A program made the position numbers and the translations under genes. A stretch of DNA of 64,000 nt from an uncultured delta proteobacterium (GTDB taxonomy: Bacteria; Myxococcota_A; Polyangia; Polyangiales; Polyangiaceae), in assembly GCA_963696385.1 (NCBI GenBank), contig CAVOKF010000001.1, positions 192,001 through 256,000 on the forward strand, in the 5' to 3' direction. Below, piece by piece: positions 1-64,000 of this stretch. A model generated the notes under the pieces. The model worked only from the letters and a program-made list of their open reading frames with translations, searched no databases and was not told the origin of the DNA. How positions within the stretch are numbered: position 1 is the first letter of the stretch; each line of letters starts with the position of its first letter.

Positions 1-7
1 ATCATCG

Positions 8-30
8 GTGACCTTGCGGCAACACTGCGG
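8..30 (+). repeat. IS66 terminal inverted repeat (left in window)
   Basis: 19/23 match to the reverse complement of 3657-3679. Confidence 0.85.
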
Positions 31-107
31 TGAGCGGTCGTGACGCGGAGGCGTGGGTGTAAAATAGAGCTTGCGTTCTAAAAAATGACGCGATACGGAT
101 CGCGCCC

Positions 108-983
108 ATGGAGGCATTGCTTCGATATCGAGGACGCGAGGTGCGCGCCGGCGACGTGGCGTTTCTGCGAGAGCTGATCGCCGCGAGTCCGGGGACCAGT
201 CGCCGAGCGTTGTCGTTCAAGGTTTGTGAGGCGTGGGGTTGGGCGCAACCCAACGGGACGTTGTGCGATGCGGTCTGTCGCGGGCTGATGCTGCGATTGC
301 ACCGGGAAGGCCACGTGGAGCTGCCGCCGGCGCGATGGCGGAGTCAGCAGCCGCGTCGGCACGCGGTCGTGGATCATGTGGATGTCCCGGCGCGCCCGCT
401 GGCGGTTCCGCTCGCGGAGCTCGGTCCCCTGGACATTCGGCAGGTTCGACGCACGCCCGAGGAGTCGCTGGTCAAGTCGCTGGTCCAGCAGCATCACTAT
501 CTGGGGTACACGCATCCGGTCGGCGAGCACCTCAAGTACCTGGTATCGGCGGCCGGACAGCCGATCGCGTGTTTCTGCTGGTCGTCGGCCGCGCGGCATC
601 TGGGGCCTCGGGATCGCTACATCGGCTGGTCCAAGGAGCAGCGAAGGGCCCATATTCGGTTTGTCGCCTACCAGAGCCGGTTTCTGATTTTGCCGTGGGT
701 GAAGGTGCCGCATCTGGCGTCGCATCTGCTCGGCGCCATTTCGCGCCGGCTTTCGGACGACTGGCAGCGAGTCTACCGGCATCCGATCTACTTCACCGAA
801 ACGTTCGTCGATCCGGATCGTTTTCGTGGCACCTGCTACCGCGCGGCCAACTGGACCGTTTTGGGCATCACGACCGGCCGCGGAAAAGACGACCAGACGC
901 ATGCCGCGAATCGTTCCCTCAAACAGCTGTTCGGATATCCGCTGGTCGGCGACTTCCGAAAACGCCTGCTCGGTGGGTACTGA
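108..983 (+). CDS. DUF4338 (DruA-like) domain protein
   Basis: SRRALS..VCE.WGW..PNG N-terminus, HHYLG, RDRYIGW, SRFLILPWV.VPHLAS, ETFVDP.RF.GTCYRAANW..LG.T.GRG motifs. Confidence 0.85.
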   Translation: MEALLRYRGREVRAGDVAFLRELIAASPGTSRRALSFKVCEAWGWAQPNGTLCDAVCRGLMLRLHREGHVELPPARWRSQQPRRHAVVDHVDVPARPLAVPLAELGPLDIRQVRRTPEESLVKSLVQQHHYLGYTHPVGEHLKYLVSAAGQPIACFCWSSAARHLGPRDRYIGWSKEQRRAHIRFVAYQSRFLILPWVKVPHLASHLLGAISRRLSDDWQRVYRHPIYFTETFVDPDRFRGTCYRAANWTVLGITTGRGKDDQTHAANRSLKQLFGYPLVGDFRKRLLGGY

Positions 984-984
984 C

Positions 985-2709
985 GTGGATCGCACGCCCG
1001 TCCGTGACGTCGACCTGAACGACCTGCCGCCGATGCTGGAGCGCATCCGGGCGGTCGTCTGTGACGACGACTACCACCTCATCGAAGCGCTTGCGACGAC
1101 CGTGATCGAGATGACCCGCGAGCTGCGCAAGACCCACGCCACGCTGACGCGGGTGCGGCGCCTCTTCGGACTCACGGGCAATGAGAAGACCGCTCACATC
1201 AAGGCCGACGTGGCCAACCCTGCGTCGCAGACGGCCCATCCGGCGGTCGAGCCGCAAGACGCGCCCGCGAGCGATCCCAGCGCCACCCCCGCGGCCGCGG
1301 CGAATGCGCCGGAGCCATCGGCGCCCCCCACGAAAGAAAAGCGCAAGGGTCACGGACGCGTGCCCGCCTCCGCCTATCGCGCGGCGCAGCACGTCACCGT
1401 GGATCACGAGTCGCTGCGGCGGGGAGACTCGTGCCCGCTCTGCACACAAGGCCGTGTCTACGAGCTGGCCGCCCCCGCGACCCTCGTTCGGATCGTCGGG
1501 CGGGCTCCGCTGGGGGCCGCCTGCTTTCACTGCAAGCAGCTTCGCTGCGGCGCCTGCGGCCACGTGTTCACCGCTCGTCCGCCGCCCGAGGCCCAGGGAG
1601 AAAAGTGCGACGAGTCCGCCAGCAGCATGATCGCCGTGATGCACTACGGAGCGGGCGTTCCCTTCCATCGACTCGAGAAGCTGCAGGACAATCTCGGTAC
1701 GCCCGTCCCTGCGTCGACCCAGTGGGATGTCCTGCGCGACCGCGTCGATCGGGTCGAGCCGGTCTACAAGGAGCTCAAGCGCATCGCCGCCCAGGCCGAG
1801 CTCTTGCACGTCGACGATAGCCACATGCGCATCTTGAGCCTCATGGGCAAGCGCCGCGCCGACTTGCTCGCGAAAGGAACACTCGAGGCCCCCGAGCGCA
1901 CAGGCTTGTTCACGACCGCCATCGTCTCGATCATCGCGTCACTCGGCGTCATCGCGCTATTTTTCACGGGGCGAAAGCATGCGGGAGAAAACCTCGCCGA
2001 GCTGCTGAAACAACGAGCCCCAGACCGGCCTGTCCCTCTGCTCATGAGTGATGCCCTTTCGCGCAACGTCCCCGACGGCCATGACGTCATCGAGATCAAT
2101 TGCATCTCCCACGGGCGACGCAAGGTCGTCGACGAGGTCGCCAACTACCCCGACGAGTGCCTCGCGCTTCTCGAGCGGCTCGCGGCGGTTTACAAGGTCG
2201 ACCACGACTGCAAAAAGCAAGGCCTCTCGGACGACGAGCGATTACGGGTGCACCAGCGACTCAGCGCGCCCGTCATGGGGGATCTGCAGAAGTGGATGAC
2301 CGCTCAGCTCGACGAAAAGCGCATCGAGCCCCACTCCGACCTCGGGCAGGCCTTCCACTATTTCCTCAAACGGTGGGACAAATTCACGGTTTTTCTCCGT
2401 GTTCCGGGAGCCCCGCTCGACAATAACCTGTGCGAGCGTGTCCTCAAGATGGCGATTCGGTTGAGAAACGTGTCGTTCTTTTACAGAAGCGAGCTCGGTG
2501 CGCGCGTCGGCGACATCTATATGACCCTCATCCACACCGCCGAGCTGCACCACCAAAATCCCTTCGATTACCTCACCGCGCTGCAACGCCATTCCAAGGC
2601 CGTCGCCGAGGCTCCCGGCGACTGGCTCCCCTGGAACTACAAGGCCACCCTCGCACGGCGCGGCGCCTCGCCGAGCGGCGGCGGCGACGATACGCGTGCC
2701 GCCGCCTAG
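985..2709 (+). CDS. tnpC: IS66-family DDE transposase TnpC
   Basis: KGHGR, zinc ribbon CPLC...CGACGH, DDE motifs LHVDDS / LMSDAL / DNNLCERVLK, C-terminal NPFDYL...WLPWNY; GTG start just after the DUF4338 stop. Confidence 0.9.
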   Translation: MDRTPVRDVDLNDLPPMLERIRAVVCDDDYHLIEALATTVIEMTRELRKTHATLTRVRRLFGLTGNEKTAHIKADVANPASQTAHPAVEPQDAPASDPSATPAAAANAPEPSAPPTKEKRKGHGRVPASAYRAAQHVTVDHESLRRGDSCPLCTQGRVYELAAPATLVRIVGRAPLGAACFHCKQLRCGACGHVFTARPPPEAQGEKCDESASSMIAVMHYGAGVPFHRLEKLQDNLGTPVPASTQWDVLRDRVDRVEPVYKELKRIAAQAELLHVDDSHMRILSLMGKRRADLLAKGTLEAPERTGLFTTAIVSIIASLGVIALFFTGRKHAGENLAELLKQRAPDRPVPLLMSDALSRNVPDGHDVIEINCISHGRRKVVDEVANYPDECLALLERLAAVYKVDHDCKKQGLSDDERLRVHQRLSAPVMGDLQKWMTAQLDEKRIEPHSDLGQAFHYFLKRWDKFTVFLRVPGAPLDNNLCERVLKMAIRLRNVSFFYRSELGARVGDIYMTLIHTAELHHQNPFDYLTALQRHSKAVAEAPGDWLPWNYKATLARRGASPSGGGDDTRAAA

Positions 2710-2730
2710 ACGGCGATGAGCGCGGCCGGC

Positions 2731-3108
2731 TTACGCCGCCGCGACGTCCGGCGTCACGGAACGCCACGGGCTCGCCGCCTGCGTCGCCTCCGGATTGCCA
2801 CCCATCAGCAGCACCTGCACTTGGTGCGCCAGCAGCTGGCGAGTCTTCTCGTCGCCAGCGCCGCTTCGTGGCCAATGTGCAAATCGACCCTGCGACAAAC
2901 GCTTTTGGCAGAGCCAGAATCCCTGCCCATCATACGCCAAAATCTTAATCGCGGTCCCCCGACGACTTCGAAATACGAACACTGCTCCCGAAAACGGATC
3001 GCTCGACAAGATCTGCCGGCACACCCGGCACATCCCGTCGATCCCCCGCCGAAAGTCCACCGGCTCCACCGCAACCAGAATCCGCATCTGCGGCGTGAGC
3101 TGGATCAT
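2731..3108 (-). CDS. tnpB: IS66 accessory protein TnpB
   Basis: MIQLTPQMRILVAVEPVDFRRGIDG...FVFRSRR..IKIL.YDGQGFWLCQKRL..GRF. Confidence 0.92.
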   Translation of the reverse strand: MIQLTPQMRILVAVEPVDFRRGIDGMCRVCRQILSSDPFSGAVFVFRSRRGTAIKILAYDGQGFWLCQKRLSQGRFAHWPRSGAGDEKTRQLLAHQVQVLLMGGNPEATQAASPWRSVTPDVAAA

Positions 3109-3518
3109 CGCTCGCGTCTCCAGAAGGCGTGCGCCAATCCGACCACGTCCAACCCGCTCGCGCCCGTCACCTCCACGCGCAGCCGCTCTCCGCCTCGACC
3201 CTCGAGCTCGATCACCGTCCGGCTCGACCCGTCCGCCGTCCTCGCCGCCGGCATCGCCACTTCGATGAACGACGGCGACGTCGTCTCGATCGCCGAACCC
3301 GTCGACGCTTGGCTCATCCGGTCCTTCAGCCCTTGGTAATTCAAACGCGTCGCCCGCGACGTCGCCCACACCCCTTCGCGGCGAGCCACCTCGATCGCCG
3401 CGTTCCACAGCTCCTGCGGCACCCTCGACCGCTTGCCTCCGCATCCGGCTCGCCACCGCTCTATCCGCCCGCGCAGACTTTCTAGAGCGCCCGTTGCCCC
3501 GATACTCGTTCGATTCAT
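3105..3518 (-). CDS. IS66 TnpA-like accessory protein
   Basis: ERWR...RVPQELWNAAIEVARREGV...L.Y..LK and FIEV motifs; GGAGG RBS; 4-bp overlap with tnpB. Confidence 0.7.
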   Translation of the reverse strand: MNRTSIGATGALESLRGRIERWRAGCGGKRSRVPQELWNAAIEVARREGVWATSRATRLNYQGLKDRMSQASTGSAIETTSPSFIEVAMPAARTADGSSRTVIELEGRGGERLRVEVTGASGLDVVGLAHAFWRRER

Positions 3519-3656
3519 CAGGTCTTCCTCCTGACCGCGACGCTGCCCGAGTCACGCGTCGACTTCACGCACTGTTGCCGAATGCCACCGCCGCCCGCCG
3601 CGACCCGCCCCTCTCGCACGCCCCCCCCGCCAGACCCCCCCCTCGTACTCCCCGCC

Positions 3657-3679
3657 CCGCAGCCGTGCCGCAAGGACAC
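3657..3679 (-). repeat. IS66 terminal inverted repeat (right in window)
   Basis: Pairs with 8-30 and is followed by the CATCATCG target duplication. Confidence 0.85.
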
Positions 3680-5206
3680 CATCATCGCTCGCGCTGACTT
3701 CGTCGTGCCCATCGCGATCCGGGCAAGGCTAACGAGCGTCAGGCCGAGCACGGTCGCAAACGTGTGCAGGCGCAGGGAGGTGTCGGCCCATTGGTGCGAG
3801 GGTCCCCAGGGAACCACGCCGCCCTTCTTCGATCGGCGGAAGACCTCCTCGACGCACCATTGACCGCGGCAAGCGGTCACAATCCGTTCATTGGACCAGC
3901 TGTGTCTGTCGGTGCAGAGCACCCGTTTGCCGAGGCGTGTTCGCTCGAGCTCGCGTCGTCGGATGGGGTCGACGCTCCACTGCAACGTTGGGGCGTCCTC
4001 GGTGCCGCCGACGTGGGTGACCACGAAGGATGTGAGGTGTTCACGTCGAAGCGTTTTGGCGATACGGGCCTGCAGAGCGTCTCGTCGGATGCGCCCAGCA
4101 GTTACGCGTCGCTCGAGTTTCGCCAACTCGACTTTCGCCTTCTTCAAGGCCGCTGCGATTCCGCGCTTCTGCCCGGCGAGAAGTTCCTGGCTGTCGACCA
4201 CAACCAGCGTTCGGTCAAGATCGCCGACAGACGTGCGAAGACGTGCGGCGCGCACGTGACGGAGTCGGCCTGACAGAGGCTTCATCGCTCCGCGGCCCGC
4301 TGCTTCTGCGAGCGCCTTCTCAGCGGCCTTCGTGCCGAGCGGCAATGACACGAGCGTGTAGTAGCCAGCAACATCGAGATTCAGCTCCGTCTGCTCGCCC
4401 CAGGAGCCACCATCGCGCACGATCGTTCGCTCTCCCGGTTGCTTGCGTTCCTCGGCCGCGTCCAAAGCATCGTGGAGCCGTGCCAGTCCACCGAGGCAGT
4501 CTTCCAGAACCGTATGGTCGGATGCATTGCCAGCATACGTCCGGTGAAGCAACGGGACGTGTCCAGTCTCGGTCACGAGTACACCAAGACCCACTACGCG
4601 GAGGTCAGCGCGTTTGCTTTTTGCGTGCCCGCGACGCGCCAGATCTCCCTCGGTTGTTGTGGCGATGTACGTGTCAAAATTCGTCGTGTCGAACGCGAGC
4701 ACATTCGTGCCGAGGTCGAACTTCGACACTGCGGCCCGGGCCAACTCGATCTGCGCCGTCTCCAGCTGCGCGTCAGTCGCCGTCGCTGCAAGGCGATGGA
4801 ATTCCTGTCCGGTGAACGACTTCGCAGAAAGGCAGGACACCCGCGGGATCGCATCCGACAAGAATGCGCTCAGGTGGCACTTCGCGGCGGGTGAACACGC
4901 TCGCTGCACGGCAACCGCGAGCACCATTTCACCAAGGCTCACGCTCTTCGCTCCTCCACTCCAGCCGCACGCACGATTGAGCGTGCCGACGACGTCTAAC
5001 TGCTCCGCCACCCAGACCAGAGCCCCAACGTCGCCGATAGGACGTCGGCCCACCGTCCGCAGCTGTGCGAGCTTCACGCTCACGGGCATCTCCGCCGGTC
5101 CAAGGATGGCCTGCCGAGAATACGACTGCCCGGCGGCTGCGTCCCAGACCGCTTGCGCAGCGATGCGGTAACGGTTGCCATTGACGAGCTTCTCCGTGAA
5201 GTGCAT
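3680..5206 (-). pseudogene. IS1634-family transposase interrupted near its C-terminus by the IS66 element
   Basis: LAFDTTN, RGHAK.KR.DLR.VGL, P..HRTY.GN..D, IVRDGG, QW.VEEVFR..K and H.F..VLGL motifs; the frame runs into the IS66 end after ...ARAMM. Confidence 0.82.
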
Positions 5207-5404
5207 TTCTTTCCACTATCCCGTGTCGCCAGCGATGGAAAGAGAAAACGCCGCAAACGTAAGCCTCCCGTGACGGCAATGCCTCGCTCCGCGTCGCGAT
5301 TTTGCGAAAGTAGGGCTAGAGCGTACGGGAATAGGCGTCGCGCGCTTTCGCAACAGCCTATAACTAAAGCGCTCGGCCACCTCTGCCAGCGCTAGGCAGT
5401 GACG

Positions 5405-5420
5405 CGGCAGGACATTTGCA
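5405..5420 (+). promoter_or_regulatory. sigma-54 -24/-12 motif
   Basis: CGGCAGGACATTTGCA (GG-N10-GC), 12 bp before ATG 5433. Confidence 0.55.
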
Positions 5421-5432
5421 CTGCACGATCGC

Positions 5433-5534
5433 ATGAAGATCTCGATGACGCTCGGTGCTTGTTCCATCCTCGGCCTGGCCGCCTGCGGCGGAGCGGTGCA
5501 CGATCGCCGCGTCGACGTGACGTTGGCCCAGTGA
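5433..5534 (+). pseudogene. Collapsed OmpA/Pal-like lipoprotein minigene (33 aa)
   Basis: MKISMTLGACSILGLAAC-GGA lipobox signal fused in frame to VHDRRVDVTLAQ*, identical to the end of the OmpA-like fragment at 11122-11309. Confidence 0.65.
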
Positions 5535-5914
5535 AGCGAAAAGTCATCCTCGTCGTGGACGACGACGAGCAAACGCGAGCGGCGCTCGACATCGTTCTCT
5601 CTCCTCATTACTGCATGAGGTTCGCGGTGGATGGGGTCGATGGATATTTGAGGGCCAATGATCTGCCAGGGCCCGATCTGATCATTGCCGATGTAGCGAT
5701 GCCCAACCTCGATGGCTTGGCGATGGTCCGGCGCATTCGCGACAATCACGCGCTCGGCAGCCTGCCCGTCCTGTTTCTGACCGGGCAGGTTTCGCGGGCG
5801 GTCGTGGCCGAAAGGATCGGGCTGTCCGGCGGTGCATTCGCCTACCTTTGGAAGCCAACCGACTCCGGGCTACTGCAGAAGAAGGTCCGAAGCTTGCTCT
5901 GGGCCTAGGTGCGG
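5495..5914 (+). repeat. Direct repeat copy 1 (about 420 bp) containing a receiver gene
   Basis: 5495-5902 reads identical to 11270-11677 (offset 5775), then 2 mismatches to 5914. Confidence 0.95.
5531..5908 (+). CDS. Single-domain response regulator (copy 1)
   Basis: ILVVDDD, PDLIIADVAMPNLDGL, LFLTG, KP. Confidence 0.85.
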   Translation: MKRKVILVVDDDEQTRAALDIVLSPHYCMRFAVDGVDGYLRANDLPGPDLIIADVAMPNLDGLAMVRRIRDNHALGSLPVLFLTGQVSRAVVAERIGLSGGAFAYLWKPTDSGLLQKKVRSLLWA

Positions 5915-6208
5915 CAGGGGAGGGGCGGAAGGTTCACAGGCTCCAATTCTGGGGCGCATCGCCACGCGGGGACGAAACGGCCGATCGGGCAACCCCGTTG
6001 GTACCTTGCGAATCCACACCGCAGTTTGCTCGCTGCGTGTCCGCTTCGGCGACGTGTCGCAGACAGGTCTCCCGTCGAGCCCGCGGTCGACGACGCACGG
6101 CGATCGTCGACCGGACTCGGTCGGGATCGGGGCCTTAAACGCTTGCGATGAGCCATTCGCCTAGCGGATACGATCGGCTGTGCGGCTTCGCGCTCCCGGT
6201 GGGTTGAA

Positions 6209-6224
6209 TGGCACGGACCGTGCG
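6209..6224 (+). promoter_or_regulatory. sigma-54 -24/-12 motif upstream of tal-pgi
   Basis: TGGCACGGACCGTGCG followed by a GAGGAGG RBS and GTG 6250. Confidence 0.6.
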
Positions 6225-6249
6225 ATCGGACTGCCATGAGGAGGCCTCC

Positions 6250-9100
6250 GTGGATGTAAAAGAGCTTCATGAAAAATACGGCCAATCGGTCTGGCTCGAC
6301 GACATGCGGCGCCACCGTCTGCAAAGCGGCGATTTTTCGCGGATGGTGCAGAACGATGGCATCCGCGGCGCGACCTCGAATCCCTCCATCTTCGAGAAGG
6401 CCATCGCGGGCAGCACCGACTATGGCCCGGCCCTCGAGCGCTACGAAAAGCGCAAAGACGCGACTGCGTCGGCCATCTACGAACACTTGGCCATCCAAGA
6501 CATTCAGCAAGCGGCCGACCTTCTCCGTCCTGTGTACGAGCAGTCCGAGCGACGCGACGGCTACGTCAGCATGGAGGTCTCTCCCTACCTCGCGCACGAC
6601 ACCCAGGCGACGCTCGACGAGGCGACCCGCCTGTGGAGGACCGTGCGTCGCGACAACCTGATGATCAAGATTCCGGCGACGCCCGAGGGGGTTCCGGTGA
6701 TCCGAACGCTCATCGGCCAGGGAATCAACGTCAACGCGACCCTCCTGTTCTCGCGCGCCGTGTGTCGGCAGGTGGCTGAGGCGTATATGGACGGCCTCGA
6801 CGCATGGAGTGCGGCCGGCGGAGATTTCACACGCGTCGCGAGCGTCGCGAGCCTGTTCGTCAGTCGCCTGGACGTTCTCGTGGATCCGATGTTGGAGGCG
6901 GGGGCTACGGCGATGTCCGGCGCGCGGCAGGGGCCCCTGCCAAACCTCGTTGGCAAGGTGGCTATCGCCAATGCCAAGCTCGCTTACCAGGACTGGAAAG
7001 ATATGTGCCAGAGCCCGCGCTGGCAGGCGCTCGCCGCCCGTGGGGCCCGCTCACAGCGCCTCTTGTGGGCCAGTACGAGCACCAAGGACCCCCGTTGGAG
7101 CGATGTCGTCTATGTCGAGTCGCTCATCGGCCCGGATACCGTGGACACGATTGCACCCGCGACGCTCGACGCGTTTCGCGACCACGGCAAGGCGTCGAAT
7201 CGCCTCGAGGAAAACGTCGACGACGCGCGGCAGGTCTTGGCCACGCTCGCGCGCTCCGGCATCTCGATCGACGATCTGACCGCGCGCCTTCTCGACGAGG
7301 GCGTCCGACAATTCTCGGCGGCGTTCGACACGCTGCTGGCAGCCATCGAGGCCAAGCGCGACGGTGTGCTGAAGTCGGCCCTCGACCGGATGAGCTACCG
7401 ACTGCCCGCCCCAATCCATGGCAAAGTAAACGAGGCGCTCGACGACTGGCGGGCCACGGGCAAGCAGCGGCGGCTCTGGGCGCGCGACGCGTCCATGTGG
7501 ACTGGCAACGACGAGAGCCGGTGGCTCGACTGGCTCGACATCGTCGAGCGAGAGCAAGCGAGTGTGAGGCGGCTGACGCTGTTCGCCAAAGAAGCCCGGA
7601 CGAAGTTCACGCACGCGGTCGTTTTGGGAATGGGTGGCTCGAGCCTCTGCCCCGATGTCTTGTCGCGCACGTTCGGCCCGATCGTGGGATTTCCCGAGCT
7701 GGGAGTTCTCGACTCGACCGACCCCGCGCAGATCCGGACGATGCAAGCGCGCATCGAGCTACCCAAGACGCTCTTTATCGTCTCGAGCAAGTCGGGCACG
7801 ACACTCGAGCCGAATATCCTCAAGGACTACTTCTACGATTGCCTTTGCCAGACCGTCGGCGAGGACGAGGCGGCCAAGCATTTCATCGTCGTGACCGACC
7901 CAAACTCGGTCCTGCAAGGGCTTGCCGAATCGGAGCACTTCGCACCGGTGTTTTTCGGCGTACGGGGTATCGGCGGGCGATACTCGGCGCTGTCCAACTT
8001 CGGCATGGTGCCCGCCGCGGTCATGGGGCTCGACGTGCCGCGGTTCCTCGAGCGTACGGCGATCATGGTGCACGCGTGCGCGCCGTGCGTGCCGCCCGAG
8101 CAAAACCCAGGTGTCCTGCTCGGCTTGATCCTCGGGACGTCGGGCCCGATCGGGTCGCGACAAAGTCACCCTCATTGCCTCTCCCGGCGTCGCACAGATC
8201 GGAGCGTGGCTCGAACAGCTTCTGGCCGAATCCACCGGCAAGCAGGGCAAGGGCATCATCCCCATCGACCGGGAGCCTCTCGGCAAGCCGGAGGTGTATG
8301 GAGTCGACCGACTGTTCGCCTACCTGAGACTCGACGGTGCGGCGGATCCGCAGCAGGATGCCGCGATCGATGCGCTCGAGAAGGCGGGACAGCCGGTCGT
8401 TCGCATCGCGATCGGCGAGCCCCACGATCTGGGGCAGGAATTCTTTCGATGGGAAGTCGCGGTGGCCGTAGCCGGCGCGATCATCGGCATCGACCCCTTC
8501 AATCAGCCGGATGTCGAAGCCAGCAAGGTGGCGGCGCGCGCCCTGACCGATGCCGTCGACAAGACCGGCACACTGCCGCCCGAGAGCCCGTTCTATCGAG
8601 AAGGTGCGATCCAGTTGTTCGCGGACGAAAAGAACCTCGTCGCTCTCGATCGGGGGGCCGGTTCCGACAAAACGCTGCATGGATACTTGCGAGCCCATCT
8701 GAAGCGCTTGGAGCCGGGCGACTACTTCGCGCTTCTCGCCTACGTCGAACGCGATGACGCGCACGACCGAACACTTCAGACGATTCGGCGCGCCGTCCGA
8801 GATTCGCGCCGCGTGGCCACGTGCGTCGGCTTCGGTCCTCGGTTCCTTCATTCGACCGGACAGGCCTACAAGGGCGGGCCCAATCGTGGCGTGTTTCTTC
8901 AGCTGACGTGCGACGACCTGCACGACCTGCGGGTTCCTGCGCACCGCTACACCTTCGGCACGGTGAAGGCGGCACAGGCGCGGGGTGACTTCCGCGTGCT
9001 CGCGCAGCGTGATCGCCGCGCTTTGCGCGTGCATCTGGGCAACGACGTCGATCATGGCCTCGACATGCTCCGCGAGGCGATCGCCCGGGTGCTCGCGTGA
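6250..9100 (+). CDS. tal: Bifunctional transaldolase / glucose-6-phosphate isomerase, +1 frameshift near 8143
   Basis: GQSVWLD, GATSNPSIFEKAI, IKIPAT, LLWASTSTK, then GMGGSSL, SKSGTTLE, GGRYSALS; continues in the next frame as ARSGRDKVTL...WLEQLLAESTGK...PFNQPDVE...GPRFLHSTGQ. Confidence 0.9.
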
Positions 9101-9176
9101 TCGCGATGGGTCGCCTCGGCGTCGCGCCGAAGCCGCGTGTCTCGTGCTTCAGCTGCGCTCCCGTCCGGAGAACGAG

Positions 9177-9965
9177 ATGATTCCCAAATGCGTCGTCGGC
9201 AACTGGAAAATGCACAAGACAACCGCGGACGCCCGGCAGCTCGCCCAAGCGGTCGCGAAGGGTGCCGGCGTCGAGGACCGCGTATCGGTCGTTGTCTGTC
9301 CGCCATTTCCGTATCTATCCCTCGTCGGCGACATTTTCAGGGGCAGCCGCATCGCGCTCGGGGCGCAGAACCTCTATCCCGACAAGGAAGGCGCTTACAC
9401 CGGCGAGGTTAGTCCGACGATGCTCCTCGATCTGGGCTGCAAATGCGTGATCCTCGGGCACAGCGAGCGCCGCCACACGCTCGGCGAATCCGATGCATTC
9501 ATCAACCGAAAGGTACTGGCCGCACTGGCCGCCGGTCTCGACGTGATCTTCTGCGTCGGCGAAACGCTGAATGAGCGTGCGGCGCGCGAGACCGAAGGGG
9601 TGCTCGAACGGCAAATCGTCCTCGGTCTGGCGCATCTGCCGCCGCCATCGTTGGCCCGCCTGAGTGTCGCGTACGAACCGGTCTGGGCCATTGGCAGTCC
9701 CGGACACCACGCTTCGCCCGAGCAGGCGGATCAGGCCCACGCCGTCATTCGGCGCTGCTTCGGTCGGCTGTTCGGCGACGAGGCGGCCCGGAAGCTGTCC
9801 GTCCAATACGGTGGCAGCGTCGAGCCGGAAAATGCGGGTGCGTTTCTGAGCCGACCCGGTGTGGACGGCTGTCTCATCGGCGGTGCGAGCCTGCATGCCG
9901 GCCCATTTCTCGCGATCGTGGGAGCCGCCGTCCACGCATCGCAAACCATGAAACAGTCGGCATGA
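9177..9965 (+). CDS. tpiA: Triosephosphate isomerase
   Basis: GNWKMH, GAQN, GAYTGEVS, GHSERR, AYEPVWAIG, YGGSV, GGASL. Confidence 0.96.
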   Translation: MIPKCVVGNWKMHKTTADARQLAQAVAKGAGVEDRVSVVVCPPFPYLSLVGDIFRGSRIALGAQNLYPDKEGAYTGEVSPTMLLDLGCKCVILGHSERRHTLGESDAFINRKVLAALAAGLDVIFCVGETLNERAARETEGVLERQIVLGLAHLPPPSLARLSVAYEPVWAIGSPGHHASPEQADQAHAVIRRCFGRLFGDEAARKLSVQYGGSVEPENAGAFLSRPGVDGCLIGGASLHAGPFLAIVGAAVHASQTMKQSA

Positions 9966-10044
9966 CAGAGCACGCTCACGGGGACGCGACAGCGGGTGCG
10001 GGAAAACCGCGACGATACGGGTTGGACGAAATCGCGAAAGGAAC

Positions 10045-10866
10045 ATGTCGATGCTGAGAAGTCTCAACGAACTCGAGGGGTACACCGCGAGCGCGACCGA
10101 TGGCGACGTGGGGAGTGTCGTGAACTTTCTGTTCGACGATGAACGATGGGCCGTTCGGTATCTCGTCGTGCAGACAGGCAGTTTCTTTCGTGAGCGCAAA
10201 GTGCTCATCACGCCCATCGCGTTTCGCGACGTCGACTGGGCGAAGCGCCAATTTCATGTGGCATCGACGGTGGACAAAATCAGGAACAGTCCGAGCGTCG
10301 ACGCCGACCGGCCCGTCTCTCGCCAGCACGAGCGAGACTACTGCGGCTATTATGGCTATCCGGTCTACTGGCCGCCCGTCGGGGTATGGGGCATGGCTTC
10401 CTATCCGGGGTATCTCGCGGCAGGCCCTGGCGCCGAACGCGCCGTGTCCTCTTTCGACCGAACATCCGGCGACGTTCACTTGCGGAGCGCGGTGGAGGTT
10501 CATGGCTATTCCATCGAGGCGAGCGACGGCGAACTCGGCTTCGTCGCGGACCTCCTCGTCGACGATGAAACGTGGGCGGTGCGCTACTTCGTGATCGACA
10601 CGGGCCACTGGTGGAAGGGCCATAAGGTCTTGGTGGCGCCGCACTGGGCGAGCCGGGTGCGCTGGGAAGACAGGAAAGTATTCGTGAACCTGTCTCGAAC
10701 GGCGATCAAAAACAGCCCGGCATGGGACCCCGCGGAAGCGACCGCACGCGACTACGAAGCGAGTCTGCACGAGTACTACGGTCGGCGAGGGTACTGGGCC
10801 GCAGCCGACGTGGGCGCGCCGGAAGGAGCGCAGGCCAAGTCCGGCGCCGCAAGCCCGTCTGGTTGA
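10045..10866 (+). CDS. Tandem PRC-barrel domain protein
   Basis: Two repeats of A.DG..G.V..F..DD..W.VRY.V..TG; paralog of 46341-47099. Confidence 0.85.
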   Translation: MSMLRSLNELEGYTASATDGDVGSVVNFLFDDERWAVRYLVVQTGSFFRERKVLITPIAFRDVDWAKRQFHVASTVDKIRNSPSVDADRPVSRQHERDYCGYYGYPVYWPPVGVWGMASYPGYLAAGPGAERAVSSFDRTSGDVHLRSAVEVHGYSIEASDGELGFVADLLVDDETWAVRYFVIDTGHWWKGHKVLVAPHWASRVRWEDRKVFVNLSRTAIKNSPAWDPAEATARDYEASLHEYYGRRGYWAAADVGAPEGAQAKSGAASPSG

Positions 10867-10928
10867 CGGGGTGGGGGGCCGGGCCGGCTCGAGCAGGCAC
10901 GCAAGGGGCCCGGAGCCGTTGCGGCTAG

Positions 10929-11081
10929 GGCGGCCGTCGTCGGTTGCGGCGCGGTTACGCCGATCGATGGGGACGGAGCCGGAACATCGCTGAGGGCGAT
11001 GAAATCCGGTACGCCGGGCGCGGTCCCCTGCGGCGCGGTCACGCCGACCCAGGAGGACAGAAAACTGCGACAGCCGTGCCA
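10929..11081 (-). pseudogene. Relic of a paralog of the 15892-17529 kinase (promoter plus ectodomain fragment)
   Basis: LSSWVGVTAPQGTAPGVPDFIALSDVPAPSPSIGVTAPQPT resembles 16261-16392; preceded by TGGCACGGCTGTCGCAG, similar to the kinase promoter TGGCCCGGCTTTCGCAG. Confidence 0.7.
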
Positions 11082-11097
11082 GCCTACGCAGTGACCA

Positions 11098-11113
11098 CGG
11101 CAGGCCATTTGCA
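11098..11113 (+). promoter_or_regulatory. sigma-54 -24/-12 motif (paralog of 5405-5420)
   Basis: CGGCAGGCCATTTGCA. Confidence 0.5.
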
Positions 11114-11121
11114 CTGCACGA

Positions 11122-11309
11122 CCGGAGCAACGGGTTACAACATGGCGTTGGGTCAGTCCCGGGCGGACGGCGTCGAGGGCTATCTCGGCAAAAGGGGGCT
11201 CGCGCAAGCCAAGGTCGAGACCACGTCGCGTGGCGCGATCGACGCGACCGGCACCCATGAAGCGGGGTGGGTGCACGATCGCCGCGTCGACGTGACGTTG
11301 GCCCAGTGA
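11122..11309 (+). pseudogene. OmpA/Pal C-terminal domain fragment lacking its N-terminus
   Basis: G...YNMALGQSRADGVEGYL...G.....V.TTSRG..DATG..EAGW..DRRVDV. Confidence 0.75.
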
Positions 11310-11689
11310 AGCGAAAAGTCATCCTCGTCGTGGACGACGACGAGCAAACGCGAGCGGCGCTCGACATCGTTCTCTCTCCTCATTACTGCATGAGGTTCGC
11401 GGTGGATGGGGTCGATGGATATTTGAGGGCCAATGATCTGCCAGGGCCCGATCTGATCATTGCCGATGTAGCGATGCCCAACCTCGATGGCTTGGCGATG
11501 GTCCGGCGCATTCGCGACAATCACGCGCTCGGCAGCCTGCCCGTCCTGTTTCTGACCGGGCAGGTTTCGCGGGCGGTCGTGGCCGAAAGGATCGGGCTGT
11601 CCGGCGGTGCATTCGCCTACCTTTGGAAGCCAACCGACTCCGGGCTACTGCAGAAGAAGGTCCGAAGCTTGCTCTGGACGTAGGTGCGG
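11270..11689 (+). repeat. Direct repeat copy 2
   Basis: Matches 5495-5914. Confidence 0.95.
11306..11683 (+). CDS. Single-domain response regulator (copy 2)
   Basis: Identical to 5531-5908 except the last codon (T vs A). Confidence 0.85.
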   Translation: MKRKVILVVDDDEQTRAALDIVLSPHYCMRFAVDGVDGYLRANDLPGPDLIIADVAMPNLDGLAMVRRIRDNHALGSLPVLFLTGQVSRAVVAERIGLSGGAFAYLWKPTDSGLLQKKVRSLLWT

Positions 11690-12084
11690 AAGTCATCGGA
11701 AGCCTCTCGCCGCACGAGGCGAAGCAGGGTGCAGAACTAGTGAGCGGCGCCGAGAAAAGCACTGGCGGACGAGGCCGCGGTCACGTTCGACGTCAGCGAA
11801 ACGCGTGCGACGATTCCAGAGCGTGTCTGGGATCACGTCATCGCCCAAGCCAACGCGGCGGGGTGGCTCGCGGAGGCAAAAGGCGCGACCGTGACGAACC
11901 GTCGCCCGCCAAATGGCAGCCGCGCCTCCCACTGACCGGCGGACGCAACCACGAGATGCAGATCGAGTACTTCGAGACCGAGGCGCAGAAGCGCACGATG
12001 AGCATCACCGGTGGTGCTCGACCTGGTCCGCGTGGGTGCCATTGCTCACACGCCACCCCACTCCCGCCGCACTCGAGCGTTCCG

Positions 12085-12100
12085 TGGCTCCGAAATTGCA
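12085..12100 (+). promoter_or_regulatory. sigma-54 -24/-12 motif upstream of the CsbD gene
   Basis: TGGCTCCGAAATTGCA. Confidence 0.55.
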
Positions 12101-12181
12101 CGCTCTTGTCGCGGCGTCGAGCGAATCGCGCGTCGAGCGACCTCTCAAAACGCAACCATCCAAAGAGCGAGAAAAACGTCC

Positions 12182-12358
12182 ATGGGCGAAATCATCGACA
12201 GGGCCAAAGGCAGGATCAAACAAGCCGCCGGCGTGTTAACCGGCGACAAGAAGTTGGAGAGCGAGGGTCAAGCAGACGAAGCCAAAGGCAAACTGAAGGG
12301 TGCGGTGGAAGACTTCAAACACGCGGTGAAAGACGCCGTGAAGCCTAAGAGTCGGTAA
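12182..12358 (+). CDS. CsbD-family stress protein
   Basis: [29 protein letters not shown]. Confidence 0.9.
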
Positions 12359-12519
12359 GCAAGCACCGGGGGCGCCGTCCAAGGCGGCGCTCCTGCGTGG
12401 GAGCGGGCTTCGAGGAAAACTCCGCTCCATACACGGAGGGTGCCGGCGCGGCATCCAAGGCACCCCAGTTCGGCGAGCGGCCGAGTCCGGCGAAGGCGCA
12501 GGAAGCGAAAGAGGACGAG

Positions 12520-13524
12520 ATGAAAATCGGAATGGTCGGGCTCGGACGGATGGGGTCCAACATGGCTCGTCGCCTCCTTGGGGCCGGCCATGAATGTGTG
12601 GTATTCGACGTTCACCCGCAGGCGGCTCAAGATCTTGTCAAGGCGGGCGCGACGGCAACCCGCTCGCTTGCCGAGTTGGTTGGCAAGCTGGACAAGCCGC
12701 GTGCGATCTGGATCATGGTGCCGGCCGCCGTCGTCGAGTCGACCCTCGGCGATCTCGTGCCGCTGCTTGCGGCCGACGATGCCGTGATCGACGGGGGCAA
12801 CTCGTACTATCACGACGACATCCGCCGCGCCGAGACGCTCGGCAAGAGCGGTATCCACTACGTCGACGCCGGCACGTCGGGTGGCGTCTGGGGCTTCGAG
12901 CGCGGTTACTGCCTCATGATTGGCGGCGATCCCGCCATTGTAAAAAGGCTCGACGGGGTCTTCGCCGCGCTGGCGCCCGGACTCGAGGGCGGGACCCCGT
13001 CGCGTTCCGATGGCAACGGCACCGCGCAGCGGGGTTACATCCATTGCGGACCGTCGGGCGCCGGGCACTTCGTCAAGATGGTTCACAACGGGATCGAGTA
13101 CGGCGTCATGGCCGCGTACGCCGAGGGACTCAACATTCTTCGTCACGCCAACGCTGGAACTGCGAAGCGTGCAGCCGACGCCGAGACCGCACCGCTCCGG
13201 CACCCCGAGCTCTACCGGTACGACTTGAACCTCCCCGACATCGCCGAAGCATGGCGGCATGGCAGCGTCATCGGTTCATGGCTTCTCGACCTGACCGCCG
13301 CCGCTCTGAAGAAAAGCCCTGACCTCGTCGGATTCGCGGGTCGCGTGTCCGACTCGGGCGAGGGGCGCTGGACCCTCAAGGCGGCCATCGACGAGGGAGT
13401 GCCCGCCCCTGTCCTGAGCACTGCGCTCGCTCAGCGGTTCGCCTCGCGCGGCGAAGAGGACTTCGCCAACAAGCTGCTCTCGGCGATGCGATACCAGTTC
13501 GGTGGGCACGAGGAAAAACACTGA
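12520..13524 (+). CDS. gnd: 6-phosphogluconate dehydrogenase (decarboxylating, short type)
   Basis: [49 protein letters not shown]. Confidence 0.95.
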
Positions 13525-14927
13525 TGGCCCCCATCTACTCCGATGCGCTGGTCTTCTTCGGCGCGACCGGCGACCTCGCCTATAAGATGGTCTTCCCGGC
13601 GCTGCAGGCGATGGTCAAGCGCGGCCATCTGAACGTGCCGGTCATCGGAGTGGCCAAAGCCGGCTGGAATCTCGATCAGCTGAGAGAGCGCGCGCGGAGC
13701 AGCCTGGAGACGCACGGCGGCGGCGTCGACCGGGCGGCCTTTGACAAGCTCTTGTCGCTGCTCCACTACGTGGACGGCGACTACCAAGATCCGGCCACGT
13801 TCGAGCGCCTGCGTCGCGAGCTCGGCTCGTGCGAGAGGCCGCTGCACTATCTCGCCATTCCCACGAGCTTGTTCTCGACCGTCGTCGGGCAGCTCAGCCG
13901 ATCCGGCTGCGCCAGGGCCGGACGAGTCATGGCTGAGAAGCCATTCGGCCGCGATCTCGCGTCGGCGCAAGCGCTCAACGCCTCGCTTTTGGCCGTATTC
14001 ACCGAGTCCGCCATATTCCGCATCGACCACTACCTGGGCAAGGAGCCGGTGCAGAACCTGCTCTACTTTCGCTTCAGCAACGCTCTATTCGAGCCGGTTT
14101 GGAACCGCAACTACGTCGACAGCGTTCAGATCACCATGGCCGAGACCTTTGGGGTCGAGGGGCGGGGGAGCTTTTACGAACAAGTCGGCGCGGTCCGCGA
14201 CGTCATCGAGAACCACTTGCTGCAAGTGACGGCGTGCTTGGCCATGGATGCACCCTCGAGTGGCTATGCCGAAGCGCTGCGCGACGAAAAGACGCGCGTG
14301 CTCGAGGCCATCACGCCGCTGGATCCGAAGAACGTCGTCCGCGGACAGTTTCGCGGCTACCGGAGCGAGTCCGGGGTTGCGGCTCAGTCGCGGGTCGAAA
14401 CCTTCGCCGCGCTGCGGCTTCAGGTCAACAACTGGCGCTGGGCAGGAGTGCCCTTCTACATCCGCGCGGGAAAGTGCCTTCCGGTCACCTGCACCGAGGT
14501 GCTCGTCGAGCTCAAGGCGCCGCCGTGCTCGCCCTTCGGCGAGAACCTCGAGCGAGCGAACGGCTCGAACTACGTGCGCTTCCGCCTCGGACCCGACGCC
14601 GCGATCGCCCTCGGCGTGCGCTCCAAGGCGCCTGGGGAACCCATGGTCGGTCAGGAGGTCGAGCTTTTGGCTACGCACGGCATCAAAGACGAGATGGGGG
14701 CATACGAACGCCTCCTCGGCGACGCGATGAAGGGCGATGCGACCCTTTTCGCGCGCGAGGACGCCGTCGAGGCCGAGTGGCGCATTGTCGCGCCGATCTT
14801 GAACAGCGCGACTCCGCCCCATGAGTACGATGTCGGAACCTGGGGACCGGTCGAAGCCGATCGCTTGATCCATGACTCCGGCGGCTGGCACAAGCCCCAG
14901 CCCACACCGCCGAAAGGTGCGCCCTGA
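13524..14927 (+). CDS. zwf: Glucose-6-phosphate dehydrogenase
   Basis: [47 protein letters not shown]. Confidence 0.96.
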
Positions 14928-15138
14928 AGCCGTCCGTCGGATGCGAGAGCCAAAGGCCATGTGGACGTCCTCTCGTGACGCGTGAAAAAAGCTCGCGGCC
15001 GTGCGCGCTGCCGCAAGGGTCCTGAGGGGTTGACGTGCTGGCCGAAAGAGCGGCGACGAAGGAAAGACGAGGTCGCTGGCGACCGCCGCGAATGTCGCCG
15101 CTCGGCTTGCGGGCGCGGGGGAGGGCCCGGTCTCATTC

Positions 15139-15843
15139 CTATAGGGCGGATACAGGGGCGACATCGCGGTCCCCGAACCGGCGTCGAGAGAGAGAAAAGG
15201 CAAATGCGGCACGGTCCGATTCACGGTCCCACCCGAGTTCTTCATCGTCGCGTTCCCGCGTCGGGTCGGGGTCGCCGAGCCCGTAGCACTCGATCCTCTC
15301 GGCACCACGGTCCTCTTTCGCCCCCGCGAGCCCGGTGGGCTGGCGCTGCGCCGTCTCCGGCAGCGGTTGCAGCTCGCGCATGGGCCGCGAGCTCGAGCGC
15401 GTCGTACCGAGAGGCGTTCCGAGAAGGGTCTCGACGCAGTGTGCGAAGTGCCGCATGGAAAATGGCTTTCGGAGAAATGCGTTTCCGCCGACTTCCTCGC
15501 CATACGCCAGCTCTTCCGCATGACCATGCTCACCGACGAGGATAATCGGTAGACGCATGAGCTTGAGCGAACATCGAATATGCTCGCAGAGCTCGTAACC
15601 GGAACGGCTCGGAAGCCGGACGTCGATGCACACGACGTGGGGCTCGGTCGTTGCCAGGTGCGAGACGGCAGCATCGAAGTGCTTCGCATGCAACACGCGG
15701 AATTTCATGCGCCCGAGTCGCTTGCTCATCGCTTTCGCCAGCGAGGGGTCGTCCTGGACGATGAGCGCAGCCCGCACGCTCGGCACGCGCGCGAGGGAAT
15801 CCCCCGCTGGGTACAGCGACTGAAACGAGCTTTGCGTGAACAT
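15139..15843 (-). CDS. Response regulator receiver protein with a low-complexity tail
   Basis: LIVQDD, VVCIDVRLP..SGYELC, KPF; paralog of 48412-48894; sigma-54-like CGGCACGTCACTTGC at 15858-15872. Confidence 0.75.
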   Translation of the reverse strand: MFTQSSFQSLYPAGDSLARVPSVRAALIVQDDPSLAKAMSKRLGRMKFRVLHAKHFDAAVSHLATTEPHVVCIDVRLPSRSGYELCEHIRCSLKLMRLPIILVGEHGHAEELAYGEEVGGNAFLRKPFSMRHFAHCVETLLGTPLGTTRSSSRPMRELQPLPETAQRQPTGLAGAKEDRGAERIECYGLGDPDPTRERDDEELGWDRESDRAAFAFSLSRRRFGDRDVAPVSAL

Positions 15844-15891
15844 GGATGAGCATCAACGCAAGTGACGTGCCGCCATGCTTAGGATGCTGCG

Positions 15892-17529
15892 CTACGGCTC
15901 GTCGTAAGGATTCGGGGTCTCGACGGCCGTTGCACGCGCTCCAGAGCCCGACGTCGCAGCGGCGGCGTTGGCGTGGTCCGCCGAGGGCGTGGACGCGCTT
16001 GCCGAAGCCGCGGCGACGGAGGAAACGAGGCCTCGGGCGACCGGAAGGAATGTCCCCGCTGCGGGCGCGGGGGAGCGCGACATGGCCGGCGCGAACGTCT
16101 TCGCCGTGGGCGCGGGCGAAGGCTGCGACGAGGCCTGCGAGGGCGCCTCGCCGGAGAGGATCTCCGGAGCGGTGGAGTAGAAGGAGGCGGCGACCGATGC
16201 GGTGGCGACCGTGGCGGCGTTCGCGGCGGTCTCGTTTGCCATGACGCCCATCCGGGCGATCGCGGGCGAAGTCGGTTGTGGTGCGGTTGCGCCGATCGAT
16301 GCGGACGGAGCCGGCCTATCGCTAGGGGCCATGAAATCGAGGACGCTGGGCGCGGTCGCTTGGGGCGCGGTCACGCCGATCCATGACGACAGCGCAGGCG
16401 ATCGATGCACGTCGGCGTAGAGGGCCGTGAAGACGCCCACGAACAGCGCCGACAGCAGCAACAGCGAACCGACCACGATGCGGGCGGAAGCCGGTTTTTG
16501 GAACGTGGACACACTGTTATCGCTCGGGTCCGCTTCGCTTGGATCCTGTTCGGCGGCTACGGGTGGCAAGGGCGAGGCCGCGCTCAACCGGTGGGCAATG
16601 CGCGCGTGCGCGATGCGATCGCAGGATGCGCGTCCCAGATGGGTACCGTACGGCGCGAGCGCCGCTGCGAAGGCCGCCACGTTGCCAAAGCGGTCATCGG
16701 GGTCCTTTTGCAGACAGCGTTCGATCGCCGCCTCGACCGGCGGCGCAATGTTTGGCCGCAGTGCGGACAGGGGGGTGGGCGGCCGAGTGAGCACCGCGAG
16801 GCTCAGCTCGGAAAGGGTCTCCGCACGAAACGGCGATTCGCCTGCGATGAGCTCGTAGACAATGGCGCCGAGCGCCCAGATGTCGGTTCGGGCCTCTGCC
16901 TGATACGGCGGTCGGAGCTGCTCCGGCGCCATGTACTGCAGCGACTCCATGATGTGGATGGGTTTCGCCAAAGCATCCTCGGCGAGGTGTCGGAGCGGAC
17001 CCCCGATCGGGAATAGGCCGAAGTCGGTGAGTTTGATGCACACCGTGCCGTTGGAACGCTGGGTTAGAAAGAGATGGGCCAATTTCAGGTGGCCGTGAAT
17101 GATGCCCAGAGCGTGAGCTTCGGCGACCGCCTCTGCGGCTTGCAGCACCCAGTCGATCGCTGTCGGAGCCGCCAGAGGACCCCAGGCGTGGACCAGCTGG
17201 TCGAAGTTGCGACCGTCGGGGTATTCGGCGACGAGATACGGCCTGCCATTCGGGAGTCTGCCCGAGTCGAGAACCCGCACGGTGTGCTCGTTGCCGAGGC
17301 TCATGGAAGTCTGCGCCGCGCGAAGAAATTGGTCGATCATGTCGGAGTCGCCTGCCCAATCGGGCGACAGCATTTGGATGGCCACGCGACGATCGAGTTG
17401 GGCGTCTTCGGCGGCGAGCATCACCGTCACGTCGTCGCCCCCGCACTCGGCTTCGATCACGTATCGCGACGCAATCGTTGCGCCCTGCGGCGGTATTCTC
17501 CAGCTGAGATCCGGTGCGAGTTGGTTCAT
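15892..17529 (-). CDS. Membrane-anchored Hanks-type Ser/Thr kinase-like protein, probable pseudokinase
   Basis: Kinase fold motifs (DFG, YMAPEQ, DIWALG, CL.KDP..R) but VAIQ replaces VAIK and HGHLKLAH replaces HRDLKPxN; TM helix IVVGSLLLLSALFVGVF; Ala/Ser/Pro ectodomain ending NPY. Confidence 0.82.
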   Translation of the reverse strand: MNQLAPDLSWRIPPQGATIASRYVIEAECGGDDVTVMLAAEDAQLDRRVAIQMLSPDWAGDSDMIDQFLRAAQTSMSLGNEHTVRVLDSGRLPNGRPYLVAEYPDGRNFDQLVHAWGPLAAPTAIDWVLQAAEAVAEAHALGIIHGHLKLAHLFLTQRSNGTVCIKLTDFGLFPIGGPLRHLAEDALAKPIHIMESLQYMAPEQLRPPYQAEARTDIWALGAIVYELIAGESPFRAETLSELSLAVLTRPPTPLSALRPNIAPPVEAAIERCLQKDPDDRFGNVAAFAAALAPYGTHLGRASCDRIAHARIAHRLSAASPLPPVAAEQDPSEADPSDNSVSTFQKPASARIVVGSLLLLSALFVGVFTALYADVHRSPALSSWIGVTAPQATAPSVLDFMAPSDRPAPSASIGATAPQPTSPAIARMGVMANETAANAATVATASVAASFYSTAPEILSGEAPSQASSQPSPAPTAKTFAPAMSRSPAPAAGTFLPVARGLVSSVAAASASASTPSADHANAAAATSGSGARATAVETPNPYDEP

Positions 17530-17685
17530 GGTGGAGTCTCCACACCTGCGAAAGCCGGGCCACATCGCCTTCGGCAATCGCGAGGTGAGCGATCGAGACC
17601 GGTCGCGACAGTTGGATCGCCCTTACGGGAGCGGCGGTTGGGTCTTACTCTCTCGGCGGTGCGCTCGCCGGTGCGACAAAAATGG

Positions 17686-18252
17686 ATGCGCCGATACCGA
17701 TTCGTCCTCGCGGCGGGATCATCGGTCGTGTGTCTGCGGTGCGCGTCGGGTGAGCGACCGCCGCCATCGAGCCGTGTGGACCCGGCGGCCACCGGGACGG
17801 CTCCGGGGTCGGATTTCGACGACTCGGCGATCGCGACCATCGCCGCGACGATTTCCGACGGGCAAGAGGTCCGCGTGCGCCTCGCGATGCGGCGCGCGGT
17901 CGATGCCCGCGTCCGCGGCTTTGCTGCGAGCCTCGAAGCCGACTTGCCTGCCGCGAAGATCGCCATGATGCAACTCGGGCCCCATCCCAGCGTGGTCGAC
18001 GACGAGCTCACCCAATCCACCGTCAGCGCGCTCCGGGACCTCGATCTCCGCCGAGGAAGCGACTTCGATCGCGCGTTCCTCGCATCGGAGCAGAACTCGC
18101 TCGTGGCCGCGCTTCGTGTCCTGGAACAAACGCTTATTCCAAAGGCCGCCAACGAGGATCTCGCGCGGCGCTTGTCGCGTATGCGCGCCGTTCTGGCCGA
18201 CGAACTTTCGCGGGCCAACACGCTTGAAGGTGCTCTGTCCGCGACGCCGTAG
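17686..18252 (+). CDS. DUF4142-like secreted ferritin-fold protein
   Basis: D..IA......LA.......VR.FA; L...G.DFDRAF......L...LIP.A.N..L. Confidence 0.6.
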   Translation: MRRYRFVLAAGSSVVCLRCASGERPPPSSRVDPAATGTAPGSDFDDSAIATIAATISDGQEVRVRLAMRRAVDARVRGFAASLEADLPAAKIAMMQLGPHPSVVDDELTQSTVSALRDLDLRRGSDFDRAFLASEQNSLVAALRVLEQTLIPKAANEDLARRLSRMRAVLADELSRANTLEGALSATP

Positions 18253-18422
18253 CGCGGATCTTCGGGTCTGGCGGCCGCAGACCTTTGTGAATCGGCTCCG
18301 GTGTCTTTGGAGGCTCGTGAGTCGCCCGGCGTCCACGTCATTGCAGAGCCCCCGTGCACGGCGCACGTGCCCGTTGGCACTCGTGGCACGCCGTGTGCGT
18401 GCATCACGACATGGAGATTGCC

Positions 18423-18884
18423 ATGAAACTCAAAGCGCCCCTCGTTGTCGGCCTTTTGCTCGGCTCCTCGTTGCTCTGCGCGATCGGTTTTGCGGGAGAG
18501 CATTCGCGGCCGGCGCCCGCACGGCAGGCGCCACCCGCGTTTCGGCCCCATGCGCCGGGGGTCCATCCGCGTGGCGCGACCGTGCGTCAGCATGAGGTCC
18601 GCGTGCTTGCCCCTCGGTCCGTGGTTCACGGCCACAGCGGGTGGTCGCACTGGGATCATCCCGAGTTCCCGCGCCCGGCCTACTATTGGGACTGGGCGGG
18701 CATTCATACCGTGACCTGCATCGCCGAGGATTCCTACGGCGATCAGTATCCGGTCAGCGAGGCCGCAGCACCGGGGTTTGCTCTCGGCAACATGACCGGC
18801 GTCGAAGACGATGCGCTCGACCGCTGCTACGCCGAGTCGGGGCAGGACACGACCTGCGTCCTTCTGACCTGCACACACATTTAG
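18423..18884 (+). CDS. Secreted hypothetical protein with a His/Trp-rich segment and a 4-Cys C-terminal domain
   Basis: Signal peptide MKLKAPLVVGLLLG; GGAG RBS; sigma-54-like TGGCACGCCGTGTGC at 18384. Confidence 0.65.
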   Translation: MKLKAPLVVGLLLGSSLLCAIGFAGEHSRPAPARQAPPAFRPHAPGVHPRGATVRQHEVRVLAPRSVVHGHSGWSHWDHPEFPRPAYYWDWAGIHTVTCIAEDSYGDQYPVSEAAAPGFALGNMTGVEDDALDRCYAESGQDTTCVLLTCTHI

Positions 18885-18963
18885 ATCACCGAACCCGTTG
18901 GCTTTCGCGCGGGGCGGGGGCGGTCCCGGCGGGCCTCGGCCCGACGGGGCGGCCGCCTGTACG

Positions 18964-20133
18964 CTACGCCAGTCGCTTTCGGAAGCGCATCACGGAGACC
19001 GCGAGAATTCCGATCCCGAGAATCGTCAGCGCGATCAACTGCGGCGCGAGGTCGCGGAGGCTCGCCCCTTTCAAGAGACACGATCGCATGATCTCGATGT
19101 AATGGCGCATGGGGATGAGCAGCGTGAAGGGTTGTAGCCACGCGGGCATACTCGAGATGGGGGACATGAAGCCCGAGAGAAGCATCGCGGGCAGCATGAA
19201 GGCGAAAGCGCCGAGCATCGCCTGCTGCTGAGAGGAGCTGAGAGTCGCGATGAGAATCCCGATCCCCAGCGTCGAGAAGAGGTAGAGAAACGAGCCGAGA
19301 GCGACGACTCCGAGCGAACCGCGAAAGGGCACGTCGAAGATCAGGTTACCGAGAAGCAAGATCGCCAGCACGTCGATGAGACCGAACAGAATGTAGGGCA
19401 GACATTTGCCGGACAACAGCACTGCGGGGCGGATGGGCGTGACGAGGATCTGTTCGAGGGTTCCGGTCTCGCGCTCGCGCGCCAGGCCCATGGCCGTCAC
19501 GATGGCCGTGACATTCAGAAGCAGCGTCGCGAGAACGCCCGGCAGCATGTACACGGCACTCTTGAGGCGCTGGTTGTACATCACTCGGGGAACGAGCGAC
19601 GCGGTGGCGGCCCCGGAAAAGCCCGGAAGCGCAAAGGGGCCCTTGGCGACCGGCACGGGCTCTCCGCCCGTCGGCTCCCCACCGATCCCGTGCAAGAGCA
19701 AAAATTGGCTCGCCGCATTCGACGCGACCTGCGCAAGCGTGACGTCGGTTCCGTCGACGATGACCTGAACCTCGGGAGCGTCCGCGCGTGCGACACGCAA
19801 CTCGAAGCCGCGCGGAACGACGAGGGCCGCAGAGGCCTGTCCCGTTTCGAGCGCACGTTGCGCTTGGTTGGGATCCAGAACGTCCCGTCGACGAAGAAAT
19901 GTCCGATCGGCGAAGAATGCCTGCGTGAGATCTCGGCTCGCAGGCGTCCGATCCTGATCGCAGACCACGGTGGGAATCCGATCGACGTCGAGGTCGATGG
20001 CGTAACCGAAGACGACGAGCTGCAAGACCGGCGACACGATCAGCGTCGCGAGCATGCGCCGGTCGCGCAGCGTCTGACTGAACTCCTTCTTCATCACGTT
20101 GAAAAGCGATTGCAGGATGAGGACCACGTTCAT
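18964..20133 (-). CDS. ABC-2 type permease (YbhR-like)
   Basis: KEF.Q.LRD, FGYAI, RERETGTLEQ.LVTP, LSGF..PI..MP.WLQ. Confidence 0.9.
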   Translation of the reverse strand: MNVVLILQSLFNVMKKEFSQTLRDRRMLATLIVSPVLQLVVFGYAIDLDVDRIPTVVCDQDRTPASRDLTQAFFADRTFLRRRDVLDPNQAQRALETGQASAALVVPRGFELRVARADAPEVQVIVDGTDVTLAQVASNAASQFLLLHGIGGEPTGGEPVPVAKGPFALPGFSGAATASLVPRVMYNQRLKSAVYMLPGVLATLLLNVTAIVTAMGLARERETGTLEQILVTPIRPAVLLSGKCLPYILFGLIDVLAILLLGNLIFDVPFRGSLGVVALGSFLYLFSTLGIGILIATLSSSQQQAMLGAFAFMLPAMLLSGFMSPISSMPAWLQPFTLLIPMRHYIEIMRSCLLKGASLRDLAPQLIALTILGIGILAVSVMRFRKRLA

Positions 20134-21239
20134 GCGAGCCTCCGGCGAAAGCGCCACACGGCTATGGCCAGAAAAACTGTGGCGAATCCGGCGAGGGCTA
20201 CGACGTCGCGCCCGAGCACGTCGAGACCGTTGCCCTTGAGCAGGACTCCACGCAGCGTCGTGAGGTAGTAGCGGCCCGGCACGACCATCGAGAGAGCTTG
20301 CAGCCACCGAGGCATGTTCGCGATCGGAAACATGAAGCCGCTGATCATCGCGACTGGCATGTACGACATCATCAGCGCGAACTGCACGGCGACGAGCTGA
20401 CTTTTTGCGATGACGCTCGCGATGAGCCCCGACCCGAGCATCGCCAGCAAGAACAGCATCGAGCACCCGAAGAGCGTCAGGAGCGATCCGCGGATCGGGA
20501 CACCGAACATGTACGAACCGAGGGTGACGACGAGTAACGTTTGCACGAACCCGAGGCCGGCGTACGGCACGAGCTTGCCGGCGATGATCTCCGACCGCAA
20601 TACCGGTGTCGCGAAGAGCTGCTCCATGCTCCCGCGCTCCCACTCGCGGGCGATCGTCAGCGCTGTGAGGAGCGACGCGACCATCGCGAGGATGAGTACG
20701 ATGACACCCGATACCATGTTGTAGGTGGAGCGCATGGTCGGGTTGAACCGGGCCCGAATCTTCGGCCCACTGCTGAGCGAGGCTCGCACGGCGCGCACCG
20801 CCGACGTCGCTTGCAGGATGCCGGCGGCATCGCCCAGTGCGATCGTCGCGGTCGTCCCATCGCTGCCGTCCACGAGGAGCTGTACGGCCGCAGGAACGCC
20901 GCGCGCGAGGTCGCGCGCGAATTCCCGCGGAATGACGAGAACGGCCTTGACGCGCCCGGCGCGCAACGCGGCCTCGGCATCGTCGGGGGAGCCGAGATCG
21001 GCTTCGCGCACGAAGTCTCCTCCCGCCACGAGCGCTTGGCTCAGGCGCCGCGACGTGGGCGTCCCATCCTGATCGGCGACGGCCATCGGGATATGACCGA
21101 CGTCTTGTGAGATGCCGTAGCCGAAAAGCATCAGCATCACGACCGGCAGACCGAGGGCCATGTAGACCGCGCGCGCGTCGCGGATGATGTGCAGGACTTC
21201 CTTGTGCGCGACGGCCATCGTTCGGCGAAGCGACTTCAC
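20130..21239 (-). CDS. ABC-2 type permease (YbhS-like)
   Basis: KE..HI.RD, LFGYGI, AREWERGSMEQL..TP, SGF.FPI.NMP. Confidence 0.9.
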   Translation of the reverse strand: MKSLRRTMAVAHKEVLHIIRDARAVYMALGLPVVMLMLFGYGISQDVGHIPMAVADQDGTPTSRRLSQALVAGGDFVREADLGSPDDAEAALRAGRVKAVLVIPREFARDLARGVPAAVQLLVDGSDGTTATIALGDAAGILQATSAVRAVRASLSSGPKIRARFNPTMRSTYNMVSGVIVLILAMVASLLTALTIAREWERGSMEQLFATPVLRSEIIAGKLVPYAGLGFVQTLLVVTLGSYMFGVPIRGSLLTLFGCSMLFLLAMLGSGLIASVIAKSQLVAVQFALMMSYMPVAMISGFMFPIANMPRWLQALSMVVPGRYYLTTLRGVLLKGNGLDVLGRDVVALAGFATVFLAIAVWRFRRRLA

Positions 21240-22198
21240 GACGCCTTCGCTCCCCCGGGTGCGTGGCTCGGTTTTGCGGCGCCGACGACCTGCAGAAAGA
21301 CGTCCTCCAGGGTGACTTCGGCATCGATGACGCCCGTCACGCGCACCCCGCGGTCGGCGAGCGCAGCCCGCAGTTTTTCTGCGTCTGGCCCATCTTGGGC
21401 AACACGGACGTGAAGTGCCGCGCCGAACGGCTCGACGTCGAGCAGCGCAAGTTCGGTCGCGACCTTTTGCACCTCGGGCGCGGTAGTGCCTTGAACTTCG
21501 TACATCCGCCCGGGCACGATCGTCCGCTTCAAGCTCTCGGGTGTATCGAGCGCGGCGAGCTTGCCTGCGACCATCAGGCCGACGCGATCGCAGTATTCCG
21601 CTTCGTCCATGTAGTGAGTCGTGACGAAGATTGTCGTCCCGGCTTCCGCGAGGTGGCGGATGACGCGCCAAAACGTGCGGCGCGCCTCCGGATCGACACC
21701 GGCTGTCGGCTCGTCCAGGAAGACGACCTGCGGTTGGTGAAGAAGGGCGCACGCGAGAGCCAGGCGCTGCTGCAGGCCGCCCGGAAGCGACCCCGTCAAT
21801 TCACCCGAGAGGGTTTCGAGCGCAAGATCGTGCGTGACGGCGTCGCGTCGCGCACGAAAGACCTTGCCGAAGAGATCGTACGCTCCGCCGAAGAACTCCA
21901 GGTTCTCCGCAACCGTCAGATCGAGGTACAGCGAAAACTTCTGGGACATGTATCCGATGGCGTGGCGTACGGCACCGGGCTTGTGGACGACGTCGACTCC
22001 CGCGACGGTCGCCTCGCCGCTCGAGACGGAGAGCAGACCGCAGAGAATTCGAATCGTCGTCGACTTGCCGGCACCGTTTGCGCCCAGATAGCCGAAAATT
22101 TCCCCTTTTTTCACCTCGAAGGAAACGTCGTCCACGGCGACGAAGGCTCCGAACCGCTTCGTCACGGCCTTCACGCGAACCGAGACGTCTTCGCTCAC
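21236..22198 (-). CDS. ABC transporter ATP-binding protein
   Basis: GANGAGKST, YMSQKFSLY, FLDEPTAGVDP, TTHYMDEAE. Confidence 0.93.
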   Translation of the reverse strand: MSEDVSVRVKAVTKRFGAFVAVDDVSFEVKKGEIFGYLGANGAGKSTTIRILCGLLSVSSGEATVAGVDVVHKPGAVRHAIGYMSQKFSLYLDLTVAENLEFFGGAYDLFGKVFRARRDAVTHDLALETLSGELTGSLPGGLQQRLALACALLHQPQVVFLDEPTAGVDPEARRTFWRVIRHLAEAGTTIFVTTHYMDEAEYCDRVGLMVAGKLAALDTPESLKRTIVPGRMYEVQGTTAPEVQKVATELALLDVEPFGAALHVRVAQDGPDAEKLRAALADRGVRVTGVIDAEVTLEDVFLQVVGAAKPSHAPGGAKAS

Positions 22199-23151
22199 GA
22201 AACGCTCTTCTTTTCGTGCACGGATTCTGCGCGCTCGCGCAGACGCGTCAGAAATAGATCCTCGAAGGTCGCCGTCGCCGGGGAGGTCGTGGCGCCCAGA
22301 ACCGACAGGGTCTTGAGCACGGCTTGCTGGCGGTCCTTCCGAACGACGACACGCAGCTCGGCTCCCGCCGGCGTGGACGCCAGCACATCGGCGTCCTTCT
22401 CGATGGCCTCGGCGACCTTGCTGCGCTCGCCGTGCACGCGAAAGACGGGATGCGCGAAGGCTCGGAGCATTTCGCTCGGCTCACCTTCCTCGAGCAGTCG
22501 TCCCTCGAAGAGCAGGCCCGCACGGTGGCAGCGCGCAGCCTCGTCCATCGTTGGCGTGGCGATCAGGATGGCCATCCCCTCGGAGAGGAAATCATGCAGA
22601 AGGTTCCAGAAGTCGCGGCGGCTCACCGGATCGACGCCGTTGGTCGGCTCGTCGAGCAAGAGGACCTTGGGTTCGTTCAAGAGCGCGCACGACAGCGCGA
22701 GCTTCTTGTACATGCCGCCGGACAGGGCCTCGGCGCGCCGGTCCTTGAACTCGCCGAGGCGCGTGATCGCGAGGAGCCGATCGCGACGCGTGCGGAACGC
22801 CTCGCGCGACAGGCAGAACATCTCTCGAAAGAAGGCGAGGTTCTCGGCCACGGTCAGGTCCCCGTAGAGGCTGTACTGCTGCGGCATGTACCCGAGCGTT
22901 TCGCGCACACGGGCATCGTTGCCGAAGGGGTCGAGCCCGACGAGGCGGACCTGGCCGCCGGAAGGGTCGAGCAGTCCGGCGATCATTCGCAGGGTCGTCG
23001 TCTTGCCTGCGCCGTCGGGCCCGACGAGGCCGTAGATCTCGCCGGCGGTCACGCGCAGGGACAGCCCGTCGACCGCTTTTTTCACCTTATTTTTCGCCTT
23101 GAAGGTGCGTCGTAGATCGGTCGCCTCGATCCGCAGCTGCGCCTCGGTCAT
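22195..23151 (-). CDS. ABC transporter ATP-binding protein
   Basis: GPDGAGKTT, LSGGM, LLDEPTNGVDP. Confidence 0.93.
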   Translation of the reverse strand: MTEAQLRIEATDLRRTFKAKNKVKKAVDGLSLRVTAGEIYGLVGPDGAGKTTTLRMIAGLLDPSGGQVRLVGLDPFGNDARVRETLGYMPQQYSLYGDLTVAENLAFFREMFCLSREAFRTRRDRLLAITRLGEFKDRRAEALSGGMYKKLALSCALLNEPKVLLLDEPTNGVDPVSRRDFWNLLHDFLSEGMAILIATPTMDEAARCHRAGLLFEGRLLEEGEPSEMLRAFAHPVFRVHGERSKVAEAIEKDADVLASTPAGAELRVVVRKDRQQAVLKTLSVLGATTSPATATFEDLFLTRLRERAESVHEKKSVS

Positions 23152-24194
23152 TGCCAGCTGCCTTCGATCGTGATTTCGACGGGCATCCCCGACCGCAGCC
23201 GCATGTCCGCGTTCGGGATGCGAACTTCCACCGCATAGACCAAGCGCTCGCGGTCCTCCCGGGTCTGAACGTTGCGCGGCGTGAATTCGGCGCGTGGCGA
23301 AACGTAGAAGATCGTGCCTTCGAAGATCTGCCCCGGATAGGCATCCGCGACGACCTGAACCTTCCGACCCGGCGCCGCGGCGGCGAGCTCCGCGTTGGGA
23401 AGGTAAAAGCGCGTGCGCCCCTCGGTCACGTCGGTCAGCGCGATGACGTTGGTGCCCGGTTGCACGGCTTCGCCGGGACGGAAATTGAGCGAGACGACCA
23501 TCGCATCTCGCGGCGCGAGCAACTTGCACTCGCCCACCGTGACCTGCGCGCCGAGGACCGCCGCTCTCGCGGCTTCGACACTGTCTTCGGCAGCGATGGC
23601 CTTCGATTTCGCCTCCGTGCCCGAGGCCCAGAGTGCGCCGGCCTGGTCTTGGATCATCGACTCGATGGCGTGCTGTTCGGCAATCTGATTTTCCACCGCG
23701 AGCTCCTTCGAGCGGGCTTCGTCGAGCGCCGACGCGGAAAGTGTCCCACGCTCCACGAGCTGCTCGGTTCGCAGAAGTTCGAGCCGCGAAAGCTCCTCCT
23801 GGGCCTTGAGGACATCGATTTGCGACCGGGCCGCAGTGACGTTTTGAGAGGCGCCCGTCGCGTTCTGCGACGCCGATTTCACGTTCGATTGCGCGGCTTT
23901 GTGGCTCGACTGCTCGGCCGCGAGCTGGGCTTTCAACTGACTGAGCGTCGCTTCCGCCTCGGTGCAATCGAGCTCCACGAGGACGTCGCCCTGCTTGACC
24001 ATGTCGCCCTCGCGCACGTCGAGCTTCACGATTCGGGCGGCGATGCGGCTCGTGGCGTTGACGTCGACGCCCTCGATGACGCCGCTGCCGCCGGCGGGCC
24101 CGTGCTCGGCGGCGCGAAGATGCCGCACCAAGACGAGCAGAGCGACGAGCAGGCCACCGGCCAGGATGCTGATGAGGATCAGAGCCCGCTTCAT
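23148..24194 (-). CDS. HlyD/YbhG-family membrane fusion protein
   Basis: N-terminal TM, SG.IE, REGD.V..G, coiled coil, AEFTP.NVQT.E.R..LVY, L..GMP; sigma-54-like TGGCACCCGGCGTGCA at 24291-24306 (minus). Confidence 0.9.
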   Translation of the reverse strand: MKRALILISILAGGLLVALLVLVRHLRAAEHGPAGGSGVIEGVDVNATSRIAARIVKLDVREGDMVKQGDVLVELDCTEAEATLSQLKAQLAAEQSSHKAAQSNVKSASQNATGASQNVTAARSQIDVLKAQEELSRLELLRTEQLVERGTLSASALDEARSKELAVENQIAEQHAIESMIQDQAGALWASGTEAKSKAIAAEDSVEAARAAVLGAQVTVGECKLLAPRDAMVVSLNFRPGEAVQPGTNVIALTDVTEGRTRFYLPNAELAAAAPGRKVQVVADAYPGQIFEGTIFYVSPRAEFTPRNVQTREDRERLVYAVEVRIPNADMRLRSGMPVEITIEGSWQ

Positions 24195-24565
24195 GACGGT
24201 TGCTTCGAGATATCCCGGCCTGTGGCGTGATCGACGCGTGCCATCGCCTTGGTCGGCTCCTTCGAGGGTCTGCTTCTTGCGTGCGCTTCTTGCACGCCGG
24301 GTGCCAGCACACCGCACGAAGGCGCTCGCGCGATGCCAGAAACCGCTGCGGCTTGAGACGCGGGTGCTGGACAACGTCTCCCGACGGCGCAGGCTCGTCA
24401 CGCATGATACGGAGGTATTTTCTCGTATAGAAGCGCAAGCCGTATAGAAGCGTCGCGCCGAAGAACGCCGCCGAACGTGGAACGGAGGTGTGGCTCCCAA
24501 GGCGAAGTGCGAAGACGGATGCGCTTTAGCAGGCATTTTGCCAAATGCGCCGAATCTTCGCGGAA

Positions 24566-25255
24566 TCACCGAGTCGCAGCGGGAGCTGGGAACCCAATCT
24601 CTTGCAGTAACCCCTTTAGGCCGTTCCAGCCAATCTGCACCCCGATGCTCAGCACGATGAATGCCGACAAGCGCAATACGACGAGCATGCCGCGGCGTCC
24701 GATGCGGGCGGCGAAGCGCTTCGCATAGCGGTAGGTGAGCAGGATGGACAACGCGACGACGCCGCAGCCGATGACGGCGGCCAAGATCTGGATCAACAAA
24801 CGATTGAGAGTGTGTGCGTGGTTGGCGCCGATCGCGACGGCCACCGACATGACGCCCGGATCGACCGTCAGCGGCATCGTGAGCGGGTAGAACGATCGCG
24901 CGAGTGCGGCGGCCGAGGCTTCGCGGGGATCGACCTTCATTTCGGATCGGTTCGCATCGTCGTTCAGGAGCTTCCAGCCGAGCGAGCACACGAGCGCGCC
25001 ACCCGCGACCTGAATGACCGCTACGGACAATTCGAACAGGCGCAGCACGAGCGAACCGAACAGCATGGATCCGAACAACAGCGCGAACGAGTAGACGGAG
25101 ATCACCTTGGCCAGTGTGGTGCGCGTCGCGTCATCGCAGCCGGCCGTCATGCGCAGAAACAGGGGTGCGTCACCCACGGGATTGACGACGGGGAGAATGG
25201 CGCCGACGATCAGTAGGACCGCCCCTAGCAGTTGAGTGCAGTCGGTCCAGACCAT
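24566..25255 (-). CDS. MarC-family integral membrane protein
   Basis: VNPVG..P.FL, FG..VL.LF, AGG, FYPLTMPL...PG, RL.AFI..SIGVQI. Confidence 0.9.
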   Translation of the reverse strand: MVWTDCTQLLGAVLLIVGAILPVVNPVGDAPLFLRMTAGCDDATRTTLAKVISVYSFALLFGSMLFGSLVLRLFELSVAVIQVAGGALVCSLGWKLLNDDANRSEMKVDPREASAAALARSFYPLTMPLTVDPGVMSVAVAIGANHAHTLNRLLIQILAAVIGCGVVALSILLTYRYAKRFAARIGRRGMLVVLRLSAFIVLSIGVQIGWNGLKGLLQEIGFPAPAATR

Positions 25256-25363
25256 GCCCTACGCAACCCTCCTCGGCTGAGTATCGCAGTCCACCGACGA
25301 GCGCCACGCATCCGAGCTCGCGCTGCTGCGCCCCGCCCGTCTTTGCCGCCCGCCCCGCCGCGC

Positions 25364-25452
25364 CCTCACGAGAAGAGAGCGAGAGGCCAATCTCACGACA
25401 GCGAGACGGGCACGAAAGCGAGACGGGCCATCCTCACGAGAGCGAAGACGGG
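25364..25452 (+). repeat. Imperfect about-17-bp tandem repeat (CACGANAGCGAGACGGG), 3-4 copies
   Basis: Copies at 25394-25410, 25411-25427 and 25435-25452; degenerate copy at 25367. Confidence 0.6.
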
Positions 25453-25476
25453 AGCCGTTCGGTGTCGGTGCGCCGT

Positions 25477-25866
25477 TTACCAGGGTTCGCGGCAGACGAG
25501 GCCCCCCGACGAGGACAGCGAGATCGCCGTCAATCCCAAGTCGGCTCGGGTGAGCTGCTGCCCTCGGGCCGGGCACAGGCTGAGCGAGTAGGGCGGCAGG
25601 ATCGGCCCGCTCGGCGGCGGCTCCCAAACGGTGACGGGTGCGCGCACTTCGTTCGGAATGCAGGGCGGCAACTGACCGCGCAAGACTTGTCCTTGCGGAA
25701 AGCTGGCGCGTTCGCAAGCGTCGTGACCGTTGGCAATCACGTCGTGCACTCGCGACTCCGGAGTCGCGCCGCCAAGCACCGGGGCGTTGGCCAGTCCGAC
25801 TTGAAGGTTTGAGCTGCAGCCGACGAGGCATGCACACGCTACAAGGCAATAACGGATTCGATCCAC
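25477..25866 (-). CDS. Hypothetical lipoprotein
   Basis: CLVACACLVGC lipobox-like; GGAG upstream. Confidence 0.5.
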   Translation of the reverse strand: MDRIRYCLVACACLVGCSSNLQVGLANAPVLGGATPESRVHDVIANGHDACERASFPQGQVLRGQLPPCIPNEVRAPVTVWEPPPSGPILPPYSLSLCPARGQQLTRADLGLTAISLSSSGGLVCREPW

Positions 25867-26166
25867 CCATGGCGAACGCTCCTTGACGCAAGACGCGCCT
25901 TGAAACGAGCCTGTTGCGACCTACCCCTAGTGTAAGACTGAAAGGGTCGAGTGCCCGTTAACCGATCGAAATAAGCTTGTTGCACTTGCTGAGCTCGAGC
26001 CCTCGTAGCTCGAGCGGGCGAGGGCATCGCGATAAGCGGCGGTGCGCAGGCGCTCGCGCTGTGCGGTCGACGTGAGGCGGCAGGCTCAGCCGCAATGGGT
26101 GCGACGGGCACGGCTTATGCTGCCGGGGGGTGCAGGATCGCATAGGAGGAGGTTCAACGTGAAACC

Positions 26167-26268
26167 ATGAACCGGTTCCGAGTGGCGCCAGGGCACAAGC
26201 TACGACTGAACGACGTCGATCCGGGGTTCACGGATCACCACGGTGGAAGTGACTTGGAAGCAGAATGA
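26167..26268 (+). pseudogene. Polyphosphate kinase 2-like N-terminal relic (33 aa minigene)
   Basis: MNRFRVAPGHKLRLNDVDPGFT resembles PPK2 class III N-termini; AGGAGG RBS; sigma-54-like GGGCACGGCTTATGC at 26106; ATGA overlap with the MFS gene. Confidence 0.55.
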
Positions 26269-27563
26269 AGGACACGGGCAGCGACGCCCTTTCGAGCACG
26301 GAGCGACGACTCATCCTTCTCCTCGGCGTTCCGAGTGCCGGGCTGTCGGCGTGCCTTACGGTCCTCTCCACGTACGTTCCGGTGCTGGCGCGCCGGTTTA
26401 CCGCGTCGACCGCAGTCATTGGCGTGCTCGTCGGGGGCGAGGGGCTCATCGCGGTGCTCATCCCCGTCTGGGTGGGCCGATTCTCGGATCACTCCGACAC
26501 TCGGTGGGGTCGCCGCGTCCCGTTCCTGTTGGCGACCGCGCCCGTCGCGGCCCTGGCGCTCGCCTTGGTGCCCTTCGCGCCGTCGCTGTCCGTCATGGCC
26601 GTGGAGGTGTTCTTCTTTTATCTCGCGTACTTCACGTACTTCGCGCCGTACCAAGCTCTCTACCCCGACCTCGTCTCGGAGGCTGCGAGTGGCCGAGCGC
26701 AGGGAATCCAGGGCGTCTTCAGCGAGGTCGGTCTCGGCTTGGCGCTCGTCGGTGGAGGGTTTTTGCTCTCGCTGTGGCGGCCGCTGCCTTACCTAGGCGC
26801 GGCGGCCACGCTGCTTCTGTCGACGGTCGTCCTCGTGCGGGGGCTCAGCATTGGCGGGCAAGCTCAGCGGGGTCCCGCTTCCAAGCGCGATCGACGCTCG
26901 CCTGCTGCGGAGGTCTGGGCGCTTCTGCGCGGCCATCGCGAGATCCGAACCTTCGTGTTCGGCAACGCACTTCTGACGCTCGGCCTCGGGGGTCTCAAAA
27001 GTTTCGTCGTGCTTTGGCTGACCGAGGGGCTCGGCAAGAGCATGAATTTCACCGCGGGCGCGATGAGCGTGGTCGCGCTCGGAACGGTCCTCGGCGCGTT
27101 GGTGTCCGGCAAACTCGCGGACCGAACCGGTACGGGCCCCGTCCTTTGCATCGCTCTCGCCGTGTTCGGCATCGGGATCGCCCTCGGTACCTGGTCGAGG
27201 TCCACGGTCCTGCTCGGCATCGCGTTTCCGATCATCGCGCTCTCTGCGGGGGCGGCGGTGGCCTTGCCCTACGCGTTGCTCATGCAACTGATGCAGTCGC
27301 GTCACCATGGCACGATGGCCGGTCTCTACGACGTGAGTAGCGGCGTCGGGACGCTCCTCGGGCCGACGATCACCGGTGTGGCCATCGATCTCTTGCGGCC
27401 GCAATTCGCGTCTACGCACGGATATGCGGCGATGTGGCCCGTGCTCAGCGTGTCGATCCTCGCCAGCGCGGTGATGCTGTGGCATGCCGCCGCGCTCGGG
27501 CGTTCTCCAGGCCCATCCGTCTTTGCGTCGCAGCGGCCGTCGCAGCGGCCTACCGCTCGGTAG
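26265..27563 (+). CDS. MFS transporter
   Basis: About 12 hydrophobic segments; GRFSD...TRWGRR.PF; G.LADR.G. Confidence 0.9.
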   Translation: MKDTGSDALSSTERRLILLLGVPSAGLSACLTVLSTYVPVLARRFTASTAVIGVLVGGEGLIAVLIPVWVGRFSDHSDTRWGRRVPFLLATAPVAALALALVPFAPSLSVMAVEVFFFYLAYFTYFAPYQALYPDLVSEAASGRAQGIQGVFSEVGLGLALVGGGFLLSLWRPLPYLGAAATLLLSTVVLVRGLSIGGQAQRGPASKRDRRSPAAEVWALLRGHREIRTFVFGNALLTLGLGGLKSFVVLWLTEGLGKSMNFTAGAMSVVALGTVLGALVSGKLADRTGTGPVLCIALAVFGIGIALGTWSRSTVLLGIAFPIIALSAGAAVALPYALLMQLMQSRHHGTMAGLYDVSSGVGTLLGPTITGVAIDLLRPQFASTHGYAAMWPVLSVSILASAVMLWHAAALGRSPGPSVFASQRPSQRPTAR

Positions 27564-27802
27564 GCCTGCGATCGGACGGCAGGCCGTGCCTGCGAGGTCT
27601 TTGCGGTTTGCAAAGAGTCGGCAATGCGCGAAGCGCGCGGTCGGTCGCTCAGTCGGTCCACGTCCGTCGATAACCAAGGCCGAACCAAGCACCGCCGCAT
27701 CCCGTTCGTCCCCGCACCCATCGAGGCACCCTCGGCGCTTGGATCGCGCCGGTCCGACGGGCGACTCGTGCGGCAGGTATGCCAATTGCAGAAGAGCGCC
27801 CC

Positions 27803-27973
27803 ATGCGACAAACGCTAACCTGGACGGCCATGGTGTTCGCCATCTCCGCCTCCGCCTGCTGGCACGAAGACCGGCCCGGCGCGGCGTACTACGATCACCA
27901 CCACGACGGCGACCACCACGATCAAGGCGACCATCACGACGACCATCACGACGACCATCACGACCAGCACTGA
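27803..27973 (+). CDS. Small His/Asp-rich lipoprotein (56 aa)
   Basis: Signal ending ASAC, then DHHHDGDHHDQGDHHDDHHDDHHDQH; AGGTATGCCAATTGCA motif at 27775. Confidence 0.65.
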   Translation: MRQTLTWTAMVFAISASACWHEDRPGAAYYDHHHDGDHHDQGDHHDDHHDDHHDQH

Positions 27974-28128
27974 GGTTTGCCGGACCCTTCGAACCGGCAC
28001 GCGAGCGGGTCGACTTGCGATGTCAACGAACAGGGCCCCGACGATCGCGCGCCGCAACCGCTGAACGCGCCACGCGCACAGCGGCCCGCTCCTTGCTCCG
28101 TGCTTCGTCCACGAAAGGCTGGTGGACC

Positions 28129-28422
28129 ATGACCCTCTTGGAATTCATCGTGTACCTCGTCATCGCTGGTGTCTGCGGAGCCATTGCGCGGGCCGTGGCA
28201 GGGGGTAGCGGGGGCGGGTTCGTCATCTCCCTGCTCGTCGGCTTCCTCGGCGCCTTCGTCGGTACCTGGCTGGGGCGTCAGTTCCATCTGCCGGCGTTCG
28301 TCGTCGTGAGCATCGGCGGGCATCCCTTCCCGATCGTATGGTCCATCGTCGGCGGCATTGTGCTCGTAGCCCTCGCGCAGATGTTCGTGCGACCGCGCTA
28401 CATCCATCGCTACGGGGAGTGA
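28129..28422 (+). CDS. GlsB/YeaQ/YmgE-family stress membrane protein
   Basis: IAG..GAIAR...G...GG...S..VG.LGAF.G.WL...I.G.I.LV. Confidence 0.85.
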   Translation: MTLLEFIVYLVIAGVCGAIARAVAGGSGGGFVISLLVGFLGAFVGTWLGRQFHLPAFVVVSIGGHPFPIVWSIVGGIVLVALAQMFVRPRYIHRYGE

Positions 28423-28479
28423 CGGGCGGCCTTGACTCGGCTTTGCTCTTCCTGCAAGCGATCCCGCGTAGTGAGCCTT

Positions 28480-29349
28480 CTAGCCGACTCGACCCGTGAC
28501 GCACTTCTCGATGCGCGCCAAGCGAGTCAGAAGGCCGGCTTCGAATTCTTCGACCTTGCAATGCAGCGCGGCGACCTCGAGCTCTGCCTTGAGGTTCACG
28601 CGGTATTCGATGTCGTTGCGAGCCCGGTCGCGCGCAACCTGGCGGTTTTGCGACAGAAGCACGAAGACCGAGAGAATGATGGCCTCCAAAGAGACCGCCA
28701 TCGTGAGCAGCCCGAATGGATACGGGTCCCAACCCCCAAAAGGGGTATGCGACAAGGGGCCGACGTTGTCGGCAATCCACAAGAGGAAGACGAGGCAGTG
28801 AATGAGAAGAAAGGGAATGCTGCCGGAGAACTCGCTAATCGTGTCGGCTACCTTCATCACGCGCGTCCGACGGTCCTGCTCCTCTTCATTGAAATTTCGC
28901 GACGCGGGGTGGCGCAGCAGCCGCGCGGACTCGCGCAGCCGCTTTCCGGTCGCCGCCAAGAGGTCGAGCGCGGCGGGGGGATGCACCCTCAGGAATTCGT
29001 CGAGATCGCCCCGGTCGACGACGAGTGCCTCGACGTCGTCGGTCGCCATCGCCGACGCTGTGCGGGGACCGCCGTCGAGGAGCGACAGCTCACCAAAGAA
29101 ATCACCCGCCCGCACCGTTTCGATGACAATGCGGTCGCCAAAATCGTTCGTGAGCGACATCTCGACCTCGCCCGATCGCAGGACGAAGAGGGCATCGCCC
29201 GGCTCGCCGATGCGGAAGATGAGCGTCCCTCGCGGGAATGTCACGACGTCCAGACGCTCGGCAAGCGCCGAGCGCTCGTTGTCGTCAAGCAAGGCGAAGA
29301 GCGGGATGTCGGCGAGAAGATCGACGGAGGTGACCATGGGTCCGCCCAT
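28480..29349 (-). CDS. cNMP-binding + DUF1003 membrane protein
   Basis: IPLF, GEPGD, GDFFGELSLLDGGPRTASA; then DPYPFGLLT..VSLEAI.LS.FVL.SQNR. Confidence 0.88.
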   Translation of the reverse strand: MGGPMVTSVDLLADIPLFALLDDNERSALAERLDVVTFPRGTLIFRIGEPGDALFVLRSGEVEMSLTNDFGDRIVIETVRAGDFFGELSLLDGGPRTASAMATDDVEALVVDRGDLDEFLRVHPPAALDLLAATGKRLRESARLLRHPASRNFNEEEQDRRTRVMKVADTISEFSGSIPFLLIHCLVFLLWIADNVGPLSHTPFGGWDPYPFGLLTMAVSLEAIILSVFVLLSQNRQVARDRARNDIEYRVNLKAELEVAALHCKVEEFEAGLLTRLARIEKCVTGRVG

Positions 29350-29660
29350 GTTGAGTCCAAACTCGCGACGACGGCCAGTCCTTCTATGGATCCGTCAGTC
29401 ACCCGGCCGTTTGTTTCAGGCCCTCTTCGCGATTGCGCATGATCTGCGCCGATCGACGACGCTTCCGCGACGGCGGTCGGCCGCTGTCTCCGAAGCAAGA
29501 GGCAGTCCACCCATATAGGTAAAACGGCACGCGCCTAGCCGCACTCCGACCCCGGCGACGACGACCCCCCCGCGTCCTTGGCATGAGTTCTGCGAGTGCC
29601 GTCTCGGCGCCGCGATCGCGTTGGGTTCCGACGCGCGCGGCCTAGAGTGAGTTTGTCACC

Positions 29661-30986
29661 ATGGCGCCGATGTTCGTAATGGACGACTGGGTTTCTTCGG
29701 ACGTGCAGAGTGGCGAGCGCGCTCTGACAGACCGAGTCATTCCGGGTCCCGGTTCGATCGTCGGCGGCAGCTACCGCATCATCCGCCCTCTCGGAGCGGG
29801 CTCGATGGGCGTGGTCGTTCTCGCGCACGACGAGACGCTCGACCGCCCCGTCGCCATCAAGTTCACCCGCCCGAATTTCTTCGGCCCGAGCCTCCAAAAG
29901 TGTTTTCTCGACGAAGCTCGCGCGATGGCGCGGTTCAACCACCCGAATGTTCTGCAGGTCTACGGCCTCGGCGAACACGACGGAGCACCGTACATCGTCA
30001 TGGAATTCGTCGAAGGTCGTACGCTGGCGCAGTGGCTCGAGGAGCGTGACTCGCCTCCGGATTTGGAGATCGTATTTCGCATTCTTGACGACGTCTGTTT
30101 GGGCATGGCCGCGATTCATTTGCGCGACACCGTTCACCACGACCTCAAGCCCAGCAATATTCTTCTCGACGACCAGCTCCGAGCGCGAGTGGCGGACCTC
30201 GGGCTTGCGGCTCTCTGCCGACGAGACCGGCCGAGTCCGTCCGAACTCGTCGGCACCCCAGCCTACATGGCGCCGGAGATCGCATTTTCGAAAGGCTGCG
30301 ATCCTGCGTTGCGCTCGCGTGCCGACGTCTACTCGCTCGCTTGCCTCTCGTACGAGCTTTTTACGGGGCGCCCGCCTTTCGACGGAGCGGGGACCATGGG
30401 AATTCTGCTTCGGCACGCCATGGAGCCCGTCGTTCCACCGAGCGCATTTCGCGCCGGTCTCCCCGAGGCGCTGGATCGGGTGCTTCTCGACGCTCTGGCC
30501 AAGGACCCCCGGGAGCGGACTGCATCGGTCGAGACGTTTCGTTGCGACCTTCTCGCGTCGCATCGGGCAAGCCTCGACCCCAGGCGGATTCTGATTGCGG
30601 ACGACAATGACGCCTTTCGAGAAGGCCTGAAAGCCATCTTGGCTCAGGAGTTTCCGAATGCCGATTTCGAATGCGTGCCGGACGGCATCGCCGCCCTGGA
30701 AGCCTTCGAGCGGACTGTTCCCTCGATGGCCATTTTGGATCTTCAGATGCCCGGAATCGACGGCATGGCTCTCACCCAGCGTTTCCGCCAGCGCATTGGT
30801 TCTGCGGCGATGCCGATCGTCGTGTTGACCGCATCGGGAGGCCCCGACGAGTGGCGGCAGCTCGCGAAGATGGGTGCAGATGGCTTTTTGCTCAAGCCCG
30901 TGATTGCGGTCGACGTCGTCGCATTGGTGCGGCGCACTCTGCATGGGCGAACCAACGGCGCACCGCGCATGGTGGGATCCGAGTAG
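29661..30986 (+). CDS. Ser/Thr kinase with C-terminal receiver domain
   Basis: LGAGSMGVV, VAIK, HHDLKPSN, DLG, GTPAYMAPE; then ILIADD, ILDLQMPGIDG, LTA, KP; TGGCATGAGTTCTGC at 29579. Confidence 0.9.
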   Translation: MAPMFVMDDWVSSDVQSGERALTDRVIPGPGSIVGGSYRIIRPLGAGSMGVVVLAHDETLDRPVAIKFTRPNFFGPSLQKCFLDEARAMARFNHPNVLQVYGLGEHDGAPYIVMEFVEGRTLAQWLEERDSPPDLEIVFRILDDVCLGMAAIHLRDTVHHDLKPSNILLDDQLRARVADLGLAALCRRDRPSPSELVGTPAYMAPEIAFSKGCDPALRSRADVYSLACLSYELFTGRPPFDGAGTMGILLRHAMEPVVPPSAFRAGLPEALDRVLLDALAKDPRERTASVETFRCDLLASHRASLDPRRILIADDNDAFREGLKAILAQEFPNADFECVPDGIAALEAFERTVPSMAILDLQMPGIDGMALTQRFRQRIGSAAMPIVVLTASGGPDEWRQLAKMGADGFLLKPVIAVDVVALVRRTLHGRTNGAPRMVGSE

Positions 30987-31254
30987 GGGGTGAGGGCACC
31001 CGAGGGACAGGCGCGGGCGGTCCTTTCGCTGCTCTTCGGGCGTCGGTCGCACGCCTAGCCCAATTCTAGCGGGCGCGGTCCGACCTCATGCGTTTGGCCA
31101 CTCCGGAAAGTAACCGAGCAGAGCCTCGTCGACGGTGGCTCCGAGGTTGTCCAAGTTGGCAATCCACACGCGCTCGCTGGTCATGAGCCAAAGCGGGAGT
31201 GGCGGCACGCCGCCTGCAATCCGGCCGTCTCACGACATTCAACGGAGGAATTTC

Positions 31255-31404
31255 ATGCTGATGATCGTCTTGATCGTGGTTCTCTTGCTGGCGCTGGGCG
31301 GCGGAGGTTGGGCGCATAGTCGCTACGGATACGCCGGGTGGTCGCCCGCCGGGTTGATTTTGCTCCTAATCGCGATTCTTTGGTTTACGGGAAATCTGCG
31401 TTGA
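31255..31404 (+). CDS. Small membrane protein (DUF3309-like)
   Basis: GGAGG RBS; two hydrophobic helices around HSRYGY; CGGCACGCCGCCTGCA at 31203. Confidence 0.7.
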   Translation: MLMIVLIVVLLLALGGGGWAHSRYGYAGWSPAGLILLLIAILWFTGNLR

Positions 31405-31649
31405 AGGTCGGTTCGGCGTCACTCCCATCCGTGCGAATTCACGACGCGTCGCTCGGCACGTGCGGGATTTCCACTCAGGATGCGGCTGGCGACTCCGGGG
31501 CCTCTCGATCCTTGCGTACAGCGTAGCGGTCGCGTGTGGGCGCAGAAGATGCGGGTACGGCGAGGGTGAGAGTCCCTGGGAGCGAGGCCGCGCCCACATG
31601 GCCGGGCGGGTCGGGTGCTGTGGCCTGTTTCTTGAACGTGGAGTGTCGA

Positions 31650-32717
31650 ATGGGAACCGAAGTCGAGAACCATCGCCTTCTGGACATGAAACCACAGCGG
31701 CACGAGGCCAAGTCGCTCGCGCGTCACGGCGGAATCGGCCGGATTGTCGTCTGCTTGGATCACTCGTCGTTTTCGGACGCCGCGCTCGGGCATGCGATTT
31801 CCATCGCCAAGACGTTCGACAGCGCCATCACGCTCCTCTACGTGCTTCAGCCAGCCCACGAGACGGCGGTCCTGCACACGACGGACGCCTTCAGCTGGGA
31901 GATTGCGCGGAAAGAGGCGGGAGCCTACCTCGAGCAACTCCAGACGAAGACCGCCCAAGCCACCGGCCTGCAGGTCGACTGGCGGCTCGAGCAAGGTCAT
32001 CCCGCAGAGCGCATCATGTCGCTCGCTCGCGAGCTCGGTGCCGATCTCATCGTGCTCGGAAGTCACGGCGAGAGCGGGGCGAGGGAGTGGGGCCTCGGCA
32101 GCACCGCGCAGCAGGTGCTGTCGGTGGCGCGGGTATCGGTCCTGGTTGCGCGCAGGGTGGCGGGCCACGCGCAAGACGAACCGGCGCCGAAGCGGATCCT
32201 GCTGCCGCTCGATGGTTCGTTGCGCGCGGAGAGCGTTCTGCCGACCGCCGCCCGCATCGCCAGGGCGCATGGCGCGGAGATCCTGCTCGCACACGTCGTC
32301 GCGGAGCCTTGCATGACCGCCATGCTGCACGCCGGCGACGACCTCGACCGTGCGCGTCGGGTCGCCACGAGCCTCGAGTCTTCTGCGGCGCGATACCTCG
32401 ATGACCTTTGCCATCAACTCGGGCGTGAGGGCTTGGCCGTGCGCGCCATCGTGGTGCGCCGCGCCGACGAGCGCCAGTCGCTGCTCGACGTCGTGCTCGC
32501 CGAGGGGGTGGATTGGGTCGTGCTCTCGGCGCACGGAAACACGTGCAATCCCGCCCAATCGTTCGGGAGCGTGACCACCCATATGCTCGCCCACACGTCG
32601 GTCCCGATCCTGGTTCTTCAGGACCTTCCCGAAGGCGAGACCGACCGCGCCCGAGAACTCGCCGAAAAGGACATGGCGCCCGAGCTTCGGGCGAGCTTCA
32701 CGGAGGGGCAAGTTTGA
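31650..32717 (+). CDS. Tandem universal stress protein
   Basis: RIVVCLD.S, G.PAE.I, DLIVLGSHG, LGSTA; RILLPLDGS, SAHG, GSVT. Confidence 0.9.
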   Translation: MGTEVENHRLLDMKPQRHEAKSLARHGGIGRIVVCLDHSSFSDAALGHAISIAKTFDSAITLLYVLQPAHETAVLHTTDAFSWEIARKEAGAYLEQLQTKTAQATGLQVDWRLEQGHPAERIMSLARELGADLIVLGSHGESGAREWGLGSTAQQVLSVARVSVLVARRVAGHAQDEPAPKRILLPLDGSLRAESVLPTAARIARAHGAEILLAHVVAEPCMTAMLHAGDDLDRARRVATSLESSAARYLDDLCHQLGREGLAVRAIVVRRADERQSLLDVVLAEGVDWVVLSAHGNTCNPAQSFGSVTTHMLAHTSVPILVLQDLPEGETDRARELAEKDMAPELRASFTEGQV

Positions 32718-34015
32718 CAGCAGCGATCGAGGCGGGCGAGGCGCCCGGCTACGCGACAGAGGCCGAGGCGCTCGAGCAACGGGCGCGATCTCTCGCCGCA
32801 TCGCACGGTGCGATCGAGCGCCCGCGCCGCGCCGTGGCCGACTTTCTGGACGCGCCGACCATCGCGCTCTCTCTCGAGCAAGCCCAACGGCGCCTCGCCT
32901 CCGATCATTCAGCAGACGCGGCGCTGCGCAAGCCGGCCGAGTGGTTTCTCGACAACTACTACCTGATCCGTCGGGCGGCGCGGCAGGTCGCAGAGGATCT
33001 TCCACGCGGCTTCGTACGGCGACTGCCGGTGCTCGCCAGCGGCCCGGCGAGCGGACTTCCGAGACTATGCGATCTCGCCAGCGCACTGGTCGTCGACAAG
33101 CCCATCGAAGTGGACGCGGCCGTCCTGCAGCGATTCATTCATGCCTATCAACAGATCGCGACGCTGACGATCGCCGAGCTTTGGGCTCTTCCGGCGATGC
33201 TGCGTTTCGCGGTTCTCGGCGGACTTGTGGATGACCTGCGCAAGCTGCACGTCGTTGACGCGGGGCCCGGGACCGCGACGGCGGAACCCGCACTTCATCC
33301 GGCAACGGATGTCGAGCGGTCGATTCGCCTGCTGCGTCTGCTCGCGGAAGTCGACTGGAGCGGGTTCTTCGAGAAAAACAGTCGTGTTGAAGCCATCCTG
33401 CGGGGTGACCCCGCGCATGTCTACGAGCGCATGGATTTCGCGACGTGCGACGCATACCGCAAAGCGGTCGAAGAGCTCGCGTGGGCGTCCGGCGCCACCG
33501 AAGGCGAAGTCGCCGATCGCGCCGTGGCTCTCGCCCATGGAGGCACGCCCGACCTGCGCCGCGGACATGTCGGCTTCTATCTCGTCGGTGCGGGGCGCGG
33601 TCTGCTCGAACGCGCCGTCCGATACCGGCCCGCGGGGATCGACCGATTGCGGCGCGCCTTGAGACGTTGGCCGACGCCCGCGTACCTCCTGCCGGTCGCC
33701 CTCGCGACCGCGGCGCCGCTGGGGGCCGTTGCTGGGTATGCCGCACACGCGGGTGGGCATGCGCTTTCGATCGCGGTGGCCGTCGCGCTCGCCCTGGTGC
33801 CGGCATCGGTCGTCGCGATTGCTCTCGTGCAGCGAATCTTCGCGCAGCTGCTGCCGCCTCGCGTTCTGCCGAAGCTCGACTTCTCGAAGGGGCTGCCCGA
33901 CGACGCGCGAGCTCTCGTGGTCATGCCGACCTTGCTCGGACAGGCCGCGGACGTCGAAGCTCGGCTCGCCCGATCGACGACCGTCGCTCGTCGGCGCGGC
34001 CGGAGCGTCCGGTAG
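32714..34015 (+). pseudogene. Truncated N-terminus of a cyclic beta-1,2-glucan synthase (Cgs/NdvB/ChvB-like)
   Basis: AEWFLDNYYLI, DLP.G...RLP.L, LTIAELWA.P.MLR, FFE..S.VE.IL..DP..VY..MDF.T.D.YR, PR.LPKLDFS.G.P...LVV.PTLL; similarity stops at about 430 aa, while the family is far longer. Confidence 0.8.
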
Positions 34016-34063
34016 CCCCGTCGTTACGCCGAAGGACGCCGGACCGTGCTGACGAGTCCGTGG

Positions 34064-34266
<203 letters not shown>

Positions 34267-34347
34267 CGTCCTTGATTTCAAGTATCCCTCAGCATCATCG
34301 GTCTCCCGGATAGGTACGCGCGGGGGCGGGTGCGTAAGCTAGGTCGC

Positions 34348-35901
34348 ATGACCTTGGCGCACACCGCCGCCGATTGGGAGACGCGCCGCGAAGGGCCCTT
34401 CGCCGTAGGGCGAAGCGGTCGAACGCCCGGGAGAGCGGATGCGGCAATCCGTGCGCGCGTCCTCGTGGTCGACGACGACGACGACGCGCGCGTGGCGCTC
34501 GAAAGACTGCTCCGCGCGGACGGATTCGCGACTTCGACGGCGCCGGATGGCGAGACCGCCATCGCTGAAGCGAGCCGTGCGCGGCCCCACGTCGTTCTCA
34601 CGGACCTGCAGATGCACCCGCTCGACGGCGTCGAGTTGTGCCGGCGCCTGCACGAGATCGATCGCGATCTGCCGGTCATCGTGATGACCGCCCACTCCGA
34701 CATGCAGTCGGTGATCGAGAGCTTGCGGGTTGGGGCCGAGGACTATCTGCTCAAGCCCTTGGAGTACGACGCGGTCCGCTGGTGCGTGGAGCGCGCCGTC
34801 GCGCGCCGCACCGAGAAACTCGAGGCCGAGCGCCAGCGCGCCCAGATTGGCGCGCTGCTCGGCAACCTGAGCGAAGGCGTCGTCATCGCCGACGCGAGCG
34901 GCACCATCTTGATGATCAACGATGCCGCGCGCGCCATCCTCGGCGTCGGGGACGAAGATCTGCGCACCCTCGATGCACTGGACTCGCTGGCGGTGCACGA
35001 TCTGAGGGGGCGGCCGCTCTGCAGCGCAGAGCGACCTCTCGTGCGCGCACTGCGGGGCGAGCCGTACGTGGACTACGAGGTGGTGCTGCGAATGAAATCG
35101 AACGGCGAGCCGCGTCGCGTCGTGTCGACGGGAACGAGCACGAGAGACGCCGGCGGCAACGTTTCCTTGGCGATCGTCTTGTTTCGCGACGTCACGGATC
35201 TGAGACGTCTGGAGCAGCAGCGCGACGAATACGTGGAGCTCATTTCCCACGACCTTCGCAATCCCCTGAGCAGCACCCTGATGTTCCTGTCGACGCTCAA
35301 GCGCGCCGTCGAGAAGACGGGCAAGGCCGAGGACATGCAGCTCGCCGAACGCGCGGAACGCAACCTCTGGCGAATGAACGCGATGCTCGACGAGATCACG
35401 CAGGCGGCGAGCCTCGAGTCGGAATCGGTCGCCCTGCGTCCGGTGACGTGCGATTTGCGCGAGATCGTCGACCGGGTCGTCGATCCCATGGATGACGCTC
35501 GCGCGCGCCGCATCACGATCGAGACCGATGAGGCATCGCCCTACCTCGTCTGCGGCGACGCATCGCAGCTCGAGCGTGTCGTTGCCAACCTCATCACGAA
35601 TGCGCTCAAATACTCCGCCGACGAGACTCCCGTGAGCCTGTGGCTCGCGCGTACGGGCAGCGAAGTCGGTCTTTGCGTGATCGATCGCGGCATCGGCATC
35701 GCGCCCGAGAGCCTGGTGACGCTCTTCGATCGGTACCACAGGACCACGGCGGGCAAGGCGCATGCAAGCGGTCTCGGGCTTGGCCTCTACATCGCGCGCC
35801 AGATTGTCGAAGCACACCACGGCCAGATCCAGGTTTTCAGCGAGGTCGGCAAGGGCAGCACGTTCAGGCTCACGTTGCCGGCCGACACTCGGACGGGCTA
35901 A
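34348..35901 (+). CDS. REC-PAS-histidine kinase
   Basis: LVVDDD, LTDLQM; SHDLRNPL; NLITNALKYS, DRGIGI, GLGLGL. Confidence 0.9.
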   Translation: MTLAHTAADWETRREGPFAVGRSGRTPGRADAAIRARVLVVDDDDDARVALERLLRADGFATSTAPDGETAIAEASRARPHVVLTDLQMHPLDGVELCRRLHEIDRDLPVIVMTAHSDMQSVIESLRVGAEDYLLKPLEYDAVRWCVERAVARRTEKLEAERQRAQIGALLGNLSEGVVIADASGTILMINDAARAILGVGDEDLRTLDALDSLAVHDLRGRPLCSAERPLVRALRGEPYVDYEVVLRMKSNGEPRRVVSTGTSTRDAGGNVSLAIVLFRDVTDLRRLEQQRDEYVELISHDLRNPLSSTLMFLSTLKRAVEKTGKAEDMQLAERAERNLWRMNAMLDEITQAASLESESVALRPVTCDLREIVDRVVDPMDDARARRITIETDEASPYLVCGDASQLERVVANLITNALKYSADETPVSLWLARTGSEVGLCVIDRGIGIAPESLVTLFDRYHRTTAGKAHASGLGLGLYIARQIVEAHHGQIQVFSEVGKGSTFRLTLPADTRTG

Positions 35902-35935
35902 TCCGATGCTGCACTGGAGAGGGTGAGGGTGCGGG

Positions 35936-38362
35936 ATGGCTCTTGAAGCGCAGCCAAGGGGTTCGACGGGCGCGAGCCGGGCGACGCCCGACTTCCGATT
36001 CCTGTTTGAGTCGGCACCCGGTTGCTACCTCGTCCTTTCGCCCGACCTGACGATCGTCGCGGTGAGCGACGCGTATCTGCGCGCGACCATGACCCAGCGG
36101 GACGAGATCGTGGGCCGTGGCATTTTTGACGTGTTCCCGGACAACCCGGGCGACCCTGCGGCGACGGGCGTCGCCAACCTGCGCGCGTCGCTCGGTCGGG
36201 TGCTGGCCCAAGGGCGACCCGACACGATGGCCGTGCAGAAGTACGACATTCGACGCCCGGACTCCGATGGCGGTGGCTTCGAAGAGCGCTACTGGAGCCC
36301 GGTGAACTCTCCGTTGATCGGCGACGACGGGCGGGTCGTCTACGTCCTTCATCACGTCGAAGACGTGACCGAGAAGGTCCGCTTGCAGCAGAAGGAAGGG
36401 GAACAGGACAGGGCTATCCGCGAGCTCTTCATTCGGTCCGAAAGCCGCTTTGGCCAGCTGCTCGATGCGGCGCCGGACGCCATGGTGGTCGTCGGAGACG
36501 ACGGACGCATCGACTTCGTCAACGTGCAGACCGAGAAAGTCTTCGGGTACACCCGCGCGGAGCTTGTCGGACAACCCCTCGCGATCTTGGTTCCCGAGCG
36601 ATTCCAGACGGCGCACGCCGGACACGAGGCTCGATTTTTCACGAGCCCGAGCGCGCGGACGATGGGCTCGGGGTTGGAGCTCTTCGGTCGACGCAAGGAT
36701 GGCACCGAGCTGCCCATCGAGGTGAGCCTCAGCCCCCTCCGCGACGAACACGGCACGACGGTTTCGGCGTCGATTCGCGACATCAGCGAGCGCAAGCGCA
36801 TGGAGGCCGCCGCGAAGCTGACCGCCGACCGCTTGGCAAGCGCCGTCGAAAGCATCCAAGATGCCTTTGCGCTTTTCGACGACGGCGATCGGCTGGTTCT
36901 CTGCAATAGCGCCTATCGGCGCCTCGTCGGTGAGTCGCTCCCTGGCCCGCTCGTCGGCAGGTCGTACCGAGATGTTCTCGACGCGTGGACCCATGACATC
37001 GACTTTCCCGCGGAGGCCGCGCGCCAGCATTTCGTGGACGATCGCATCGCGCGGCGACGCCACGACCAGACGACGACGTTCGACGTTCGCATGCGCGACG
37101 GGCGCAGCCTACGTGTCATCGATCGACGCACCGCCGAAGGGGGGATCGTCAAGACGATCTGGGATCGGACCGACGACGAGCGCCGGGCCGAAGATCTCCG
37201 CCAGGCGCGCGCCGCGGCGGAAGCGGGCAGCGCGGCCAAGAGCGACTTTCTCTCCTCGATGAGCCATGAGCTCCGGACTCCCTTGAACGCAATCCTCGGT
37301 TTCGCGCAGCTCCTTCAGAGAGACAAGAGGGATCCGCTCGCGGAGCGTCACAGAGAGCGGGTCGATCAGATCCTCAGGGGGGGCGAACACCTGCTGCGCC
37401 TCATCGACGACATCTTGGACCTGTCGCGCATCGAGGCGGGCGCCGTCTCGATCTCCACCGAGCCGATCGGCGTCGTCGACGTGCTCGACGAGGTGAAGCG
37501 CACGCTCGCGACGATGGCGGCTCGCCAGGACATTCACGTCACGCTCGAAGCGTTGCCCCCCGATCTTCCCTTGGTGGCCGTGGACAGGACTCGGTTTGCG
37601 CAGATCCTCATGAACTTCGGGTCCAACGCGATCAAGTACAATCGCCCGGCGGGAAACGTGGCGTTTACCGTATCCATGTCCGGGCCCGATCGAGTGCGTG
37701 TCGCGGTCCGAGACACGGGCATCGGGATCCCCGCCGACAAGCAGGCCAAGCTCTTTCAGCCGTTCCAGAGGGCGGGACAAGAGACGGGACCGATCGAGGG
37801 AACGGGAATCGGACTCGTCATCACCCGACGTCTTGCGCAGCTGATGGGCGGAGACGTGGGCTTTCGAAGCGTTTCGGGAGAAGGGTCCGAGTTCTGGGTG
37901 GACATGCCGGTGCACGCGCCCGTCATGCGCTCGGTCGCACCGCCTGCGCCAGGCGACGAGGCCGTGAGACCGGTCGCACTGGAGGGGCGCCGGCTGGTGC
38001 TCTACGTGGAGGATCACCCGGCGAACGTCTCGTTCATGAAGGACCTGGTCAGCACGTTCGACAACATCGACCTTCTCGCGGTGCCAACCGCAGAGATGGG
38101 GCTCGAGGTCGCAGGCAAACGCCATCCGGAGGTCATCATCATGGACATCAACTTGCCTGGAATGAGCGGGGTCGAGGCGCTCCGCGCCCTGCGCGGCGCG
38201 CCCGAGACGAAGGACATCCCCGTCATCGCGCTCACGGCGGCAGCTTCCGAGCGGGACAGGCAGCGGGGCATCCAAATCGGTTTTTTCCGGTATCTGACCA
38301 AGCCCGTGAAGGTGGACGAGCTCGTCAGCGCGCTGTCGGCCCTGCTCGCTTCACCCCGCTGA
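35936..38362 (+). CDS. Multi-PAS hybrid histidine kinase
   Basis: ERYWSPVNSP PAS, GRRKDG PAC, MSHELRTPLNAILGF, NAIKYN, GTGIGL, receiver LYVED...MDINLP...KP. Confidence 0.93.
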   Translation: MALEAQPRGSTGASRATPDFRFLFESAPGCYLVLSPDLTIVAVSDAYLRATMTQRDEIVGRGIFDVFPDNPGDPAATGVANLRASLGRVLAQGRPDTMAVQKYDIRRPDSDGGGFEERYWSPVNSPLIGDDGRVVYVLHHVEDVTEKVRLQQKEGEQDRAIRELFIRSESRFGQLLDAAPDAMVVVGDDGRIDFVNVQTEKVFGYTRAELVGQPLAILVPERFQTAHAGHEARFFTSPSARTMGSGLELFGRRKDGTELPIEVSLSPLRDEHGTTVSASIRDISERKRMEAAAKLTADRLASAVESIQDAFALFDDGDRLVLCNSAYRRLVGESLPGPLVGRSYRDVLDAWTHDIDFPAEAARQHFVDDRIARRRHDQTTTFDVRMRDGRSLRVIDRRTAEGGIVKTIWDRTDDERRAEDLRQARAAAEAGSAAKSDFLSSMSHELRTPLNAILGFAQLLQRDKRDPLAERHRERVDQILRGGEHLLRLIDDILDLSRIEAGAVSISTEPIGVVDVLDEVKRTLATMAARQDIHVTLEALPPDLPLVAVDRTRFAQILMNFGSNAIKYNRPAGNVAFTVSMSGPDRVRVAVRDTGIGIPADKQAKLFQPFQRAGQETGPIEGTGIGLVITRRLAQLMGGDVGFRSVSGEGSEFWVDMPVHAPVMRSVAPPAPGDEAVRPVALEGRRLVLYVEDHPANVSFMKDLVSTFDNIDLLAVPTAEMGLEVAGKRHPEVIIMDINLPGMSGVEALRALRGAPETKDIPVIALTAAASERDRQRGIQIGFFRYLTKPVKVDELVSALSALLASPR

Positions 38363-38803
38363 TGCGTCCGGCGGGTACAGCCCTCGATGGAGTGCGTCCA
38401 GAGCCGAGGTGCGAGCGAGCTCGTCGAGATGCGAGTCCGCCCACTGATACAAGAGCCAATCCTCGCCTACCGCGTGCGCGTGCAGTTCGTCCGCGAGGTC
38501 CCGTACCCAGTCCGGTCGCAGCCGGTGCGAGTCGACTGCGACGCCGATCTCGGTGAGACGCGCGCGAATATGGCGGTGCTCTTCTACGAGAACCCACGCG
38601 TCGCGCTCGCGCGCGCGAACGAGCGCGGGGATCAAGTGCCCTTCCACCGTCTCGAGATGCGCGATCAGCCGGCCGCGGCACTCGGCCCAGAGCCTCGGAA
38701 CCAGGCGGCCGTCGCCCTTTGCAAAGGCGGCGAGGAGCTGTCCGAGGCGCGATTCGATCTCGTCGTAGTCGGCGAGGAACCGGTCGTGAATGGGCGTCGT
38801 CAC
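38351..38803 (-). CDS. Hemerythrin-like (HHE) protein
   Basis: AHLETVEGHLIP, EEHRHI, AHAVGED.LLY; GTGA overlap with the NtrC-type gene. Confidence 0.65.
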   Translation of the reverse strand: MTTPIHDRFLADYDEIESRLGQLLAAFAKGDGRLVPRLWAECRGRLIAHLETVEGHLIPALVRARERDAWVLVEEHRHIRARLTEIGVAVDSHRLRPDWVRDLADELHAHAVGEDWLLYQWADSHLDELARTSALDALHRGLYPPDASAG

Positions 38804-40251
38804 CCCAATCCGGCCTCCGATTCAGAGCCTGACGGGGACACGCTTTTTGCGCGCGCAGCCGGTCCGGCTTTGGGGGCCAGCGAGCGGTACAGCGTCGAAA
38901 GGTCGATCCCCAGGATCTCGGCTGCCCGCAGCTTGTTCCCGCGAGTCTCGGAGAGCACCCAGTCCATGTAGGCCCGGTTCAATTGCCGGATCGTCCACGG
39001 CGCTTGGCTCGGAAAGGGCCATGGGGAGGTCGGCGAAGCATGCGGAAGCAACGATAGGTGCTTCGAGTCGATCGTCTCGTCGACACCGAAGACGACGGCG
39101 CGCTCGATCGAGCTCGCGAGTTCGCGGACGTTGCCGGGCCACGACGACGCGGTCAGCACGCGAAGGGCGTCTTCGCCGATCGTTCGGACCGGCGACAGCG
39201 GGGCGCGCTGGCGAGCCTCGGCGAGAAACCGCGCCGCGAGGGCGGGGATGTCCTCCCGGCGATCGCGCAGGGGCGGAACGAGCACCGGCAGGACGTTCAA
39301 CCGGTAATACAGGTCTTCTCGGAATCGCCCCTCCCGGATGAGCCCGGCAAGGTCACGGTGAGTGGCCGCGATCACGCGCACGTCGACGTGATGACTGCGC
39401 TCGCTGCCCAAAGGCCGGACGTCGCCAAACTGCAGAACCCTCAGGAGCTTGGCCTGCAAGCCGATGGGCATGTCGCCAATCTCGTCGAGCAGCAGCGTGC
39501 CGCCGTCGGCTTGGGTGATCAGTCCCTTGTGCGCGTGCACCGCGCCTGTGAAAGCCCCGCGCGCGTATCCGAAGATCTCGCCCTCCAAGAGCTCCTGCGG
39601 GATGGCGGACGTATTGACCGCCACGAAGGGCCTAGGGCGACGGGCACTTCGCGCGTGGATCGCGTGAGCGACGAGATCCTTGCCCACCCCGGTCTCTCCC
39701 GTGACGAGTACGGGGGCGTTCGACCGGGCGACGAAATCGATGACGGTTTGCAGCGTTCGCATCGCGGGTCCGGTGCCGACGATCTCGATGTCCCCGTCCG
39801 CGGCGGCTGCACGAGGGCTCGCGCTTTCGCTTGGAGGCTGTCGCTCCGTCAGCGCTCGTGCCACGATCTTTCGGACCTCGTCCGCGTCGCACGGCTTGAC
39901 GAGGTAATCGAAGGCGCCACGCTTGATGGCATCGACCGCTTGGCGGATGCCGGCTGCGCCGGTGATGGCGATGAACGGCAACGCCGGATGGCTCCGCTGG
40001 ATGCGGTCCAGTAACTCGAGCCCGTTCATGCCGTTCATCCGGATGTCGCTGATGACCACGTCGAAGCGGTCGCGGTCGACGATCGGCAAGGCAGCCATCG
40101 CGCTCTCTGCGAGCTCGCAGGCATAGCCGTCGTCCGACAACGTGATCTTGAGGGCTTCGCGCATGTCGGCGTCGTCGTCCACGATCAAGACGCGCGATGG
40201 CCTCCGCATCGGCTTCTCTTCCTCGGGCTTATGGGTCATGACTTCGCTCAT
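38800..40251 (-). CDS. sigma-54-dependent response regulator (NtrC-family enhancer-binding protein)
   Basis: Receiver; GETGVGKD; GAFTGA; LLDEIGD; FREDLYYRL; WPGNVREL; HTH GNK..AA.ILGID.STLYR. Confidence 0.95.
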   Translation of the reverse strand: MSEVMTHKPEEEKPMRRPSRVLIVDDDADMREALKITLSDDGYACELAESAMAALPIVDRDRFDVVISDIRMNGMNGLELLDRIQRSHPALPFIAITGAAGIRQAVDAIKRGAFDYLVKPCDADEVRKIVARALTERQPPSESASPRAAAADGDIEIVGTGPAMRTLQTVIDFVARSNAPVLVTGETGVGKDLVAHAIHARSARRPRPFVAVNTSAIPQELLEGEIFGYARGAFTGAVHAHKGLITQADGGTLLLDEIGDMPIGLQAKLLRVLQFGDVRPLGSERSHHVDVRVIAATHRDLAGLIREGRFREDLYYRLNVLPVLVPPLRDRREDIPALAARFLAEARQRAPLSPVRTIGEDALRVLTASSWPGNVRELASSIERAVVFGVDETIDSKHLSLLPHASPTSPWPFPSQAPWTIRQLNRAYMDWVLSETRGNKLRAAEILGIDLSTLYRSLAPKAGPAARAKSVSPSGSESEAGLG

Positions 40252-40313
40252 GGCCGAATTCTCCTGGTTTCGGGTGTCACAGCACGGCGCATGCCCGAGT
40301 CGATGCGTGCCCC

Positions 40314-40348
40314 TTGTCGCAATGTCGAAGCGTGCATTTGTCGCAATG
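40314..40348. promoter_or_regulatory. Direct repeat TTGTCGCAATG x2, candidate enhancer (UAS)
   Basis: Copies at 40314-40324 and 40338-40348, between divergent sigma-54-like motifs at 40281-40296 (minus) and 40526-40541 (plus). Confidence 0.45.
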
Positions 40349-40618
40349 AGGTGTCGGGTGTCGCGCATTTCGTGCGCGAACCGGAATTGTACGCGCCGGT
40401 CGAGAGGGTCAGTCGGTCGTCGCGGCCTGTGAGACGCTCTTCTCCCCTCTCCGCGGATCTCCGCGGGCGCACGACGATCACGCGACGGTTGTCGCGCTGG
40501 CGCCACCCCGAGCGGCGACGGCGATTGGCACGCGCTCTGCCTGTGGCATGTCTACGCCGGGGCGTGCCCACTTTTGGGCGCGCGCTGGCTGGTCACTTGC
40601 CATGGGCCATGGGTGCGC

Positions 40619-41455
40619 ATGAATCTCGGTCGCCTCTCTCGATGGTCGCTCGGCGCAGCGAGCCTCCTACTGATGCCGCAAGCCGCGCGAGCCGAGGATC
40701 CGAATGCGGCAGACCATTTTGCGATCCAGCCCGTCGCCGACGGGGTGGTCATCGCGGCCGGGGCCGGTTTCTCGACGATCCTGTCGCTCATCTTGAACAC
40801 GGGCGAAATTCAGCCGTTGCCGGTGGCGGCGGGGAGCGAAAGCCGGCTTTTGGGCATCGATCGCATCGCCGTGACGCAGACCATCGATCCGCACGCGGGG
40901 ACGTACTCGGACCTCGGCTTGTACGCCGGCGTCGGCCTTGCGGTGGTCGACACCCTTTCCTCCGCATTTCGCGACCGCTGGGAGGCTGGCCTCACCGACG
41001 GGGTGATGTACGCCGAGTCGGTGTCGGTGGCGGTTGCCTTTGACGACATCGTCAAGATCGCCGTGCGGCGACCGCGTCCGATCGATTACAGCGCTGCGAA
41101 CGCCGGCAATACCTCGAACACCGACTTGGCACTGTCGTTTTTCTCTGGGCACGAGGCGGTGCTCTCCTCGATAACCGGAACCGCAACGTATCTCGCGTTC
41201 ATCCATTCGCCGGATTCGCCGCGTCCTTGGCTCACGCTGGCGGGCGGCACGCTGCTCACCGCGTGGGTCGGTTACGAGCGCGTCCGGGCCGGAGCGCACT
41301 TCCCGACCGACGTCATCATGGGAGCTCTTGCAGGCGCCTCGATCGGCGTGCTCGTTCCGCACTTGCACAGGCGGGGAACCCGCCCCGTATGGATCGATCT
41401 CGCGCCGGCTCCGGGCGGCAGGGGAGCCACCGCCGGCGTACACGGCTTTTTCTGA
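40619..41455 (+). CDS. PAP2-family phosphatase
   Basis: K....R.RP, SFFSGH, RV.AG.HFPTDV..G. Confidence 0.88.
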   Translation: MNLGRLSRWSLGAASLLLMPQAARAEDPNAADHFAIQPVADGVVIAAGAGFSTILSLILNTGEIQPLPVAAGSESRLLGIDRIAVTQTIDPHAGTYSDLGLYAGVGLAVVDTLSSAFRDRWEAGLTDGVMYAESVSVAVAFDDIVKIAVRRPRPIDYSAANAGNTSNTDLALSFFSGHEAVLSSITGTATYLAFIHSPDSPRPWLTLAGGTLLTAWVGYERVRAGAHFPTDVIMGALAGASIGVLVPHLHRRGTRPVWIDLAPAPGGRGATAGVHGFF

Positions 41456-41632
41456 TCGGGGCGTTCCGTTACGGCCTGCGCCCCCCTTTGGCGCAGATGC
41501 AATCTCTTCTCCGGCCCGCGAGCGTCGACCGAGCGCTCCTCAACCACGTCGAATTGCCTTCGCATTCCGCGTCGAGGATGGCGTAGATTGCGAGCGATCG
41601 AGCGGCGGGAGCGAGCGGCCACCGTGCAGCCC

Positions 41633-44600
41633 ATGAATGCGAGCGATGTGCAGGAAGGGGCCGCGCGCGGCTCGTTCCCGATCGCGGCGATCGGGGCTTC
41701 GGCGGGCGGGCTTGCGCCGACCGTCGAGGTAATCCGCGAGCTCGGCCGGCAGCCGGGCCTCGCGATCGTGGTCATTCACCATCTCGACCCGACGCACGAG
41801 AGCGGCTTGGTCGAAATCCTGTCCCGGGCGACTGCCATGCCGGTTGCGGCCGCGACGGACGGCGTCCGCGTCGAGGCGAACCGTGTCTACGTCGTTCCGC
41901 CCAACGCCGGATTGCTCGTGAGCCAGGGCGTCTTGAAGGTCGTCCCTCGCCTGCAGGAGGGCGCCCAACACCTGCCCATCAATCGGTTCTTCGAGTCTCT
42001 TGCGCTGGACCGAGAGGGCTTGGCCGTCGGAGTCGTGCTGAGCGGCAGCGGCTCCGACGGAAGCGAAGGGATCGAGGCCATCAAGAAAGAGGGCGGGATC
42101 ACGTTGGCGCAAGACGCGACCGCCCCTTTCGAGAGCATGCCCCAGAGCGCGATCGCCACCGGGTGCGTCGACTTCGTCTTGGCGCCGGCGGCGATTGGTC
42201 GAGAGCTCGTGCGGATCGGATCGCACGCACCGTCGCTCGGCGCGGTAGCGCCGCAGGGGTTCGAGGAGCGCGATTACCTTGCGATCGTGGCGGCCATGCG
42301 CAAGTCGAGCGGCGTCGACTTCGCGAGCTACAAGCACTCGACCCTGCGGCGTCGCATCCAGCGGCGCCTCTTGCTCCGCGGGTTGACCGACCTCGGGGCT
42401 TATCTCGATCTCTTGAAGCGCGAACCATCCGAGATCAGCACGCTCTGCGAGGAGGTTCTGATCCATGTGACCGGCTTTTTTCGCGAGCCCGAGGTCTTCG
42501 AGGTGTTGCGCACGCGAATTTTTCCGAAGCTGTGCGACACCAAACGGCCCGACGATGGCATTCGGGTCTGGGTCCCCGGCTGCGCCACAGGCGAGGAGGT
42601 CTACTCGATGGCCATCTGCCTGCTCGAATTTCTGGAAGGGGCGCACAAGGACCTGCCCATCAAGATCTTCGGCACCGACCTGAGCCTGGTCAGCATCGAG
42701 AAGGCGCGTGCCGGGACGTACCCTCAGAGCATCGAGCGAGACGTCTCGCCGGAGCGACTTCAACGCTTCTTCGCGAAGGACGATCACGGGTGGCGAATTC
42801 GACGAGATTTGCGAGACATGTGCGTTTTCGCCAAGCACGATCTCACGAACGATCCCCCCTTTTCGTCGATGGACGTCGTGAGTTGCCGTAACCTGATGAT
42901 CTATCTCGGACCGGAGCTCCAGGACCGGGTCATCGCGCTGCTCCACTACGCCCTGAAGGACCCGGGGTTCCTGGTGCTCGGGAACTCGGAAACCGTCCGC
43001 ACCTTCACGGGATTTGCCGCCATGGATGGCAAGAGCCGAATTTACGCGCGAACCCCGGTGGCAAAACGGCTCACCTTCGACTTCGCGACGCCGACCTTCC
43101 TGGGCGAGTCCGCGCGGCCCCCTCCCTCGCCGGCGAGGGCTCCGGACCGCCCCGCCGGGAAACGGCCGAGCTTGTCGGACCTCGATGCCGAAGCCGATCG
43201 CCTCGTCCTTGCCGAATTCGCCCCGCCGGGAGTCATCGTCACGAGCGACCTGGCCATCGTCCAGTGCCGAGGTCAGACCGGCCCTTTCCTGGAGCTTGCG
43301 CCGGGCGCCGCGAGCCTCGATTTGCTTCGCATGGCACGCGAAGAGCTGAGACTGCCACTCCGCCGCTTGATCGACCAAGCCCGGACCGCGCATAGCCCCG
43401 CGAGGGAGACTGGCTTTACCGTCGTCGGGGGCGACCGGCGTCGCACCGTTACGCTGGAGGTCATCCCGTTTACCGTTCATTCGGCCGATCAGCGCTTTTT
43501 CCTCGTGCTCTTTCAGGACGTCACGCAGAAAGAATCGGCGGATGTCATTCGCGGCGGGGCAGAGGGTCAAGAGACCGATCCCGTCCCCGAAGGCGCGCTC
43601 GCGAACGAGCTCGCGTCGACGCGTCGATACCTCGAGTCGGTCATCGAACAATCCGATGCGACCCACGAGGAACTCAAAGCGGCCAACGAGGAGATTGTCT
43701 CGAGCAACGAGGAGCTCCGCAGCACGAACGAGGAGCTTCAGAGTGCGAAAGAGGAGCTTCAGGCGACCAACGACGAGTTGCGTACGATCAACGACGAGCT
43801 CGGCCAAAGGAACGTCGAGGCGACCCGCCTGAGCGACGATCTGACGAACGTGCTCAGCAGCGCCGAGATCCCGATCCTCATCGTGGGACGGGACTCGCGC
43901 TTGCGAAGGTTTACGCCGGCCGCGGGCAAGGTGTTCGACCTTCTGGCCAGCGACGTCGATCGTCCCCTGAGCGAGGCGCGACGACTCGGTGCGGTCGCGC
44001 CGGGGCTCATGGGGCTCATCGCCGAGGTCCTCGAACACCTGCGTCCAGCGGAGTGCACCCTCCAAGACGCCGCCGGTCGCTGGGTTCAGCTTGCGGTTCG
44101 TCCGTACGTCACGATCGACGGTCGGATCGACGGAACGGTCGTCGCGGCGCGCGACATCGATGCCGAGACGAAAGCCACGGAAGGTCTCGTGGCCGCCCGC
44201 AAGTATGCGGAGAACATCGTCGAGACCGTCCGCGAGGGCCTGGTCGTGCTCGATCGCGACTTGCGGGTGCGATCGGCGAACCCCGCCTTCCAGCGGGCGG
44301 TGGCCCGACCGCTGAAGGACATCGAGGGCCGGCGTCTCGACGAGCTCGAACGTCCCGAGCTGGCGACTCCGGCCCTTCGAAAGGTCCTCGCGGATCTCGG
44401 GGACGGCGCAACCATCGAAGGGTTCCGCATGGAGCACGCCGATGGACCGGCCGGCCTGCGCGTGTTTCTGCTCAACGCTCACCATATCGAGGGCACCGAG
44501 CTCTTCCTGGTTGCGATCGAGGATGTCACGGAAGCCGAACGCGCAAGGAGCCAGCGCGCCGAAATCGGCTTTCGCGATGCTCTAACCGGGGCGTCCGAGG

Positions 44601-45676
44601 GCATCCTGATGGTTGACCCCGCCGGGCGGATCGTTTTTGCGAATCTCGCGGCGGCCGGACTTTTTGGCTACGATTGCGAGGAGCTCACGAACCTTTCGGT
44701 CGACGGGCTGGTACCCGACCGCCTTCGGGAGATTCACTCAAGGCACCGCGTGGACTATCTGGCGGCTCCTTTGCCGCGTCCCATGGGACCGGACCAAGAG
44801 CCCGTCGGTCGGCGCAAGGACGGAACCCAATTCCCGATCGAAGTTTCGCTCAGTAGGATGCCCCGAGAGGGTGGCTCGGTGGTCTTGGCCTTCGTCACGG
44901 ACATCACGAAGCGGCGGGAGGCGGAGAAAAAGATTCAAGCCTACCAGGAACGGCTCCAGAACATGGCCTTCGACGCGGCGGTGACCGAGGAGCGGGAGCG
45001 ACGGCGCCTCGCCATCGAGTTGCACGATGGGATCGGGCAGGACCTTGCGCTCGCCAAGATCAAACTGACCCCATTTCGCAACGAACTCGGGGGCGACTCT
45101 CGCCCGGCCATCAACGGGGCGATCGATCTCCTCGACAAGGCGATCAACGACAGCCGCACGCTGGTCTTCGAGCTCAGCCCGCCCGTCCTCTACGACATCG
45201 GGCTCAAGGCGGCGCTCGCATGGCTGGCGGAGGACGTCGAGAAGCGCCACGGGGTCCATGTCGAGGTCACCGACGATGGGCTGGACAAGCCGCTCGACGA
45301 CGCCGCCAAAGCCATCCTCTTTCGCGCGGTGCGCGAGCTCGTCCTGAATGTGCTCAAGCACGCCCGGGCACCGCAAGCAAAGGTGTCTCTCCGGCGGCGA
45401 GACGATCATTTCCAGATCGATGTCGAGGATGGGGGTGTCGGCTTCGATCCCGACGCGCCGAGAGATCGTCCGAGCCCCGGCGGTTTCGGCCTCCTCAGCG
45501 TCCGCGAGCAGATCACTCGCCTCGGTGGCACTCTGAAGGTCGAGTCCGCGCCGCAGGCGGGTACGCGGGTAAGCGTCGCGGTCCCGCTGCAGGCGAGCGC
45601 GGCCCCCCTGCAGGCCAGCGAGGCCCCGCGCCCATTGGGGGATGACGTCGCCCGCGACGAGGAGGGAACCCTGTGA
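41633..45676 (+). CDS. CheB-CheR-PAS-HisKA_3 fusion sensor kinase
   Basis: GASAGG/HHLDP/GSDG (CheB); WVPGCATGEEVYS and SCRNLMIY (CheR); NEELQS coil; PAS; ELHDGIGQ; N..KHA; DGGVGF. Confidence 0.92.
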   Translation: MNASDVQEGAARGSFPIAAIGASAGGLAPTVEVIRELGRQPGLAIVVIHHLDPTHESGLVEILSRATAMPVAAATDGVRVEANRVYVVPPNAGLLVSQGVLKVVPRLQEGAQHLPINRFFESLALDREGLAVGVVLSGSGSDGSEGIEAIKKEGGITLAQDATAPFESMPQSAIATGCVDFVLAPAAIGRELVRIGSHAPSLGAVAPQGFEERDYLAIVAAMRKSSGVDFASYKHSTLRRRIQRRLLLRGLTDLGAYLDLLKREPSEISTLCEEVLIHVTGFFREPEVFEVLRTRIFPKLCDTKRPDDGIRVWVPGCATGEEVYSMAICLLEFLEGAHKDLPIKIFGTDLSLVSIEKARAGTYPQSIERDVSPERLQRFFAKDDHGWRIRRDLRDMCVFAKHDLTNDPPFSSMDVVSCRNLMIYLGPELQDRVIALLHYALKDPGFLVLGNSETVRTFTGFAAMDGKSRIYARTPVAKRLTFDFATPTFLGESARPPPSPARAPDRPAGKRPSLSDLDAEADRLVLAEFAPPGVIVTSDLAIVQCRGQTGPFLELAPGAASLDLLRMAREELRLPLRRLIDQARTAHSPARETGFTVVGGDRRRTVTLEVIPFTVHSADQRFFLVLFQDVTQKESADVIRGGAEGQETDPVPEGALANELASTRRYLESVIEQSDATHEELKAANEEIVSSNEELRSTNEELQSAKEELQATNDELRTINDELGQRNVEATRLSDDLTNVLSSAEIPILIVGRDSRLRRFTPAAGKVFDLLASDVDRPLSEARRLGAVAPGLMGLIAEVLEHLRPAECTLQDAAGRWVQLAVRPYVTIDGRIDGTVVAARDIDAETKATEGLVAARKYAENIVETVREGLVVLDRDLRVRSANPAFQRAVARPLKDIEGRRLDELERPELATPALRKVLADLGDGATIEGFRMEHADGPAGLRVFLLNAHHIEGTELFLVAIEDVTEAERARSQRAEIGFRDALTGASEGILMVDPAGRIVFANLAAAGLFGYDCEELTNLSVDGLVPDRLREIHSRHRVDYLAAPLPRPMGPDQEPVGRRKDGTQFPIEVSLSRMPREGGSVVLAFVTDITKRREAEKKIQAYQERLQNMAFDAAVTEERERRRLAIELHDGIGQDLALAKIKLTPFRNELGGDSRPAINGAIDLLDKAINDSRTLVFELSPPVLYDIGLKAALAWLAEDVEKRHGVHVEVTDDGLDKPLDDAAKAILFRAVRELVLNVLKHARAPQAKVSLRRRDDHFQIDVEDGGVGFDPDAPRDRPSPGGFGLLSVREQITRLGGTLKVESAPQAGTRVSVAVPLQASAAPLQASEAPRPLGDDVARDEEGTL

Positions 45677-46317
45677 AGGTCGTACTGGCGGACGACCACA
45701 GGATTATGCGCGACGGCCTTCGTGCCGTGCTCACTGCAGCCGGGGTGCAGGTGGTCGGCGAGGCGGGGGACGGCGAGGCGGCCATCGCGGAGGCGGCTCG
45801 CTCGCACCCGGACGTCGTGGTCATCGACATTGCGATGCCCAAGCTCAGCGGTATCGAGGCCACGCGCCAGCTCAGAGCCAAGATGCCCGGCACCAAGGTC
45901 ATCGCGCTCAGCATGAACTCGGATCGGCGCTACGTGATGGCCATGTTGGAAGCGGGGGCCGCGGGCTATCTGCTCAAGGATGCGGCCGCGGACGAGCTCC
46001 TCATGGCCTTGGACGCCGTGGGTCGCGGTGAGACGTACCTGAGCCCAGCGATCGCAGCCAGTGTGGTCGACCACGCGCTCCGCGCCCGTCCGTCGCCTTC
46101 ATCCGGGCCGGAGAAGCCGCTGAGCGCTCGAGAGCGCGAAGTCGTGCAACTGGTCGCCGAAGGCAAGTCCTCCAAGGAAATCGCCATGATCCTGCACATT
46201 GCCGTCCCGACCGTCGACACCCACCGACGTCAAATCATGGATAAGTTGCAACTGCGGACCATCGCAGAACTGACCAAGTACGCGATTCGCGAGGGCCTGA
46301 CCTCGGCGGAGCGGTGA
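45673..46317 (+). CDS. NarL/LuxR-family response regulator
   Basis: LADDH, IDIAMP, GYLLKD, LS.REREV..L.AEG.S.KEIA, TV.THR. Confidence 0.95.
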   Translation: MKVVLADDHRIMRDGLRAVLTAAGVQVVGEAGDGEAAIAEAARSHPDVVVIDIAMPKLSGIEATRQLRAKMPGTKVIALSMNSDRRYVMAMLEAGAAGYLLKDAAADELLMALDAVGRGETYLSPAIAASVVDHALRARPSPSSGPEKPLSAREREVVQLVAEGKSSKEIAMILHIAVPTVDTHRRQIMDKLQLRTIAELTKYAIREGLTSAER

Positions 46318-46340
46318 CCTCGCGGGCAACAACCGCCGGC

Positions 46341-47099
46341 CTACGCGGCCCAGTACGCCGGGCGCCCGTAATAGTCATGCATGCGGGCTTCGTACTCACG
46401 AGTGATGACTGCGCTCGCGTCCCACTCGGGGCTATTGCGGATCGCCTGTCGAGACATGTCGACGTGGACTTTCCTTTCCGCCCAGCTGATTCCGCTGGCC
46501 CAGTGGGGCCCCACGAGCACCTTCTTGCCGAACCCCCACAGGCTCGTATCGATGACCAGATAGCGCACTTCCCAGGTCTCATCGTCGACGACGAAGTCTG
46601 CGACCTTACCGATCGCGTCGTCACTTCCCTGCACGTGGTAGCCACGGACCTCGTTGACGCTCCGCAGGTGGACGTCGCCCGAAATTTCGTCCGAGTTCTT
46701 GGCCTCGGGGACGTTGTCCCACCCGCCGTGCGCGAGCCAGCCGGGATAAGCGCCCATCGCCCAGGCGCCCGAGTATCCCCAATAATACGGATAGCCGTAG
46801 TAGCGGTAGTAGTCGCGCTCGTGCTGGCGAGACACGGGCATGTCCGTGTCGACCGGGGGGCTCTTCTTGATCTTGTCCATCGTCAGCGCCAGGTGAAAGA
46901 GGTCCGTCGACCAGTCCACCCCGCTGAAGAAGATGGGCGAGATGAGCGCCTTGCGCTGATCGAAGAAGCTGCCCGTCTTGACGACGAGATACCGGACGGC
47001 CCATCGTTCGTCGTCAAATAGGAAATTGACGACGCTTCCGATTTCGCCGTCGGTCGCGGCCACCCTGTATCCCTCGAGATCTTTGAGGCTTCGCAGCAT
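46341..47099 (-). CDS. Tandem PRC-barrel domain protein (paralog of 10045-10866)
   Basis: Same motifs as the paralog; TGGCTCGAGACTTGCT at 47134-47149 (minus). Confidence 0.87.
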   Translation of the reverse strand: MLRSLKDLEGYRVAATDGEIGSVVNFLFDDERWAVRYLVVKTGSFFDQRKALISPIFFSGVDWSTDLFHLALTMDKIKKSPPVDTDMPVSRQHERDYYRYYGYPYYWGYSGAWAMGAYPGWLAHGGWDNVPEAKNSDEISGDVHLRSVNEVRGYHVQGSDDAIGKVADFVVDDETWEVRYLVIDTSLWGFGKKVLVGPHWASGISWAERKVHVDMSRQAIRNSPEWDASAVITREYEARMHDYYGRPAYWAA

Positions 47100-47397
47100 G
47101 GGATCACCTCGTTAGACGACGAGCGAGTCTCGGAGCAAGTCTCGAGCCACGAGCGAGCCCCGAGCGTGCCACGAGCGCGCCCCGAGCGCGCCCCGAGACG
47201 GTGGGGTGGCCCGACCCTGCCGGGTCGCCTCATGCACGAGGGCGCCGAGCTGGCGCTGCAGGCCCGTCCGGAGCCTAGGGACGGACCTGGCCGCGTGCCC
47301 TGCGTCGTGAGCCCCGTCGGATCTCGCGGTCAGCCCTTCGCGCGACTGGCTTGGGTTTGCGCGACGGGCGGCATGAGTATTGCGTTCGACTGCGCTC

Positions 47398-47763
47398 ATG
47401 GATGCCGAAGCCCAAAAATGTGATCCCGGAACCTCAGTGCACGGTCCGACGAGCCGGTCCAACGGGAACGCTCGCATCGGCGGTCTCGACTTTGCGCGCC
47501 GCGCGAAAGCCGCCGTGACCCAACTGCCGATGAACCTCAATGAGAACATCCAGCGGAACCCGTACGCGACGCTCGGCGTCGCGGTCGCTCTCGGGGCGGG
47601 AGCGGGCCTGCTTCTCGGGCATCGCATTCTGCGAACGGTGCTGACGAGTGTCGCGTCGTACGCCGCCATCGAGATCGGGCGCGAGCTCGGCCGCGCGTAC
47701 CTGCGCGAGCGGGCCAGCAGCATTGCGGACGGGGGGCGACACGTCTCGGCGCCTGCGGCCTAG
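47398..47763 (+). CDS. Hypothetical membrane-anchored protein (ElaB/DUF883-like motif)
   Basis: I..NPY..LGVA...G.G.GLLLG; CGGCATGAGTATTGC at 47369. Confidence 0.6.
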   Translation: MDAEAQKCDPGTSVHGPTSRSNGNARIGGLDFARRAKAAVTQLPMNLNENIQRNPYATLGVAVALGAGAGLLLGHRILRTVLTSVASYAAIEIGRELGRAYLRERASSIADGGRHVSAPAA

Positions 47764-48104
47764 CGTCTTCCCGATCCCCATCGAGTTGATCCGGCCGCTC
47801 TTGGCGGCGCCGGTACGCATGAAAGCCGTGGAACCGGCGCGGGTCTCGGCCAATGGCGGCGAGTCGTCGACCAAACCCCTATCTCGTGAACCGCCACCTT
47901 CATCACCCTTGCGCAAAGCACTGCGACGACCACGGCGCGGTGCAGTTCCGGCCCGCATCGCAGACTCACTCGTGAGGGGCGCGAATTCGATCCGGATCGA
48001 CGCGGCGGGCGGCAGGGGCGCGTTCGCGGCAAACTCGCCGTTTTTGCCATCTCTCGAGACCGACCGTGCCGCGAACGCCGCGGCCCACCAGAAAGCGGAG
48101 TGAC

Positions 48105-48269
48105 ATGCCGATGTGGGGCTCATGGTGGGTGCTTTGGAGTGTGTTCATCCTCGTGTTCATGGGGACGACGCCGTTCGGTTATCGCTGGGCCCGCGGATGG
48201 GGCGCGTCGCACGCGAGCTCTATCGTTCGGCGGCGAGGACAGCCAAGCAGGCGCCGCAGGCCGTTCTAG
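48105..48269 (+). CDS. Possible small Trp-rich membrane protein (may be degraded)
   Basis: GGAG RBS; WGSWWVLWSVFILVF hydrophobic stretch. Confidence 0.3.
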   Translation: MPMWGSWWVLWSVFILVFMGTTPFGYRWARGWGASHASSIVRRRGQPSRRRRPF

Positions 48270-48411
48270 CTTCGGGCACGTCCATCCTCTCGCGCGGCTG
48301 CTGGCCGCGCGTCCCTCCAACGGGGCCGGCAAGGCCACAGGGGCTGGTGGTCCGTCTCAGTCTCGTAGGTCCCCGGCGGCCACGCCACCCCCCTAGGGGG
48401 CAACAACCCCC

Positions 48412-48894
48412 TCACGCGGCAACGAAGAGGGCGCGTTGGTCGGGTCGGTTCGCGACGTAGGCCGCCGGCAACGGCGGCATCAAGGGTCGCAGTTGGCGCA
48501 TCGGTGGCGCGCTCGAGCGCCTCGCGTTGAGCAGAAATTCGACGCAATCTGCGAACTGCCGCATCGTGAATGGTTTGCGCAAAAACGCATTGCCGCCGAC
48601 GTCCTCCGCATACGCCATGTCCCCGGGGCTCGCGTGTTGGCACATGATGAGGATGGGCAGATCCATGAGCCCCAGCGGACCCCGTATGTGCTCGCAGAGC
48701 TCATAGCCGGACCGGCTCGGAAGGTGCGCGTGGATGCATGCGATGTGAAGCGCACGGGCTGTCAGGTGGCTATCCGCGGCCTCGAAGTGGCTCGCCGAGG
48801 CGACCTCGAAGCCCATCCGTGCGAGTCGTTTGACCATCGCCATCTGAAGCGTGGGGTCGTCTTCGACGATGAGTGCGGTCCGTCGGTCCATCAT
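48412..48894 (-). CDS. Atypical receiver protein with the phospho-Asp replaced by His
   Basis: LIVEDD...ACIHAHLP..SGYELC...KPF; paralog of 15139-15843; CGGCCTCACGCTTGCA at 48917-48932 (minus). Confidence 0.75.
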   Translation of the reverse strand: MMDRRTALIVEDDPTLQMAMVKRLARMGFEVASASHFEAADSHLTARALHIACIHAHLPSRSGYELCEHIRGPLGLMDLPILIMCQHASPGDMAYAEDVGGNAFLRKPFTMRQFADCVEFLLNARRSSAPPMRQLRPLMPPLPAAYVANRPDQRALFVAA

Positions 48895-48996
48895 GAGTGC
48901 ACGCTCGCGATTCAGTTGCAAGCGTGAGGCCGAGTCACCTTCGATGCCTTTCGCACTGCGTACGGACAGCGACGTCCCCCGATTGCCCGGGCCGGG

Positions 48997-49476
48997 TCAG
49001 CGCGAGTCGTTCGGCAGCGTGCGCTCGAGTTGCGCCACTTTCTCCAGACGCCGACAATGGCGCTCCGCGCCGCTGAAGCGCGCCGTGAGGAAGGTTTGGA
49101 CGATCTCCAACGCAATCGCGTGGCCGACGACGAGGCCGCCGAGGCAGATCACGTTCAGGTCGTCGTCCTCGACGCCTTGGCGCGCGGAGAACGTTTCATG
49201 AATGAGGCAGGCGCGAACGCCCGCCACCTTATTTGCGGCAATGCAAGCTCCCACTCCGCTGCCGCAAATGGCCACACCCCGATTCACTTCGCCACGCGCC
49301 ACGGCACGCGCCAGACGCACGACAAAATCGGGATAGTCATCGTCGGGCTGCAGCCGGTGGTCTCCGAAGTCGATCACCGGACGGCCCGCGTCACGCAGCC
49401 TTGCGGCGAGATGGTGCTTCAGGTCAAAGCCGCCGTGGTCCGCGGCGAGTCCGATCCGCATCGCTGTCGCGTCCAT
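48997..49476 (-). CDS. rpiB: Ribose-5-phosphate isomerase B
   Basis: ADHGGF.LK, DDYPD, ICGSGVG..IAANK..GVRA, D.N..CLG, F.G..RH.RR; CGGCACGCTTCATGC upstream. Confidence 0.93.
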   Translation of the reverse strand: MDATAMRIGLAADHGGFDLKHHLAARLRDAGRPVIDFGDHRLQPDDDYPDFVVRLARAVARGEVNRGVAICGSGVGACIAANKVAGVRACLIHETFSARQGVEDDDLNVICLGGLVVGHAIALEIVQTFLTARFSGAERHCRRLEKVAQLERTLPNDSR

Positions 49477-49631
49477 GAGTCCGTCCAGTGCCTGAGCATG
49501 AAGCGTGCCGCCCGTTTGCGGCACGCTCGGAGTCGACAGGCTGGGACCTTCGCGCAAGGAGTGCGCGTCGCGCAAGAGTTTGCCGTCCGAGGGACTCGGT
49601 TGTGGATCGATCGATGCAATGCGATAGGGCC

Positions 49632-50045
49632 ATGAAGACTTCTCCCCTTCTACGGAAGCTGATCCGTGCCTGCGTGGACGACGAACGAACGCTCCGTCAT
49701 GAGTCCCAATTCGTGGATGCGAGCATTGCCGTGGCGCTTCGGCGATTGGCGCGTGAGCGCGAGCACTTCGTGGCGGACCTGGAGCGCGTCGGCGAATGCC
49801 AGGTCCCCGGTGACGGCTCGTGGGGCGAGCTTTCGCGGGAAGCGGCACGCGCTCTCTGGGTGGCCGCAGCCGGTCCCAACAAGGGCGATGCCCTCGCGAC
49901 CTGCCGCCATTCGCGAGCCCGCACCGAAGCTCTCTACGACAAGGCCCTGCAAGCGTCTTGGCCGGACGGGATTCGGTTCGTCCTCGCGTCGCAGCAGCGT
50001 TGCCTTCACGACGAAGCCGCCGATCTCTATCAGCTTCAGTTCTAA
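49632..50045 (+). CDS. PA2169/DUF2383-like four-helix-bundle protein
   Basis: L..LI..C.D, ER..F..DL, G..P..GS, ...Y..AL, Q...L. Confidence 0.55.
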   Translation: MKTSPLLRKLIRACVDDERTLRHESQFVDASIAVALRRLAREREHFVADLERVGECQVPGDGSWGELSREAARALWVAAAGPNKGDALATCRHSRARTEALYDKALQASWPDGIRFVLASQQRCLHDEAADLYQLQF

Positions 50046-50351
50046 CCGCGGCAACGGGCGATGCCGGGGGGCCGTCCGCATTCTGCGACATGGGGCCTTC
50101 GGGGGAGCATTCTGCGAGATAGAGATTTGCGGGAGCGAGATGGCCAGACCAGCGGGAGGGTGAAAAGGCAAAAAACGCCCGACGCCGGCCGCCCGATTGG
50201 CGTAATAATGGCTTTGCCGGTAGGATCGCGCTGACCGGGATCGAGCCACCTGGCGAGGGAGCTCGCCGACTCTTCTCTCGATCGGAGCCATCGTCCAGCG
50301 GGTGCGCGGCAGATCCAAGGGCGCCGGGAGGCGCGAGAGGGGGAAACGCTC

Positions 50352-52683
50352 GTGGTCGGAAGCGAACAGACACGCCAGAGAGTCGATCGAGACGTCTCGG
50401 CTGGCGACGCCCTGAGGGCCTCTGAAGCCATGTACCGGGCGCTCTTCGAACGCAGCTCGGACGCCATCCTGATCGCCGACGTCGAGACCCAGCTCTTTCG
50501 GTATGCGAATTCCGCGGCTTCTCGACTGCTCGGCTATGCCGAGACCGAACTGCACACGATGGGCTTCGCCGACATTCATCCGATCGATGCCGACGATCCT
50601 ATGAAGCGCGAATGCGAAAGCATCGCGCGTGGCGAGAGCACCCGGTCTGCGGACATGCCCTGTCTCAAGAAGGACGGCAGCCTCTTGTACGCAGACGTCA
50701 GTTCAACGGCGGTCACGATGGATGGGCGCCCGATGAGCGCCGTCTTTTTCCACGACTCGATGGACGCCAGGCGGGCGCGACAGGCCCTCGCAGCGAGCGA
50801 GGCGCGGTACCGTCGCTTATTCGAATCGGCCAAGGACGGCGTCCTGATCGTCGACGCCGACACGGGGCAAATCATCGACGTCAACCCGTTTCTGACCGAA
50901 TTGACGGGCTACTCGCGCGCCGACTTCCTGGGCGCGCATCTCTGGGAGATCGGCCTGTTCAAAGACATCGCCGCCTCCAAGGCTCTCTTTTCCGACCTCC
51001 AGGCTCGGCAGTACGTTCGCTACGAGAATCTACCCCTGGCGGCCCGATCCGGGCCGAAGATCGATGTCGAGTTCGTCAGCAACGTCTACCGGGTCGACGG
51101 CCAGAATTTCATCCAGTGCAACATTCGTGACATCACCGCGCGCAAGCGGGTCGAGGCCGAGCGCCAGCGGTTGACGATGGCCATCGAGCAGGCCGCCGAA
51201 GTGGTGCTCGTCGCCGATGCCAAGGGCGACATCGTGTACGTCAATCCGGCCTTCGAGACCGTGACGGGCTACTCGCAAGCCGAAGCTCGTGGCTTCCATT
51301 TGCGGGCACTCGAGAGCGTGCAGGACGAGGCGTCTTACCGCGCGATCTGGGACACGATCGGCGCCGGCAAGACGTGGCGCGGACGCGTGGTCAACAAGAA
51401 GAAAGACGGCAAGCTTTGCACCCAAGAGGGCACGATCGCGGTCGTGCGCGACGCGTCCGGAGCCGTCACGAGCTACGTCGCCGTTGCCCGGGACATTACC
51501 CAAGATCTCGCCTTGGAAGGGCAACTCCGACAGGCCCAGAAGATGGAGGCCATCGGGCGGCTCGCGGGCAGCGTCGCGCACGACTTCAACAACGTCCTGT
51601 CGGTGATCTTGAGCTACGCACAGATGATTGCCGGGGAACCGAAGCTCGACGAGTCCCTGCGTGCGGACGTCGATGAGATCAAGAAAGCCGCTTTGCGCGC
51701 GTCGGTCCTGACCGGACAACTCCTCACGTTCAGCCGGCAGCAGGTGCTGGAAGCGAAAGTGCTCAATCTCGACGACAGCGTGATCGGAATGGAAAAGATG
51801 CTCGGACGGCTCCTGGGCGCCGATATCGAGTTGACGCTCTTGTCGACGAGCGATCTCTGGAATGTCAAGGCGGATCCGGGCCAAATCGAGCAGGTTTTGA
51901 TGAACTTCGCAGTCAACGCGCGCGATGCAATGCCCGAGGGTGGCGTGTTGACGATCGAGACCGCGAACGTCGATCTGGATGACGACTATGCCCAATCCCA
52001 TCTCGGCGTTCGGCCCGGGTCCTACGTCAAGCTCTCGGTACGCGACAGCGGGACCGGGATGGACCGCGAGACCCAAACCATGATTCTTCGAGCCCTTTTT
52101 CACGACGAAGGATCCCGGTAAGGGGACCGGACTCGGCCTCGCGACCGTCTTCGGGATCGTCCAGCAAAGCGGCGGTCATATTTCGGTCTCCAGCGAGCCA
52201 GGCCACGGCACGACGTTCAACGTCTTCCTGCCGAGGGTCTCGGACGCCGTGGAGGTGGGCACTTCGAATGTCGACCGGCCTCTGCCCGAACCGGCATGCG
52301 GCGGCGAAACGATCCTGGTCGTCGAGGACGACGACCCCGTGCGTGCTCTCGCCCGAGACATTCTCCGACGCCGTGGGTACGTCGTTCTGGTGGCCTCCAA
52401 CGGAGGAGAGGCGTTTCTCATTTGCGAGCAGCACAAGGCCAAGATTCACCTATTGCTGACCGACTTGGTGCTGCCTCGGATGAGCGGCTTGCAGCTCGCC
52501 GAGCGCCTCGCGCCGATGAGGCCGGAAATGAAGGTGCTCATCATGTCCGGCTCCGCAAACGAACCCACCTTGCTCGAACGGGTCGTGCAGTCTGGGTTTG
52601 CGCTGATTCGCAAGCCGCTCACGCCGGGGGCGCTTCTCCGAAAGGTGCAGGAGGTCTGCACCCGGTCGGCCGCCGCCTCGTAA
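50352..52683 (+). CDS. Triple-PAS hybrid histidine kinase, +1 frameshift near 52086
   Basis: PAS repeats, QKMEAIGRLAG.VAHDFNN, NARDAMP, DSGTGM; continues in the next frame as FEPFFTTK..GKGTGLGL and receiver ILVVEDD...LTDLVLP. Confidence 0.9.
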
Positions 52684-52716
52684 GGACACCGCCCCAGAAC
52701 AAGGTTCTCTCGTTCG

Positions 52717-54336
52717 CTAGGGCGATCCGACGAACGTCGTGACGCTCTGGGCCGAGAGCGGTGCCGCGAAGCTGCCGCCGGTGAGCCGGATGGCGGTCCC
52801 GGCGGCCAGGTTTTCGCTCGCCGATGTGACCCACGGAACGACCTGGGCCGGCCAGGACGAACCCTGGACGAAGATCGTCGCGGTCGTTGCGCCGCCCGTG
52901 TTGATGGCGACGATGGCCACCGTGTTGTCCGCGGGGTTGTCGAACGCGATGACCGACACCCCCGACGGGGGTGCGGAGCCTGCGACGTCCACGCGGTAAA
53001 AGCCGGGACGCACGAACCGGCTGAAGTTTCCGAGCACCCAGAGCCGCTTCGCCCAGGTCGCCGCTCCCGTGTCCCAGAGTCCCCCGTTGCCGCTCGAATA
53101 AAACCACCAGTAGTGCCACGCGTTCATGTTCGCCACGGTGAGCGCCTGATAGATCTCGCTGGCCACGATGAGGCCGTTGGCCATCGTCGTGTCCTCCGCT
53201 CCCGTCACGTACCACTCCGTCTCCCAGAACTCCTTGCCGGCCGCCTGGATGGCGGGGTAGGCCGCAGGGCTGCCTCCGTACTCGTGCGTGGCCACGATCG
53301 ACGTGGCGGTCCACGCGGCGGAGTTGGCAGCGAGCGCCGTCTCGAACGTCTTGAAATCACCCCAATCCTGCGTCTCGGGGGCCACGATCTTGACGCCCGA
53401 ACCGGCCAACGCGGGGCCCATACTCCCGCCGACGAACGTGGCCAGGGTCGTGGCCGTGTAAACGCACGATTCGTAAGTGACGTCCGCGTCCGGCTCGTTC
53501 TGCGCAGAAATCGCGTAGAGGTTGATGCCTGCCGCCTTCATCGTCGTCACGTAGCTCGCCAGGCTGGCGGCCCAGGCCGACGGGTCGGTGAGCGTTCCCT
53601 CGATCGTGGTGCCGTTGGACTTGTCCGCTGCCGGAGGCGTCCAGGGGGTCGCCCACACGGTCGCGCCGAGCGCCTGTGCGGCCAAGGCCATGCTGATTTC
53701 GGCGGCGCTCGTCGTTCCCGCGGGCGACGGTTGAATTCGGACCCGGAATAGAGACAGACCGGCTCCGCTGGTCGTCGAAAACAGAGTCGTCGGGTCCGTG
53801 GCGTTCAGGTAACCCCCCTCCCAGGCCGACGACGCGCCGAATCCGGAGATGTGCTGGTGAACCGTGCCCGGATTCACGACGATGGCATTCGCCGGGGCAA
53901 CGCCGGGCATTTCGCCGGCGCCGGAAGCCCCCGCGTCCGAGGACGACCCTGCGCTCGATCCGGACCCGGAGGAAGACGAGCCCGCGGTCGATCCAGCGCC
54001 TGACGAAACCGATCCGGTCGATCCCGATCCGCTGCCGGGATGGGTGGTCGCCCCGGAAGCCCCGGAGTTCGAAGACGAGCTCGATCCGGAGCCGTTGTCC
54101 GGCAGGGTGCCCGGGGCGGTTCCGGTAGCCGAGGACGATGCCCCCGAGGGGCCTGCGCCGGACACTCCCGATCCCACGCTCCCCGCCGAGCTTGGGTTGC
54201 CGGCGGTGGACCCGGAGGAGGGGCCGGATCCCGTTCCGGACGACGATCCGCCCTGGTCGAGCGAGCCGTTGGAACCGCACGCCACGGCGACGAGGGTCGG
54301 GGCGATGACGCAGACGATCGTGAAGCGAGCGCGCAT
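52717..54336 (-). CDS. GH30 glycoside hydrolase lipoprotein (xylanase-like) with a Ser/Gly linker
   Basis: AVAC lipobox; Q.I.GFGAS.AW, G.GLS..R.RI, ATPWTPPA, S.QNEPD (acid/base), WETE (nucleophile), GNFSRFVRPG..R. Confidence 0.88.
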   Translation of the reverse strand: MRARFTIVCVIAPTLVAVACGSNGSLDQGGSSSGTGSGPSSGSTAGNPSSAGSVGSGVSGAGPSGASSSATGTAPGTLPDNGSGSSSSSNSGASGATTHPGSGSGSTGSVSSGAGSTAGSSSSGSGSSAGSSSDAGASGAGEMPGVAPANAIVVNPGTVHQHISGFGASSAWEGGYLNATDPTTLFSTTSGAGLSLFRVRIQPSPAGTTSAAEISMALAAQALGATVWATPWTPPAADKSNGTTIEGTLTDPSAWAASLASYVTTMKAAGINLYAISAQNEPDADVTYESCVYTATTLATFVGGSMGPALAGSGVKIVAPETQDWGDFKTFETALAANSAAWTATSIVATHEYGGSPAAYPAIQAAGKEFWETEWYVTGAEDTTMANGLIVASEIYQALTVANMNAWHYWWFYSSGNGGLWDTGAATWAKRLWVLGNFSRFVRPGFYRVDVAGSAPPSGVSVIAFDNPADNTVAIVAINTGGATTATIFVQGSSWPAQVVPWVTSASENLAAGTAIRLTGGSFAAPLSAQSVTTFVGSP

Positions 54337-54528
54337 GGGCCAGTCTCTATTCTTATCGGGCTTGGTGCCCCTCGGCACGTGAGTCGAGCTCGCGATCGAC
54401 ACAACGGCCCCGTTTTCGTCCGGGGCGTGCCGAACGACAACGCTTGCGCGGTATTTGTCTACTCGGAGCGTGTTCCTATCCGTCGCGAGCGATTCGAGAG
54501 GCGCCGGTGTATTTAGGGGTGGGACAGG

Positions 54529-55482
54529 CTAGCCGCCGGCGGCATCCTCGGCCGCGCCATCGAGGTTGGGGGCATCCGTCGACGCGTCGCTGGTCGGCGT
54601 CGCCGCTTCCGCATCCACGGAAGCGTCCGTCGAACCGTCGGAGGATCCGGCCGAAGCATCGGGGGATCCGGCCGAAGCATCGGGCGATCGCGCCGAAGCA
54701 TCGGGCGATCCGGCGTCGGCAGCGGAGTCCAGGATCGCCGCGTCCGATGGGGGCGCTTCGGTTTCAGCACGATCGGCGGTCGCCGAATCCGTCGGTGCCG
54801 AATGCGCGTCCTCGGTGGACTCGGCTTCCTCGCCCTCCGCGGCGTCCTCGGTGCACCCGCTGTCGGTTTCGCCTCCGTCGCCGCAGGCAAAGCTCTGACA
54901 GGTCGTCTGACAGGTCGTCCCCGCGGGACACCACGTGCCCACGCACGCGGACGCCAAGTACGAATAGATGTCGCCCGAGGAGCAGCAGCTGGCGAGGCCC
55001 GCAGAGCTGTTGCACATAAACGGCACGGGGTGGTTGGGGTCCGCTTGCCCGCAGGGCACGGGGGTGGCCGCTTCGCTGGCCGCATCGGGGACGGCCCCGA
55101 CGCAGGATCGCGGCGCGTTCCCTGGTTCGGTGGTGCATTGCCAGGTTACGGAGTCGCAGGCGCAAAAGGCGGACGGATAGATGCAGCTGCTGAGCGTCGT
55201 GCAGGGCTGGTAGTCGTAGGGCGGCTGTGCCGGGCAATCCATGTTGTTCGTGCAAGCAAAAGCGCCAAGCTCACACGAACAAGTCACCGATCCATAGCAA
55301 CACGCCAGACCCGCAACATCGCAGCTCGCGCTCTGCGCGGCCGTGGCCGAGCTGGGACACGCCGCCGGGTTGCTGGAGCTCGAGCACGCGGCAAGCCACG
55401 CCCCGACGATCGCGATCGCGAACAGCAGTCCGCCCGTAACGTTTCGATGCACGCCCCTGCTTCTCCGCGATCGACGGGTCAT
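54529..55482 (-). CDS. Cys-rich lipoprotein with an acidic DAS-repeat tail
   Basis: LAAC lipobox; many Cys; (SPDASAG) repeats near 54640-54713. Confidence 0.7.
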   Translation of the reverse strand: MTRRSRRSRGVHRNVTGGLLFAIAIVGAWLAACSSSSNPAACPSSATAAQSASCDVAGLACCYGSVTCSCELGAFACTNNMDCPAQPPYDYQPCTTLSSCIYPSAFCACDSVTWQCTTEPGNAPRSCVGAVPDAASEAATPVPCGQADPNHPVPFMCNSSAGLASCCSSGDIYSYLASACVGTWCPAGTTCQTTCQSFACGDGGETDSGCTEDAAEGEEAESTEDAHSAPTDSATADRAETEAPPSDAAILDSAADAGSPDASARSPDASAGSPDASAGSSDGSTDASVDAEAATPTSDASTDAPNLDGAAEDAAGG

Positions 55483-55725
55483 GCGGCTCTACGGCTATCA
55501 CGGCGCGCGACGCGAAAACAACGATGAGAGCCGTTCTTCGGTCCATCGTGGGCGTTTGCGGTTTGCCCCGAGATGAAATTTTGCACCGACAATTGACCCT
55601 GGGTGCACCGCTGGGGCTGCAAAGAGCGCTGTTTTCCTACGCGCCGTGCCGCCCCTGGTACCGACCGTATGGCGTCGTCCGCCATCTGCGGCATCGATGG
55701 ATGGCCCAAGCTGGAGACGTCCGAC

Positions 55726-56685
55726 ATGAAACGACTTCCGTTCACCGCAATCGCTCTTTTTACCTCGGCCGCGTGGATCGTCGGGTGCGAGGGAAAGAGC
55801 GAGTCGGGCGCAGCCGCAGGCCCCGTCGCGCAAACCTCGGCCGCGCTCGCCGCGTCGTCGGTGCCGAGTCCAAAGCCGGCTCCCAGTGGAGAGGCGAGGG
55901 ACCACCGCGACGGGTTGGCGGGCATGTTTTTCAGAGCGGCGCAGCAGATCGACTTGACCGACGAGCAGAAGGCGGTGGTCGGCACGCTCGAGCCGTTGCT
56001 GCACGCTACCCCCAATGTGCGCCCCGCGATGCAGACCTTCCACACCGATCTGGTCGCTGGAATCGAGGCCGGTCTGCTCGATGCGACGAAAATCCAAGCG
56101 GATCTGTCCGCGATCGATACGGCGGCCCAGGCCGCTCGGGATGCCCAGGCCGGATCGCTCGGCCGACTTCACGATGCGCTCGACGCACCGCGCCGTAAGG
56201 CGCTGGTCGACACCCTCCGCGAAAAGCAGGCCGCTCGCGACGGAGGTCGCAAGCCGTTTTGGGGCCACGATGGGGGCCCGACGAACTGGACCGCACGTCG
56301 GTTGGATTGGATGACCCAGAAGCTCGGGCTGGACAGCGTGCAGCAAAAGCAGGTGGCGGGGCTTCTTGCCAAGGACGACGCCCCCCCCAGTGGGCCGGCG
56401 GGGCCGAGGGGCATGAGCGACGCCGGCAAGGCGCACATGGACGCGCTGCTGACTGCCTTCGAAGCCGACTCGTTCGACGCCAAATCGTTCGATCCCTCGT
56501 GGGCTGCGGACAAGTCGCCTGCGGACCGACTGCATCACCAAGTGACCTTTCTCGAGCACCTTTTGCCGATCTTGAAGCCCGATCAGCGCGACCGGTTGGC
56601 CGCGCTCTTCGCGGGCCCCCGCGGCGACGGCGGGCGCCACCGTGGCGGTGACCCGCAAGTCGATCCGTTCGACGACGCCGACTAG
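55726..56685 (+). CDS. Lipoprotein with Spy/CpxP-like helical repeats
   Basis: VGC lipobox; DLTDEQK, LHD.LD...RK.L, LGLD..QQK, IL.PDQR..LA. Confidence 0.7.
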   Translation: MKRLPFTAIALFTSAAWIVGCEGKSESGAAAGPVAQTSAALAASSVPSPKPAPSGEARDHRDGLAGMFFRAAQQIDLTDEQKAVVGTLEPLLHATPNVRPAMQTFHTDLVAGIEAGLLDATKIQADLSAIDTAAQAARDAQAGSLGRLHDALDAPRRKALVDTLREKQAARDGGRKPFWGHDGGPTNWTARRLDWMTQKLGLDSVQQKQVAGLLAKDDAPPSGPAGPRGMSDAGKAHMDALLTAFEADSFDAKSFDPSWAADKSPADRLHHQVTFLEHLLPILKPDQRDRLAALFAGPRGDGGRHRGGDPQVDPFDDAD

Positions 56686-56883
56686 TACCCCGATTCCATG
56701 AAACGGAGGGGTGAGACCACCCAATCCCGTCGGGAATATCGCGGAAAACGACCCTTCCATTCCGCGGAATCGAGGTACTAGGGGCCCCTTTGCGCGGCCT
56801 AGCAGCGCTACTGCCGTTTGTGCCCGAGGTCTTGCCTTGGGTTGCCGGGTGGCGCATCCTCTCGCCCGAGGCCCCGGGCACCG

Positions 56884-57351
56884 ATGTCACGATCTCCGAA
56901 GCACGCGAAGAGCGCCGTCGCTCACGCCCCTTCGATCGCCGAGTTGAAGGCCGAGATTCGCGGGTACGGGATACGCAGCACGGCCCCACGTCTTGCGGTA
57001 CTCGCGCACCTGAGCCGAGCCGAGGCGCCGCTCAGCCATACGGAGGTCTACGAGGCGCTGCAGGACCGCGGCTACGACCGCGCCACCATCTATCGCAACT
57101 TGATCAATCTCGCGGACGTAGGACTTCTCACGCGGTCCGACCTGGGCGATCACGCCTGGCGCTTCGAGCGCAAGCAAGACAAGATCGGTCGCTCCGGGGC
57201 GCATCCGCACTTCATTTGCGTCGACTGCGGCAAAGTCAAATGTCTTCCCGACAATGCCGTGAGGGTCGTGCCCTCGTTCGGTGTCCCTACGGCGTTGCGC
57301 AACAAGGACGTCGAGGTTCAGGTCAAGGGCCGTTGCGACGCCTGCGCTTAG
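56884..57351 (+). CDS. Fur-family transcriptional regulator
   Basis: R.T.PR..VL, DRATIYRNL..L...GL, HPHF.C..CG, G.C..C. Confidence 0.92.
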   Translation: MSRSPKHAKSAVAHAPSIAELKAEIRGYGIRSTAPRLAVLAHLSRAEAPLSHTEVYEALQDRGYDRATIYRNLINLADVGLLTRSDLGDHAWRFERKQDKIGRSGAHPHFICVDCGKVKCLPDNAVRVVPSFGVPTALRNKDVEVQVKGRCDACA

Positions 57352-57429
57352 TACAGCGCCCCGATCCCTTTGTTCTGGGGCGGTGCACTTAGAAGCGGTG
57401 CTGTCAGGCGGGTGCGGCCCTACCGGCCG

Positions 57430-58101
57430 CTATCGGCCACCCAAAACCGCCCGGACGATCGCGCGCTGTCCCGCGAGAATCTCCGTGGCGCGCCCCAGAC
57501 CGATCTCGGCCGCGAGCGCTCTCAGCAGACTCTCGGCGCGGTCGCTGGTGCCCGAAGGCCGGCCGACCGTCGTCGGGCTGGGCTTGGGTGTCGGCTTCGG
57601 CGCGGTCGCGCTTTTCTTGGCGGCATTTCCCGACGAGCGGACGTTGTAGACGTAACCCACCCCAATCGGGATCCCGGCGGCGCCCGCCTTCTGCACAATC
57701 TGCTTGGGAGTCGAGTTCGGGAAGCGTCGCACGAAGTCCGCTTTGCTCTGGATGGGAGCGGGTTGCTTGGCGGAGGGCTTTGTGAGGCCGCGTGCGGGTT
57801 GAGCCGGAGCCTTCGTCACGGGTTTGGCCGGAGCCTTCGTCACCGGTTGAGCCGGCGCCTTCGTCAGGGGTTTGGCCGGCGCCTTCGTCAGGGGTTTGGC
57901 CGGAGCCCTCGTCACCGGTTGGGCCGGACCCTTCGGTTGCTTCCCCTTCGCTTTCGCTCGACCCCGAACGTTGTAGACGAGGCCCGGATCGATCGTTAAC
58001 CCAGAGGCTTTCGCCTTGTCGACGACCTCCGCGGCAGAGAGATCGGACGGCTGTTGGCGGATGAAGTCGGACTTGCTGACGGTGGGTTTCTCGGCGGCCA
58101 T
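57430..58101 (-). CDS. Basic protein with a duplicated about-40-aa domain and a (PAKPxTKA)n linker; histone H1-like nucleoid-protein candidate
   Basis: SKSDFIR...EVVDKAKASGLTI...LVYNVR and SKADFVR...QIVQKAGAAGIPI...YVYNVR; Lys/Ala/Pro-rich linkers. Confidence 0.7.
   Translation of the reverse strand: MAAEKPTVSKSDFIRQQPSDLSAAEVVDKAKASGLTIDPGLVYNVRGRAKAKGKQPKGPAQPVTRAPAKPLTKAPAKPLTKAPAQPVTKAPAKPVTKAPAQPARGLTKPSAKQPAPIQSKADFVRRFPNSTPKQIVQKAGAAGIPIGVGYVYNVRSSGNAAKKSATAPKPTPKPSPTTVGRPSGTSDRAESLLRALAAEIGLGRATEILAGQRAIVRAVLGGR
57796..57927 (-). repeat. 24-bp coding tandem repeat (about 5.5 copies)
   Basis: PAQPVTRA PAKPLTKA PAKPLTKA PAQPVTKA PAKPVTKA PAQP. Confidence 0.9.
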
Positions 58102-58329
58102 AAGGGTGGTAGTTCAGCACGGGTCGGCCCGTCGGAGCAACATCCTCAATTCCGGACCTCCGTCCCCGCTCCTTCGAGCCGCGGCCAGACGGGCGGGTAG
58201 GGGGACCTGGATGCCGCTCTCACGGTTTTCGTGTTAGGTTGGACCGGTCCTGTGCCTGCGGGGCCCTCGGCGGCTTTTCGTCGCCGACGATCCGAATGGG
58301 GTCATGTTCAGGATGGGGACGAGGACACC

Positions 58330-58818
58330 ATGATGCCCGACTCCGTCCTCAAAGAGTCCCTTCGGCAGGAGCTCGTGGAGCTCTTGACGGCGGATCTCGC
58401 AACGCGAAGCCGAGCGTACCGGGCCGCCAGCGACGCGGCGACGCACGAAGAAGCCAAGCCCGAGAACGACAAGGACACCCGCGCCCTCGAGCAATCGTAT
58501 CTTGCCCGTGGCGAAGCGATGCGGGTCGAAGAGCTCCGATCGGCGCTGGCCGAGGTTCAATCCATGCCACTGCCTCGGCTGTCACCCATGGCCCCGGTTG
58601 GCCTCGGGGCGATCGTGTCCGTCGATGAAGCGGGGACCGCTCGGCATCTTTGGATCGCCCCCCACGGCGGGGGGGCGCTTCTCAGCGCGGGGAAGATCCA
58701 AGTCGTGACGCCGAAGTCGCCTGTGGGGCGTGCCCTCATCGGAAAGCGCGCGGGTGACGATTGCGAGATCGTGGTCGCGGCAAGGACGCGAGAGATCGCG
58801 ATCCTTGCTGTGCGCTGA
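58330..58818 (+). CDS. GreA/GreB-family elongation factor-like protein
   Basis: ATHEE.KPEN.KDTR.LE.SYLA.G; C-terminal V.LGA.V...V.TP.SP.G.AL.GK..GD. Confidence 0.82.
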   Translation: MMPDSVLKESLRQELVELLTADLATRSRAYRAASDAATHEEAKPENDKDTRALEQSYLARGEAMRVEELRSALAEVQSMPLPRLSPMAPVGLGAIVSVDEAGTARHLWIAPHGGGALLSAGKIQVVTPKSPVGRALIGKRAGDDCEIVVAARTREIAILAVR

Positions 58819-58894
58819 CGGGCCGTCTCCCCGCTGAGGTCGAGGTCGGGGTCGAGGGCCGACGTCGGGGTCGATCGCCGTTGACCCACCGTGG

Positions 58895-59638
58895 CTACCC
58901 CAGATACGTGGCGGAGGCCAGTTTATGAAAATTCTGAGTGAGCCACGTGCTCTGGAAATGGCGTCCGAAGGCCTGTTCGAAATACTCTCGCAATCGCTCC
59001 GCGGGTATCCAATTTCCGCGAACTTTCAGGACGCGCAGAGCATCGAGATGTTTGTGAGCTTCCGCCACCTGCAATAGTTTGATGACCTGCGATCGATCGA
59101 ACTTGAAGTAGCTCTGAATGGATCCGTCTTCCGAAGGGGCGTGGACGATGGTGTAAGTCAGTCCGATATTGCCCGTACAGGGATCGGAGCCGCACAAGCA
59201 AGGAATGGGCACACGCCTGTGCCAATGATAATCGATGGTGATTTCGTCTCCGGCGCGGATGGGGCGGACCGCTCGCATCATCAAGGCATCGGCGTCCCGA
59301 TACTTCTCCGTGATCGTGGTGTTCGGACGGCAAGAATGATTGGCGATGTGCCCTCCAATCTTCGCCGGATCCGGGCGAATGGCGAGAAAGCCTTCGGGCG
59401 TCGTCTTGTAGCTCATCGTGTATTCCGCGTCTTTGGAGTGACTGAAGACGTCCGCTTCTTCTTCGGTCGCAAAAACGGGAATAGTGATGGGCTCACCCAC
59501 GAAGGCGGCGACTAAATCGCCTTTCTTGTGATCGACCAACGAGAAAATACCTCGACCCTTGTCGGTCTGCCGGATTTCAATCCATGAATGATCGAGCGCC
59601 TGCTTGTATTTTTTGGTCTCTTGCCAGGGATGACTCAT
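58895..59638 (-). CDS. SET-domain (SET + post-SET) lysine methyltransferase-like protein
   Basis: KGRGIFS, ANHSCRPN, AVRPIRAGDEITIDY, post-SET CLCGSDPCTG; extra C-terminal region; visibly more AT-rich than neighbours. Confidence 0.88.
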   Translation of the reverse strand: MSHPWQETKKYKQALDHSWIEIRQTDKGRGIFSLVDHKKGDLVAAFVGEPITIPVFATEEEADVFSHSKDAEYTMSYKTTPEGFLAIRPDPAKIGGHIANHSCRPNTTITEKYRDADALMMRAVRPIRAGDEITIDYHWHRRVPIPCLCGSDPCTGNIGLTYTIVHAPSEDGSIQSYFKFDRSQVIKLLQVAEAHKHLDALRVLKVRGNWIPAERLREYFEQAFGRHFQSTWLTQNFHKLASATYLG

Positions 59639-59834
59639 CCTCGTGCCCCGTCGCCCGTCGCCCGGCTGACTTCGTGTCCGTCGGGCGACGCGAGGCACTT
59701 TACTCGCCTTGACGCCGGTGTGCACGCCCGTGCCCGTCTGGGCAAGGCCGGCGCCCCAGGCGCCCGCGGTACGCGACCGTCGGGCCTGCGGTCCGACCTT
59801 CGAGCGGTTCGGGCGGGGCCCCGCGACCGGGAAA

Positions 59835-61199
59835 TCAGCGCAAGTTCGACGCGTTCTTCCAGTGCTGGTCTTCGGAGCTCAGGGAGCCGTTTCCGAACAG
59901 GTACCGGAGGGTCAAGCTCGACTGAATGCCAAAAGGTGCCGTGTATCCCTGTTGTACCGCGGCGAGCATGCTCGCTTCGATTTCCTCCCGAGGATCGCTG
60001 TAGACTACGTTCGTGGGCTGAGCTTCGTTGACCGCTTTGTTGATTTGCTGCAGGCCGACCCACGGCGAGATGGTGAAGTTATCGGTGATGCGCCAGGTCG
60101 CCGACAGGCTCGCGGAGAAGCTGCGGTAATCGGCTTCCTCGATCAAGGCGGTTTCTCCGAGAGCGCCCGACACGTCGACCGGCGCGAAGTGCCAACTCAA
60201 GAAGATGTCGCAAAATTCACGTCCGACCATTTGATCGTCGATCCCTTGGATGTTCGTGACGTCGTAGCGCTCGAACTCGGGCCCGATCGCGCACCGGAAG
60301 CCGAAATTGCGCTGGTTTACCGTCTGCAACGGGACGAGATCGAACTCGACTCCGACCGACGCGTTCGCACGAAAATGGTAGTTGGCTTGCGGATTTTTCT
60401 CCGCGGACAGAAGCAGTCCGAGACTCCACCGCGTGTCCCCGGTGACCGCCCACGACAAGACGTTGGTCGCGTTTCCGCCCGCGAAATGAATGCTCGCCGT
60501 TTCCGAGGTGCCGGGAACCGGCTGGCTCTGCCGGCTGTAGTTTGCGCCGATCGATTGCTGGACCCTCCAGCCCGGTTCGGAATAGTTGAAGGACACGGTT
60601 GCGTTTCCTGCCGCGTTGATTCCCACCCCTTCGACATCGCTGAAGTACGTCCCGGCCGAGGGCACGACATACCACCGTAGGCTCTCTTGCTCCGGCCTTC
60701 CCGTATACGGGGGCGCTTGCGCCGGGTCGGCGACTTGGATGGTGAGCCGTCCGCCTTCGACCTTGGCTTCCGTCTTCTGTTCCATGAATTGAGCCAGGCC
60801 TCGTTCGAGCTTGGTCATGATGCGGACCGTCGCCGTCGTGGCGTCGATGCTGTCCGGGATCTTGTCGCTCGTCCGGACTTCGGTCGCGAAGCCGTTGACG
60901 TGCTTGCCGATGAAGCGGAACTCGAAGCGCGTGCCGCCCTCGGTGGGGACGCTCGTGAGCGAGACCACGACGCCAGCGTGTCTCGTGTCGCCCACCACGG
61001 TCAGAAACGGAATCTTGCTCGTGAGGCTGTTCTCGATGACCAAGCAGTCCACGCTGGCGCCCGGCAGATAACAGTCCCACTTCATCCGCAAATCGGCGCT
61101 TGCCGTCGGCGAGACGAACGTCGCGCAGATGGCCGCGAGGCGAGCGGTCCTTACCGCCCGGCCCCTCGGCCCGAAACCAGCGAACTCGACGAATCGCAT
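59835..61199 (-). CDS. Secreted, probable outer-membrane beta-barrel protein
   Basis: Signal ending ASA; alternating beta-strand pattern; C-terminal LRYLFGNG. Confidence 0.6.
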   Translation of the reverse strand: MRFVEFAGFGPRGRAVRTARLAAICATFVSPTASADLRMKWDCYLPGASVDCLVIENSLTSKIPFLTVVGDTRHAGVVVSLTSVPTEGGTRFEFRFIGKHVNGFATEVRTSDKIPDSIDATTATVRIMTKLERGLAQFMEQKTEAKVEGGRLTIQVADPAQAPPYTGRPEQESLRWYVVPSAGTYFSDVEGVGINAAGNATVSFNYSEPGWRVQQSIGANYSRQSQPVPGTSETASIHFAGGNATNVLSWAVTGDTRWSLGLLLSAEKNPQANYHFRANASVGVEFDLVPLQTVNQRNFGFRCAIGPEFERYDVTNIQGIDDQMVGREFCDIFLSWHFAPVDVSGALGETALIEEADYRSFSASLSATWRITDNFTISPWVGLQQINKAVNEAQPTNVVYSDPREEIEASMLAAVQQGYTAPFGIQSSLTLRYLFGNGSLSSEDQHWKNASNLR

Positions 61200-61574
61200 C
61201 CCGAGGACCAGTACCGGACGCGACCCGAGGCGTGAAGCGGGGCTGGGGTGGCTCCGATCGGTGGGGCCCCGGGAGCTGCCCCGTCGAACGGCAGTCCCTG
61301 GATCGGGGTCGTGAGGCAGAGGCGCAAGGACGGCACGACGTTCGAAGCCGACGTCGCGGCGATCGAGACGGGGGACACCGACCGGGCGGCCACGATGATC
61401 CTGACCCGCGCCCCCGCCACGGTGTTACCGCGCTCGACCGGTTCCGCGGTTCAGCCCAGGCCGGCGGACCACGATCGTGGACCCTCGACGAGGGCCCGAG
61501 CCTCAACCGGGCCTGGGCATCGACGAATCGGCCGCGTGCCCTCGGGCGGGTCGCCCGGGGCAACGCCGCTCCTC

Positions 61575-62129
61575 TCAGGGGGAAGACGGTCCGGCCTTCG
61601 CCTTCGCGAACGCCTGTGCAAGGTCCAGAATCTGCTTCGCGTCAGCCGGGGAAAATGCCGCGACGCCGATGACGAAACCGTCCTTCGCCGGCCGCACGTC
61701 GATGTCCAACATCGCTCCGGAGATCCAGAACGGGTCGTTCGGAGTCGGCTGCGTCTGCCCGAGGGTAACTCGGGCATTGTGGCACTCGAGCTCCCGGTCG
61801 AGCCACTCGGCCGTGACGCCGGGAAGCGCGTTGATGGTTATTTTTGCGCCTCGAAGCTTACTGGTCTCACCGGATTTATCGGAATCGAAGGTGCTGTAGA
61901 GCGGCTCGACCTGCTGCACGGCCTTGCCATCGAGAATCGGCGCGATGGCACTGTCGGTGACCTCCGGACCGCAACGTGTGCGATCCGTGAATGCCGCTTG
62001 ATCGGCGGGGCCCTTCGCCGGCTCGCCGCAGCCGGCCGCCAGCGCGGCCGAAAGGACGGCCGCAAGGGCAGCGGCCTTTGCTGAAAGATGCAGTGCCCGT
62101 CGTTCGCCAATGGTTTCAGGGGTGATCAT
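61575..62129 (-). CDS. Hypothetical lipoprotein
   Basis: GGAGG RBS; LAAGC lipobox; L.GA.I.I.A.PG.TAEWL.R.LECH. Confidence 0.7.
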   Translation of the reverse strand: MITPETIGERRALHLSAKAAALAAVLSAALAAGCGEPAKGPADQAAFTDRTRCGPEVTDSAIAPILDGKAVQQVEPLYSTFDSDKSGETSKLRGAKITINALPGVTAEWLDRELECHNARVTLGQTQPTPNDPFWISGAMLDIDVRPAKDGFVIGVAAFSPADAKQILDLAQAFAKAKAGPSSP

Positions 62130-62615
62130 GGTTCCTCCAACAATGCCCGCTCGAGATCGGCCATCGCGATCCCTCGATCGCGATCGCTCGTGAGACGGAT
62201 TCAGGATGGCTTCTCCCCTCGGATCCAGAGACCGTGTCACTCGATAAGGCCGGTGGAGCCGCGATCCGGGAAGCGATAGGCAAGCAGAACGACCGGGCCG
62301 AGCGGCCCTGGTGGGTGCGACCGCCGCGCGTGGCGCGGGCGGGCCATTCGCCTGTTCCGTATCCCACGAGGTCGCACCGTAGACGGCCTCAACATAAAAA
62401 GAGCGCAGATTAGCCGGATGTCGTTATAAAGAATTCATCGAATGAACTAACGCGCATTGACGCCATGCCGGCGATGTCGCGTTGAAACCATGCCGACGCA
62501 TTCGCCAGGCACTGCGGGGGGTCGGCGCGCCGCCTATTGGGCATTCGCCAAGGGTCCACGATGCGTGTCATGACGTCGGCAACCGGCCGTCGCGCGGACC
62601 GCCGGGTCAGGAACA

Positions 62616-63389
62616 TCACGGGTGGATCGTCGTCGATTTCGCGATGGCGGGGGTCGAGACGGCGCTATCGAGATCGATCCGCTCCTGAAGGATCCGCAGG
62701 GCGTCCGCCGGATCGTCGGCGAAGTCGAACAGTCGCAGGTCCTCGGCCAGGATCATGCCGCGGCGAACGAGGGCGTCGAAGTCGACGATTTCGTGCCAGT
62801 ACGAGGAGCCGTAAAGCAGCACGCAGATCCGCCGATCGAGCTTGCGAGTCTGCGCGAGCGTGAGCATCTCGAACACCTCATCGATCGTGCCGAAGCCGCC
62901 GGGAAAAGCGACGATGGCGCGTGCGAGGTGCGAAAACCAGAGTTTTCGCATGAAGAAGTAGTGGAACTGGAACGTCAGCTCCGGCACGAGGTAGGCATTC
63001 GGGCGCTGTTCGTGCGGCAGTCCGATGTTGAGGCCGATCGTGCGGCCCCCGGCTTCCACGGCGCCGCGGTTGGCCGCCTCCATGATTCCACCGCCGCCGC
63101 CCGAGCAGACGACGAGCCGATTTCGATCGCCGGGCAGCGATCGCGACCACTGGGTGACGATCCGCGCCAAGCGGCGTGCGTCCTCGTAGTAGCGCCCCAT
63201 GGGGCCGTCCTCTTGCAGCCGCGATGACCCGAGAAAGACCACCGTGTCGTGTACGCGCTCGCGGGTGAAGGCGGCGAGCGGTGCCAGGTATTCCGAGAGG
63301 ATCCGGACGGCGCGGGCATCGTCGCTCTCGAGAAAGTGTGCGTCGCGGTACGCAAGCGGTGGATCGGCACGTGAAACCGGGTCGGTCAT
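62616..63389 (-). CDS. LOG-family protein
   Basis: GGG.GIMEAANRGA, GLNI.LP.EQ.PN.Y, FHYFF.RK, PGGFGTIDE. Confidence 0.93.
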   Translation of the reverse strand: MTDPVSRADPPLAYRDAHFLESDDARAVRILSEYLAPLAAFTRERVHDTVVFLGSSRLQEDGPMGRYYEDARRLARIVTQWSRSLPGDRNRLVVCSGGGGGIMEAANRGAVEAGGRTIGLNIGLPHEQRPNAYLVPELTFQFHYFFMRKLWFSHLARAIVAFPGGFGTIDEVFEMLTLAQTRKLDRRICVLLYGSSYWHEIVDFDALVRRGMILAEDLRLFDFADDPADALRILQERIDLDSAVSTPAIAKSTTIHP

Positions 63390-63479
63390 GGTCGCCGGCC
63401 GAACGTAGCTTGTCGCGCGGGACCGTGACCATCACCGTTGTCGGTGCCCCGCCCATGGCTGCCTGGCCCGAACGTGTGC

Positions 63480-63613
63480 AACATCATGAGCCACGGGCTC
63501 GTGCTCGCGATCCTCGTTTCGCTCGCCGGCCTGCTCGTGCGGGTCCCGTCATGGCGTTCGGGCTTTTCGTGGGACGGGTCCAGGCCTACATCTTCGCGAT
63601 GCTCGCGACCGTG
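63480..63613 (+). pseudogene. Frameshifted C-terminal fragment of F0 ATP synthase subunit a
   Basis: NIMSHGLVLAILVSLAGLLVRVP / MAFGLFVGRVQAYIFAMLATV (QAYIF motif) with a 1-nt shift at about 63549. Confidence 0.65.
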
Positions 63614-63628
63614 ACCTCCGTCGCGAGA

Positions 63629-63976
63629 TCACGGCGTCGGTGCGGGCACCCATCCGCCCGGCACGAGCCGATAGGAGCCGTCCGGATCGTGCTCCCAGTG
63701 AGCGGGAGACCACGCGTAACCAGGCTGGAGTGCCATCCAGCGGCCCTCGATCCAGACCCACTGTTGGTTCTCGAGGGTCCAGTAGCCGGGCTGCCAGGCG
63801 TATCCGGGCCGCGGCTCCGGCACGTACACCACGCGCGGAGGGGGCGGCTGGGCTGCACTGACCACGGCCGCGGTCACGATGGCGGTGCCCACGATCGCAG
63901 GAAAAAGGCCGGCCCCGCGCACCATGCACGCCGAGCCCGCCCACGTCAGCAGGAAGAGAACAGGCGCCCATCTCAT
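63629..63976 (-). CDS. YXWGXW-repeat lipoprotein
   Basis: GSAC lipobox-like; PRPGYAWQPGYW...WVWIEGRW...PGYAWSPAHW...PGGW. Confidence 0.8.
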   Translation of the reverse strand: MRWAPVLFLLTWAGSACMVRGAGLFPAIVGTAIVTAAVVSAAQPPPPRVVYVPEPRPGYAWQPGYWTLENQQWVWIEGRWMALQPGYAWSPAHWEHDPDGSYRLVPGGWVPAPTP

Positions 63977-64000
63977 GGCCGCCTCGGCTGCAAGAAGCGT

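Follow-up and report, generated by a model that had tools for sequence, protein, structure and literature searches.

To our knowledge, insertion sequences are regarded as coding for little more than their own mobility. The locus described here lies at the start of a 64,000-nucleotide stretch of a Polyangiaceae genome (the window), and raises the question of why an IS66-type element carries a fourth gene, encoding a DUF4338/DruA-domain protein (the enzyme), and why its genes face each other. We propose, with a probability of about 0.42, that the locus is an active insertion sequence of the IS66 type with a portable promoter-enzyme-tnpC cassette inverted relative to tnpA-tnpB, and that the enzyme likely marks DNA adenine against restriction.

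Features of the element and of its target (positions in the window)
Feature	Position	Strand	Details
Left target duplication	1..7	none	7/8 bases of CATCATCG
IS66-type element	8-3679		Inverted repeats at both ends and 8-bp target duplication
Terminal inverted repeat, enzyme-gene side	8..30	+	GTGTCCTTCCGGCAAG consensus end, also in relatives of both layouts
Promoter-like motif	70..99	+	CTTGCGTTC 70-78, -35 hexamer 71-76, TACGGA 94-99
DUF4338/DruA-domain (enzyme) gene, 291 aa	108..983	+	PF14236, E 6e-33, 114.6 bits
Variable loop, residues 254-267	867..908	+	At the place of Mom's insert
tnpC, IS66 DDE transposase, 574 aa	985..2709	+	C-terminus Ala-Ala-Ala
tnpB, 125 aa	2731..3108	-	C-terminus Ala-Ala-Ala; PF05717 and NF033819 matches
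tnpA-like gene, 137 aa	3105..3518	-	AGGAGG upstream; 4-base overlap with tnpB start
Relic inner end	3563..3589	-	Older copy of the family's terminal repeat
Terminal inverted repeat, tnpA side	3657..3679	-	Counterpart of the left end in co-directional relatives
Right target duplication	3680..3687	none	CATCATCG
IS1634-like transposase gene (target, outside element)	3688..5206	-	NF033559; cut by the insertion near its 3' end

The element is a recently mobile IS66-type insertion sequence. The imperfect 23-bp terminal inverted repeats reported in the initial annotation match at 19 of 23 bases, and the reported 8-bp target duplication is present on both sides; only seven of its eight bases had been seen on the left because the first C of CATCATCG lies one base before the window. 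Three full copies are present in the genome, each with a different 8-bp duplication, and the two further copies are 100% and 97.9% identical to that in the window, with duplications AACGTAAG and GGCTACTT of their own. The empty site was observed at three other places in the genome, with 128 of 128 bases identical and a single CATCATCG; uninterrupted copies of the target IS1634-like gene lie on contigs C2, C4 and C8, and contigs of public runs join the left flank directly to position 3680, as an element-free site. Duplications of 8 bp were also found in relatives, both convergent (L015 and L038) and co-directional (L055). The relic inner end (score 21.3; the highest among 100 shuffles was 12.0) recurs in the co-directional sister L002. 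No junction of the two ends, as expected in a circular form, was seen in contigs of eight runs, which are not suited to prove its absence. Parts of the element were found in contigs of the RNA runs X15-X17, which are silent on transcription, strand and start; the sparse representation of the enzyme gene in them carries no weight.

Canonical IS66 elements carry tnpA, tnpB and tnpC on one strand and no further gene. The element in the window does not have this form and is therefore an IS66 variant, not a canonical member: a fourth gene is coupled to tnpC, which in turn faces tnpB with the two stops 21 bases apart, the ends begin with GTGT/GTGA, and TnpC is only about 24-28% identical to the other IS66 TnpC of the genome. 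As in the family, TnpC and TnpB are present, both passing their NCBIfam cut-offs (for TnpC, NF033517 at 184 bits, cut-off 180, with PF03050 at E 3e-40), together with the inverted repeats and the 8-bp duplication. The reading frame at 3105-3518 had no Pfam or NCBIfam family match and was named tnpA because of its position and its homologues upstream of tnpB in relatives. The enzyme gene lies inside the element, and its stop (981-983) is one base before GTG 985, the putative tnpC start, as initially described. The names TnpB and TnpC follow those given for the IS66 family (PMC3971601). An added conserved gene in an insertion sequence is also reported for four ISKra4 elements with extra genes (PMC3942029), but the passages of that source used here give neither the name nor the function of the added gene.

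The convergence of the enzyme gene and tnpC (plus strand) with tnpA-tnpB (minus strand) was confirmed in the two further full copies. The non-canonical gene order, in an assembly of long-read type in which copies differ by a few indels, might point to a one-off inversion, a chimera of two elements or a misassembly. This explanation has practically no probability and was ruled out by the three copies with separate duplications, by the empty sites, by independent contigs of runs X2, X6, X11 and X15 that bridge the tnpC/tnpB junction, and by convergent relatives, which make up 19 of the 65 related loci and are spread over several phyla. Convergence does not define a subtype, as had been suggested, because a further 15 of the 65 are co-directional and have ends of the same kind. 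Nor is it the mark of one clade: a single origin was rejected by the AU test (p=0.00016), and one shared flip for the window's group with L020 and L042 gave p=0.135. In an alignment with the co-directional L002, the enzyme-tnpC block runs in the same direction, whereas the tnpB-tnpA block is reversed. From these alignments and trees, the convergent layout likely arose more than once.

A promoter-like motif stands directly before the enzyme gene, with a 17-base spacer and with TACGGA ending 8 bases before the ATG. The pattern CTTGCGTTC-N14-TA was found just upstream of the enzyme-gene start in all 37 sequences checked, in both layouts, with the TA 17 bases past the hexamer in 31 of them, and the motif is also present in L016, a locus with different ends and no tnpA/tnpB match. 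The motif is unlikely to be a copy of the terminal repeat, remaining CTTGCGTTC where the ends are CCTTCCGG or GTAACCG. The -10 box in the window has no final T, and the motif there was not called by a consensus promoter scanner. From its conservation, the motif is likely a promoter giving a leaderless transcript. The region is also a possible operator; the invariant bases next to the -35 box differ from one enzyme clade to another, and palindromes across the -10 box were not in excess (mean stem 3.0 vs 3.2 shuffled, 26 promoters). Expression from both ends inward had been proposed; instead of an end promoter, the plus-strand unit likely uses the enzyme gene's own motif, which also stands inside co-directional elements. 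The next long frame begins within -16 to +14 bases of the enzyme-gene stop in 28 of 38 loci, 17 of them by a 4-base overlap. The enzyme gene and tnpC are likely a self-contained cassette, which would account for the repeated convergent and co-directional layouts.

The enzyme is predicted to consist of a winged-helix-like domain (residues 1-76) and a Mom-like GNAT domain (residues about 105-289). The winged-helix match of the N-terminus was weak (best Z 5.4), with no Foldseek match at E 0.001 and only unnamed clusters in the Atlas; judged from the model, this domain may bind DNA, perhaps at the invariant bases beside the -35 box. The GNAT part is basic (28 K+R vs 14 D+E). Among 73 sequences, H130, R191 and E231 are invariant and S205 is kept in 71, and position 235 is occupied by D in 35 cases and by E in 30. 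A dN/dS of 0.06-0.39 in 17 of 17 pairs indicates purifying selection on the gene, and residues 254-267 are the most divergent stretch between the two alleles in the genome.

The predicted model (pLDDT 85.7) has a GNAT fold, and the suspected likeness to Mom was borne out on it. Phage Mu Mom (PDB 8BV8, PF25680), likewise carried by a transposing element, ranked first in Foldseek (E 1.5e-7; runner-up 3.3e-6) and in VIA-align (Z 14.3, rmsd 3.5, 163 aligned), where its lead over ordinary protein and small-molecule acetyltransferases was modest (runner-up Z 12.5). By this model, Mu Mom is the closest solved structure to the enzyme. At the sequence level, identity is 14-18%, and a sequence search of solved structures gave no match; hhalign gave a probability of 17.7% (E 0.0014) against the Mom profile and 1.2% against Mom alone. 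The protein in the window gave no match to PF25680, weak matches were found in 17 of 42 family members (best E 0.0018), and the fused homologue P0084 passes the curated cut-off with 29.6 bits. In a weak profile alignment, H130-Y131, S205, D235, R238 and Y244 fall on H58-Y59, S124, D149, R151 and Y159, residues that matter in Mom (PMC13219725), so that the H-Y, S, D/E, R and Y columns align; R191 matches R111 by its spacing to the serine only (14 vs 13 residues) and is unaligned by hhalign. In contrast to Mom, the enzyme has an extra N-terminal winged-helix-like domain, and its gene is part of an insertion sequence, where it is coupled to that of the transposase and has no com gene beside it. 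The place of Mom's HTH-like insert (175-209), the deletion of which kills activity (PMC13219725), is about 20 residues shorter in the enzyme by profile alignment. Mom is a Gly-tRNA-dependent modifier of adenine N6 in double-stranded DNA, the substrates of which could not be predicted from structure (PMC13219725), and its donor is thus not the acyl-CoA named in the initial annotation. By analogy on the model, the enzyme may modify DNA adenine.

A transposase or IS66 gene adjoins the enzyme gene in 55 of the 65 loci, the other 10 being contig ends or broken copies, and a transposase domain, of seven kinds in all, is present in 22 of the 33 long proteins found among the 150 best. The enzyme accompanies or is fused to many transposase families, with several unrelated transposases among the fusion partners. 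The idea of an IS66 subtype with its own GNAT-fold module holds in that the element carries the gene coupled to tnpC, but not in that the gene is special to IS66. Two of the 18 informative loci found with TnpC have no enzyme gene (L135 and L140), and L140 sits inside the clade, indicating a relative that lost the gene. At E 0.001, 12,864 clusters were counted, more distant PF14236 relatives among them. Of 72,556 plasmid records, 2 contained the gene, and of 50,697 phage records none did, a sparse showing for a gene whose purpose would be to ease entry into fresh hosts.

Herein, we propose the following mechanism. The predicted promoter, the winged-helix/Mom-like GNAT gene and tnpC directly behind it would form one cassette. 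The motif would act as a promoter for a leaderless message, and translation of the enzyme gene would hence be coupled to tnpC. Because it has its own promoter, the cassette would work either way round, which would have allowed it to flip at least twice. Whenever transposase is made, the enzyme would add an acyl or aminoacyl group to DNA adenine by Mom-like chemistry on N6, and this mark would shield new copies and the carrier DNA from restriction. Strand transfer itself probably does not require the enzyme, which is likely to act as a helper. We suggest tentatively that many unrelated DDE-family insertion sequences took up one portable, self-regulating Mom-like cassette that deposits a bulky adenine modification not described so far, a reading that includes a swappable specificity loop (residues 254-267) and freedom to flip via the cassette's own promoter. 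No earlier description was found in a literature search.

Other readings have to be weighed against protection from restriction. The same DNA chemistry might be directed at the ends or the promoter of the element, acting as a switch private to it that limits or times transposition; Dam methylation times the transposition of IS10 and IS50. The winged-helix-like domain, the clade-dependent bases by the -35 box, the coupling and fusion to transposases and the rarity on plasmids and phages are in keeping with such a switch. However, the partner transposases are unrelated to one another, as are their ends, a target motif common to them was not shown and the -10 box has no palindrome, and we consider this use rather unlikely. 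Alternatively, the GNAT might acylate a protein, such as the transposase or a host factor, or act on charged tRNA as a mild toxin, and so regulate transposition or addict the host; this reading is doubtful to the same degree. Although protein N-acetyltransferases come close behind Mom in both fold searches, Mom's DNA-contacting insert is short in the enzyme, and a DUF4338 GNAT fused to DndF has been suggested to target proteins (PMC10853773), fold, Pfam and PHROG all place Mom at the top, the conserved residues coincide with those of Mom, the classic Q/R-x-x-G-x-G/A motif was found at residues 180-215 in only 6 of 73 sequences, and the element has no antitoxin gene.

The gene might also be a DruA-like defence passenger that benefits the host against phage and merely rides the element. 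The equation of DUF4338 with the DruA domain stands (PF14236 profile positions 33-226 of 297), but the gene is not a Druantia system. Druantia type I is an operon with druB-druE, helicase included; the repeat-bounded unit holds IS66 genes only, with no druB-druE operon or other Druantia gene, and the sole PF09369 match of the genome is on C8, a contig with no PF14236 match. The shared Pfam domain, called a GNAT in Druantia DruA (PF14236, formerly DUF4338; PMC10853773), the name 'Druantia protein DruA' in some databases and the loss in L140, a sign that the gene can be shed, would fit a passenger. Nevertheless, PADLOC gave no match for the element, all five PF14236 matches of the genome are inside copies of it, and a transposase is next door in most loci, with in-frame fusions and start-stop overlaps that are unusual for cargo; a passenger role is improbable, and more so than either of the other two readings.

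For annotation, the label 'DruA' on genes of this kind can lead to overcounting of defence systems. The element is intact, occurs as two natural alleles on the same backbone, has a natural relative that lacks the enzyme gene, and, being recently mobile, is a good test case. If the proposed cassette is real, the biology of insertion sequences would gain a chemical layer from a conserved enzyme that is tied, by coupling or fusion, to transposases of many families, and the element would have a DNA mark of its own. Mom-type DNA hypermodification would then extend from phages to cellular mobile DNA, with thousands of candidate DNA-modifying enzymes.

The IS66-type insertion sequence in the window is a real, mobile IS66 variant with a Mom-like cassette, Mom being the DNA-modifying enzyme of phage Mu; its anatomy (table) and mobility are near certain. 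The element spans 3672 bp, its inverted-repeat ends match at 19 of 23 bases, and it is flanked on both sides by CATCATCG, the first base of the left copy lying just outside the window. In the source genome (8 contigs, 6.94 Mb), two further full copies (one identical, one 97.9% identical) each have their own 8-bp duplication, and two damaged copies and fragments are also present. This genome also has the empty target site three times, each time within an IS1634-like element, and contigs of public sequencing runs show it as well. Thus, the repeats, the duplications and the empty sites confirm the initial annotation of a complete IS66 element with imperfect terminal repeats and an 8-bp-type duplication; the placement of DUF4338 inside it, with tnpC convergent to tnpA-tnpB, is upheld by the gene calls and by contigs of four runs (X2, X6, X11 and X15) spanning the tnpC/tnpB junction. 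The element lies near the 3' end of an IS1634-like transposase gene, and the other two full copies likewise have one flank each that is repeated in the genome, which may indicate a preference for other mobile DNA.

Features of the element and its right flank (window coordinates)
Feature	Position	Strand	Remark
IS66-type element	8-3679		
Enzyme gene (PF14236, DruA/DUF4338)	108-983	+	family match
tnpC	985-2709	+	family match
Ala-Ala end of TnpC	2701-2709		
tnpB	2731-3108	-	family match
Ala-Ala end of TnpB	2731-2742		
tnpA-like gene	3105-3518	-	no family match
Relic inner terminal repeat	3563-3589	-	
IS1634-like transposase gene	3680-5206	-	
Receiver-like gene	5399-5908		resembles a response-regulator receiver gene
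Fused frame	6208-8757		presumably transaldolase-like at first and glucose-6-phosphate isomerase-like further on; the end looks frameshifted

With the enzyme as query and one genome per species, at least 65 loci were recovered, several sharing a genome, and their layouts were assigned by tblastn and Pfam. The convergent layout, for which the initial annotation had proposed a genome search, was found in 19 of these loci (three without a tnpA match), and tnpB stands in front on the same strand in 15 (L027 without a tnpC match, L007 with a distant TnpC). The initial annotation had tied co-directional homologues to a one-off inversion; such homologues do exist, but with 19 convergent loci the inversion is not a one-off. 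Both four-gene layouts share one end type (consensus GTGTCCTTCCGGCAAG, 32 ends) and carry 8-bp duplications (L015, L038, L055). Elsewhere among the at least 65 loci, the enzyme gene precedes another IS66 TnpC, neither tnpA nor tnpB being matched (9), a DUF772-type transposase (6; Pfam matches in five, above the cut-off in one, the sixth being 77% identical to one) or a DDE_Tnp_1 frame (1); five have tnpC behind it with the layout not visible, and ten are contig ends or broken copies. The locus L131 is a shortened derivative (roughly 950 bp) that retains the two ends but, of tnpC, just the 3' portion; it may be non-autonomous. At L041:2889-3278, a TumE-family toxin gene (PF20126) lies directly behind a two-gene element.

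Canonical IS66 elements are co-directional. When the element is aligned with its co-directional relative L002, the enzyme-tnpC block matches in forward orientation (69%), the tnpB-tnpA block in reverse orientation. The relic inner repeat scores 21.3 (best of 100 shuffles, 12.0) and has a twin upstream of tnpA in L002 (L002:334); therefore, the tnpA side represents the old left end. This repeat is set some 90 bases inward of the present end. In L123 and L124, which are closer convergent relatives, the element stops at the inner position, so the end on the tnpA side has been lengthened or exchanged. Three layout changes are needed by the TnpC trees of 30, 40 and 20 rows (the last a subset of the 40, with near-copies and long branches dropped) and by the enzyme and TnpB trees; starred branches enforce this number in the enzyme tree and not in the TnpB tree. 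In AU tests, a single clade of convergent elements was rejected (p=0.00016), but joining the window's group to L020/L042 was not (p=0.135); thus, at least two changes are needed. From the canonical layout, and from the position of the window's group within a co-directional clade beside L002, we infer that the co-directional layout is the older state.

A promoter-like motif precedes the enzyme gene. Of 37 sequences compared (the window's and those of 36 loci whose start is intact), every one has TTGCGT, with no more than one change, and then TC. The distance from the motif's first base to the start codon is 35-37 bases in 33 of them and 39 and 41 bases in two others; L023 and L050 agree on inspection by eye. 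TA stands 17 bases after the hexamer in 31/37, and the corresponding place in other enzyme clades is taken by CTGGCGTCC or GGACTCCCA. Because this spacing leaves no space for a ribosome-binding site, the message from the enzyme gene would be leaderless. Counting against a promoter, the final T is missing from the -10 of the window (TACGGA), and a consensus scanner did not call it. In co-directional elements the motif has tnpB on one side and the enzyme gene on the other; in convergent ones it lies close to the element end. The next long frame starts -16 to +14 from the enzyme stop in 28/38 loci; thus, the cassette of motif, enzyme gene and tnpC looks independent of tnpA-tnpB, which we propose as the reason why it could flip.

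The structure model of the enzyme (42 sequences, pLDDT 85.7) predicts a GNAT fold across residues 105-289. The likeness to Mom suggested in the initial annotation reappears in Foldseek, with Mu Mom first (E 1.5e-7) and RimI second (3.3e-6), and in VIA-align over 48,161 chains, again with Mu Mom first (Z 14.3, rmsd 3.5, 163 residues; next 12.5); a PHROG 'Mom-like' match has E 0.004. Although weak (probability 17.7%, E 0.0014), the profile alignment (73 vs 59 sequences) is colinear, placing H130-Y131, S205, D235, R238 and Y244 on Mom H58-Y59, S124, D149, R151 and Y159, which PMC13219725 lists as important. R191, invariant in 73/73 enzyme sequences, is, going by spacing only, the likely counterpart of Mom R111. 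The insert that is essential to Mom is some 20 residues shorter in the enzyme, and by two tested features the enzyme lies outside the Mom family; it is likely to work like Mom. Residues 1-86 folded alone (pLDDT 78.6) gave many winged-helix matches, all weak (best Z 5.4). The element does not represent a Druantia system.

The enzyme is under purifying selection, with dN/dS of 0.06-0.39 in 17/17 pairs and of 0.11-0.12 in both domains between the two alleles of the source genome, whose proteins are 83% identical on tnpC genes 97-99.5% identical. The second allele, which takes in the end, the promoter and the enzyme gene at a DNA identity near 80%, lies at C6:50442-52719 and on C7 from about 1437180, and also in L001, L114 and L115, the switch point being near window 930. 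The copy on contig C2 has a second-allele patch over codons 221-267, covering the loop at the site of Mom's insert; our guess is that this loop has a part in specificity.

At E 0.001, a profile search returned 12,864 clusters; at 1e-30, it returned 2,141. Among the best 150, 33 proteins exceed 370 aa and 22 of these carry a transposase domain (Tn5-type 7, DDE_Tnp_1 alone 4, IS66 3, DDE_Tnp_1_assoc 3, DDE_5 3, DDE_3 1, ISAZ013 1); part of these long fusions may be read-through artefacts, and in one Tn5-type fusion 6/6 cluster members have 773 aa. Three further proteins (P0140, P0076, P0098) join the enzyme domain to a guanylate cyclase domain, MORN repeats or DUF6788, perhaps by read-through after insertion. 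The gene was matched in 2/72,556 plasmid records, one match underlying a gene annotated as ISAs1 transposase, and in 0/50,697 phage records.

We infer every functional step for the enzyme. Since its transposase partners are unrelated, its task is probably not tied to one transposase surface and would most simply lie on DNA. Mom, the nearest characterised enzyme, uses Gly-tRNA to attach glycine to N6 of adenine and blocks restriction (PMC13219725). Overexpressed Mom is toxic (PMC7261163), and this would fit tight control of the enzyme. The enzyme would modify DNA after Mom's manner and so protect it from restriction, a reading to which we give a probability of roughly 0.4. That the enzyme instead sets a regulatory mark on the DNA of the element itself is rather unlikely; acylation of protein or tRNA is doubtful to a similar degree. 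That the enzyme is a defence passenger seems improbable. In the literature, PMC10853773 describes DUF4338 as a GNAT fused to DndF. A literature search for DUF4338 with IS66 gave no match, and no description of the pairing was found; it is not mentioned in the available portions of PMC10853773, PMC13219725, PMC7261163, PMC3942029, PMC3971601, PMC7824862, PMC4738411 and bioRxiv 2025.08.05.668817, and its novelty could be affected by the supplements of PMC10853773 and PMC3942029.

Ala-Ala ends, which resemble ClpXP degradation tags, were observed among relatives, which are kin and not independent, in 17/30 TnpB and 10/27 TnpC proteins, and in about 2% of the source genome's gene-like frames; one other IS66 TnpC of this genome also ends so. 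Such ends would make TnpB and TnpC short-lived.

With TnpC as query, 29 loci were found outside the source genome, 18 with an informative upstream side: 16 with the enzyme gene (five being near-copies of the window's element) and two without. L140 (G008:C265), a three-gene element without the enzyme gene, has open frames and both ends and is nested inside the clade; it is a single copy without a target duplication, and in its genome PF14236 is matched at three other places, two of which precede what we take to be an ISKra4-type transposase frame. Therefore, the enzyme gene is usual in these elements and can be lost, and L140 provides a natural control without it.
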